Program-made: the position numbers and the translations under genes
Notes under the pieces: generated by a model
Seen by the model: the letters and a program-made list of their open reading frames with translations, nothing else
Database searches by the model: none
What the model was told of the DNA's origin: nothing
Shown: in pieces, positions 1 to 64,000 of the stretch
Layout of the letters: each line of letters starts with the position of its first letter
How positions within the stretch are numbered: the first letter of the stretch is position 1
DNA from: Magallana gigas
Lineage: Eukaryota
Direction: 5' to 3'
DNA: 64,000 nucleotides
Assembly: GCF_963853765.1 (NCBI RefSeq)
Contig: NC_088861.1
Span: forward strand, 41,788,001 to 41,852,000

Positions 1-716
1 TTTGTGTGAGACACATCTATGAAAGTTACATGTAGGCATATTAATACATATTTGCATATGTATCACTTTACTTAAAGATAGCTTTAAGTTATATTGCAAT
101 AAATAATGTAATAGTTTTTTTTTATCGAATTACTCTTAATGCTTATTTCCTTCATAAATATTTTTTGTGAGTTTAACGATTTTTTGACCACGCATGCGGT
201 CTAAATCTCGGCTTTTCTTTACCGTCGTAACAATCGAAGAATATAATTCCCCTGCATTAATTAAAAATTCCTCGCCATTGTCACCCGCTGGGAGACAACT
301 CTCTCGGAAGATATTCACCTGTTTCACAATTTCTAACAATACACAAATATTGATTGGGCTTTGAGTAGAACTGCTTCCTCTTACCACTGAGGATTAGGGA
401 GGGCAAGGTCTCACGAGAGAAACTCTGGAATCCCCATCTTGTCGCTTTTATCTAGTGTTAGCGTGGATTATATCAGAAAGGACAGGCTTTTCACTGGAGA
501 GGAACTCTTAAGAAGGGGACTAATGTATAAAATAAGATATTTCATTGTACGAGAATAGTTCAAAGCATATTTATTAACAACATTAATCTAAGTTAAGTTT
601 ATTCTTTTTTTGTGATTAAGGAGATAAAAATATTAAGCTTCATTTTCTGATTATGTTTTAAGACTAACGTATTCTAACGTTTATGTACTTGGACAGTTTA
701 GAGTGAGGTTACAACA

Positions 717-720
<4 letters not shown>

Positions 721-750
<30 letters not shown>
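721..750. repeat. (TC)15 microsatellite
   Basis: Perfect dinucleotide run. Confidence 0.98.
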
Positions 751-753
<3 letters not shown>

Positions 754-1569
754 GTCACTTCTTCCTGACTTGTTAATCTCTAATAATCTTTAGCAAATTT
801 GTTCGTCTCTGCATGAAATCCAACACGCTAGTTTGGACGATAGCAGACATTCTCCATAATTACGGATGTACAATGCTCCGGATGATCCCAATCAAAGAGA
901 GTTATGATATTTAATACACCTAAAAGCTAAGAACATACTCAACATTTGTGGAATAACTGTACTTCATTTACTACTCTCGAAGATTGTTATTAATTGTAAC
1001 TCTGCGTGCGGCAACACTAGTCTCCACCAAAGATAAAAGGAGACCTAATATAATATTGACACGAACCGAGGTGTAGATTTAATTCATATAGAACGATGTT
1101 GACCCGGGAGATGAAAAGCATGCATCCTATATATTACTGAGTAAATAAGTACCGTATTCTGAAATGAACAACCAGTTTATTTGTGTTTCTTCGGTAAATG
1201 TATCATTAATTGTTTACATACAGTATTTCAACGACAGTTAATTGAATTATGTTACAATAGGTTTAAAAATCTGGGAAATGTTTTTCGGTAGGTGTATAGA
1301 AGAAGCTACTCTCTATGTTTATCAGTGATACACAAAATATGCGTTAATGATAGACAAGTGTGGTTCACAAATTCCTCATCATAAATGTCATAAGTCCCAT
1401 TTTCAGTGCACTTTGAATCATTTAAAAAATCTCCCAGTTGTTTAAACAGTAACTGCAAACACGAAACAAGATACACACATGTACAAGTACATGTACCATT
1501 ATGTGCATCATATTAATTTGGCACATTTAAAAAAATGATTCTATTCTTCATGATTTTAAAAAAGCGATG

Positions 1570-1752
1570 CCTTGTACGGATCAGGAATTTTTTTTCCAGA
1601 AGGAAAGAGGGTGTCCAAGGAATAAGAATGTCTGCCCGGGGTGGTGGTAGGGTGGGTCCAAGGCATATTATCGGTATTTTATTGTGTAAGTTAAACAAGT
1701 TTAAATTATTCACGTGGGACCCGCTCCCCGACCCTCCCTCTAGATCCACGCA
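1570..1752. mobile_element. Short G-rich dispersed repeat (MITE-like); a related copy lies at ~57700-57835
   Basis: Both copies have G/C-rich tracts and end in CCCTCTAGATC(C/T)(A/G)(C/A)GCATG. Left boundary is approximate. Confidence 0.45.
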
Positions 1753-1939
1753 TGAATGCGTTTTTAATCTGCAGGCAAAATACCTAATAACTAAAATTTG
1801 ACCAATCGACTAGTATCTTATCTTTATCCTACTCATACATAGTCACATGTTATTGGAGAATCAGCTATTATGAGTAAGTCTTATTGCAAGCTTATGTTAA
1901 TTTCTAACTCATCTTTTAGAAATTGAAAACATACATTCT

Positions 1940-3565
1940 TTAATTTTGTCTTTGTTTCTTACAGAAGTCTTCAATAGATTTCATGAATTGGTCAATCTTT
2001 GAATTAAGGCTTTGCTCATAACCATTCCGGGAACTTGTCTGCCGTTTGGTTGAGTTTTCCTCCACTAGCTGCTTTAGTAGACGCGACCGCGTGGCCTTTG
2101 AGAACGTCATTTCCACATTAAGGATCTGTTCTCGCTGATCCTCGGCAAACACAGGAGTTTCTGTAGCAAGTTTCTTCATCAGTTTCTCGCGCTTTTTCAT
2201 CTTGAACGGATCGTGTTTATAACGATCTTGAGGTTTCACATAATCGTGCAACTTCTTTCCCTTGAACCACATGAAATTTCTATGATCAACATCAGGCAGA
2301 CTCTTTAATTCTGAGTCCTCAATGAGAAGTTCTCCGCCCGCCACCGTATGGGGCCGCTGTTTTTCCACGTGTGATAAAGTGATGGCAGCCGACCCGTCAG
2401 TCTCTAGCGCGACATCAACAATCTGAATATGCCTGTCTCCCGTACTACTTTGAGAACGAAGGAATTTATTGCTCGAACCGCCAATATTTGTTTGCGCGCC
2501 ATTTTCTTGCATACGATTTTGGGTGTTTTGTTCGTCGTTTTGAATGGTATACACCATCATGTACTCTTGTTCTGATTTCTCATCTCCCTCTTCGTTTGGT
2601 ACTTCCTCTAGCACTGGTAAAGGCGTGTGGCCTAAAAAGCGTGCTTTTTCTTTGACCGCTTTGTCGATTTCCGGCTCACAACTCTTGTCTTCAACATGCT
2701 CACTCTTTAATTTATCCCCCGTTTCTTCCAAAACATTACCTATGTCACAATGCTTTTGACTTTCCTTTCCATCGTCATTTGTCATCGAATCACAATTATG
2801 CACTAATTGCCCCAATTCTTTTTTTAAGTTTTGACCATTTTGTTTTTTCTTGGTGTCAGTAGTCCTTGAATTCTTGTCAAAACTCTCTGCTTGTATTGTT
2901 TCTTGAAAAGGTGATGACACATTCATTTTTCTGTCAGGTTTGTCCGACTTTGTCGACCTGACTGTTACACTTTTACCTTGATTAGAACGGTCTATGGACG
3001 AGTAAAGACCACAGTCTCCAGCTTCATCATCGGAAATAAGCACTTTGTTTGAAACAGGAGTAGAACTGAGAATTCTGCTTTCGTCGCTGAAGTTTAGAGA
3101 ACCCTCTTGACCGTTCTGTTGATTTGAGTTCTCAGAGTTACCCGTGGTACTGACAGAATTACATTCGGTTTCCTCTGTTCGCGATTCGCTCGACTTTCGT
3201 AAAGAACTCGACCGCCTGCGAAATTTTCGGGATTCTGGCTTTGCAAAATTGTTCTGCTGAAACAGTACATTGAAAGTGGATTCTGATGGCGTCACTGACC
3301 ATGGCTTGTTATGACGTTGCATTTCATGCGGCGTGACGTGGTCACTTTTCTCGCACGCGACCTGACAATCCGGACAAGGACTGTTCCCAGAAGTTCTTTG
3401 ACTTTCGAGACAAAACTGAGATATTTTTGTTTTCTCTTTCTTTAAATTATCATGATACAAACCTCTCTCTTCCGAGAGACGATGCAATCTTTCCTTTAAT
3501 GCTTTGTCTTCGCGTCGATTCCTGGTCATTGCTAGTACCTCACTCTCCGTGAATCGTCTGCCCAT
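1940..3565 (-). CDS. Uncharacterised 541-aa protein: N-terminal coiled coil, long disordered Ser/Glu-rich middle, helical C-terminus
   Basis: 1.6-kb stop-free ORF starting at ATG in AT-rich DNA, with higher GC than the flanks. Shares terminal motifs with the 10944-11903 ORF. Confidence 0.75.
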   Translation of the reverse strand: MGRRFTESEVLAMTRNRREDKALKERLHRLSEERGLYHDNLKKEKTKISQFCLESQRTSGNSPCPDCQVACEKSDHVTPHEMQRHNKPWSVTPSESTFNVLFQQNNFAKPESRKFRRRSSSLRKSSESRTEETECNSVSTTGNSENSNQQNGQEGSLNFSDESRILSSTPVSNKVLISDDEAGDCGLYSSIDRSNQGKSVTVRSTKSDKPDRKMNVSSPFQETIQAESFDKNSRTTDTKKKQNGQNLKKELGQLVHNCDSMTNDDGKESQKHCDIGNVLEETGDKLKSEHVEDKSCEPEIDKAVKEKARFLGHTPLPVLEEVPNEEGDEKSEQEYMMVYTIQNDEQNTQNRMQENGAQTNIGGSSNKFLRSQSSTGDRHIQIVDVALETDGSAAITLSHVEKQRPHTVAGGELLIEDSELKSLPDVDHRNFMWFKGKKLHDYVKPQDRYKHDPFKMKKREKLMKKLATETPVFAEDQREQILNVEMTFSKATRSRLLKQLVEENSTKRQTSSRNGYEQSLNSKIDQFMKSIEDFCKKQRQN

Positions 3566-5824
3566 TTTTGTTTTCAGATCCTCTATATTGAAAATAATAT
3601 TGTCTTGTTTTTAAGAACAGGCACACTCAATATAATTCTCTTATGTCTGAAGTGTTTATCCAAATGGCGTTCCTCACATGTATTTTGGCTTTTAATAAAT
3701 CGGCGCACGTGCTGTGTCGTCCATTTCGAGAAAGTATTTGACAAGGTTTGTCAAAAGATTAGAGGATAAAAATTGATCCCTCGTCTGTTAAGACGGGATC
3801 CCGGAACGTCACTTGGAGAGATAAAGAAACCTTTACATGGTTATTTGTTCATCAAACATCAATAAAATTTCGATCCCAATTTCATGTGGGGCTCCTGATT
3901 TCGGTAACTCCAGATATACACGCTGTGTTTTTTGCTCAACTTGTGAACACTGGTCCTCCTTTTTAACTATTGATTTTGGCTTCCATCAATCATGGACGCC
4001 CGAATTCAGCATTTTTTATCTGTTTGGTAATGACACAGAACCGTAGGGGAAAAAACGGAGAGCGAAAACCCTCAAAGACATGGAGTATTTAGACGGTTAA
4101 TAGATGAACACAAATCATTTCGTTCGTGATATTTTGTGTCCGTAAGTTTAGATTAACAATTTATTTATTGTGAGGTAAAAGGCAGAGTCATCTTTTTAAA
4201 AGTTTCTTTACGTAACAGCTCTAATACTAAGTTCCTATATGTCAATATAGCCCGCTGGGAATTTCTATGAACCTCAAATACGCGAAATCAAATATTTTAT
4301 CTTAATGCTTTAAATGCTCATATTTAGTACGTAGGTTTGGTTTGCAGGGTATGCTTTGTGAGCCCTGTTTTCAGCTAAGTTTTAATTGTTCGCATAGCAT
4401 TGTCACATTGGTAAATATAATCTCCCAAAAACGAAAGTTTTATTCCATTTGCGATACAATGGTATGTTTTGCTGTTTGCGTGTAGCTTTAAGAATACACA
4501 ATTAAAGTTTGCACAACAAAATTTTAATATCTTATGCCGAAGAGAATGAATGTTCTATAAATTCAGATTGCTTTGTTCATGGCGAACAGGCTTCGCTATA
4601 CCTTGTTATTTCATTATTGTATTTGTTTGACGTAGAAATACATTGAAAATTTTAAATCAAAATATTTTCGACAGTTTTAGTGTAAGTGTAATTAAATGGT
4701 GTACTGTTATTATGGTTAGCATCACCATGGAATATTCGTTGGCTGAAAAAAGTAGCACGTCATTGCTGCGTCATCAGAATAATTCATGGTTTTCTGAAAA
4801 CTGTCGAAGTACATGTGTATAAATGAAATGAAATCAATTAATAAATGTAAGAAAATGCAAATAATTATAAAATAACGAAATCTTAGTGAGATTGGTCTAG
4901 ACAATTTGATAAATCTAAAAGTGAAAGTATTCACTAATCACTGAGCATCCAGTCCCAAGGGGACCGAGCTATTGATAATTCATCATTTGAACAGAGAGAA
5001 GTTGCTGAAAAGCGTTGCATTCTGCACTTAGGAAAACGTTTTGATGCCGATGTTGTGGTGTTTTTTTAATGTTTTGAGAACGTTTTCTGGTAAAGGCAAA
5101 CAGTCAATCGTTTAGTCAAAGAGTCAGTCTTTTTACAATGGTCCATGGAGACAGTCACTGGTGGTAGTTAACAACAGGAGCCAAATGACGTAATATGGTT
5201 GTCTACGTAAACTGTGTAAATAATATTAATGACATCAATAAAAACTTTTTTTCTCAAATGCTTGACTGTTTGAGTATTTACTTCACTGAAAGTCAATCAA
5301 AAACCCCGGGTACTCTAACTGAACGATAATAAGTTGTACTTTTAGCAGCGTTTGCTGTTGGCTCTTATTTGCTTTATATTTATCACTTCGGTATTTAGTC
5401 AAACCCGTTTTGACATTCATTTGCTTTTACTCCGGGAAAATTTCGCATGCAAATATGAATTGTGAGATCCAAATTAAATGAAAGTATTTGCTATCTATTA
5501 TTAAAATTTACAAATTAAAGAATAGCACCAAAGGTACATGATACTGGTTTCTTGTCAACAAAAACGAACAGCGACAAAAAATAGTATCATTGAGGGTCAA
5601 ATCTTTGAGTACAGTAACTTGTTAAAATGAACATTTTCATATTTTTCTTAATAATACAAAAGAGAGCATAAATTTGTCTGAATATTGATATTTGAATCAT
5701 AATATTTCAGATTTTCAGAGTCATAAATCAAATTGAAGTAATACCATCAATTGCTTACTCTTTTTTATTTTTCTTAGCTACTATCAATTTGTAAAGCCCC
5801 AAAGATTTTAAACTATCTATACCA

Positions 5825-6201
5825 CAGGTGCTTAAGGACAGGATCGACCCTCCACCCCCCCCCCCCCTCCCCAAGATTATAGACCCCCGGGACTTTGATA
5901 TTATTTTTATATTAAATTATCCTTTTATAACATATTTCTATTCTAATTTATACATTCCTTGCCCAAAATTACCTAAAACAAATATTTTTAAAAAATCAGA
6001 CCCTCTACATATATAATACAAGTATATATGTACAGAGGGTCTGATTTAAAAAAAAAATGTTTGTTTTATGTAATTTTGGGCATTGGATGAATAAATTAGA
6101 TTATGAATATGTCATACAAGGATAATTTAATAAAAAAGAAAAAGAAAGTCCCGGGGTCTAGATATTGGGGCGGGGGGTTTGATCCTGTCCCCAAGCACCT
6201 G
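5825..6201. mobile_element. Foldback/MITE-like element, imperfectly palindromic over its full length (~377 bp)
   Basis: CAGGTGCTTAAGGACAGGATC...GATCCTGTCCCCAAGCACCTG ends. Inner arms also pair (AGACCCCCGGGACTTT/AAAGTCCCGGGGTCT; AATCAGACCCTCT/AGAGGGTCTGATT). TA present on the right flank only. Confidence 0.85.
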
Positions 6202-8332
6202 TAGTTTTTTTTATCGCCGCGCATTTGCAGGAAATGGCGCAAAAAGTGAAAAGAAAGTTGTATAACGTTTCTTTTACGTTTAAAAAAAAAGACTAAATTA
6301 CGTTAACTATATATTTTTTATAGTAATGTCTTACCCTCCCCCTCCACAATACACAAACTTCGTATCTTTAGTATCCACAATAAAAAGCTCTATGATAGGT
6401 GCAATTCTATTTCTTTTAAATTGCAGTGGATTTGATTATTCTCTATTGGTAAATTTACAATGCATCTCAAACTGAAAAAAGGGAAAATTCCAAACGTTAC
6501 CTTCGATGGACAGGGAGAAAAAAGATAAATAGCGTGGCTTTATCAGTTAATATCAGATAATGGACTTTATAAATTAGCAGTTTCACTAGATTATGAAGAG
6601 GTCGTGTCAAGTGTAAACAGGTAATAAATCTCATTTATCTCAGGTAGAAGTTAGCAGACCAATTCACACCTGTGAACCAATAAAGTTCGCTTCCCTGCTG
6701 CTATATAGCGTGGAATCTACAGAGAATGGAGTCCCTTCTCTCCTGTATGATTAGATTTTTGGCCGACAGACCTATATAAAAATTACATCTACATGTATAT
6801 ATAGAATCAATTCACACCCAACGTTAACATTTAATACATGGACATATATTAAAATACAATCTCAGGAAAATGTCTCATATGCTCAGATATGGTTATGTGT
6901 GCACACAGGTGTTACACGTGAGGTGGTGTGTGCCTATCTTAGATCATGAATGTAAGGGTTAAAGGCATTGTACTATACAAAATATCATTTTTGCGTATAC
7001 TAGTAGTTGGTACATGTATGTCTGCATGCAATGGGCATATTTACTTATAACTGTTGGCTGGGAAATGTTTGATTTAGGCATTGTACATGTATATAATTAT
7101 GTACACTTGATAAAAAACTGAATAATTCAAGTTTAGATTGTGTGTGAGGATAAATTATATACAGCATGTATATATATAAGAGTAAAGGCGTCAACAATCT
7201 ATACATGTACACGTATATCAGTAAATATATGAGCATTTGTTACAAGCCACTTCTACCAAAACACTTTAATTTTTCCTCTATTACTTTGGGGTGTTTCACA
7301 CCATTCTAAGAATAATCTAAAATTGAGCAGCTTTATTCAGGAGATTGTGATGCTAAGACACCATTTCCAAAAGCAGGGAGGTTAAGTTATTCCACTTCTT
7401 TGAAATAAAAATGGATATGGATGATCCGTTATCTTATTTTCCTTTTTTATGTTTGAATACATTTTTTTCAGCTGATACATGTATATACATTGAAACCATG
7501 TAGAGAAAGTCCGATAAATCATTATCCGCCGATGTCGGCTTTTGAAGTGGAGTTGTCTTCCTTTGAATTGATTTTTGTTAGCAGGTGTCGTATCATTATA
7601 AACCTGATGTAATCGACTAATATTCAAGTGAGTTTCACCAAAGAGGTATTAAATTTAAGAAATTACTACTAAGGGTTTAATACGATATCTAAACAACAAT
7701 AAAGAGCATCAACAGAAACAAAAAAAAGTATTTACCGACAATTTATAGTTTTGTCAACTTTTTAATTTTTTTATCTTCTTGCTTTTGTTGTGTTATCCTT
7801 CTCTTTAGACAATGAAATCCTGGTCCATTTATGCTGCATTTTGGATGTTATGCTGATAATGCTTATGTGTATTGGATGATAAAAGAGGAATGAGTTCATA
7901 AAAATTCAAAATTCTGAATATATTTAGTTTGTGAAAAAAATATGCTCAGGGTGCGACACACTATAACATTAGTTAAAAAAAATAATATGCGAGATTATGA
8001 GTTGTACGTACATGTAGGAGATTTTTTTTTCATTGTTTTTAATACTGACAGCAATATGTATCCGTAGGAAAGAGGATATACATCGTATTTTGGGTTAATA
8101 AATATTTTCCCTGTCTCAGTTTTAAATAACGTTGTTGTTAACACGTTGTTGTTGTTGTTGTAGTTGTATTTATAAAGGGGAATGAGAATAGATATGCAAT
8201 ATCCGGGGAAGAGGGGTGCAACATACATTTTTCTTAAACGTACAAGTTTACATAGATTAATGAATTTAAACAAAAATACAACATATATATCTAAAGATAC
8301 GACCAGATCAACCGGCCGGATTAGGATATTGG

Positions 8333-8335
<3 letters not shown>

Positions 8336-8406
<71 letters not shown>
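8336..8406. repeat. (GA)n microsatellite
   Basis: Perfect run of about 35 units. Confidence 0.98.
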
Positions 8407-8411
<5 letters not shown>

Positions 8412-8573
8412 TCAAATCTAAGAAATTTAACTATCTTCCCCCTTTAATTCATATCCGCTTTGGTAAAATTTGCTAATTGTTACATCATTTTTAAATTAAT
8501 TGTTCAATAACAAACTCAGCCAAAGTGTGACAGATAAGGCAGGGGCAAACTTTTAGCTAATATACACAATTAT

Positions 8574-8578
<5 letters not shown>

Positions 8579-8616
<38 letters not shown>
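8579..8616. repeat. (CT)n microsatellite
   Basis: Perfect run of 19 units. Confidence 0.98.
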
Positions 8617-8621
<5 letters not shown>

Positions 8622-10328
8622 CTTACACAGGGCACCTGTCTTATTTGCCACGAGATAACGAAAAGAACAACCCTAAGTAAATATTTGATAAGGTAAAAGG
8701 CCGGCAAATTATACCTTACAGTTTGTTTTGTTGTATAATCCATTGTATGCACCGGTCCGTAATAATCGATTGTATTCACAGAACAGAAAATGTAAAGTCA
8801 TCGAGTGATTTAGAGTGTCTGCTCAATAATTAAAAATAAATAAATGGGAATATCAGTATGTAGTTCATACATAAAGTTAAGGAAGACGAGTAATCAACAA
8901 ATTAACTATCAAATTTACATAAAATATAGATTTTGAATATGATTTTTCTAAGTCAAGAATACACCTCAATGTTTACGCTATATCATTTAAATAATTCACC
9001 AATTATTTAATCTAACTAATAATTATGGTTTTATCTAATTTAAAGTTTTTCTTTTTAAGGTAATACAAAGCTCTAAATAGCATGAAATGGCAATAATAAC
9101 CTAGCATTTTCTAAGACTTCAGGAGATGTACAATTCCAACGCATTTCAGGTTCTTTGTTAAAGTTGAACATTAAAATTTTATATAATTTAGAAAGTTCAG
9201 GCTTAGACTTTAACAGATATTAAACCTTGCATATACAAATTGTTTTTGTCAACAATTATGATTAAATGCCTCGATAGTTTTCTTTAAAAAGACAATGAGT
9301 CTTATATTGAAAGTCTTAGTGTGTTTTCTCCTTTAAATTCAAACTTTTAATTGTCTGGTAGAAATCGACGAAGCAGTAATTAAAAAAAACATTTCTTTAA
9401 AGCGGCCTTGAATGACATTAACCGCACTATTCAATTAAACAAATTTAAAGTTAAAAAGTTCAAACTGGGGTCCGATTGATTTCTCTTGTGGATCGTTCGT
9501 CTCGTTAAGCAATCTAGTTTTAATTTTCCTTTCACCAAACCTTCCAATGCCAATTTTGCTTTTGAATATGAAAAAAATTCAGAACACATTAATAAATAGG
9601 CCGTCCACTCTTATAATGCTGTGATCGATCAATTCTTTTTAGCAGATGCTTTTAACAGCCGCGTTTTATTCCAACTGATTTTATTTAACGTTCGTAGTAC
9701 TAATGATGGCTGTCATTATTGATATATAGAAGTGACGAAACATAATATTTGAAATACACGTACAATGTTAGACATTGCAGATTATATCCTGCAATTTCAA
9801 TTGATATCTTTCACATTCAAATTTTATTCTACAGATTCAGTCGTAGTTTACACATTTAACTGCTTTCCTTTATTTTCAATTCATACCCTACATTCTTTTT
9901 ACTGATATCGTAATTATTTTAAACTGTTATTCTTAAACTCATTACACATGGTATAAACATAACAGTTTGGAACCAATTTACCAAAGTATAAAGATAAAAA
10001 CATTACACCTAATGAAGTCCTATATAAACTTTTCATTAGCTATAAAATGGCGTTTCCTTGTAAAGGCTTAACATAAACTTAACAGAATTCGTGGTTTTTA
10101 TAATCATTTTGATTTCAGGTCCTTGAAAATACTGGTACCGATTTTCTTTTTAATCTGTTTAATAACCTGCCTTAGGTGTAATAACAACCCAATTTCGCCT
10201 TTTCGACTCATTTTCTCTAACATATTTTGCTATGCATTGGTAAAATAAATTAAATTTGATTGTTAATGTTGGATCAAAAAATATAAACCGTGTAACATCG
10301 TATAAGTTCTGTCAGTTCATTCGGTCCG

Positions 10329-10510
10329 TGTTAACACTGCATCGTCTGTCTTACTCAGTAAGCATGTTAACACTGCATCGTCTGTCTTACTCAGTAAGCA
10401 TGTTAACACTGTATCGTCTGCCTTACTCAGTAAGCATGTTAACACTGTATCGTCTGTCTTACTCAGTAAGCATGTTAACACTGTATCGTCTGTCTTACTC
10501 AGTAAGCATG
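10329..10510. repeat. Minisatellite, 36-bp unit x5
   Basis: TGTTAACACTG(C/T)ATCGTCTG(T/C)CTTACTCAGTAAGCA repeated head-to-tail with no spacers. Confidence 0.95.
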
Positions 10511-10943
10511 ACTACTAGTGCTTGTTCTCTTCTCTTGGATTTGTTGAATATGTCTTATCCCCATTATCATCTGCTTGAACACCGCAGACACAGACGTTTG
10601 CACAGAGAACTTGAGAAACATCGTATTTACTCTGCTTTTGCTTGTTTTTAAAACACCGTATATATTTCCTTTCAGGATAATGTTTCATAATCTCAAATCG
10701 TGCTTCATATTCGTTATAAAGCATGAAGTCTGGAGTGGGAGATTTGATCGTTGTTAAATGACCGCCTGCTCTTCAATTCGATTAAGTATCGATTCCAGAT
10801 CGATAAATTAATGATACATGTGAAAACCACGTGTTAGTCGATCTGTTTGCAGCTGGCACGCATACCACCAGTGATATATTGTTACTCCAGACTCCATTTC
10901 CGACAATAAAGCTTCTGATACCCTATTCTACAGTTTGTGAATT

Positions 10944-11903
10944 TTATGGCTCAATAAGGTCACGGCCTTTAGCTTCGACGTCTAACTTCTGTATATATTG
11001 GTTTACCCTAGCTTGACTGGCCTCGTACCTCTCCTTCTCGTCTCGCAGTGCGTCAGACATGGTATATGTCGTCACTACCGGTCCTTGCTTACGTAAGCGA
11101 GCCAGTTTCTGCAATTCTTTTCGCAGTTCATAAGCGGCCACTGACTTATCAAAGAACAGCTTGTTTGGTGTATGAATCCGTTTTTGATTTGTGAGCTTAT
11201 TGTTATTTGAGCTAACAGGACATGATTTGGGTCGTTCGTTTTCGCTTAAACGCGGACTAACGGTAGGTATCGTACTCTGTGATCTCTTGCCCAAAGTTCC
11301 GGGTAAATCAGGTATCTTTCGTGACGTCACAGACGCAGACAAACTACGTTTGGCAGACACGATAGCTGAATTTATATCCTTAACGGAGTCTATACATTTA
11401 TCGTCATTCGGAATATACTCCTTAAACACAGAAAACTTGACAGACGGTCTCTTATGCTTCGTAATCATTCCCGACTTTTTCCGCGTTCTTTCAGATTCCG
11501 AATCATCACTTAAATTCTCCAGATCACTTTCGTCACTGGATCCTTTGTTCACTTCCGGTTCTGGAATGACTCTACCTTCATTTGAATTGTCCGTAACCGC
11601 GTTTTGAATCCGCTGACACTCCTGGCGGATCCTCCCGCTGCGGACCTGGTATTTGTGTGCCTCATGTCGATGTGTCTTCTGGGACGCCTTCTTCTGATTC
11701 TCAATGTCATTCATCACCATGTTGTACCTAGTCTGTACGATCTTGTTCCGGCGAAAGGCGTCCCTCTCGTTTTCACTCCAAAACACTATGGGTCTGGGAA
11801 GCTTTCTCTCCCCTTCCCCCATTCTATACTTCGAAGTTTTGCCATCCTTTTTGGTCGTTTTTTTCTTAGTATCTATCAGTTCAATTTGCGGCGAATTTTC
11901 CAT
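10944..11903 (-). CDS. Uncharacterised 319-aa basic/coiled-coil protein, probable distant paralog of 1940-3565
   Basis: 960-bp ORF from ATG with coding-like composition. Motifs WSENERDAFRRNK and YEASQARVNQYIQKLD match the 541-aa protein. Confidence 0.7.
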   Translation of the reverse strand: MENSPQIELIDTKKKTTKKDGKTSKYRMGEGERKLPRPIVFWSENERDAFRRNKIVQTRYNMVMNDIENQKKASQKTHRHEAHKYQVRSGRIRQECQRIQNAVTDNSNEGRVIPEPEVNKGSSDESDLENLSDDSESERTRKKSGMITKHKRPSVKFSVFKEYIPNDDKCIDSVKDINSAIVSAKRSLSASVTSRKIPDLPGTLGKRSQSTIPTVSPRLSENERPKSCPVSSNNNKLTNQKRIHTPNKLFFDKSVAAYELRKELQKLARLRKQGPVVTTYTMSDALRDEKERYEASQARVNQYIQKLDVEAKGRDLIEP

Positions 11904-13311
11904 ATTTAAAAAAAATATATAACAACTTCCGTCTTAGCGTATATAGTGCGTCTTCCGTAAGAAATTCCCAATATCAAATCATCAGGGATATATATTTTTA
12001 ATTACTACTAAAATCCCCAGCGCAGAAAATCAATACAGCTCTCGTCTGTTTCTTATGTTTTATGATTACGTTTCTAGTCGGATACATAAATACCTCAATC
12101 CGGAGGGAATATCACGGATCCACTGAAATGTCGTGTAGTGATTGGACTGTTTACTTTGCTCTATGAACAGGGGTAATTTCGCTATCATATGGAAATTAAA
12201 ATACACAAATCACGGACACCTATATATCTTCTTTTACATCGATTAAGCGAATTAAAATCACAATCCCACCTGTATCATTTAAGCGCTTCACAAAACCTCT
12301 TGGAGGTGAGTGTTTACATTGGAGATAAAACCAGTTGTCGTATCTGATCCTCTGACAAAATAACGGGACGAGCTTCACCAGACGATATGCTTGTTCCCGA
12401 ACTTATGCACCTCGATAGGAAATAAAAATATTATATTTCCTGACACAATTTTCACATTAGGTACAACACGAGAAATGCCCCCTGTCTGCACAGAATCCAA
12501 TTTTGATCATCTGTTTTAGTCCAAAGAAATGATTGAAATTTATATCACTTGGTTTTTCAATAGCAGATCAATTCTCTTAGCGCTATTATGACTTCTGTTT
12601 GCTAGGCACGAGTTCATTATTTCTGTACTCGGTTCGCTCACAGTACCTATATGTATGCACACACTCATAGTTGTATAAACTTTAACCGTGGAACAATAAG
12701 AATTTGACGATTATAGAGCCATACGTCCATGTCTTCAATTCTAAATACTCAATCAATATCTTCATGAAAGAATCCACGAGATCACATCGCAATATCGAAA
12801 AACCAAGGGACAACTTATGTATACACATCGCAATCATAATTCAAAAGAAAGTGTTTAATTTATGAGCGGCTCGGAAGGCTCGGCTATTCAGAATTCATTT
12901 TAAATATTTGAACGTCATTTCATTGCGTTACTGTGCATTGATAGCACTTAATAATGTCGGACAAAGAAAGCGTGGCATTTTTTTCATTGTCAATATTGCC
13001 GACAGAGTAAATCCGTCGATCTAGGACGCAGTTTAAATGAACATTTTTAATCATACAAATGTAATTTAACTTTCAAGGATTGTCTATGTTTCCGATATGA
13101 CGTTTTAAAATTCTATTATCCGATAGAAATTTAATGAAATCTTACATAGATATGATTATCTTTTGAACAGAGATACTATACGCTATTTAAAGGTTGATTA
13201 CAACTCCCAGTATGACTTCAGGGTTATCATAGGTCACATGACTATCACCAATGTTGTGTTTTTTATGTTAAAAAGTTTTCCTTCATAACACAATGTTCAA
13301 TACATTATTAT

Positions 13312-13453
13312 ATAAATAGTGCCTGTTTGGGAGGGTAACAGTTGAAATTGACACCCGAGGAAACCATTGTCAACCGACGCGAAGCGAAGGTTGACAATGG
13401 TTTTCGAGGGGTGTCAATTTCAACTGTTATCCTCCCAAACAGGCACTATTTAT
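13312..13453. repeat. 142-bp near-perfect hairpin, probably part of a non-autonomous DNA element extending to ~13680
   Basis: ATAAATAGTGCCTGTTTGGGAGG...CCTCCCAAACAGGCACTATTTAT; ~65-bp arms around a GACGCGAAGCGAAG-type centre. Confidence 0.85.
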
Positions 13454-13960
13454 TTTATTATACTGAATGTATTAATTTCAGAGAATTTTTATATTGCTTT
13501 TATATAGAAATGATGTGAACTCTACCGCGAACAGTACGCGCATAATTTATGCGCATGTAACAATTCGTTGTGTTACCCATTGCTAAGTGTGTTGCTAACG
13601 CTGAGGGTAATAGAACGGATTATCAACTGCGTCTAAACCAATCAGATTTCAGTATTTAACATGAAAGTATAATAATAGAAAAATGTTTTGGTGGGGAAGG
13701 GGGTTACGTGTTTTTAATGCACAAAACATATACTACTTATTAGTATCAAAGGTTGATCAAGGTGATGCATTATGATATTAAAAAAAAAAGCTCTGAACAC
13801 ACATCAAAGGTGCAGAAAAACAGACGAGGAATTTTTTTTTTTCAAACTGAAAACATACTAAAAAAATATTGTATACTTATGCTACGTATAATTCCTTGCC
13901 AATAGTTAAGATTGATGCTTCTAATATGTAACTATCTGATTTTTTTTAAAATTATGATAA

Positions 13961-14434
13961 TGTTACAGTCTTTGTTTAATGTAATTGACAACAAAGGTTT
14001 CTGTATGGTTCGTTTTATCCAGACACAGTGACTTTTAATTTTGTAATGTATATAAGTGAGATTATAGTGACATATAGCTCGACTTTGATTCAGAAAAAGA
14101 GCAAGGTCTGGTCCAAAATTCAATTCGGTGTCAATATAGATATATAGTCTGCTCTGGTCAATGACCAGACAAAGATTGTCAAACTTGGCGGTAAAACACA
14201 TAAAGCAAAATATAAAAACCAACCAAATTCAAACTGACACAAACAACCAATAAAAACCAAGATCACAAATATCCACTGACCAACTCATGATCAAGCACTG
14301 CCCTAATGGTATATGTACAGGTGTATGCATTAAAAGAAAGGGTGGATCTAACTGTTTTATATGTGTACTGTTTAGATTTATTAATTACAATAACTTTATT
14401 TATTTATTCAATCAACAATCTTCATACTCTTACA
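13961..14434 (-). repeat. 3' LTR (474 bp)
   Basis: Direct repeat of 27689-28208; on the - strand it reads TGTAAGA...TGTAACA. Confidence 0.95.
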
Positions 14435-14444
14435 CTCTCCCCCC
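14435..14444 (-). promoter_or_regulatory. Polypurine tract
   Basis: GGGGGGAGAG on the - strand directly before the 3' LTR. Confidence 0.9.
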
Positions 14445-14465
14445 GGTCGCAGAATGACTTCCACG

Positions 14466-17280
14466 TCATTCATCTGGAAAGCTGCATATATCTGAAAAGT
14501 AACATGGCATGAAATACATATATTTACAATTTAAAATATCATGTGTTAGAACATTTAGAAGCAGACACAATGTTAGTAAAGCCATCTGGCATCTACTTTG
14601 GTCAATGTATCGTAGTGAACCATCATTCATCAACCCTTTCATAAATACTGCTCTTTGTAGCCAATCTGGTTGTTTTTGGTTCATCATGACAAACTTCTTT
14701 GTCCATGCTGGCATTTTTCTTTGTCTGGTAGATCTTCTTGGGGCTGGAGTAGGTGTATCGTCATTTTCTCTAGAAGGCATTTCATCTTCAGAATCATCAG
14801 ATTCATTGATGTCATCATCAGTACTGTCAACATAATCATGGATGATATCATCATCATCATCATCATCTTTGATGATCTCTTCAGGTTGGTTCTCATGCTC
14901 TCTATACTGATGGGAAGCGTCCTTCCCTGTACCAGCTGCTGAAGCTTCCTCAGTTGTAGATTGATCGTCATCATCTAAACTGGGGGTAACTTTGGAATTT
15001 TCATTTCTAAATGCAGAGTTATCTACATAAGAAAATTCACTGTCAGTAATAATGCTTACTGGTTCTGCCTTCCTTCTCTTTCTAGGAATAACTGGAGGAG
15101 GAGAAGTACTTCTTAGAAGCTTTGTTCCGATAGGTAGAAGCAAATTTCTATGAAGAACTCTAGTTCTTCCTTCTCCATCCTCACGTCTGACTTAATAAAC
15201 AGGAATCTCATCATTTGCTTTCGCTAAAATGACATAAATATCATCTTCCCATTTGTCAGCAATTTTATGTTTGCCGTTGTATACCACTTTCTTGACGAGA
15301 ACTCTGTCACCTTCCTCTAAAGTGATGGCTCTTGCTTTTATGTCATAACGGCATTTCTGCTTCTGCTGAGAAGATTTTATTGCTGTCTGTGCCTGTCTGT
15401 AAGCATCTTGCAGTCTTTGCTTCAGCTCGGATATGTACTTAGTTGTACACTTATCCTCAGAATGGCTGCTGGAAAATCCAAAGACCACATCTACTAGCAA
15501 AACTGGTTCTCTTCCAAACATTAGAAAGAATGGTGTGAACCCAGTTGTATCATGTCTTGTAGAGATATATGCGTGAACCAGTGTGTTAATATGCTTTTTC
15601 CAATTAGCTTTCTGAGCGTTATCTAATGTTCCTAGCATTGATAGTAATGTCCTATTGAATCGCTCTGTAATACCATTACCCATAGGGTGATATGGTGTTG
15701 TCCTGCATATAGAGATGCCAAATATGGAGCATAATTCCTTAATGATGTTGCTGCAAAAATTGGTCCCTTGGTCCGAATGAAGTTTAGCTGGAATCCCGTA
15801 ATGAACAATAAAATGGTTATAAATAGCTTCTGCTGTTGTTTTGGCTGTTTGGTTCTTGGTTGGCACGGCAATTGAATATCGAGTTAAATGATCAGTTATG
15901 ACTAAAATGTTTTATATTCCTCCTTTCGATGGTTCAAGAGTGAGATAGTCCATGCATATATGCTCTAGGGGCTGTGATGTTCTGATGTTGACCAATTCTG
16001 CTCTCTCATTGCTGGTCTTGCTCTTAATGCATCTTTCGCAGGAGTTGATCGAATCAGAAACATCACGCTGTATCTTTGGCCAGTAAAATCTTTGCCTAAT
16101 TAAGGAGAGAGTCTTATCTCGCCCTAAATGACCCATCTTGTTATGCAAGTATTCCAAAACAGTGGGGTACACTGATGCAGGAATTACATATTGCTGATGA
16201 GAATTGTCATCTACTTTGACTTCTCTGAGTAAAATACCATCTCTTACTCTTAATTTGGCGTAGTTCCTATGGTAAACAAAATCATCTTCAGTAATGAGTG
16301 TCTCTCGTTTGGGTCTAATACATTCCTGTATCTTGATTTTTCCAAAAACTAACTGTAGGATCTGTGTTTTTTGATTTCCATGATATCCAAATACTTTCCA
16401 ATATCTGTACAAGGTTGTACTTGGTTACAAATAGCATCATCTTTAGCAAGCTGGGAAATTGCCTTAATGGTGTCACTAGATACTGTTTCCACGTCCTTTA
16501 ATCTGGATAATCTATCTGCATCTATATTTGTTTTCCCTGGTTTGTAGATAATCTTGAAATTAAATGAAGCTAATGCTGAAATCCATCGATGACCATGGTC
16601 AGTTGCATCCAATTTTGCTGAAGTTAAAACATAGGTAAGGGGATTATTGTCGGTGTATACTACAAATTCTTTACCTTGAAGGTAATCAGAAAATTTTTCT
16701 GTGACAGCCCATTTAAGTGCCAAAAATTCCAGTTTGTGAGTAGGATAATTCTTTTCAGATTTACTCAGTCCTCGACTAGCATATGCTATAACTCTACCCA
16801 TTCCATCCTGCTCCTGATATAGCACTGCACCTAGTCCTGTCTGGCATGCATCGGTATGGAGCTTAAAAGGTTTGTCGAAGTCTGTGTAACCTAGGACGGG
16901 TGGTGATGTAAGTTTCTGCTTAATGAGGTCAAATGATGTTTGCTGTTCCTTCTCCCACCTCCACTTTGGATCCACTTTCTTACTTCTTGATTTTTTTCCT
17001 GTGGCCATGATATCTGATAAAGGTCTAGCAATTTTAGAGAAATCATGAATAAATTTTCTATAGTATCCTGCAAACCCTAAAAATTGTCTTACCTCTTCAG
17101 GATTCTGTGGAATAGGCCAGTTTTTAACTTTAGCAAGTTTATCAGGGTCTGGCTCAACCCCATGCTCGGACACAAAGTGTCCTACATATTTAACCTTCTT
17201 CATAAGTAAGGAACACTTTTTGGGAGAAAGTTTAAGCCCATATTCTCTAATTCTCTGGATAACTTGCTGAAGGCGATTAA
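14466..17280 (-). pseudogene. pol: Gypsy pol, 3' part (RT C-terminus, RNase H, integrase, acidic tail)
   Basis: LKLSPKKC and FLGFAGYYRKF (RT); HTDACQTGLGAVL, EFLALKWA and VYTDNNPL (RNase H); HNKMGHLG...CERC (IN zinc finger); CMDYL, LHSDQG and ERFNRTL (IN DDE); RRSTRQRKMPAW tail. Frameshifts and a premature TAA at 15192. Confidence 0.95.
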
Positions 17281-17733
17281 GGTACTTCACTACACCAAAA
17301 TTTTATTTCATTTTTCATTACAGTACCAATAGTTAGACAGATATCAAATATCCATGTGATGATAGTAATATCTTAAGTATTTTAAAATAATTTCTTAATG
17401 TTTTTAGTGATTTTCATTTTAAAAAATATTTCCAGTACATAGTCAATAAAATAGAAGAAGTAATTGTTTCAAAAGATAGATCATTTCCTAAGACACTTTA
17501 AAAAAAATACAACACCTCATATCATTTAAATATGTTTTTATTAAAATTATTTGTGTTTTTCCTAAAAACAACCAGTGTTCGTATCTATTTAATCTGTGAA
17601 TGAATAATTTAGAAATTTTGTTAAAAATAGTAATGAAGTGTAACAAAATGAATACAATATAAATCAAAGTACTGAAGTACTGAAAGCCGGGCTCTTTTGG
17701 TGTGTCTTTGTGCATATTGTGTAGTAAAGACTG

Positions 17734-17737
<4 letters not shown>

Positions 17738-17779
<42 letters not shown>
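17738..17779. repeat. (TC)n microsatellite inside the nested transposon
   Basis: Perfect run. Confidence 0.97.
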
Positions 17780-17781
<2 letters not shown>

Positions 17782-18481
17782 GCTTTTAATGTCGGCAAAG
17801 CATCAGAGAGCGACCAAATTTTGTAAGCGGCTATAAACAAAAAATATGTCTGTCTAGTAGAAGTTAAAAAGTTCAACAGTTGCTGCCTTGAATTTTGCAA
17901 CAAGCATTATATATTCAATCCCCGTTTCTTCATCGCGCAGCAAAGTAGTTCATGGAAATTCATGCGCATTGTATGTGTCCAAAATGCATAGTAGTAATGT
18001 TTTAAAAACACGTTATTAATAAGAAAACTAAGAAAGATAGACAATTCATTCCGAATTTAAAGAAAAGAAACAAAATGCCAACACTTTTGACAAAACTTGG
18101 CTCTTTGTGTAACTATTTGGTATAGCGGAAGCTTTACCTTGACGCTGTTTGGTTTTTTGTTTACTTGTGCTATTTATAGTAACATTGGCGATTTGCCTGC
18201 TTTCAGCAGAGCCCGGCTAAAAATTGAATGAAAAATGTTACAAATAATTGAAATAATTTTCCAAAAAATAATATGGTATGCAAGATCCACTTGTAAGAGT
18301 TATCTTTCCTAATTCTACGGACTGAATCACCATGGGACTTTTTCATGTCTAAAACATACTAATTTCAATACTTTGTTTGAAATGATGTAAATTTGCTGCA
18401 TTTTTTGTTTAATTATTAGAATATAAATCAAAAGTATATGACTGAAAATTACTGGTAATTGAATTTAGAAATTAAACCTTT

Positions 18482-18622
18482 NNNNNNNNNNNNNNNNNNN
18501 NNNNNNNNNNNNNNNNNNNNNNNNNNNNNNNNNNNNNNNNNNNNNNNNNNNNNNNNNNNNNNNNNNNNNNNNNNNNNNNNNNNNNNNNNNNNNNNNNNNN
18601 NNNNNNNNNNNNNNNNNNNNNN
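18482..18622. other. Assembly gap (N run)
   Basis: 141 Ns. Confidence 1.
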
Positions 18623-19189
18623 AATTTACTAACATATTTCAGCAAGTACTCTTTGCAAACTATTGAACAGTGAAGGATCAATAATATGAGCTAATAAATT
18701 ATTAAAGAAAATTTTATTCTAAAAAAAAAAACTCACATAAATTTACACACAAATGCATGCAATGGACAATACAACAGAAAAAAAAGGACAATACAAAAGA
18801 AAAACAGGAATTATAATAATACTTACATTCTGTATAAAGTGCCGACGATGTTCTGATATATATTTTATATTTAAAAAACTTGCATGCAACTACATGTACT
18901 ACAGACACAGACACAAAGAACACAAACAGTACACCACACATAATACTTACATGATGAACATCAAGTTGATACGCTATGGAAACACAAGCTTTTCAAACCA
19001 ACATGATCGACATACTTACAAATAGTGTGTTTTTCCTCAATGATGTCACTAAACATGTTAAAATCTGCAATTGTATAATACATCTAAAAATTTATGGAAC
19101 AAATTAAAAAATATGTATACATTAATAAATTCTACATATATTATTAAAATCAATGTTCAGAACAAGCCTTAACTATCAAAATAAGTTTA

Positions 19190-21611
19190 GCAAAAGTGAT
19201 CATAAATTTTTCCAACTAGTTTTGTTTTTTGTTACCCTAACATTGCCCTGCTCAGTCTTTTCTCCTAAAACCATCTTTAAACCATCAGCACCACCCCTTT
19301 CAATAGCAAGTCTAAGATGGTCATAAGACAGTCCAGACAAGGCAATTTTTTAAGCATGTAGGGAGATATGCATGAAGAGAGGGGAGCTAGTGTAGCAATC
19401 AATTCATTAGTTTAACTCTTGCTCTCAATGGAAGAAATAATAAAGTCTACACCAAAACTGTGCTTCAGCATAATTTCATATGAAACTTTATGATGTATAA
19501 CCAAATATTGTAAGGCCTTAACATCCTCCAATGCTGAATGGGCATTGAAAGCCAGTCCCATAGTATCTTGTACCAGTGTCTGTAGTTTATAGGAGTGTTG
19601 TTCTGGCAATATTTCTCTAAATACATGAAGACTGTCAACAAATCCAGCTATTGTTGATTTTAGTCCACTCTCTGGATACTGCATAACAGATCTCATTAGA
19701 ATTACAGAATCAAATACCTTTCCGTTATGACAAACTAGGATAGGATTTGGAAAAATGTTCAGCCATATATTAAACTCTGTCAAACAAGTCTGAATGTCAA
19801 CTGAGTTCACTTTTGTTTGTTGGTAAAACAATTGTCCACTGGCAACATGGAGACCTGTAACTGCAGTTGCTTTGGCAGAAATGGGGGATTTGGGAAGAAC
19901 ATACCTATTAAAGGTTTCTTCTTCAAATATGCGAGCAAGCTGTGTTATTTCTGCTGATGTATCTATGAAATAAATTAATTACAATGTAGTATACGAGCTA
20001 TGCTTCCTTGAATTAAATTTTAACAATAAATAATGTATAAAAAGCAATGTTACTTAAAGCAAACTGTTCACAGGTGCTGATAAAATTTTGTTTTACTGTA
20101 AGTGCCCAATAACAATAAAATACATGTATTATTTTAATGCAATGAACATATAATAAGAAGTAAAATATGTCTGCATGATTCATTCATGAAATGTCATTTC
20201 CAGTGTTAGAACAAATGATTGTTCAAACCTAGTCCAGTTGTTTCCAAGTCAAAATAAAGAAGGTTTGAGTCTGTATGGGTAGGCACTGAAACAGGTTTGG
20301 AAGCAGGGGTGCAATCTGGGATTTCTTCTATTACATCATCAGCACAAGACATTCCAACACCTGATTCATAGGTTGTTCCTTCTTTTATTTCTGAAGTTGA
20401 TATCTATTGATAAAATTTTACAATGTGAGTTAATTTGACATTGCTAATGGATCGTTTGAAATATAACAATGTTAATTGATTGTAAAAAGAAATTAAATCT
20501 TTACACTTAAACAAGAAAAAATAAGAACAATTCAACTTACATGGCTTGATTTCAATTTCTTTAGTTCATGTCTTCGTCTCTTGCACTCAACAGTGCTTTG
20601 TCGCAATTTTTCTTTTTCTCTCTTTCGAGAAACCCTCCTTTCATGTACATTTGTGTGCATCCTGGGCGAGAGCTTCAAAGTATCGTAAACCTGATGAAAA
20701 ATAAAATTAAATATACAGAGAGCAATAATTACATTTCATATACATATTACATGCATACATTTCTTATTTTGTAACTAGCTGTTATAATGATATATACAAA
20801 AGTAATTATTCTATGTAACATCTGATATACCTTTCCAATTGTCAGATGTCCAATATTCTTATGTGCAACAGCAGCTGCTACTCTAAAGGATGTGCTCTCA
20901 GATCCACTGTAATATAATACTTTGGGATTTTTGCAGGCCACTATTTTGTTGAAGTTTTCATTTGCCTGAGTGCTTCCAATATTGGAAAGTTTACTTGCAT
21001 TTTTAGCTAAATCACTGAACAGATGCTGTAATTTTTGAGTAAATCCACTACAGAAAGATATTTTCCATATGGTAAATTTATGGGTTTCTAATTGTCTGGG
21101 TTCTGTAGATATTTACACCACTTTTTTCACATTTCTTGTGGTTTCCAAATACATGGAGAGGAATAGAGTCTAAATTTCTCTTTAAAGTGTCTGTGTCTTT
21201 GTTGGATTTCACAGCATATGAAAAAACATTTTAGTAAATGTTGAATGGATTTTGGACCTAGAAGAGGATACTTTTTCTCCTTCTTGATGTCATAGAGTTT
21301 ACTTGCCAGATTTTTTTTTGTAGGATTAAAATCCGAAATTTTTTGAATATTTGGATCAAAAGACATTTTTGCCTTGGCTAAGGTTGTTGAGTCATTATCC
21401 ATTATAAGATGTTTTACATGGAGGTCACGTGCTTTTAAGTCAGGCAACATTTCTAAAGCCATATCTGGTTCCATTGCCTTTGAGGATTTTTCCTAATTTC
21501 TTCTACAATCATGTTTATTCACTTCTGCTGATACTGGTGCTTTATCACAAAATCTGTATTTTAAAGAAATCAATTTATCAGTACATGTTTTTATCTGATT
21601 ACATCTAAATT

Positions 21612-21660
<49 letters not shown>

Positions 21661-23390
21661 AGGGGTGAGAAGAGAAGAGAGCACACTAAAAGCCCTACCT
21701 GCATTTCTTGCACCGAACAGCATATGAAAGAATTTTTCCTGTCTTCTCTCCATACTCGCATGCCCTGAAAAAGCAACAACACTTTGTCTTATTGCTATAT
21801 TTCAATACCAGTAAGTCCAACAGTATACATATACATGTATTTCCTACTTACAAGACTGTTTATTATCTCCCCTTAAGGGAACTACTTTGTTTTAAATACA
21901 AAAACTGCTATACTGTTAGGTTTTATGTAGCATTGGGATGCTTGAATAATTATGCAAAATATAAAAAATGAATGATGGATGTTACCTGACAAACTTGCAT
22001 AGTTTCGACCGCTACCTCTGGTCTGCCGTCCAGCATCAAAGGACACGGAAAAATTTTCGGCATCTTGTGATCTATGTTGAAATTTGTATCAATTTATAAA
22101 TAATCTTTAACCTATTAAGTCACTGAGAAAATATCATATGTTGAAATAAATCAGTAAAAAAAACATTTCTACTGAACCTTTTTTTCTCCTCGGCAAGGGC
22201 TTCATTACAAGTCTCATTTGCAACAGCTTCAAAAATACTGTCAACCTCCCTCTCTCGTCTCTTAAAAGTTACAGAAGTTACAGTGGGAATATTCAATGCA
22301 GCAAGGAAATTGTTAACGGTCATTTCTCCAAGTCCACAAAATACCACAGCTGCAATGAAAATAAAAAAAAAATTCAAGATTTGATATTAGAAATCCATTA
22401 TTATTTTCTTTCATGTTTTATAATTTAACAATTATCTATCAATCAATAGAGTTAATATAATACCTGCATCCAATTTTGTATTAATATCCCAGGTATTTTG
22501 ACCATGTCTCTTGCCAGTAGGTACATTATTAATTTCATTGCAATTATTGCAATGAATTTTGAGGAGGCTGCCTATAATAAAAGAAATGTTCAACAACTTG
22601 TGTATTTTGAAACTGTAAGTTATCTACCCTCTATTATAATTTAAAAGATTGATATATTTTAAATTAAATGATATATTGTCATCTATTCAGATAATTATGA
22701 ATAGGAGGAAAACTAATTAATGTCTTAGATACCTAGGCCATATCTGGTTTCTCCAACACAGGAGGAAAGTTTTAGCTCTGTAGAGCAATTACTGCAGCCT
22801 TCATCTAATTTTGCAGCCAAAACACTCAACTCTACAATCCTGCGACCTCCAAGAGCCCCCTCCTCTTCTTCCTTATCCTCATCTTTTTCGCTTTCAAACT
22901 CTGATTGACATGCATCATAGTTGTCATCAAAGCAATCATCTGCTATGATATAAATCAATATTCAGACAGATCGAATTTCAGTTGGCCATTTAATTGATTT
23001 TTGTCTATCATAATACTCAGTAATTGCAAAAATCATGGTGCATTCAAATGTAGTTAATTTACCTGGTGACAAAGACTGGTTATGTTCTTGTTGACCATCT
23101 ATATCATCATGTAGTTCCAAGTATTTACGTTTTAGACCTAGATAGAATTTTAGCAAAATGTAAATTTCATGGTTTTCTCTGAATGTATCAAATGTTATAA
23201 TAAACTAATGCAATGTTCTTTGTGCCTATAATTATTTAAAATTTCAAACTTATTTTATATACACATCATACCTCTGCTATAGCAATGTTCTTTACTTATA
23301 TTCTCAAGCTGTCCATCCGTAATGTCACCTAAATTTAGTAAACACACATTTCTGTTTGCCGACTCCGTGGGCGTGTCCATATTTCATTGC
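19190..23390 (-). pseudogene. Multi-exon DDE transposase fused to a C-terminal DEDDh 3'-5' exonuclease and a PML-C-like helical tail
   Basis: Exons joined at GT-AG give GRRIVEL..C..C, VSFDAG(W>R)QTRGSG (D1), KTGKILSYAVRCKKC, HDCRRN*..SSKAMEPD, LIMDNDSTT (D2), GSTQANENFN (E), EGTTYESG, then YFDLETTGL / HNGKVFD / HSALED. Contains several stops and frameshifts. Confidence 0.85.
21614..21655. repeat. (GA)n microsatellite in a transposase intron
   Basis: Perfect run lying between the GTAGGG donor and the next acceptor on the - strand. Confidence 0.95.
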
Positions 23391-23618
23391 CGTCTTGTTG
23401 CTCTCAATGTAACTTAGTTCTTTTTTTTTCGTATTCAATATCTCCCTTTCAAAAACGTTTTAAAGATTAAGATCTCTTTCAATAGATTTCTTCCTCTTTT
23501 TTAAAAGAGCTGTACCTATACAATTCGTCCCCGACAAAAACAACCGTTCCCGGAAATACGTTCTACGAAGTGTATTTTTTGTGTACTGCGTCATCAAAAA
23601 CTGATGTAGTGCAAGACC

Positions 23619-25166
23619 TTAAGATGTTCCCTCAAAGATTTAGAAAATATGATTAAATCATCTAAATATATAAAACAAATTTTGAGATGAAGGTCGCCTA
23701 AACATTGCTCTTGAAGATGCTGATATGTTGCAGGGGCGTTTGCAAGGCCGAAACTCATGCGGTTGAATTCATAAAACCCAAGTGGACCAACAGTGAAGGC
23801 AGTTCTCTCCTTATGCTCCTCTGCAATTTCTATCTGATGATAGCCGGATTTCATGTCTAATACACTGAAGTAGGTGTTACCTGAAAGAGAATCTAAAATC
23901 TCTTCTATTCTAGGCAGAGCATAATTATCTTTGATAGTCCTAGAATTAAGATACCTATAGTCTATACATAGCCGCAAGGATCCATCATGCTTTCTAACTA
24001 AAACTACATTAGATGAAAACGGAGAATGAGATGGTCTGATAATGCCTGCAGCTAGTAAATACTTGATGTGAGTACGGACTTCCTCAACCAATGCTGGTGG
24101 TACTCTCCTGTACTTCTGCTTAAAAGGTATCTCATCAAGGAGTTCAATTCTGTGCTTCACTTTGTCCGTTGTACCTATGTCTGTTGCTCCTGTTGAGAAT
24201 ATATCCCTGTATTAAATACGAATTCAACAAATTCAAGCAGACCTGTTTTTCATCTTCTCCAATATCATCTGGGAGTTGAATTTTGGATATAATATCCTCA
24301 ATTTGTTCTGAGCTTGACAAAGAAGATTTCTCAACTGTTGTGTCCTCAATAGCAACAGGCTGTATTTCGCAAATCACTCCTTTTGGGGATATTGAAATAG
24401 TCCTAGTTGTTATATTGTTGATGGTTACAGGCATTGTTTGACACTCTTCATACACATACTGATGCAGTGTAGCTTCTATGTCTACATCAGATGGAATGCA
24501 GGATTTTTCAGATTGCTGCATCATGACAGTTACTTGATGATAAGAAATCTTCTTATCCAAGTATCCGAGAATGGTCACATGACTGTTCGGAGGGATGATA
24601 ACTCTATCTGTCTCAGCACTCTTTACTAATCCTAATACATAGCCATGTCTGTGTAACTCCCTCTCTCTCAATGCAAGGCATCTGAATGCTAAATACTATG
24701 GTGTGTAAATGGCTGCATCCTGCAGAAATCTTATGCCAAACTCCTGTTTTGTCACATCCATCAGGTTCTGTAAGATGTTTGTTCCTATAAGCACTGGTAC
24801 ATGTGCATTATAATTGCTCTTGGGAACAACTAAAAACAGACAATCATTTAGTTTGTTCAAAGATGGAATACCAAATGGTGTTAAATCAACACATACATAG
24901 CCAAGATAGGGCATCAGTTGACCATACGCACACTCTATATTGATAACGTTGTCCAGTGAATGAAGCTCTTCATCTGAAAGGTACTGATTATAAAATGCTT
25001 CGCTTAGAGTGGATACCGTTGCTCCTGTATATAGAAGAGCTGTACATTGTACATCATTGATGGCCACTGATATTTCATTTGGTTTTCCAATTAGTTGTTT
25101 TTCATTGGGACCCTTGATCCTCTCGCCAACCCCTTGTCCCCAGGTGCTGACGTGTTGTAGTTTAAA
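23619..25166 (-). pseudogene. pol: Gypsy pol, 5' part (aspartic protease, spacer, RT N-terminal part)
   Basis: ALL(Y)TGATVS (catalytic D>Y), VLIGTNIL, SPFSSNVVLVRK, LRLCIDYR, LDMKSGYHQI, FGLANAPATYQ, YLDD. Confidence 0.95.
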
Positions 25167-26264
25167 GCCTGGCGCCTGTGGTTGACTAAAACTCTGCATC
25201 CCACAGCGATATGGCCTACCTGTTCACATCTATAATAAGTAGGGGGTTTCTCTTACTCTGGCACTCTGAGGTTCCTTAGCAACATCTGTAGTTTGGGGCT
25301 GAGGAAATCTGGGATATTGCCTATATCCTCCTATGTATCCTCTTTCCTGTCTGCCTCTCTGATATGGTTGTCTTGGTGCCCTATAAGGCTGGGGAATAGG
25401 AGTATAAGAATACTCTTTTTCCTTCATACTTCTGACCTCAGTGGTTAACTGATTAATCTTTGCTTCTAAGCTACGAATCTGTCAGCTGACTGATCTTTCA
25501 CTGTTGCAGCTTTTGCTGTAGCTGATTTCTTTTCTGTAGTTTGTGGATAATGTTCAATCTCCAATTTTCTCACAGATGTTCTTAGTTCATCGAATGATTT
25601 GCATTTATCATATAGATGTCCACATATATCTTTAATTGAAGTTGAAGTCCCTTAAAGAACATGGTTCTTAGCATCTCCTTGAACTGACTCCGGTCAATGA
25701 GGTTTTTCTGTATGGCCTTATTCAGAATATCCTCCGATCTACAACTCCACATCTCGCACATTCCTCATCCTCTCTCTGTCTAGCACTGTAAAACTCTGAA
25801 AGAATGTCCTCTTTTTCAGCCACTTTGTCATAAATACTGTCTAGCTTCTGTATAATTGAGGTTATTCGTGCCCCTGGTCCAAGATGCATTACCAATCGAC
25901 TTGCTTCTCCCTTAAGTAAGCGCCATATAGCTTGATGAATGACATCTGGACTATAAGACTCATTATAGAGACATTCCACCTCATATCTCCAAACTTCATA
26001 TGTGGCATCATTCTTAGAATCTCCGGAGAAAAATGGATTTTTAGGGAACTGACTAGGAGGTAGAGATTTGGCAGGTCGTGAAGAAGCAAAGGCAGTATCA
26101 GTACTTACAAACTCTTCCTTGATCTTCTTCTCCTGAACAGCAGATGACATCCATGATAAAAAATCTTCAGCTGAATCAGCTTTTGGTTTCATCTTTAGCT
26201 GCTTGAGTGCAGATACCACTTTGGCTATCTCCTCTGTTGACATTGATTCCTCAGTGTCTGACAT
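25091..26264 (-). pseudogene. gag: Gypsy gag (PNMA-like capsid plus degenerate CCHC knuckle)
   Basis: FSGD..DATYEVWRYEVECL...LKGEA...KLDSIY...EFYSARQ; (Y)YRCEQVGHIAVGC knuckle; frameshifted. Confidence 0.88.
25160..25166 (-). promoter_or_regulatory. Putative -1 ribosomal frameshift heptamer T TTA AAC at the gag/pol overlap
   Basis: Canonical X XXY YYZ motif. The gag frame reads GCT TTA AAC and the pol frame TTT AAA CTA, exactly -1. Confidence 0.7.
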
Positions 26265-27667
26265 GGTGTTAAATTGTATGATTGTAGCTAACACAAGTAA
26301 TATTGAATGTATCAAAGAAATTTCACACAAATTCATGCAACAATACAATGTATGTATCCAAGTAGACAGTGTGCAAAAGGCACAATGAATTATTGCAAGC
26401 AACAGCTGATAATGTTTCTTTAAGTAAATGAATCAAAGAAATAATTAAGTTCTACCTGAAAGAGAAAATTCAGTTCAAATATAAAAATAACAATAAATAA
26501 ATGACGAAAGAATTCAATAAATCCTTTCTATGTTGAAATAAACTAGAAAAAATACCGAGATGAATGGAAACAGCGAATTTCCTCGATTACACTTTGTTTA
26601 CTTCTGTGAAACGCTTTTATTACGAAAACCGAGCCCGATTAGAATTTTTAACGGCGTAAACCGAACCCGATGATTTAAATACCAGTAGAAATGGCGATTT
26701 CTATGTAAATAATATAAACAATGAAGATAAAGCTTAAAACTAAATTAAAAGAGAAATTAATTAAATGTGTGTTTTAAATACTGTGTATAGCTTTCAAACC
26801 ACACAAAAACCACTTAGATCGATACTACTACAACTCTGCGACAGAAAACGTGTTCAACACTGAACTCACGGCCCTCAAGATAAACAACGATGTAAACCAA
26901 CTCAATCAACCGGCAAAGTAGTCCGAATCTCACGTCAGTCTCGTCAATAAACTGTCAAAAGTCTTGAGAGTATACAGCAAATAGTTTTCTTCTTAGCTTT
27001 TATGATTAGTATATTTGGAAATACGGGGAAAAACAATATGGGTTGTGCGCAAATTGTTAATGTTTTCACTTACACTGTACTGTACCCACACTTCCTTTCT
27101 TGCTATTGCTGTTCTTAATTTCAAATTCAAATGATCAATACACAATAAAGGGCAAAAATATATCTGAACAAAAAAAATGGTATAAGGATTGTGGCCAGAC
27201 GCAATCCTGTCTCAATCAATATTACACAGGTATTTAAATCCGGATTACTTATACTAAAGTGCACTGTCTAACTAAAGAAATCACAGCTTTACATGCTTTG
27301 TGGTATACCAATTCTTTCAACAGTTTTATGAATTATGATAAATCAAGACTTGTCTACTTTGAGGTAAGGTATGCATATATGCGCGCACACAAATTACTAA
27401 TGTCAATGTGGTGCACCAAAGTCTTATATCTATACGACTCACCAGGTGAGATACACAGTTTGTTTGCACGTGTTGCACTCTGTCGGTGGGTTGAGCAGCT
27501 GATCCTAAGAATAACAGATGCGCGGATCCCAGTCAATTTAGGAACACAGGCGCGGGACACGAGTCATTGTTCAATATGAATACACTGGCACTGGTCGTCG
27601 TGGTTCACAGTTCACTGGGTAGGGTTGGTGAAGTCTTTCCAGCTCCAATTACATATAAAGTCACTGT

Positions 27668-27685
27668 GTCCCAACGTGGGCGCCA
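27668..27685 (-). promoter_or_regulatory. Primer-binding site, tRNA-Lys-like
   Basis: TGGCGCCCACGTTGGGAC located 3 nt after the 5' LTR. Confidence 0.85.
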
Positions 27686-27688
27686 AAA

Positions 27689-28208
27689 TGTTACAGTCTT
27701 TGTTTAATGTAATTGATAACAAAGGTTTCTGTATGGTTCGTTTTATTCAGACACAGTGACATTTAATTTTGTAATGTATATAAGCCCATGCTATGGGAAC
27801 AGACTCGTAATACACCGAATGCGTGATGAGATTATAGTGACATATAGCTTGACTTTGATTCAGAAAAAGAGCAAGGTCTGGTCCAAAATTCAATTCGGTG
27901 TCAATATAAATATATAGTCTGCTCTGGTCAATGTCCAGACAAAGATTGTCAAACTTAGCGGTAAAACACATAAAGCAAAACCAAATAAATACAAACCAAC
28001 CAAATTCAATCTGACACAAACAACCAATAAAAACCAAGATCACAAATATCCACTGACCAACTCATGATCGAGTACTGCCCTAATGGTATATGTACAGGTG
28101 TATGCATTAAAAAAATGGGGGGATCTAACTTTTTTATTTGTGTACTGTTAAGTTGTATTAATTACAATAACTTTATTTATTCAAATCAACAATTTTCATA
28201 CTCTTACA
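27689..28208 (-). repeat. 5' LTR (520 bp)
   Basis: Direct repeat of 13961-14434 carrying an extra 42-bp segment. Confidence 0.95.
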
Positions 28209-28294
28209 CTATCAATGATCGGGATCGGGATTTCGATATCATTGGAAAATGTCACTGTACACGTCATTTTCTGGTTAGAGTACAAAAAATAACA

Positions 28295-30178
28295 ATGGCG
28301 ACTGCAGCTCTGCAGAACGACCTGACAACTTGTTCTATTTGCTTTGAAAAATTCAAAACGCCGAGGATTTTACCTTGCTCGCATGTATTTTGTCAGAGTT
28401 GTATTTCATCGTATATAGTGAGCTCATGTGAATCTAAAGAGGCTCCAGTGGGATTTTCCTGTCCCCTGTGTAGGGAATTTGTTCCATCACCAGTTGCTGA
28501 CGGACAACCAGGAAGATGGGCAGAAAGTTTGCCCATTTGTGAAATTATCGAAAAATTGGTGAAACTCGGTGATCTAAAATTGTGCCAATCGTGTTACCGA
28601 GACAATGAAGAAGAAGAAGCTGCAAATATGTGCGTCACATGCGATGAGCCAATTTGTGAAAACTGCACAAAATACCATAAACGAATATTGACGACAAGAA
28701 CGCACCTTATAATTCCTCTTAATGAACCTAGCAGAGCTCTACAATTCATCAAATCTTTAAATAAAAACGATAGATGTCCCAAACATCCTAATAAAGAAGT
28801 CGAGTTATACTGCAATCAGCATCGAAAACCTTGTTGTGCTCTCTGTGCCGGTGAAGAGCATAGAAAATGCTCCGACCTGGAGACCATAAAGTCAGCTGCC
28901 GAGAATACAAAGAAAGTGAAAGTTTTGAAAGAATTACGTGAAAAAATAAACAAATTTGAACAGAATCTGCTTACTCTCAAAATGAGACACGAAGAAAATC
29001 TAACAGAGATAGAAAACAAGTCTGATAGCATAAAAGAAGAAACTAGAAGACTCCGTCAGGAAATGAACGATCATCTTGACAAGATTGAGAGTGCACACAT
29101 GAATGAGTTAGTTGACGTAACTAAAAAAAGTAGGGACATGTTGAATAAGCGCATTGATTCTGTATCAGATAGGATACACTTCAGCAGACACTGTATTCAG
29201 AGACTTCAAAACCTAGAGGGTGCGAGTGATGCCTGCTTTATGAAGGAATACCACCTTGTCAGAGAAAGCTTTAAATCACTGGAAAGACAAAGAATCAAAG
29301 GCCATGAATTAAAGCTAGAAATAAACATACCTGAAGAACTTAAGGTATTTGGAAATCTTAAACACTTCTATAAAATTCAAGTGCCACAATCGGAGTTACA
29401 TCTGACAAGGAGAAAAGATGTCAGTAAGATTTCCCTTTCCCTCGTATATGACTTTAAACTACCTTGGACCATCATTCACAGTGGAACTTTACTTTCTGAT
29501 GGAACCATTTTGCTTGCTAATTTCAACTGCCCTGACATCGGATTTTTGATGTTGAGATTGAGATTAAACACATGCGAAATAGTAAAGATAATTCCTTCTT
29601 TCGATTTTTTCTTCGACGTGTTGCACATAGGGAATGAATTTTATGTTACAAACCATAGCAAAAGTAATGTGATGGTTATGTCAAGCGATACCTTTAACAT
29701 GGTAAGAGAAATCAAAATACTCACTGGTTTTAGACCTTATGGTTTGGCCAAATGGAATGACTTTATATTCGTTGCATGTGAGAGTGCAATCCTAAAATAC
29801 TCTTTGGACGGGCAGCTTATTCGGAAATATTCTGTGGAAGATGAAACTATTTACGTTACAGTGACTGGCCTTGGTCACATCGTGTTCAGCAATGCTATAA
29901 AGGACACAGTAACCTGCATCAATGAGGCAGGGCGAATTCAATGGGTATACAAATCCTCTTTGCTTAAAAATCCACAGAGTGTGGACAGGGATGAGTTCGA
30001 CAATTTGTATGTGAGCGGTTCGGGCAGTAACAATATTCTCATTTTGTCTTCAGATGGCGAGCTCATTAACTATTTTGAACTTATTCCATGTCCCTATTTT
30101 ATAAAAATATGGAAAGACATTGGTATGTGTTGTGTGTGTAGCAAGAAGAGAAAAATCAAAGTATTTGAGATAAAATAA
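28295..30178 (+). CDS. TRIM-family E3 ligase (RING, 2 B-boxes, coiled coil, NHL-like beta-propeller), paralog 1, 627 aa
   Basis: C3HC4 RING CSICFEKF..LPCSHVFCQSC..CPLC; B-box1 CQSC..CVTCDEPICENC..H; B-box2 CPKH..LYCNQH..CCALC..H. Start placed at MATAALQ by homology to paralog 2. Intronless. Confidence 0.93.
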   Translation: MATAALQNDLTTCSICFEKFKTPRILPCSHVFCQSCISSYIVSSCESKEAPVGFSCPLCREFVPSPVADGQPGRWAESLPICEIIEKLVKLGDLKLCQSCYRDNEEEEAANMCVTCDEPICENCTKYHKRILTTRTHLIIPLNEPSRALQFIKSLNKNDRCPKHPNKEVELYCNQHRKPCCALCAGEEHRKCSDLETIKSAAENTKKVKVLKELREKINKFEQNLLTLKMRHEENLTEIENKSDSIKEETRRLRQEMNDHLDKIESAHMNELVDVTKKSRDMLNKRIDSVSDRIHFSRHCIQRLQNLEGASDACFMKEYHLVRESFKSLERQRIKGHELKLEINIPEELKVFGNLKHFYKIQVPQSELHLTRRKDVSKISLSLVYDFKLPWTIIHSGTLLSDGTILLANFNCPDIGFLMLRLRLNTCEIVKIIPSFDFFFDVLHIGNEFYVTNHSKSNVMVMSSDTFNMVREIKILTGFRPYGLAKWNDFIFVACESAILKYSLDGQLIRKYSVEDETIYVTVTGLGHIVFSNAIKDTVTCINEAGRIQWVYKSSLLKNPQSVDRDEFDNLYVSGSGSNNILILSSDGELINYFELIPCPYFIKIWKDIGMCCVCSKKRKIKVFEIK

Positions 30179-30230
30179 AGTACTACATGTAATTCTATTT
30201 TGTATTGTTGTAAAAATATTTAGTGAAATA

Positions 30231-30437
30231 CTGTGTACAGGGAAATATTCGCCCCCGTTTTATTTTCTTTCCTTTAGCCTTTTCACCTTCGTCGTCAGCT
30301 GGGAGTTTAAGATTGGGCGAGTTCATGGAGTTTAAATATCTCAAATTGTCCTATCTTTAACACAATTGTTTCTGGGGGATTCAAGACGGGTTGATGCTGT
30401 TTGAAATTGAGACGGGCGAAAACATAACCCGGTATGA
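30231..30437. mobile_element. Decayed TA-flanked MITE
   Basis: TA|CTGTGTACAGGGAAATATTCGCCC at the left end and GGGCGAAAACATAACCCGGTA at the right end (degenerate inverted match). Confidence 0.5.
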
Positions 30438-30620
30438 AGTTTTATTTTATCATATATGGATTTTTGACATCTATTGTAATGCATATATATTTTACAAAAA
30501 TAATAAAAGCTGAATGTCGAATTATTTTCTTGTTTTTGTATACATACTAGTATTTAAAACATTTTTGTTTTGTAATGCTTTATGTTTTTGGTACATTATA
30601 TAGCGTAATATATTTGAATT

Positions 30621-30748
30621 TTTAAAACCTGTACATTAAGTTACCTGTAGCTGTATATTAACTGGAAAAAACTGGCGATTCTTAACTTAATCGACAGCTT
30701 CTCCAACTTAATGTACAGCTACAGGTTACTTGATGTACATGTTTTAAA
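30621..30748. repeat. 128-bp imperfect hairpin downstream of TRIM paralog 1
   Basis: TTTAAAACCTGTACATTAAGTTACCTGTAGCTGTA pairs with TACAGCTACAGGTTACTTGATGTACATGTTTTAAA. Confidence 0.85.
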
Positions 30749-31185
30749 TGTTGAAAGCAATACACACACATTGTCCTCAACAGTTAGGAAAATTTACTTT
30801 TAATTCAAATATAAACATAAATACCAACATCAATATTTAAAATACTATTTTACAACAATATGAATTTATCATCTCCGGAGAAAGACATAGAAGCACAACA
30901 AATATGCTGACCATTTCAAAGAGTCATTGTAAATGTGACTCCAGAAACATAAATGATTAAAATTTGAATGAGAAAGACATATTTCCAGAGGTAATATTAA
31001 TTTCACTAGGGCACAGCTATTGGAATCACAGGGATCGCACATTTTCATCTTTTTTTTCACATACTATATTTCATAATTATTTTATTATATTTAACCGTGA
31101 AATAGTTTCCGTGCTATCATGATGAATAGTCAACGAAACTTTTCACCATTTTATCTCTAGAATGTCCTTTGAAGACTTAATAAGA

Positions 31186-31760
31186 CCCCCATCAAACAAA
31201 GTTTGTATATAGAAATAGGTATTTAGGAATCACCTTGTCCGTCTGTCCGTGCAAAATTTGTGTCCGGAGAAACATTGGAAGTTCTTACTTCATACGAAGA
31301 TTGCTTCTGACCTGAGGATGTGTCTTCACACGAACATTACCTATGACCTGAGGATGTGTCATGACCCTAACGCAAGGTCATTTTGGCAAATGCAAGGTAA
31401 CTGGCAGGAAAAGTGTAAAATTTGTGTCCCGTTCATATCTTTCTTATGAATAAACATCGGGAATTTTTACTTCACACAAAGATTGCTTATGACCTGAGAG
31501 GTGTGTTATGACCTTGACCTTAGGTCATTTGGGCAATGTCAAGGTTACAAAGCGTAAAATTTGTGTCCGGTTTATATCTTTTATGTAGAAACATAAGAAG
31601 TTCTCTAGAAGTTCTTATTTCACACAAAGATTGCTTATGACCTGAAAGTGTGTCATGACTGACCATAGGTCATATTGGCAATTCCTGGCTGTAACATGTC
31701 TAATATTAATGGATATGATGAGAAGGTAAAGTTTCACACAAAGTTTGCTTGTACCAGGCC
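31186..31760. mobile_element. Helitron/HINE-type repeat with internal degenerate tandem units
   Basis: Motif CTTCACACAAAGATTGCTTATGACCTGAG..GTGTCATGACC recurs about 4 times, preceded by GTCCGTCTGTCCGT. Family is inferred. Confidence 0.6.
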
Positions 31761-32280
31761 ACATAAAATTAATTGCTAGATTATCCTCCCCGCCCGCCAT
31801 TCTGAAAATGCCCGCCCCGATGCATTTTGTCTTCTTTTTTGAAAAAAAAAATTGTGTGTAAAAAATTTCGAAAAAAAGTCTTGTTCGGTATACCAAAAAT
31901 TTAAACCATTTAATGACTGCCTGACATGTGGATTGTCGTTTGATTCCAGTCATGTTTGTTATGAAAGGATGCAAATGTCTTGCATTGACATTTCAGTTAT
32001 ATTGACAGTTAAGTTAATTAAGTTAAAAGTTAAATAAAATGGAATTTACATAACAGAAATTGCCTTGTGTTCAGGTATAAGCATTGACAATTCTTAAAAA
32101 TCGAGCAGTTGTCATAATAGAACAGGGGCGGTTAAATAAAAAGCATTAAACATTTTCTATAATAGAAAAAACTTAAGTTATGATCTTTTTTTAGCGGATG
32201 GGGTATCGTCAAGTAACAACATTCTGACGCCTGCTTCAAAATGAATATGTATGGGTGGCGGAACGAGTAAAAAAAGTTAA

Positions 32281-32753
32281 AGGGGCATGGACACGATTTT
32301 GGTCAAAAATTATTTTTTTCTGTTTTTAATGTTCACAATGCTTCACTAAAGCATTCCTAATGATCAACTAAACTTTGAGTGTCAGTTTTCGTGTCATAAG
32401 CGAGATAAAGGGCTCATATTTCTTTGTCATGTAAACAAAGCTTTGTGTACGTTTTGAATTTTGAAGTAAAGAATTCCAGTTTTAGACATAAAATGAATGT
32501 CATAAACGCTATATGCTTAAAACGAATCATAACATAGAGAAATCGGCTTTAAACAGAACAACTTTTACCGGTATTTGAACCAATGTAAACAAAAGCAGGG
32601 AACAAGCCTTGTTTACATGACAAAGAATTGTAAGCTCTTTATTATGCGTATAACTACGACTAATACTCAAATTTTGGGATATCATTTGAAATGCATTTTT
32701 AAAGCTTTATAAACACTAGAATGAACTTTGACCATAATCGTGATAATGCCCCT
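32281..32753. mobile_element. Kolobok-type non-autonomous element (473 bp)
   Basis: TTAA|AGGGGCATGGACACGATT ... AATCGTGATAATGCCCCT|TTAA, plus internal inverted CTTTGTCATGTAAACAA/TTGTTTACATGACAAAG. Confidence 0.85.
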
Positions 32754-33126
32754 TTAATGCAAAATGAACAAAATTTTTTTAAAGACATAATAAAATACGA
32801 CACAGACCAGCTTAAAACAAAATCAACAGCCTCTTTTGCAAAATCAACAGACACCGATGCAAACCAAGCAATCACCGATGCAAAACCAACAGTAATTTCC
32901 TTGATTAACGCTAGGTGTCTTGCAAAGAGATATCAGGAAAATCATATCCTGGAGAAAATGCAAACCGGAGAAAACGCACTTAAGAATTTAGCTCGCTAAA
33001 CAACATTTCAATTGCTGTTTACGTAGTATTTATTTCCCTGACAAAGAGCACTTGGTATTGTTTGAAAAAAAAATCCCGCATATATATTTTATACATATTA
33101 ACACTAGGATCAGTTTAGATAGGATA

Positions 33127-33344
33127 CTGTGAAATCATTAGATTTTGTGGTGGCTCACTTTTCGTGTAATTCGTGGGTACCTCTCATCCACGAATTAACA
33201 TCCTCCTCGAATTAATAGATTAGGGTAATAGAGTCATAGTTTCTTTGTAGGTTTAAGAGAATACTCGAAAGTACGTCCCCACCAACCTGTAAAATTTAAG
33301 CAATCCACGAAAATTAGCCCCCACGAAATTTGACGATTCCACAG
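33127..33344. mobile_element. Tc1/mariner-type MITE (218 bp, TA TSD)
   Basis: TA|CTGTGAAATCATT ... ACGATTCCACAG|TA, with subterminal TTTTCGTG/CACGAAA repeats. Confidence 0.8.
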
Positions 33345-34052
33345 TAGTTAAGAGCCAGTTTAATTAATTGCGAGAATATTCCTTTTTTTTCTATGCTGCA
33401 TCTCATATTCTACATCTCTTTCCTTTTATATCATAATGACATATTTAACACATTTATTGGTTTTTTGCCAAATTAATGTGACATAAAAATTATTTATAAT
33501 GCATGAGTAATTAAATATCTATAGGCCAAGTGGTAGTGTAAGGCTGTTATAAGCTTGACCAGTCCCACGTTTTTGCCATAACCATCAAATGAGACGGTTA
33601 GTTTTCCATCGCTCCTTCAAAAAAATATTATTTTTATTTGTTTTATCATTTTAGTTTATCATTCACCTACACATTTTAACAAGCTATGATGCAAGCATAT
33701 TAACATTTTTAATACCTACATTTCTAATGCTTTATTTAATTGCTTCTTGCATGATTCATGCGCCATAGAGTTAAGATGGTGTCCCAATTCTCTCTTCCTC
33801 CTCTTCGGTGCCTATTTTGGTGATTCTTGGAATGTTCAAGGTAGCAATATTACTGTTAATGTGTCTCCCCCAAAACCTCCATTTATCATTTGTCATTCCT
33901 GCAATTGTATTGTTAATGTACACATCGATTTCTAGAGCATTTGTCACAGACAGAGATAAAACGGTCGGGATCTATGTTTCAATATTTGCTTATCAACGAC
34001 CAACTTTCGATTTAAAATGGTTGTCATTCTCTGATAAGATCAAACAAAAGCG

Positions 34053-35927
34053 ATGCCGACTACAGCTCTGCAGAACGACCTGACAATTTGTTCTATATGC
34101 TTTGAAAAATTCAAAACGCCAAGGATTTTACCATGCTCGCATGTATTTTGTCAGAGTTGTATTTCATCCTTTATAGTGAGCTCATGTGAATCTAAAGAGG
34201 CACCTGTGGGATTTTTCTGTCCATTGTGTAGGGAATTTATACCATCACCAGCTCCTCTCCTTTATCCAGAAAAGTGGGCAGAAAGTTTGCCCATTTGTGA
34301 AATTATCGAAAAATTGGTAAAACTCGGTGAACCTAAACAGTGCCTACCATGCCAACGAGAAAATGAAGAAGAAATAGCTATAGATATATGCATCACATGC
34401 GATGAGCCAATTTGTGAAAACTGCACGAAATACCATAAACGAATATTGACGACAAGAACTCACCTTATAATTTCTTTTAATGAACCTAGCAGAGCCCTAC
34501 AACTCATCACAACTTTAAATAAAAACAATAGATGCCCCACACATCCTGATAAAGAAGTCGAGTTACATTGCAATGATCATCAAAAAACTTGTTGTGCACT
34601 CTGCGTTAGCACCGAACACAGGAAATGTTCCGACGTTGAAACCGTAAAGTCAGCTGCCGAGGAAGCAAAAAAAGACAAAAGAGTGAAGGAGTTAAGTAGA
34701 AAAATAAACGAATTTGAAAAGGAGCAGCTTACGTTTAAACGAAAGTATGAAGAAAACATAACAAAAATAGAAAGTAAGTCCGATAGCATAAAAGAAGAAT
34801 CCAAAAGAATCCGTAAGAAAATTAACGATCATTTGGACGAAATTGAGAATCAACACATGGGTGAGCTAAGTACATTTACTAAAAACAATAGGGATTTATT
34901 GAGGAAGCGCATTGATTCCGTCTCAGATAGGATTCACTTTAGTAGACACTGTATACAGAGTCTTCTGAACCTGGAGGATGCGAGTGATGCCTGCTTTATG
35001 AAGGAATACAATCGTGTCAGAGAAACCTTTGAGGTGCTGGAAAGTCAGACTATGAAAACAAAACTCGATTTAACAATACCAGAAGAACTTGCAGCCATTA
35101 GAAACCTAACACACTTTTGTGAAACTAATCTGTCACGATTAGAGGCACAACTAACAAGGAGAAGAAAATACATTAACATGTCTCTCTCTTTGGTTTATGA
35201 GTCTCGACTTCTCAAAGCCAATATCTGTAGTGGAACATTATTCTCTGACGAAAAAATCGTCCTAGCAAATCACAGCAGCGATAAAATCGGACTGTTTTTA
35301 TTGAGATTAACAAATGAATCATGGGAAACAGAAATAAACTTTGAATCTTACAATTGGTTTTTTGACGTCAAACATACAGAGAATAAAATTTATTCAACAA
35401 ATTGTAGCAAAAAATGTGTGATTATCATGACAAGCGATAACTTTAACAAGGTAGGTGAATTCAAAATGAAAGATGATTTAATGCCTTTCGGTTTAGCATT
35501 GAGAAGAGGTTTTCTCTTTGTCGCGTGTAGAAATGTAATCTTAAAATATTCTTTAGAAGGGTTGTTTATTTACAAATACAATGTGGAAACTGGAACACTT
35601 TATGTAACTGTGACAGACGTCGGGCACATTGTTTACAGTAATGGAACAACTGACATAGTGACTTGCATCAATGAGATAGGACAGACCCAATGGGAATACA
35701 AACACACCAGGCTTAAGAGTCCACACAGTGTTGACAGGGATGAGCTCGATAATCTTTTTATTTGCGGATCGAGCAGTGACAATATTCACATATTAAGTTC
35801 CAATGGCACACTTATCAAAATTATTGAGGATATTCCATGTCCAGCTTTTATAAAAATGTTTAAAGGCATTGATATGTGTTGTGTGTGTTGCAGTTGGAAA
35901 AATATCAAAATATATAGGATCAAATAA
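34053..35927 (+). CDS. TRIM-family E3 ligase, paralog 2, 624 aa
   Basis: Same RING-B1-B2-CC-propeller layout; N-terminus nearly identical to paralog 1; intact intronless ORF. Confidence 0.95.
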   Translation: MPTTALQNDLTICSICFEKFKTPRILPCSHVFCQSCISSFIVSSCESKEAPVGFFCPLCREFIPSPAPLLYPEKWAESLPICEIIEKLVKLGEPKQCLPCQRENEEEIAIDICITCDEPICENCTKYHKRILTTRTHLIISFNEPSRALQLITTLNKNNRCPTHPDKEVELHCNDHQKTCCALCVSTEHRKCSDVETVKSAAEEAKKDKRVKELSRKINEFEKEQLTFKRKYEENITKIESKSDSIKEESKRIRKKINDHLDEIENQHMGELSTFTKNNRDLLRKRIDSVSDRIHFSRHCIQSLLNLEDASDACFMKEYNRVRETFEVLESQTMKTKLDLTIPEELAAIRNLTHFCETNLSRLEAQLTRRRKYINMSLSLVYESRLLKANICSGTLFSDEKIVLANHSSDKIGLFLLRLTNESWETEINFESYNWFFDVKHTENKIYSTNCSKKCVIIMTSDNFNKVGEFKMKDDLMPFGLALRRGFLFVACRNVILKYSLEGLFIYKYNVETGTLYVTVTDVGHIVYSNGTTDIVTCINEIGQTQWEYKHTRLKSPHSVDRDELDNLFICGSSSDNIHILSSNGTLIKIIEDIPCPAFIKMFKGIDMCCVCCSWKNIKIYRIK

Positions 35928-36147
35928 AGAAGCTGTATATAAAACTATATTTAAAATATATTAGACGTCTTAACTATTCAAAAGGGAATCAAAAATATAC
36001 CATGTTTAATTTCGTGTTACTTTGACAAATTGATTTATTGCTTCATAATGATTTTTGTGTGATTGCGGTGTGACACATTTGTATCCTTGGAGATTAAGCA
36101 ATGTACCACGTCATACACGTGTACAGTCATTGAAAGCTTTTATTTCA

Positions 36148-36283
36148 NNNNNNNNNNNNNNNNNNNNNNNNNNNNNNNNNNNNNNNNNNNNNNNNNNNNN
36201 NNNNNNNNNNNNNNNNNNNNNNNNNNNNNNNNNNNNNNNNNNNNNNNNNNNNNNNNNNNNNNNNNNNNNNNNNNNNNNNNNNN
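36148..36283. other. Assembly gap (N run)
   Basis: 136 Ns. Confidence 1.
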
Positions 36284-37356
36284 AAGTAAGACTTTATTCT
36301 TAAAAGAGCATAAGTTGGTCGTAGAATAGAATTCACATTTTTATTTTCATTTGTTCATTTTTTCAATATTTAATTCCGTTAAGTTGAATCTGTACATGTT
36401 ACAGAAAGATAATCTTACAGTGACTAAGCTATCAAAGCCTTATGTTTTACAGTAAGAGCCCGACCCATATATTTGCAATGTAACATCCGAAAAGTAAGTC
36501 TTCATTTCTTGTAAGTTTTTGCTAGATATTTGTATGAAAAAAAGATAACTAGGTAATTATAATAGATATAATGCATGAGGTGGGGAAAATGTTTAAGAAA
36601 TTTGTTGAGTGAAGTGCCCACCTATTCCAGACACCCTTTTTAAAATAAAAAATGTAACATTGAAATGTAGAAGATATTTTAATGCATTTTTCATTACTAC
36701 AAAATTGAAAATCACAAAAGACATTCGCGTGCGCATGTAAATAATAATGAAATATATGAAAAATTAAAATTTTCAATTGAGTATGCCATTTTAAAACATT
36801 ATTTCATCGACATATTGTTCTGGGTAAAGGGTCCGAAACTGAAATTTAATCTGTTATATACACAGTTCAATTCTAACAAAAACTTTTCTCCACTGAAACA
36901 AACATGATTTATTAAGAAAAACTTGTGCAACTGAAATTTCCTTCCTCGTATTTGTTAATCATACTTTAGACCAATCAGCTTAGTGCAGTATCCATAACAA
37001 CAGATCAATACTAGCAGAGATTCAAATATTCTGAATGTTTATGAAGAACTAACAATCCAAAATCAGTGTATCAAATTGGTTATAATTTTATCATTTACTA
37101 TCTACAAAATGTACTGAGCAAACCAAGAATACGGTATTATTCACCTTTTTTCTTCGTTTGTGGTAAGAAATATCAGACACTCCGATTTCAGGAATAATAT
37201 ATTTGATTGAATTGTAATCTTAGAATTCTTTAACTATTTCTTGAAACAACCAGAAAAACAAGTAAATACCAATGCTCAAAGAGGAGTGTCCAAGTAAGGA
37301 AAAATACGACCTATTACCATGTATGTCGATTAACAAAACTAATAATACTTTCATAG

Positions 37357-37476
37357 GTTTGTCATTACTTTACTATGTATATTGTATAATTATGTATAAA
37401 TTACATGTGTATTACTGTTTGTCATTATTTTACTATGTATATTGTATAATTATGTATGAATTACATGTGTATTACT
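37357..37476. repeat. 60-bp tandem duplication
   Basis: GTTTGTCATTA(C/T)TTTACTATGTATATTGTATAATTATGTAT(A/G)AATTACATGTGTATTACT x2. Confidence 0.9.
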
Positions 37477-37626
37477 GAAGTTCCCTCAGTATTCGTGGAT
37501 GCCATCTTTTTCACCCTTATAACAGATAACAAGGCATGTAACACTATTGCCTAGACAATCCTCCTTGTGTTCAACAGTTTATATATACCAGACTTTGATT
37601 AAATTGATGTTTATTTTATTTATATA

Positions 37627-38437
37627 ACACTAGATTTTGACCCGTGCGTGCACGGGTTGACATTACATATAATATCGGATATTTACGAAATAGATACATC
37701 GACGCACCGTATATTGTTGACATTTGCATAATGCTGTTAATTTCACTACACTCTGCCGAGTTGGAATAATCTAAGTGTGCCTCGGGAAAGGCTTTCATCA
37801 CAGTTAAAATACCTCCCAAATACCCGTAATGTAGCAGAAAATTGCAGAATCGCTCCAAAACGATTTTGGAAAAGATTGATGAAGTTGCATTGAAAATAAA
37901 TTTTTCATAACAAACCATTTTGAAGCTGTAAATACCTTTCTTCGAAAAGTTTAATTCTATAATTGCAGAATTCAACATTTTTTCAACAACATTTTTTACA
38001 CACCATGTTGACATTCGAAACACTCGGGATTTTTTTTTAGTAAATGCAGTGTGTAAGAGTTATCTCCCGTATTTTCTTTGATGAACAGAAAAAAAATTCC
38101 AATGAAAATTAAAACGCATTTTTTTTATCGTTTTTGAGTTTATCCATGCAAATGTGATATCGTGGAAACATTAAAAATGAAGTGCATCCCGTGATTTAGC
38201 GTGAATGTAATGCGTATGCGCAAGATTGTAAAATCCAAAAAATTCAGATGATTTCCGGAATTTTTTGAGGATTTTTCGTTCATTATTAATTAGCGATTGA
38301 GAAAAAATAAAAACAAATTGGTAATCTTCAAGTACCATTGGTGTTTAAAATATATAAAACAAAAGACAGTACTCTTCCGATTTATCGGTATTAAAGCCCA
38401 AACATTCGAGTCTATTATTTTAATATAGTAGTATAGA
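37627..38437. mobile_element. Non-autonomous Helitron/Helentron-like element
   Basis: ACTAG start followed by the subterminal hairpin CCCGTGC-GT-GCACGGG (37641-37656); far end ...TTTAATATAGTAGTATAGA. Layout resembles invertebrate non-autonomous Helitrons (recognised by eye). Confidence 0.6.
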
Positions 38438-38949
38438 AATATTAAAAATGTAAAGTTGCATCGGACTTAAAGTTTTAGACAACAATAACTGTTAAATCAA
38501 GAAAATATCGTAATTTAAATTTTCAATATGAGGAATAAGAATGGTAAATGACAACAAAGTATGGAAAACATCAAAAAATGCTAAAAATTTTCAGTTTTGC
38601 CATTCTTGAAAAATATTTGACTTGAGAAAACTCAACGAGCTGACAAAACTGTTTAAAGAGGGTGATATCTCTAAGAAAAAAAATCAATTTCAGCCGTGAG
38701 GTATGCCGGTCCATTAAACTAAAAAAAGCGACTTTTCTTTCTTTGTCACTCCACTATAGGGGGTGTGTAGCGATGAGAAGAACAATGGAAATCGACAATA
38801 AGGCGGAAATCGGAGATATTCTTTAATATTTGGATATTGAAGGGTGTAGATTATTGACTTTCCACGAAGTGCATGATTTTTTGGAACTACATAATCATAC
38901 ATTGTCAAATGCACATTTTTTATAAGATCTAAAATTCAAAGATTCATTG

Positions 38950-39470
38950 AGTATGATTACATAAAAGTATATGAGAGAAAACCTAAGTGTGTGGGTCCTT
39001 TAGGTTGTGTGCAGAGAGGAAATGGTAAATATAGGTCAATTTGACTGATTTGACAAATAAAAACACATTTTGCTCGCCTCCTAGATATAAGAATAAGGAT
39101 GTGAGAGATCTTGCATCTTAAAACCTCATGACAAATCCATTTCTTTAGATATTAAAGATGGGTTTTACCATATACCTGTACATCCATTAGATAGAGAGTA
39201 TTTAGGATGCTGTTGGTCAGGTGTTTGTTATAGGTGGAAAGTACTAGTACTACATTTTGGCTTGAATTTTTCGCCTTACTTTTTAGCAAGTGTACATGTT
39301 AAAGTATTTTAGAGACATTGATCAAATTTTGTGTTGACGATGTCTTGCTGGGTGCGGCTAATAAGAATATTGTAGATGCTAAAGACCTTAAAGGGTTTGG
39401 GTTTTTTAATTTTGAAAAGTCACAGTTAAACCCGTCCAAAGGAATTGACTCCATTGCATGGGTACACTTT
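38950..39470 (+). pseudogene. Relic of a DIRS-type (tyrosine-recombinase retroelement) reverse transcriptase
   Basis: Manual translation: PKCVGPLGCVQRGNGKYR; SLDIKDGFYHIPVHPLDREYLGCCWSGVCYRWKVL..FGLNFSPY; FCVDDVLL; GF..NFEKSQLNPS. Broken by frameshifts. Confidence 0.78.
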
Positions 39471-40480
39471 TTCCAATGCACAGAATACTGTGGAATCATT
39501 AAAATTCTTGGGGGGGCAATTTTCGTGGATTGCTTAAAATTTACAGGTTCGTGGGGATGTAAAATCGCTATTTTTCAGAGATTTGACAAAGAACATGGTG
39601 TGTACATAACTTTAAAGAAATTTCTATCAAAAAAAAAGAGTCAACCAAATCGGGGGAAGGGGGTCCTGTCCTCAAACGCCAGTGTTGGCAATGATCATGA
39701 AAAGTACGGACAAAAGTAAATCTTTATCCAATGTTCATTGATGAACATTCTGAAAAATTCAGGCCCTCTTAATATGTAAATAAAATGTAATAATCTGTCA
39801 TTATATTCTTAATAATACAAAAAAGGAAATTATGAATATCGCGATAGACTTCATGATATAAAACAAATAATTTGCTGCTTTAAAAGCTTGTTTGACATCA
39901 GATTAAAATGTGTTAGTTTAAGTTTTATAAAAACTTTATGACCGTTTTATTGGTATCTATTAAGTACTGGGATTACTGTACTTAATCAAAGACAAAAACA
40001 ATTTTCTGATACATATTTTTTAATGAACGATTCATGTTTGTGTATTTTCATGTAATCGAAACAAATAGCAAAATTATTTTACATGATATTACTTTTCTGA
40101 CGTTGAATTTTTTTATTCTTCTAGAACTTTCTTGGCTTTCTTTTCCTTCTTTGTTGAAGGATTTGTGTTTGAATAATCTTGATTCCCAGTTACTCAAGCA
40201 TACTTTGTGCTTGGTTTGGTTGAAATGGCCCTGTGATTCTGAAGAAGAAAATTAGCTAATAATGAACAGAAATAAATAAATGTTTAGTTTGTCAGTATAG
40301 TGCTAGCATTGTTTCGACGATTTCTCTATAAAATCTAACTAATGGTGTTTGGGAAACAAGGCATAGGAATCCAAGATGACCATCCCTATTTTATTCTTCA
40401 TATCTTAAAAAATGCTGTACTGAACAAAACATGTATATTATGGAAAATATTAATCAAATGATGAATGTCAAGTCTTAACA

Positions 40481-40960
40481 AACAATAGGCCCAAGGGCCA
40501 CATTGCTAACTTGTAGCATTGCAGTTTTCAAGAAGATCTCAATGGATATTTCATTTACGTGTACGCATATTCCTACATCAAGCTTTAGTTTAAGCTTATC
40601 TGGGCAAATGGTTTTCAAGCAAATTTTGTATTTTTTAAATATTCCTTTGTAAAATATTCAACCCCTCACTGGGACCATATTCTATCCATTGGGGTCATAA
40701 TTTAATCAAACTTGAATCCACACTAACTTCCACACATTTAGTTTGCCAAATGGTTTTTTAGAAGAATTTTTCAGAAAATATCAACAAATTTTGCAATAGT
40801 TCTTAATTAATTCCCCTTGAAAAAGAATGCAGCCCTTCTTTATTTAAAACAAATAACTTGAATACCCTTCACCCAAGGAAGCTATATGTTAAGTTTGGCT
40901 GAATTTAAGCAGTTGGTTTTTGGAAATAAGTCAAACATAGGTAATCACAGATTACAAAGC
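40481..40960 (+). mobile_element. Decayed HINE/Helitron-N with an oyster satellite-like core
   Basis: Starts AACAATAGGCCCAAGGGCCACATTGCT. Core has CTTGAAT..CCTTCACCCAAGGA...AAGTTTGG(C/T)TGAA; a similar unit lies at ~40180-40255. Family is inferred. Confidence 0.55.
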
Positions 40961-40970
40961 TCAACGAAAC

Positions 40971-41021
40971 GAGGCATCACCTATATGAGGCATCACCTAT
41001 ATGAGGCATCACCTGTATGAG
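40971..41021. repeat. 16-bp unit x3
   Basis: GAGGCATCACCT(A/G)TAT repeated. Confidence 0.9.
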
Positions 41022-41149
41022 ACCATCTTTATAATAATATAATATGAAAATATGGATATTCATGGATACAGTAGTGTGGTTTGGCACAATAGCGTATTTC
41101 ATATGTTAAAAAATTGTTTGATAATCATATGTTCATTTCATGAAATATT

Positions 41150-41860
41150 TCAAATACTATTCATCAATACACTAATATAAAATACGATATTGCATCCAGT
41201 GATAATATACAATATGGTGTAATATGATGTATAAAATTATACAATATAATACGGTAATATAATGATACAATATGGTATTGTATCATATCACATTGTGTCA
41301 AGATATGGTATAATATCATATGATACAATATCATTTCATATATGATACATCATATGGAACAATATAATTTCATACAACATTGTATCATTTCATATGATAC
41401 AATCCCATGTGACATATTAATATATTATATAATACAATATCATATAATACAATATCAATAACATGATAAAATATAATATATAACAATATCATATAAAACA
41501 CTTTCATGTGATACAATAATACATCATATAATACAAAATCATTCTATTTAATATCATATCAAAATAATTAATACTATACGATATTGTATCATATTCATAT
41601 GATGAAATACTATACATATCTAAGTCATAAGATTTAATATCATGTGATAAAATAATATACAATACATATCATATTAAAGGATACAATATCATATATTACA
41701 ATATCACATAAAACAATATCATTTCATTATGCACAAAAAACTGATACAATATCATATCATATAATTTTTCAAAATAATATTGTATACTTTAATAATATCA
41801 TATCAATATATTATATATTTAATAAAATCAATATCATATGAATCATGTTATATCATCGGA
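41150..41860. repeat. Degenerate AT-rich low-complexity array (ATATCAT/GATACA words)
   Basis: Dozens of CAATATCATAT / TGATACAAT variants; very low GC. Confidence 0.8.
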
Positions 41861-41984
41861 TAACAAACACATCTATCAAGCATGTTTGAGGGAGGTAGAT
41901 TTTTTTAGCATCCTTGATAATGGAGATCAGGTTCTGCATCTGAAGCTACCCCTGCAATTCATTTATATTATAGTTAAATCAACC

Positions 41985-42637
41985 ATGCAAGTTTGAAATA
42001 GTACTACAAGTACTACTAGCTATTAATCACCTGACCTGTTCCTTAAAAGACTAAACTTCCTCCAGCATTTCAAACCCATTGCTCAGATTCAGCATCCAAA
42101 CCTGTAAGGTGCATGAGAATCACAAGCTGCATCATCCATGCAAGTTTGAGTAAGACTGAACCAAATATAACTAAGATTTGTTTATCAAAGGGCACCTGCT
42201 CTTAAAAACTTAAAAACCAGCTCAAAAACCTTAACCCTATCCAGCATCCGAAACCTATAGCTCAAATTCAGCATTCAAGCCTGTCAGGTGAATCGGTATC
42301 ATAAGACACACCATCCAAGCAAGTTTGGTGAAGTTAGGACCAATAGTAACTTTAAAATGACTGTCAAATGACACCTGCTCCAAAAACTCTAACCTGCTCA
42401 TAAACCTTAACCTCCTCCAGCATTTGACTTTCATGGCCCAGATTCAGCATCCAAGTCTTTCACGTCCATTAGTAGGTCCAGATGCATCATTCATGCAAGT
42501 ATGGTGAAGATAGGACAAGTTATAACTTAGATACAGGACCTGCAACAAAAACTTTAACCAGGTCCAGACCCAGACGCTGAGGGTATAGCCTACAGTAAGC
42601 CCCCCCCCCCCCCCCCTTCCTCTCTGTGAGCTAAAAA
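41985..42637 (+). mobile_element. HINE/Helitron-N-type element with about 3 tandem ~178-bp units
   Basis: CCAGCAT...CTCA(G/A)ATTCAGCAT...CATGCAAGTTTG recurs at ~42060, ~42240 and ~42417; ends in poly-C then GTGAGCTAAAAA. Confidence 0.6.
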
Positions 42638-43464
42638 TGTAATGTACAGACACAGGGACAAAAAGAATAATAGAGATATGGACATTGGACAAAATGTGAT
42701 CAGACAAGCTTATTTGAGCTTTCAGTTTAATTGAGATAAAGCTTGAGTAATTATAATAGCAAATCTAACAAACTACATTAAGCCTACATATCATTCCATA
42801 TAGATATAAGTATATCCAAGAGGGTTTTTTCAAATAATTTTTAATTTTTCTTGCAATTGGAATTCTTTTAAACTATACTTTGATCCTTTCCAGAACAGCT
42901 TGATCATTGAGTGCTCTTAAGTGTTCTATCTGTCCATTTGTCTGTTCACATTATGTCCAGAACATATTACCTCTCCCTTTGCCTATTCAGTCTCATACTT
43001 TACCCTAAGAGTATCTTTTGGTAAAGAGTGTGCAGTAACCTTGAACCAACTTTCTATATATAAGGTGAAATGTCAAAGCAAACCTATGAGTAAAATCTTT
43101 GTCTGGATATGTCATATATTTTGTACCTTTGATCCTATCTTGCTCAAATTTCTCATAGTGCTTGTGGTTAAAGACTGTGCATTTATACCCTGAAACAAGC
43201 TTTCAAGTCAATGGTTAAGGTTATACCAGATCCATTAATCATTAGAATTAATTTTTGGATTTTCTCTCCATCTGACCAAATTTTACTCAGAACCTCAAGA
43301 CTGAACTGTATTTTTCATCTTTTTATTTGATTTTTTTGCATTCACTATACATGTATTTGTAATTCAATAAAGATCAGTCAAAATTTGACATTTTTCCTAT
43401 CATTTTTGAATGGGAAATAGAGATTGCTCTTTGAACAAGAACAAATTTTGTCAGTAGACACTTA

Positions 43465-43995
43465 CAATCCTTGAAACGCTCTACTTTCCCACTTGAATGG
43501 TGAGTGAACAGCCAGCACAAGCTTAGCAAATGGCGGGCACACTCTGAGTGAACGGTGAGCATGGTAAGCACACATTATGAACGGTGAGTAAACACAGAGC
43601 GCAAATGTGAGCGCAAAAGTAAACAGTGAATGCACGGAAAACGATATGTGAATGCTATTTGTCACGAATACAAAATGAATGATTTATTTGGAGAGTCTCA
43701 GGAGTTATTCTTACATTTTGTCTATAATCAAGAAAAAATAACAAAATACAAGTATGTATTGCTATCAGCCTAAATTTAATATCAACCGACTGAACTATAC
43801 ATGAACACTGAATGAACGGTGAGTGCAAGTTGAACGCTATGTGAAAGCACTGAGGAAGCACACAGTGAGCACTTCGTGAACGATGAGTGCGAAAGGAGCG
43901 ACCAAAGAGTGCAAGTGAATGCATGGTGAACGCATGGTGAACGCAATGTAAGAGAATGATGAGTGCACAGTGAAAGTAGAATGTTCCAGGGACTG
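43465..43995. mobile_element. TA-flanked MITE (531 bp) with internal GTGAAC/GTGAG repeats
   Basis: TA|CAATCCTTGAAACGCTCTACTTTC ... GAAAGTAGAATGTTCCAGGGACTG|TA. Confidence 0.78.
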
Positions 43996-44745
43996 TATAA
44001 GTCTTAGATAGATACCAGTCTAGTACATTTTTTTATGAAAATATTTCATTTGTTCAAGCAATCACTTAATATTTTCAGAAGAAAAAAAATGCTTGAAAAC
44101 AAGCAATTTATATGAAAACGGAAGGAAAAGGTTAACTTTTTGATGTCATTTTTCAAAACTTATGGCATTAACTTTTTGATGTCATTTTTCAAAACTTATG
44201 GCATTAATGAATAAAACTTAATATTATGAAAAACATATGTATCTGTACAAAGAAAGCAAAGAATTACCCAGTAATAACAGTTAACTGATGATGTTCATTA
44301 AAGGGGGCAATATTAGGCCTTTGTCATATATAGTCTTTTCTTAATTATACAGTTAAAATTCATGTTTTTTTTATGCGCCTTAACTAGATTTCTCTAAAAC
44401 ATAAAATTACAACCTGTCAATATCCATTTTCAGGCTGGTCTTGAGCAAGAAAAGGCTTCCTCAGCAGAACAGCTTCTATGTTCGGCTTTCAAAAGTCATA
44501 AAAAGAATTGTTGAAAGATATGGAAAAATGAAATAGCAAAAAATAAAGAACAATAATAAAAAATTTGGAGACATTATTTTCATTTGCTATGTATTCCTAT
44601 TACATTGTATAATAATTAAATAACATGACTTATATAAGTATTAAATTAAACCTAATGATACAATTAAAATATCCTACATAATATTAGATAAATAATGCCT
44701 GATTGTTTACATGTGTACTTAAATGTGATAATAAATCACACTTAC

Positions 44746-45678
44746 CAGTCTTATTGTCCTGTTGAGTTATGTACCTGTAGACAAACAGCTTGTTGCTGTT
44801 GTCTGATCCAACCCAGAGATGATGAGTGTTGATATCATAACATAGGCTGCGTGGTTCATCTATGTCTTCTGATTTTGTCAGCAAGTATGACAGGAACTGA
44901 CCATTCTTATCTATTATCTGTATTGTGTTGGTTCTGATATCACACACCAGGATGTTTGACAGCGCGTCAGTGCAGATCCCACATGGTGATAGCCCTGATC
45001 CTGATGGATGTCCTGTATAGGAGAAACGATGTCTTCCTTCACGATCTGTCACCACTACTGCGCTCAAATCATCAGATACTACAACATCCCCATTGTTGTT
45101 CTCTGCTAAAAAGGTAGGATTTTTGTACAGTTCCAGTCCCCGGTCATCGTGTTCTATTGTTTGCGTAAGTTCTCTAGTCTGGTTGTACCGTGTTACCTTG
45201 CCTATATTTGTATCTTCTCTATACATCCCAACCAGTAGATCTCCATTAGACTGGGACCAGAGCACACAATGTGGTTCCCATTTAGATTCTGTTTTCTCTA
45301 TAATTGTGGTGGTTATTTTCATATCGTTTGACAGTTTGTTGATGTTATAATCTTCATCTATATAAATCAATTCACACTCACTATTTACAGTTTGAATTCC
45401 ACCACTATATATCTCAAAACAAAAATTCTTCAGATGGTGTAGAATGTCACCTGCGGTGTTTATCAAGATGATATTATCATCACCTACCCATACATGGTCC
45501 GATGTCACACAGGAAATGTGCTCGCAATTATCAACACCAGTCACAGTGAGAGAATGGAGTAACTCAGGGGAAGACATCAATTTCAGCAAACTTTCATTTC
45601 CTTCCAGTGGTTTTTCTGTCTTTGAGACCTGAATTTCACTCAGTGACTCCCAAATATTAAGAGCAGCTGGATTATGAC
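44746..45678 (-). CDS. NHL-like beta-propeller exon; either a second propeller exon of the upstream B-box gene or a truncated paralog
   Basis: Open frame; ITENNNGDVVVSD-like and GHPSGS.L.PCGICTDALSNILVCD motifs; TTGTAG acceptor at 45679 and G|GTAAG donor at 44745, both phase 1. Confidence 0.75.
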
Positions 45679-46691
45679 CTACAAACATGGGGTTTTTTTT
45701 TTAATATGTTGTGTTATATTAAATAATACATTAATTGATATAATTTATTTTCATTAAATTCAATTAACAGATTCTAACAGCTTGCTTTTGTACATGTATC
45801 ATTATAAACAAAATATTTTCTCTGCAAGTAAACTAGTATAATTATATATTGGATGTACTGTATTCATGAGTGTTGCAGGTACTTACAAAAATAAATAATT
45901 TAATACTGGTTGTAACACAGCATGTGATTTAGTTAAATTTATATAACCTGGTTCTCAGGCTTGTCACAAGACACTTCACAATGCACCACCGTCAAAAACA
46001 TAAAAATCAGCTTAATGGTACATTTGGATTTTGAACAGATTTTAATTTCATTTTCAAAAGTGAAACAAACTGAATTTGTCCATGAAATAGAGAAATTAAA
46101 TTATATGGAATTAACTCAATATCTACCCAAGTTATACTCATATAACCTAGGTTGGAGTTATGAACGCTTTCTTATAATGATCTCAACCTTTAATTTTAAT
46201 AATATCCCAAATAAACTATCATTTCTATGTGTTTTGTCGTCTAATTTTACATATTTATTACGTTTATGTTACTATTATCTTCAGATTACTGGCCGATAAG
46301 CAATGGAAATTATATGTAAGTTGCAACATCATGATCGATAGCTATTACACAGCACATGCAAATTAATCATGTTAATAATGTCCTACTTTTGTAGTAGTGT
46401 TTCTGAAAAGGAGAAATAAGCAAAGACAGGTGTCATATAATACTGTAAACGTACTACATTTGGCTGTGTATTCTAATTAGCGTTATTAGCGGAATGCATC
46501 TTCCTCTTAATCAAGTACGTCGCTAAATGCCATGCATATTTGTATCAGAATAGTCACAATCAGGAATACGCTAATTCAAATCCATGACCAACTTGTTGCA
46601 AAAACTAATTTCCGCCAAATATCATACATACCAAATATAAATATGTTTATAGTAATTTGATACCATGAAACATTGAACCATGCATGCTTAC

Positions 46692-48423
46692 CAGCCATAC
46701 TGTCCTGTCGAGTTATGTACTGGTAGACACAAATCTTACTGTTTGTGCCTGATCCAACCCAGAGAAGATGCATACTAATATCATAACTCAGGCAACTGGG
46801 TGTGAATATCCCTAATGGTCTAATTAGTAGATGCGACAGGAACTGACCGTTCCTGTCAATCATCTGTACTGTGTTGGTTCTGATATCACACACCAGGATG
46901 TGTGACAGCGCGTCAGTGCAGATTCCACATGCAGATAGTCTTGATCCAGACGGATGCCCTGTGTAGGAGAAACGATGTCTTCCTCCACACTCTGTAACCA
47001 CTACAGCATCAAAGTCAGACACCACGACATCCCCATTGTTGTTCTCTGTTATACAGATAGGATTTCGAAACATTTTCTGTCCTGTGTTGTCTTCTTGTAT
47101 GGTTTGTGTCAGTTGTCCAGTGTAGTTGTATCGAGTTACCTTGCCCCACATTTTACATGTTGAATCATAATCATAATAATTATAGAAAATCATCCCGACC
47201 AGTAGATCCCCAGTGCACGGAGACCAGTACACACACTGTGGTTTCCATGTAGAGTCTGTTCTCTCTATAAATGTGGTGGTTGTTTTCATATCCTTTAACA
47301 ATTTGCTGATGTTATTATCCATGTCAATATAAAGAAGTTCATTTTCACTGTTTACAGTGTGTTTTCCATTACCACTATCAAAATGAAAAGAACGACAGTC
47401 TTTAAGATGATGTAAAGTTTCACCTGCTGTGTTTGTCAAAGTGAGATTGTTCTTGTACTCACTGACCCAGACCTGGTCCGATGTCACATGGGAAATGTGA
47501 TAACAGTGATCCAAATTTGTACCTTTAAGACTAATAGAATAATAAAACTCGGGACTGGACATCAGTTTTAGCAGATGCTCATTACCTACACCTCGTTGTC
47601 TTCTCTCTGTTAGTTTGATTCCACTCAGTGACTCCATCACATCCTCCTTGTTAAATGATTTAGTCATAGCGAGCTGGCTGGTGTGGTGTGGAACACAAGG
47701 GCTATGTTGTATCTGGGGAAGGCATCTTCTCTTCATGAATAGGAGAAATTTTACTGATGTGTTTGATGACTGCTCATAACTGTATTCATAGCTCTGTATG
47801 CTTGTAAGATATGTTTTCATTTTTTCCTTCCGTTTTAAACATCTGTGTTTGAAATCAAAGTTATGTAACACATTGTCAAGACGACGTTTTAGTTTCTGGG
47901 CCTTTTTTAACATCTCTGAGTGGCAGTTGGAGAATTCTGTGTGATAGGTTTTGAAATCATCTTTTGCTCCTGTCAGGAGAAAAGGTCTGTAAAAGAGAGC
48001 CTCACTTCTGATGGTGTGAATGGTTCCTCTGTGTTGTTGTTGCTTTTTTCTATAAGTTTCCTTCAAACCTACTAAAACATGCAGATTCTTTTGCTCACTT
48101 TGTCTGTTAAAGTGAGAAATTCTGAATACCTGGGGTTTATGCTCAGAACAAGAATCGCACACAGGAACTTGACACGGTTCACAGTATTTTCCATAAACCT
48201 TGTTAGGATGCCTCACACAGATCTCGTTTTTCTGGATGTTGTTAAATTCCCCACAGTATAGCTCTACATTATGGTCTATTGTTTTGAGATCCCTCACATG
48301 AATCTCTTTACATTGGAGGCATAGATCACATGGACATGATATACATACATACTTTGTGTCCCCCAGACACTTAGAACACCGACGTATCCTGCACTGGGAG
48401 CTCGAATTGATTTGTCCATGCAT
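46692..48423 (-). CDS. RING-less TRIM-like protein (2 B-boxes, helical region, NHL-like propeller), first coding exon
   Basis: CSKC..YVCISCPCDLCLQC..H; CVRHPNK..YCEPCQVPVCDSC..H; propeller motifs ITENNNGDVVVSD and CGICTDALSHILVCD. G|GTAAG donor at 46691, so the ORF tail beyond it is probably intronic. Confidence 0.85.
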
Positions 48424-48845
48424 GTTCTGATGCTGTTGGCCAACCCATCAACCTGTAGGTCCAAATATCCCAACTGACCTGTTCAAAAATAAATTTCATA
48501 AATGTACATTGTATACTTTCTATTCATTTGACATTTAAAAAGACATGTGAGTAGGACTAATATAATTGTATGTTGTGCACATGAGCAGAGATGTGTGCTT
48601 AATGTACCACTGTATATTTGCAAATGACTGTCAGACCGGTTTGAATACCGGTGCCTGATATTTAAGTTGGTAGAGCACCTTAATAAAGATTTTGGGGCCC
48701 TGGCTCAAATCCTGGTCTGGTTCATCATTATTTCTCCCATCCAGTTACATTTGGAGCTGTGACCAAGCCCCTGGAACTAACAGGTTAACACTTGCCAGAG
48801 GAAGAAGGCGGGTGACCAATAAAGAGGGGAAAAGACCTGCAATTA

Positions 48846-51800
48846 GGCCAAAAAAAAAAATATCTCTGTTTCCTGTCACCTGACCAAAAAAAATAGGGTA
48901 GGTAGGTAGGAAAAACATTTTATTTTTTAAAAACATTTTATTTTTTTAAACTTGAAACATGTGTCATATTAATAGGGGAAACAGTGTCTTCAGGCCTCAG
49001 ATGAAGCTTTAAAATTTTCCATAGGGCCTCTGTGTAATAATGTCCTTTCCCTGCAAGATGCAGCTTTCACAGATGGGAAGAACAGTCTTGAACTTCTGCA
49101 AGAGTTCTTTATTAACTTCCCCCTCTCCACAACAATATGAACAAAGGTTTGCATGGCCAAGACCACTCCTGTAGTAGGATAATTCAACCGGACTTTCACA
49201 TGTGATGGTTGACCTCGCCATTACCGTTTTATATAATGGATTTGAAGGAGGGAGTATCGGTGATCCACAGGTGTATTCTAGCTCACTAAGGTCACATACA
49301 ATTGAATATTGTTGTCTTTCAGTTAATCTGTATTTTGAGTATACTACACGTGGTTTCCTGCATTCTATGCATTCTACAATTGATCTGGCATTCTGTACAG
49401 TACACAGACTTGGTGTTGATTGAGGTTCCTCAATATATCCCAGTACATCAACATTCTTACATGTATTTGTCAGCACAGTCGAGCAATCAACGCCTTCTGC
49501 AGGTTCTTCTGCAGGTACTAGTGGTTTCTTTTTTTTCAAAAGTTTCAGGGTTGGTCTGTCCTTTTCTGTTGTTTCTTTCCCTCTCACCTCTGAGTATGGA
49601 AGATAATGTTCACCTGTGGCATCTAACTGGGGGTCTGGTAGCCATGAAGGTTGAGAATTTCTAGGGGGAATGCAGCAAGATACATTGTCACATTTCTTGA
49701 TTTGGAAAACATACTGTGTAGATTTGCAGTGACGGTCCAACCAATCTTGGTATGACTTGATTTTTCTAGTGTGTGTCTTCTGCAATTTTGTCAGGTCCAT
49801 GTCTGGAAATAGTTCTCTTAGGTGTCGTTTCATTACCTCAATATCTTGGTCACTGAGAGGATCTAAGACCTGAACAGGTTCATCTTTGAGCTTCAATCTG
49901 ATAAATCTATTCTGAATGGTTCTTTTTACTTCCTCAAGAGATTCTGTCCACCCTTGTCTAATTCTAAAGTTGGGGTTTTCTTCATGAAAAGCCCTGACTT
50001 CTGCCATGCTATTCTTGTTTTTCAAAGCATCTTCAATCTTTTTCTCACAGGGTTTTCTTTCTAAAGACACATTTTGTAGTCCTAGATTTAAAATGCTCAT
50101 CACCCTCTCTGCTGGATTTGTATAACTATGGCCTGGTGCACAGCGAGCATGGATTAAAAGGTCCAAGTTAAACTCCTTAAACAAGCAGATGTTTGCTAGT
50201 TTAACAGCTTCCAGAGTGTTTCTTTGATCTACTCCACCGTCTGTGAATTTCAACAGCATTGGCTTAGGATCATTGCCTGAACTAAGCATCATCTTTGAAA
50301 GGAATGCTGCATGACGAAAAGGAGATGCAGTCTGAAAAATGGAATCATTCAGCACAGTAAAAACCTTTCCACGTACAAAAGATTTGTCAACACTTTTTGG
50401 CACTTCGCATTGTAATACAACTGATGGTGTGAGTGAACACCGTGTCATGTCGTGATCAAGGGCAACAAGGGTGCTGGAAGTAGGTACAATTGATTTTTTT
50501 CCCCTTACTCCTGTTGATACTGAAGCACCAGGATCACCAATTGGTACTTTTGCCTTATCATCGCAGCATACCATCATGCATCTTTCAGCTTCCTCTACAG
50601 CAAATGATTTTAGATACTTAAACTGAGCATTGCAGAAATGACTGTCAGGATGAGTTGTGCGTAGTTGTCTTCTTTGAATTTTAAACTGTACATTTAATTT
50701 AAATGATTTAAACGAGATGTAAAGTTCAAAGCCCCATGGCAATATGGATTTCTCGGTGCAAACTGTAGTTTTACAAGACTTGCTGAAGGAACAGGGGTAC
50801 CAGGTGGACAAGTAGATACTGCTCTCTGGATCATGTCTGATATTGAAATGAATTCACTGAGATGTGCATGGCCATGTCTCCTGTCATCAGCAGCTGTAAT
50901 ATTCTCAAGAACTTCTTGAAGCTTTTCAAAAAACACATCAAACTTCGTGTTTGGTCTTCCTGGATTGGTATGCCTTAGATCTGCAATTAAATCTGTATGG
51001 CCTAATGAAATGAGACGTAAACGTTCTTGCATAACCGGATTAGTTGTTTGACTGCCATCAAATGCCAACTCCTTGTATATGTATTCTATAACAGATGGTG
51101 ACAAGGAAGTTATATTATTAATCTTCTCTTTGAATGTTTTTTTCATCTCTCGGGTGTGAAATTCCTGAATTTCTGATCTTGCTGTCTGCAACAACCTGGC
51201 ACCCTGAACTAATATCTGTGACTCTGCACGGTTCTCTAGTGTCCTACAGATTATGAATGAGGATGTTGTTGATCCACCTGGACTGAATTTAAGTATGTCT
51301 ATTGGAACAGACAGCTGAAGACCCTTAAGGAATCGGTATTTCTGCTTTGAGTCAATAAATGGTTCATTAACATGCTCTTTTTCATTAAAAATAAAAAATT
51401 CTCCAACTTCCTTTCCTTTTATGATAGCATCAAGCAGGTGGTATTGCTGCTTAACCAATGATGATGGTGTCCTATGCTCAATAGTTGCATCTTCAGCAAT
51501 TGTTCTTGCAGGATGCATCTCTGCATGAGTTGTCTGCATTTCTTCATTCTTTCTTTTTAGGTAGTTGCTATAGGAATCAAAACAGTCAGCCAGGCCCTGA
51601 ATTTCTTTACTTCCCTTCCTCCATGCTTCAGTAGAAGAAGTTATGGGTCTCAATAGAACACTACAAAAATGATATTCATATTTCAAAAGCATTAACAATT
51701 TGCCACTGCATAAGAAATAATCTTTGGTTCATCAAAAATAAATATTGAAAAGGTGATCGTTTACTATATTTTTTAGTAATAAAAGAGTTGTAGCACAAAT

Positions 51801-53583
51801 TTAAACTGACCTATATAAAGTTTCTGCATGAGATTTAAGACATCCAGCATCAAGAGGCATCTGTTTCATTTTCTTCCTTTTGACCTCATTAAACCCTTGG
51901 TACATGTCAAATGCATCAGGAATTGGAGTTAGATCCTGTCTGTCATGTGCAGCATCGTTGATAGTCAAATGTTGGTTCGTAATGTACCACAGCGCGTTAC
52001 ATAACACCTGAAATAATAACTATGTTATAAGCCTTCATCAAGTTAACTTAAACATTTAACTATCTAAGTTGAACATCTTATCTTCTATTTTCCACTTAAT
52101 ATTTAATATAATAATACATGTCTTTATAAAAAAGAAGGCACAAATTTATCATTATTGATATAAAACTGTACATTGTGGATAGCACATGTATCTTTATATT
52201 AGATTTGGTAAGCAGTATATGTTTGTTAAATATATATATTAATATGACGACATTTAAGATGAAGATACAAGGATGAGAATTAATGAAGACTGAAGGATTA
52301 GAGTGGAGGAAGGCACACAAAACCATATATAAGTGCACAGACTATTAACTAGCAATAGCATAGATGACCAATCCCTTTGCATAGTTTCAAACTTACCAAA
52401 GTAAAAGTCAAATCTGTCAGAGAAATAACAATCTTTAAACTTGCATCAAAATGAATTTAATAAGAATTATCATCTTTAAAATTAATTTCCTTGGAACACA
52501 TACTTGAACTATATAGCTGCCCTCTGTCTGTAGCACTGGTTTAGGGAGATCCAACTTGTGTTGCTTAAAAAAGGTCTCAATCAAGTTGTTGTACAACTCA
52601 TCCTTTCTGGAAAGCCCACCTTTGACCCCTGAGCTAGAAAAAGATCAGTAAAATCTATTTATTTACAACACAAGCATTTAATATAAAAAATTTCACTTGC
52701 ACCTTATTTTAAGCAAACAGCATATATTTCTTCAAAGAAAAAAGTGTCTTAATATTGAGCCATACATGTACAATGTATATTATTAAAAGATCTTTTTAAT
52801 ATGTCAGAATATTTTGACACCTTATTTAATATTTAAAATCATTTGATGTAGAACAATCTCTCTTTAATATGCTAACAAAAATATACCCCACATTTGCTGC
52901 TTGATACCGGTAAATAAAATGTCCGTGAAACTGTATGCATGGTCAAGTACTTTGTTTGTAGTTTGATACATACCTGCTACGTTTCTTGTCGGGAATAGAA
53001 CGGCCACCTGCCATCAGCAATTCAAATGCGTTTACAGCTTTTTTAGTCGCATTTGCAGCATGTTGTTGAAGTTTGTTAAGCTCTGGGTCGTCGGTTGTTT
53101 TGCATATGAATAAAAAGGATCTTAATGAAAAGTTGCGAACGACTTCCCCCACCGATAAGGAACCGTGTATTCTTGTTTGATTTTGTGCAGACACCGTAAA
53201 TTCTGCTTCTTTTGAATTATTCTGACAATCATGGTAAGATTCAAAGAGGTGTGTAAATGTTGTTGAATCCTTTACGCTAGTGATAAATTTCTTGCCATCT
53301 TTGAAATGTATACAAGGTTGGAATTCCAGAGACAGCACACTGGCTGTCTCCGGACACGCCATGTTAACGCAGTCAATGTTTATCGTGCGCTTTATCGACA
53401 AGACAGGTCAGGGTTTATTCTCAAACGTTTAGAAGACCGATTAGCTAAAATTTAAAACCTGTCGGTCAATCTTAATATTTCCGGGGAAAAAAAACTTGGC
53501 GATCGAAAAAAATTTTAGGGTCGGGGGTTAAAATATAGGGTCGGTCGGGCGACAGGAAACAGGAATATTTTTTTTTTTTGGCC
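48846..53583 (-). mobile_element. Zator-like DNA transposon (4738 bp)
   Basis: TTA TSD (48843-48845, 53584-53586); ~40-bp TIRs GGCC(A)nTAT..CTGTTTCCTGTC(A/G)CC(T/C)GACC; DDE transposase inside. Superfamily inferred from the GG termini, 3-bp TWA TSD and DDKAKVPIG/DGG/APGHS..NPAER motifs. Confidence 0.85.
49009..53362 (-). pseudogene. Zator-like transposase, 4 exons (53362-52974, 52633-52504, 52007-51811, 51660-49009), frameshifted by a 14-bp insertion
   Basis: All three GT-AG introns are phase-compatible. Motifs CDDKAKVPIG, LDHD, FTDGG, APGHSYTNPAERVMS and a Cys-rich C-terminus. Deleting 50692-50705 gives 1118 uninterrupted codons by manual count. Confidence 0.85.
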
Positions 53584-54317
53584 TTAAGGGGGAGGAATGT
53601 GACAGTCAGACCAATTCAACTTCCGGCGCCAAGATAGATAGAATGTTCTATCGATAAAATGACAGATTTCCTATGGACCCAGTTCAACCTGAGCGTAGCC
53701 TGGTCATGGTTAAATTATTCTTTCTAGCGCCAAGATAGCTCAGTTGATAGCTGCCCAAGTACCTCACTAGAGATTCAGGGTTCTGGGTTTGAATCTCTGT
53801 CTGGTCAGTCTTTATTTCCCATCCCATTATGCATACACGAATATAGAAATGATGATTAATATTAACGAAACATTTTTGTTCGAAGAAAATATTTTTTTTA
53901 AAAAGCCAAAATTAATCGTTAACATTACAGTATTATCTTTCAAAATACGTCGAATGAAAGTTTTGTACTGATATCTCTATTTGGACAGCTGTTGGAGACG
54001 TCAGTACAATTTAAAAAAAAATAATTTTGGCCTCGTCGTTGCCAGAGACATAAGAAACATTATTTATATCTCTGTCGTTGCCGATACCATCAGATCAATC
54101 ATTGGTCACCATGCGGGATGCACGGTGACGCGTCCTATTTGAAATATTCTAACAAAATGACAACATACTTATTGACATTATATTTTGCATTATTGAAAGT
54201 GATCAAAAACGGCTTCTTGAAAAGACTTACAGAGTTAACATTACCAAAGTGCTGATTTGGAGCCGATCATGACTAAATTTATTTACAATCGGGTTCGGGG
54301 TCCATGGTGAGGACTAA

Positions 54318-55193
54318 TCGCCGGAATGGCGACGGAATAGACGTGGTGACATGTATAAAAAGGTCGATAACTTGTGTTAGGTATAAGCTATCATCATTCG
54401 GTTTTCAGTTTTTTAATCTGTGGATAGAGGGCTATCGAAATATGTAAAAACGTTTTTGATAGGTACATGTTTAATACATAAAACCTTGACCGGAATGAGC
54501 TATGGTCGCAAAAATCAGCTGCCGGAATGACGAAGTCGACTTCAGAAAACACCTAATATCTCAAAAAGTTTTTAATATTTTTTCATTCGGAAACGATTTT
54601 TTTAATCACAACGACCAGGCCTATAAAATGTGATGTACAAATATCTAATAAATTTTGTTAATTTTGAGTGTAAAATTTCCATTCCGGTCAAGGTTTTGAG
54701 CATTTTAATCCAGTTTGATATATAAAACTATATATTATCTGAAAGGTGTATAACTAAGGATGAAAAAAATCTTGACCGAATGGAAATATAATCAATGGTT
54801 TTTATGATACAGGTGATTATTTAGAGATGACTCCACGATTACAGCATTCTTTTTTAACAAAAAATTTCCATTCCGGTCAAGGTTTTGCATACTAAATCTA
54901 AAGATATCGATTTAATTTTTTCACATTTTATAGGCCTGGTCGTTGTGATTAAAAAAATCGTTTCCGAATGAAAAAATATTAAAAACTTTTTGAGATATTA
55001 GGTGTTTTCTGAAGTCGACTTCGTCATTCCGGCAGCTGATTTTTGCGACCATAGCTCATTCCGGTCAAGGTTTTATGTATTAAACATGTACTTATCAAAA
55101 AACCAAAAACTGAATGGTGATAGCTTATACCTAACACAAGTTATCGACCTTTTTATTCATGTCACTACGTCTATTCCGTCGCCATTCCGGCGA
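54318..55193. mobile_element. Foldback element with ~270-315-bp inverted arms
   Basis: TCGCCGGAATGGCGACGGAATAGACG...CTATAAAATGTGA (54318-54633) mirrors 54921-55193. CATTCCGGTCAAGGTTTT recurs internally. TSD is unclear. Confidence 0.88.
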
Positions 55194-55292
55194 ATAGACC
55201 TGCCCGGGGTCCATATATTACGATTACTTTCACTTTTAAGCTTTGGTTTTATGATGCTAGTCCAATAAGAAAAAAATCTCAAGTGTTGTTTG

Positions 55293-57182
55293 ATGGCTTA
55301 TTCAAATGATCAAAATGATTTGACAATTTGTTCAGTTTGTCTCGAAAAATTTAAAACGCCGAGGATTTTGCCCTGTTCGCACATCTTTTGTCACAGTTGC
55401 ATTTCATCGTATATGGTGAGCTCGTGCAAATCCAAAGAGGCACCTGTGGGATTTTCTTGTCCACTTTGTAGAGAGTTTGTCCCAGCACCAGCCGACATAG
55501 GGAAACCTGCAACATGGGCAGAGGGTTTACCCGTGTGTAAAATTCTAGACAAACTATCCCGAAGTAGAGAATCCAACCTGTGTGCTGCGTGCCAGCGAGA
55601 AAATGAAGAAGAAGAGGCCACGGACATCTGCATCACCTGTGAGGAAGCAATTTGTGCAAATTGTGCTAAATATCACAGGCGAAATTTAATAACATGCACT
55701 CATGTTGTTGTCCCGCTGAAGGACCCCAGCGTAGTGTTGCAGAGTGTTATATCATCGGTAAAAAATGGGAGTTGTCCAAAACACCCTGACAAAGAAGTAG
55801 AACTACATTGTGGGGAGCATCGCACGGCTATGTGCACTCTGTGCGCAACCACTGAGCACAGGAAATGCCTTGATGTCCAAACCGTTCAATCTATCACTGA
55901 AAAAACAAAGAAAGGTGGCAGTCTGCAAAAATTGCTAAGAAAGGTGAATAATTATGAGCAGGAACTGTTAATGGTCAAGAAAAAGCAAGAAAACAACCTC
56001 AGTGAAATAGACAGCACATCGGACAGTATACTGGAAGAAACCAAAAAGTTAAGAATGGAAGTTAACGCTCATCTGGATAAGCTTGAAAATGAACACTTAA
56101 ATGAATTGAGTAAAGTTACAAAGGAGAGCAAAGACATGTTAAATAAAAACATTGATTCTGTCTCAGACAGGATTCACTTCAGCAGACACTGTATACAGAG
56201 ACTTCAGAACCTGGAGGATGCGAGTGATGCCTGCTTTATAAAGGAATACCACCATGTCGGAGAAAAGTTTGAGGTGCTAAAATTGGAAACTGTGAATTTG
56301 AAAGAACATGAAATAAAGCTCAAGTTAAATATATCAAAAGAATTAAGAAAATTAAAACAAGTGGAAAGGTTTTCCAAACTTGAAGTTTTACATTCACGGA
56401 AACATCTACTGAACAGGAGGGACATTGAGGATGTGTCTTTTTCTCTCATATATGAGATTCAACTTCCTGATGCCAACATTTGTGGTGGAAATTTCATTTC
56501 AGATGAAGTGATTGCTCTAGCAAAATATAATTCAACCAAGAAAGGTCTCTGGCTGGCTGGATTGAAACGTAACACTTGGGATAAAGTTAGGGAGAGTGAT
56601 ACAGATGATACTTATTTTGACGTGCAACATTCAGACAATGAATTATACATTACAAACCAGACAAACAGAAGTGTGATTGTCATGTCAAGCAATGATTTTA
56701 CCACGGTGAGAGAATTCATAATGCAAGATAATTTGGTGCCTTATGGCATATCCATCTGGGAAAATTTTGTTTTTGTTGCTTGTCAGATTGCAATTTTGAA
56801 ATACGACTTACAGGGAGAGTTGGTTTACAGATACCCAGTTGAAAAGTCTTCTCTGTACGTGGCGGTGACTCGTCGCGGCCACATTGTGCACAGTAATGTA
56901 AAAACGGACACTGTGACCTGCATCGATGAGAAGGGGGTGCCCCTGTGGAAGTATGTCAGCCCCAAGCTTAGTGGTCCCTGCAGTGTGGATAGAGACGCGC
57001 TCGATAATCTATACGTGGGTGGATCCAAGAGCAATAACGTCCACATACTGTCCAGCTTTGGCTCTCTGATCCGGGTCTTGGAATGTATCCCCTGCCCTGC
57101 TTTCATGAAAGTCAGTGAAAGAGGAGACATGTGCTGTGTGTGCAGCAGCTGGAAGAACATCAGAGTGTATGAAATCAAATGA
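55293..57182 (+). CDS. TRIM-family E3 ligase, paralog 3, 629 aa
   Basis: CSVCLEKF..LPCSHIFCHSC..CPLC RING, two B-boxes, coiled coil and propeller ending MCCVCSSWKNIRVYEIK; intact. Confidence 0.95.
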   Translation: MAYSNDQNDLTICSVCLEKFKTPRILPCSHIFCHSCISSYMVSSCKSKEAPVGFSCPLCREFVPAPADIGKPATWAEGLPVCKILDKLSRSRESNLCAACQRENEEEEATDICITCEEAICANCAKYHRRNLITCTHVVVPLKDPSVVLQSVISSVKNGSCPKHPDKEVELHCGEHRTAMCTLCATTEHRKCLDVQTVQSITEKTKKGGSLQKLLRKVNNYEQELLMVKKKQENNLSEIDSTSDSILEETKKLRMEVNAHLDKLENEHLNELSKVTKESKDMLNKNIDSVSDRIHFSRHCIQRLQNLEDASDACFIKEYHHVGEKFEVLKLETVNLKEHEIKLKLNISKELRKLKQVERFSKLEVLHSRKHLLNRRDIEDVSFSLIYEIQLPDANICGGNFISDEVIALAKYNSTKKGLWLAGLKRNTWDKVRESDTDDTYFDVQHSDNELYITNQTNRSVIVMSSNDFTTVREFIMQDNLVPYGISIWENFVFVACQIAILKYDLQGELVYRYPVEKSSLYVAVTRRGHIVHSNVKTDTVTCIDEKGVPLWKYVSPKLSGPCSVDRDALDNLYVGGSKSNNVHILSSFGSLIRVLECIPCPAFMKVSERGDMCCVCSSWKNIRVYEIK

Positions 57183-58244
57183 GACACAAAGCATTCTGTG
57201 GGATTATCTGCCCCTTTTACTGCTCCATCTGTCACTCTCTTGTTTGCTGTTTGACTATGTTGACATGGAGTAAGGGGCCTATGCTGTTTTACTCCTCCAC
57301 CCTAAATTCAAGTCTGTAAGATGCTGTTTTTATTAAACTACCAGGTCTGGACAATGAATAAATTGATATATCTATTTGGAATAAACGACTGATAGCTATT
57401 TTTTCCAAACCAAAATGAAGAGTTCAACCAGAGTATAAATTAATGTTGAATACAATATGTATGCCAATGCTGCTTGCATACCATGCCTTTACTTCCTGTT
57501 GTTGTCTAAAGATTTGATTAAAACATTAACGTTTTGATTAAATGTTTGCTTATGTTCAGAGATTAAAAACAATGTACAATGTGAAATAAAAAATAAAATA
57601 CAGTTTATGATGATTTCGTCTGTGTGAATTTAAACTTAATGGATTATTATAACTTACCAGTAAAACTTTCATGGGTTATTTTTTAAAATCCTGTCCTGGG
57701 GAGGGGGAAATGTTCCAAGCCTATACTTGATAATTTTACTCTGCATCGAAGTTTAACCAAATATGAATTTCTGGGTGGGGGGGGGGGGGGGGGGGGGGTC
57801 CAGACCACCCGATTCCCTCTAGATCTGAGCATGTCTTTAAAAATCACTATTTCTTATTAAAAATAAAAAGATACAACTTCCATGGTCCAGATTCGGCAAT
57901 AGAGGCATGCTTACTTTTGATTAACTATCTTACACATGTAATATGTACACTCAGTAAACTGTAAAAAGAAATTGGGCAGTTTGTCACTCAACTTTCTGGC
58001 AGGCACGTCGCATCGTGTTATTTTTTCATTGAGAAGGGGGGGGGGGGGCATCCGGAAAAAAAAACACGAAGCCCCCCCCCCCATCCTGGAGAACCTCGAT
58101 CTTCAATTTCATTTCGTTGTTTTCACTTCAAATCTGTTTGTGCTCCGGAAAGGGGGGGGGGGGCAACTCCACCATAAATAATTTTCAATATGTAAATTTA
58201 TGTTCCTGATTATGCTTAATATTTTTGAGCCAAAAAGTACTATA

Positions 58245-64000: not shown

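What the first reader, a model, noticed from the sequence alone, without database searches (positions are those of the whole stretch)
17281..23618. Cut-and-paste transposon whose transposase carries a complete DEDDh 3'-5' exonuclease
Seen: TTAA TSD and short TIRs delimit a spliced gene. The DDE triad (SFDAG, MDND, ANENF) is followed in the same orientation by a linker and ExoI FDLETTG, ExoII HNGKVFD and ExoIII HSALED, with all catalytic residues present despite decay elsewhere. A phase-1 intron (20228-19963) joins ExoI to the rest in frame. Established: DEDDh is the RNase T/TREX1/DnaQ fold, and typical DDE transposases do not need it. Kolobok lineages are known to carry accessory proteins or nucleases; I cannot confirm whether this exact fusion is a named subgroup. 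Inference: the exonuclease may process ends or hairpins, or degrade competing retroelement cDNA.
Basis: partly seen in the sequence, partly recalled or inferred. Interest (0 to 1): 0.7.

Follow-up and report, generated by a model that had tools for sequence, protein, structure and literature searches.

The report
Decayed KolobokD transposon, PML-type exonuclease
This is a broken copy of an already named oyster jumping gene (KolobokD) whose transposase is fused to a DNA-trimming exonuclease; the less ordinary point is that this exonuclease module is close kin of the fish Plex9 / vertebrate PML exonuclease, a link I found in no paper.

Summary
Window 17281-23618 (minus strand) is a 6,338-bp cut-and-paste element. 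It has TTAA duplications, GG..CC termini and an imperfect 18-nt TIR, and it sits inside a gypsy-like RT gene of the Pacific oyster. Five paralogous empty sites carry a single TTAA.

One 1,883-nt spliced contig joins the main transposase exon to the exonuclease exons.

The 885-codon frame encodes a Kolobok DDE transposase, a basic linker, a DEDDh exonuclease and a PML_C (SAM-like) tail. The window copy is dead, with 6 frameshifts and 3 stops. The N gap lies 565 bp beyond the stop codon, in non-coding DNA.

The fusion is not new. It is the KolobokD lineage (Kojima & Bao 2022, PMC9587614), known from molluscs, arthropods and cnidarians, and it is abundant in this genome.

The added point is kinship. 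The closest solved relatives by a wide margin are Plex9.1-type exonucleases (142-177 bits, against 49 for Exuperantia and about 30 for TREX1). All ten oyster modules scanned carry Pfam PML_C. The PML and Kolobok papers I searched do not mention each other.

This scan reached the same reading on other DNA of this genome (s1-361641, s1-375642).

The parts
23619..23622 (-). TTAA target-site duplication, upstream side
   Evidence: Empty sites with a single TTAA in L039-L043.
17277..17280 (-). TTAA target-site duplication, downstream side
23601..23618 (-). 5' terminal inverted repeat, starting GG (Kolobok 5'-RR)
   Evidence: Same terminus in 5 other copies.
17281..17298 (-). 3' terminal inverted repeat, ending CC (Kolobok YY-3')
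23272..23380 (-). Exon 1, with the ATG at 23380
   Evidence: RNA joint 23138-23271 in 4 runs. GT/AG kept in all copies.
23063..23137 (-). Exon 2
   Evidence: RNA joints.
22733..22942 (-). Exon 3: acidic stretch and the first CxxC of an N-terminal zinc ribbon (CSNCS 22782-22796)
22464..22571 (-). Exon 4: second CxxC (CNNCN 22537-22551); PF20700 profile positions 41-81
22178..22349 (-). Exon 5: PF20700 profile positions 77-135
21986..22071 (-). Exon 6: first catalytic D (SFDAG 22029-22043)
21699..21764 (-). Exon 7: start of the CCHC finger. This copy lacks 4 bp near 21750, a frameshift
   Evidence: (table 4).
20831..21553 (-). Exon 8: transposase core with the end of the CCHC finger, second D (MDND), DxxH signature (DFNP in this copy), H/C finger and catalytic E (ANENF). 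Broken by 2 stops (21493-21495, 21088-21090) and 3 one-base indels
20541..20690 (-). Exon 9: basic, Lys/Arg-rich linker
20229..20403 (-). Exon 10: linker and ExoI motif (FDLETTG 20233-20253)
19963..20228 (-). Phase-1 intron just after ExoI. Its position is kept in other KolobokD families of this genome
19187..19962 (-). Exon 11: ExoII (HNGKVFD), ExoIII (HSALED) and the PML_C/SAM-like tail. This copy has a TAA stop at 19412-19414 and two frameshifts (about 19351 and 19218). The family's stop codon is at 19187-19189
18482..18622 (.). Assembly gap (N) in the 3' non-coding part of the element
   Evidence: Flanks are collinear with other copies. Letters not looked up.
17664..18218 (-). Nested insertion of an abundant interspersed repeat of about 555-565 bp, absent from the other five copies
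   Evidence: 40 scored copies at 86-96% identity; 1,101 first-look candidates.
23623..24160 (-). Host: upstream part of the interrupted gypsy-like reverse-transcriptase ORF (observed only)
16349..17276 (-). Host: downstream part of the interrupted RT/RNase H ORF (observed only)

Best explanation
Window 17281-23618 is a dead copy of a young, low-copy KolobokD family in the Pacific oyster (Magallana/Crassostrea gigas). [quoted passage not shown]

Shown:
- The copy inserted at a TTAA inside a gypsy-like retroelement and duplicated that TTAA.
- Its single 11-exon gene has an 885-codon frame. In order it encodes an N-terminal zinc ribbon, a Kolobok DDE transposase (with a CCHC finger, a DxxH signature and an H/C finger), a basic linker, a DEDDh 3'-5' exonuclease domain and a PML_C (SAM-like) tail.
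- Related copies are transcribed and spliced so that transposase and exonuclease share one frame.

Inferred:
- The transposase cuts and pastes the element at TTAA.
- The tethered exonuclease is an active DNA 3'-5' exonuclease. Its closest solved relative is zebrafish Plex9.1, which has been crystallised bound to ssDNA.
- It acts on DNA ends made during transposition, trimming 3' ends or flaps at the excised element, the donor break or the target gap. That is the role Kojima & Bao proposed.
- A second, not exclusive, possibility is a TREX1/Plex9-like clearing of free DNA, such as retroelement cDNA.
- The SAM-like tail probably serves nucleic-acid binding or self-association, as in Exuperantia and PML.
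For: Identity as a Kolobok element:
- TTAA duplications, GG..CC termini and a TIR, shared by 5 other copies at different loci.
- Five empty paralogous sites.
- PF20700 hits on three exons; PF00929 and PF25244 on exon 11.
- All the motifs that Kojima & Bao use for Kolobok are present in the family frame (paper).

Fusion:
- 10 introns with GT..AG ends were seen as RNA joints across 4 runs from 4 studies.
- X14 record 9 (1,883 nt) runs from exon 8 through exons 9 and 10 into exon 11.
- Exon lengths give phase 1 at the ExoI intron.
- NCBI model P0001 uses the same exon 9-10-11 splices.

Lineage-wide linkage:
- At least 31 exonuclease loci have a PF20700 hit 1-4 kb upstream on the same strand (my manual comparison of the coordinates).
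- 15 of 20 sampled loci have a transposase, or a remnant of one, upstream.
- Transposase and exonuclease distances co-vary (Mantel r 0.85, 10 loci).
- Atlas clusters with PF20700 + PF00929 + PF25244 occur in Cnidaria, Mollusca and Arthropoda.
- P0035, a gene model from another oyster, carries all three domains.

An active-type exonuclease:
- ExoII H-N..D and ExoIII H..D are invariant across 14 modules that are 25-44% identical.
- ExoI D-x-E is present in 11 of the 13 diverged loci where the ExoII/ExoIII scan found a module.
- PDB profile search: 9l8b 177 bits, 9l85 160 bits, Plex9.1 142-146 bits.
- Plex9.1 is the top Foldseek match. Exuperantia EXO+SAM aligns over 315 columns.
Against: - No copy in this assembly is fully intact. 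The best one, L003, still has one 1-bp deletion, so current activity of the family is not shown.
- The RNA evidence is from assembled contigs, not raw reads. Contigs can be chimeric between near-identical copies and cannot give isoform ratios.
- Unspliced contigs over introns 8, 9 and 10 also exist.
- Nothing here tests exonuclease activity, its substrate or its role in transposition.
- The structure model is only moderate (mean pLDDT 63; the N-terminal 120 residues are poor).
- I could not place the transposase in a tree with Repbase KolobokD references.
Confidence: 0.92

Rival explanations
1. The two enzymes are mainly made as separate or alternative products, and the fusion protein is a minor form. 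Intron retention or a frame-shifting small exon would yield a transposase-only protein, with the exonuclease made by another route.
For: - Unspliced RNA contigs cover intron 8 (X7, X13), intron 9 (X7, X13) and intron 10 (X2, X13) (table 8).
- Retaining intron 8 would end the frame 28 codons after exon 8 (ORF 20747-20941).
Against: - The direct joints exon 8-9, 9-10 and 10-11 appear in 3-4 runs each.
- One contig spans all of them with no extra exon.
- The summed exon lengths keep one frame.
- Unspliced contigs may be pre-mRNA or DNA carried over into RNA libraries.
- Contigs cannot rank isoforms.
Confidence: 0.12
2. The exonuclease is a host gene recently captured by this one family, or mis-joined to it by annotation. 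It would not be a stable part of the transposon lineage.
For: DNA transposons do capture host fragments. Five of 20 sampled exonuclease loci showed no transposase within 8.8 kb upstream.
Against: - Linkage holds in families only 25-45% identical.
- Distances of the two domains co-vary.
- The intron after ExoI is at the same position across families.
- The same three-domain architecture occurs in cnidarians and arthropods and is published.
Confidence: 0.03
3. It is a domesticated host gene, or a piggyBac-type element, since piggyBac also targets TTAA.
For: TTAA duplication. An NCBI gene model exists.
Against: - Six dispersed copies with TIRs and TSDs, and empty sites, each copy broken independently.
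- Pfam finds PF20700, not a piggyBac transposase.
- The termini are GG..CC, which Kojima & Bao give as the feature separating Kolobok from piggyBac.
Confidence: 0.02

Closest known systems
KolobokD lineage of the Kolobok superfamily (Kojima & Bao 2022, Mob DNA 13:24, PMC9587614)
   Same: - TTAA duplication and 5'-RR..YY-3' termini.
- DDD/E transposase with a C/DxxH signature, a zinc finger before the catalytic E and a CCHC finger after the first D.
- A DEDDh (DnaQ-type) exonuclease.
- A mollusc host. The authors noted similarity to Exuperantia, TREX and ERI1.
   Different: Nothing defining differs. This report adds:
- spliced-RNA support for a single fused frame;
- the PML_C/SAM-like tail;
- a conserved intron after ExoI;
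- the specific closeness to Plex9/PML.

The paper gives KolobokD one short paragraph, and its text does not mention these points. I could not check whether this exact family is already in Repbase.
Plex9.1 / PML C-terminal DEDDh exonuclease (CDE) of jawed vertebrates (Mathavarajah et al. 2023, PMC10123124; PDB 9MRC and 9MRD; probably 9L8B and 9L85)
   Same: - A DEDDh fold with all catalytic residues.
- By far the best sequence matches among solved structures (142-177 bits).
- Pfam PML_C follows the exonuclease, as in PML-I.
- Plex9 and gar PML are active DNA exonucleases that restrict L1, according to the paper.
   Different: - Here the module is the C-terminus of a transposase inside a mobile element of an invertebrate.
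- It has no RBCC/TRIM part and no synteny with the PML locus.
- Its activity is untested.
- The solved Plex9.1 chains are 195 residues long, and the PXL paper (PMC13659232) says that only Exuperantia, among PXL's structural homologues, shares the EXO/SAM arrangement.
Exuperantia (Drosophila; PDB 5L80)
   Same: An EXO-like domain followed by a SAM-like domain. It aligns over both domains in Foldseek. Pfam Exu_RNase_H_like reaches or nears its cut-off in several oyster modules.
   Different: Exuperantia is a pseudo-exonuclease that has lost the DEDD residues and works in RNA localisation. Here the catalytic residues are conserved. Sequence similarity is much lower (49 bits).
TREX1 / TREX2
   Same: DEDDh 3'-5' DNA exonucleases with a similar fold.
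   Different: Only distant in sequence (about 30-41 bits). They have no SAM-like tail. They are host genes.
KolobokE and KolobokP (other Kolobok lineages with accessory nucleases)
   Same: The same superfamily and the same idea: a second nuclease encoded downstream of the transposase.
   Different: [quoted passage not shown]

Membership tests
Kolobok superfamily / KolobokD | [quoted passage not shown] | tested here: met
   TTAA on both sides here and in 3 other copies. Single TTAA at 5 empty paralogous sites.
Kolobok superfamily / KolobokD | Termini 5'-RR ... YY-3' (this separates Kolobok from piggyBac) | tested here: met
   GG...CC in all copies whose ends are present. Criterion taken from PMC9587614.
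Kolobok superfamily / KolobokD | DDD/E transposase of the Kolobok type | tested here: met
   PF20700 on three exons (E 8.5e-13, 7.9e-12, 1.6e-6). D (SFDAG), D (MDND) and E (ANENF) are present.
Kolobok superfamily / KolobokD | [quoted passage not shown] | tested here: met
   DFNH in copy L003. The window copy reads DFNP, so the His is lost in this dead copy.
Kolobok superfamily / KolobokD | Zinc finger between the signature and the catalytic E | tested here: met
   H-x4-H-x2-C-x4-C, window 21129-21155 and the following codons.
Kolobok superfamily / KolobokD | Second CCHC finger downstream of the first D (found in KolobokP, E, D and 5) | tested here: met
   C-x2-C ... H-x-C spanning exons 7-8.
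Kolobok superfamily / KolobokD | A DEDDh (DnaQ) exonuclease encoded with the transposase | tested here: met
   PF00929. ExoI, ExoII and ExoIII motifs. PDB matches. One spliced frame.
Kolobok superfamily / KolobokD | Transposase falls in the KolobokD clade with Repbase reference families | not testable with these tools
   No Repbase sequences were available. Atlas neighbours with the same three Pfam domains are only indirect support.
Plex9 / PML C-terminal exonuclease family | DEDDh domain specifically similar to Plex9 / PML CDE rather than to TREX | tested here: met
   Profile search: Plex9.1 142-146 bits and 9l8b 177 bits, against TREX2 41 and TREX1 about 30. Single-exon search: E 3e-27 to 1.6e-16.
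Plex9 / PML C-terminal exonuclease family | PML_C (SAM-like) domain after the exonuclease, as in PML-I | tested here: met
   PF25244 is above its 27.1-bit cut-off in all 10 oyster modules scanned (27.6-87 bits) and in the window fragment (42 bits).
Plex9 / PML C-terminal exonuclease family | RBCC/TRIM N-terminus (PML), or a stand-alone host gene syntenic with the PML locus (Plex9) | tested here: not met
   The N-terminus is a Kolobok transposase and the gene lies inside a mobile element. It is therefore a homologue of the module, not a PML or Plex9 orthologue.
Plex9 / PML C-terminal exonuclease family | 3'-5' DNA exonuclease activity and restriction of retroelements | not testable with these tools
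   Needs biochemistry and cell assays.
piggyBac | piggyBac-type DDD transposase | tested here: not met
   Pfam gives PF20700 only, and the termini are GG..CC. TTAA alone is shared.
Exuperantia | EXO-like plus SAM-like domains, with the DEDD catalytic residues lost | tested here: not met
   The two-domain arrangement is shared, but the catalytic residues are conserved here.

The most novel reading that the evidence does not exclude
The exonuclease-plus-SAM-like module of jawed-vertebrate PML (exon 9 / CDE) and of fish Plex9 descends from the accessory module of a KolobokD-like DNA transposon. On this reading, an anti-retroelement host factor that appeared in jawed vertebrates was domesticated from a transposon, much as RAG came from Transib.

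In favour:
- The transposon-borne module, with intact catalytic residues, occurs in cnidarians, molluscs and arthropods. PML/Plex9 is reported only from jawed vertebrates.
- Zebrafish Plex9.1 scores against an oyster KolobokD profile (142-146 bits) almost as well as oyster KolobokD families left out of the profile (161-177 bits).
- Most exonuclease+PML_C modules sampled in the oyster are transposon-linked.

Not excluded: an ancient host gene captured by Kolobok, with PML/Plex9 descending from that host gene.
Probability: 0.35. Interest if true: 0.75.

Novelty: already known. Interest (0 to 1): 0.35.

Why it matters

Two things give it some value.

First, it supplies evidence that the short published description of KolobokD does not give:
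- spliced RNA that puts transposase and exonuclease in one frame;
- a SAM-like PML_C tail;
- an intron position conserved across families;
- co-divergence of the two domains.

Second, it ties two literatures that do not cite each other. The PML/Plex9 papers ask where the PML exonuclease came from and find nothing before jawed vertebrates. The Kolobok paper compares its exonuclease only with Exuperantia, TREX and ERI1.

If the module moved from transposon to host, PML would join RAG as a vertebrate innovation built from a DNA transposon. The KolobokD enzymes would then be natural, catalytically intact models for the ancestral PML exonuclease.

Tried and rejected
- **Word searches for relatives.** The search with the exonuclease exon and the one with a 14-sequence profile returned only molluscan proteins. 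No vertebrate sequence could be obtained, so I could not build a tree of KolobokD, Plex9 and PML exonucleases. These blanks say nothing about absence, because of the length window and the need for shared words.
- **Big HMMER search.** I did not run the search of protein representatives. Its best 150 hits would also most likely have been molluscan transposon copies.
- **PML_C fragment against PDB.** The 49-residue fragment gave only a chance hit (E 1.6). PML's own PXL structure did not appear, so it is either not in these copies or too diverged.
- **Genome fetch.** The linkage sample is therefore 20 loci, not 52.
- **Repeat finder.** I did not repeat it, because the TIR had already been aligned.
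- **Joined spliced protein.** I sent no joined protein to any search, family scan or fold. All of those were run exon by exon, by reference. Frame bookkeeping and motif reading across exons were done inside scripts only, with X at breaks.
- **N gap.** I did not fill it and did not read the letters of other copies opposite it.
- **Cumulative phase tracking and a first majority frame.** The cumulative tracking marks every exon after the first break as full of stops, so it cannot place later breaks. The first majority frame dropped one coding column. One search corrects both.
- **Within-family dN/dS.** It rests on few substitutions. I use it only to say that the exonuclease is not more relaxed than the transposase.
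- **Rejected readings.** piggyBac, a domesticated host gene and a one-off capture; see the rival explanations.

Full report
**What is there**

Read on the minus strand, window 17281-23618 starts with GGTCTTGCACTACA and ends with TGTAGTGAAGTACC. TTAA flanks it on both sides. It interrupts a gypsy-like reverse-transcriptase ORF. The RT sequence reads straight across once the element and one TTAA are removed.

A search of the window's own assembly (564 Mb in 29 contigs) found five more full-length copies at 95-97% identity. A 96% match to XP_019929051.1 identifies the species as Crassostrea/Magallana gigas. The matches to the other copies end exactly at the TTAA.

The copies share the termini but sit in unrelated flanks. 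TTAA is on both sides in three of them. One has a mutated 5' flank and one is truncated at its 3' end. Five paralogous copies of the host retroelement (98-99% identical) have a single TTAA and continuous flanks. So this is a real insertion with TTAA duplication. The TIR is short and imperfect, with 15 of 18 aligned positions matching.

**The N gap**

The gap at 18482-18622 lies 565 bp beyond the family's stop codon (19187-19189), so no reading frame crosses it. The sequences on both sides are collinear with the other copies, in which the matching interval measures 64-180 bp (coordinates only).

This copy is longer than the others (6,338 bp against about 5.6-5.8 kb). The reason is a nested 555-bp insertion at 17664-18218 of a very abundant repeat.

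**The gene**

Pfam, scanned exon by exon by reference, gave:
- PF20700 (Mutator-like transposase, the Pfam model that Kolobok-type transposases match) on three exons;
- PF00929 (RNase_T) on the last exon;
- PF25244 (PML C-terminal domain), in another frame just after the stop of this copy.

RNA contigs of four runs from four studies were laid on 19200-23300. They show joints with GT..AG ends on the minus strand for ten introns. This gives 11 exons:

| Exon | Window coordinates |
|---|---|
| 1 | 23380-23272 |
| 2 | 23137-23063 |
| 3 | 22942-22733 |
| 4 | 22571-22464 |
| 5 | 22349-22178 |
| 6 | 22071-21986 |
| 7 | 21764-21699 |
| 8 | 21553-20831 |
| 9 | 20690-20541 |
| 10 | 20403-20229 |
| 11 | 19962-19187 |

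The small offset in the reported joint comes from a base difference in the expressed copies.

One contig (X14 record 9, 1,883 nt) runs from the main transposase exon 8 through exons 9 and 10 into exon 11 with no extra exon. The other three runs show the same junctions piecewise.

The RNA contigs come from better-preserved copies. They differ from the window exactly at its breaks, for example at 19414, at 21494, and by the four bases missing near 21750.

**State of the copies**

All six genomic copies keep every splice site. In the shared frame of 885 codons:
- The window copy has 6 frameshifting indels and 3 stops.
- L003 has a single 1-bp deletion.
- The copy at L006/L007 has a 126-bp in-frame deletion plus a 1-bp insertion.
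- None is fully intact in this assembly.

**Motifs in the family frame**

- Zinc ribbon: CxxC...CxxC.
- First D: SFDAG.
- CCHC finger.
- Second D: MDND.
- DxxH signature: DFNH. In the window copy it is DFNP.
- H/C finger.
- Catalytic E: ANENF.
- Basic linker.
- ExoI: FDLETTG.
- ExoII: HNGKVFD.
- ExoIII: HSALED.
- PML_C tail.

The joined step was left out of all tool searches and used only for frame bookkeeping inside scripts.

**What it is called**

Kojima & Bao (2022, PMC9587614) define Kolobok by three kinds of feature:
- TTAA duplications;
- 5'-RR..YY-3' termini;
- a DDD/E transposase with a C/DxxH signature and characteristic zinc fingers.

They name the lineage that carries a DEDDh (DnaQ) exonuclease KolobokD. 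They found it in molluscs, arthropods and cnidarians while they were working on the Pacific oyster genome. Every sequence feature they list was tested here and met. Only placement in a tree with Repbase references could not be done. KolobokD appears in only this one paper in the library.

**Is the exonuclease a stable part of the element?**

- The oyster genome holds at least 120 six-frame matches to the exonuclease+PML_C module, many of them with open frames.
- It holds at least 120 PF20700 matches.
- At least 31 exonuclease loci have a transposase hit 1-4 kb upstream on the same strand, by my manual comparison of the coordinates.
- Of 20 loci I fetched, 14 have a detectable transposase upstream. 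One more keeps the N-terminal transposase exon.
- Across 10 loci with long ORFs for both parts, the distances of the two domains co-vary: Mantel r 0.85, permutation p about 0.0005, with divergence up to about 75% in both. Two near-identical copies inflate this somewhat.
- ExoII and ExoIII residues are invariant in 14 modules that are 25-44% identical.
- ExoI (D-x-E) sits on its own upstream exon, ending at the same place (TTGLG/S), in 11 of the 13 diverged loci where the ExoII/ExoIII scan found a module.
- Within the window's family, pairwise dN/dS is 0.52 for the transposase and 0.54 for the exonuclease plus tail (few substitutions).
- Protein-atlas clusters with all three Pfam domains are commonest in Cnidaria, Mollusca and Arthropoda.
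- A Saccostrea gene model carries all three domains.

**What the exonuclease resembles**

A single-exon search of PDB sequences found only four entries:
- 9l8b, E 3e-27;
- 9l85/9l87;
- 9mrd and 9mrc, the last being zebrafish Plex9.1 according to PMC13659232.

A profile of 14 oyster modules gives the following:

| PDB entry | Bits |
|---|---|
| 9l8b | 177 |
| 9l85 | 160 |
| Plex9.1 (9mrd, 9mrc) | 142-146 |
| Exuperantia | 49 |
| TREX2 | 41 |
| TREX1 | about 30 |

Oyster KolobokD families left out of an exonuclease-only version of the profile score 161-177 bits. So Plex9.1 sits at the edge of KolobokD diversity rather than far outside it.

All ten oyster modules scanned carry PML_C above Pfam's cut-off.

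An AlphaFold model of P0008 is moderate (mean pLDDT 63, good from residue 120 onward). Its best Foldseek matches are Plex9.1, TREX2 and Exuperantia EXO+SAM, the last aligned over both domains.

**What the papers say**

The PML/Plex9 paper places the origin of PML in jawed vertebrates. It says that Plex9 and the PML CDE are unrelated to TREX. My word searches of its text found no mention of transposons. The 2026 PXL paper does not mention them either. No paper in the library links Kolobok with the PML exonuclease.

**Mechanism**

Shown:
- insertion at TTAA with duplication;
- one spliced frame for transposase and exonuclease;
- long-term conservation of the DEDDh residues within the lineage.

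Inferred:
- The exonuclease is an active 3'-5' DNA exonuclease of the Plex9/TREX kind, tethered to the transposase.
- It most likely trims DNA ends made during excision or integration, as Kojima & Bao suggested.
- Unspliced contigs over introns 8-10 leave room for a transposase-only isoform.

**Earlier notes of this scan**

- One follow-up on other DNA of this genome (s1-361641) reached the same KolobokD/PML reading.
- Another (s1-375642) reports a frame-shifting 35-base exon in a different KolobokD family. In this family the contigs show no such exon, though contigs can miss rare forms.

**Verdict**

The kind of element is already known. Interest is modest, and it is raised only by the undiscussed kinship with PML/Plex9 and the possibility that the vertebrate module came from such a transposon.

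Noticed in passing
window 17664-18218: A nested 555-bp insertion, absent from the other five copies. It belongs to a very abundant repeat family of about 565 bp (40 scored copies at 86-96% identity; 1,101 first-look candidates). It holds a (GA)n run. Its type was not determined.
   Followed up: partly
window 23497-23608; L033-L037: The 5' subterminal 112 bp of the element matches more than 30 other loci at about 75%. Five that I fetched belong to another element family inserted at TTAA, with terminus GGTGGCTCTATACACCAC followed by the same TTTTTGATGACGCAGT stretch. It is probably a related Kolobok family, possibly non-autonomous.
   Followed up: partly
window 16349-17276 and 23623-24160; L039-L043: The host gypsy-like retroelement is young: at least 10 genomic copies are 96-99% identical over the 400 bp tested. 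Observed only.
   Followed up: partly
G000:C10:22878911-22895566; C1:23256699-23282507; C7:48695936-48708189; C4:44256505-44260810: PF20700 transposase hits occur in tandem arrays spaced about 1.9 kb or 3.7 kb apart. This recalls the KolobokP multimers described by Kojima & Bao.
   Followed up: no
L013, L016, L019, L021, L024-L026, L029-L032: Across KolobokD families only 25-45% identical, ExoI lies on a separate exon that ends at the same point (TTGLG/S), 260-820 nt upstream of the ExoII exon. This is an old, conserved intron position that could be compared with plex9 and PML gene structure.
   Followed up: partly
window 20376-20570, 20665-20858, 19912-20256: RNA-library contigs cover introns 9, 8 and 10 unspliced, in 2 runs each. 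They could be pre-mRNA, carried-over DNA, or isoforms that end after the transposase.
   Followed up: no
L022-L025, L027: Five exonuclease+PML_C loci, four of them with long open exonuclease frames of 231-285 codons, show no transposase within 8.8 kb upstream. For L022 a PF20700 hit lies 17 kb upstream. These are candidates for truncated elements or for stand-alone (domesticated?) modules.
   Followed up: partly
window 21606-21683: A (CT)n microsatellite inside intron 7. The reads tool skipped it as a repeat.
   Followed up: no
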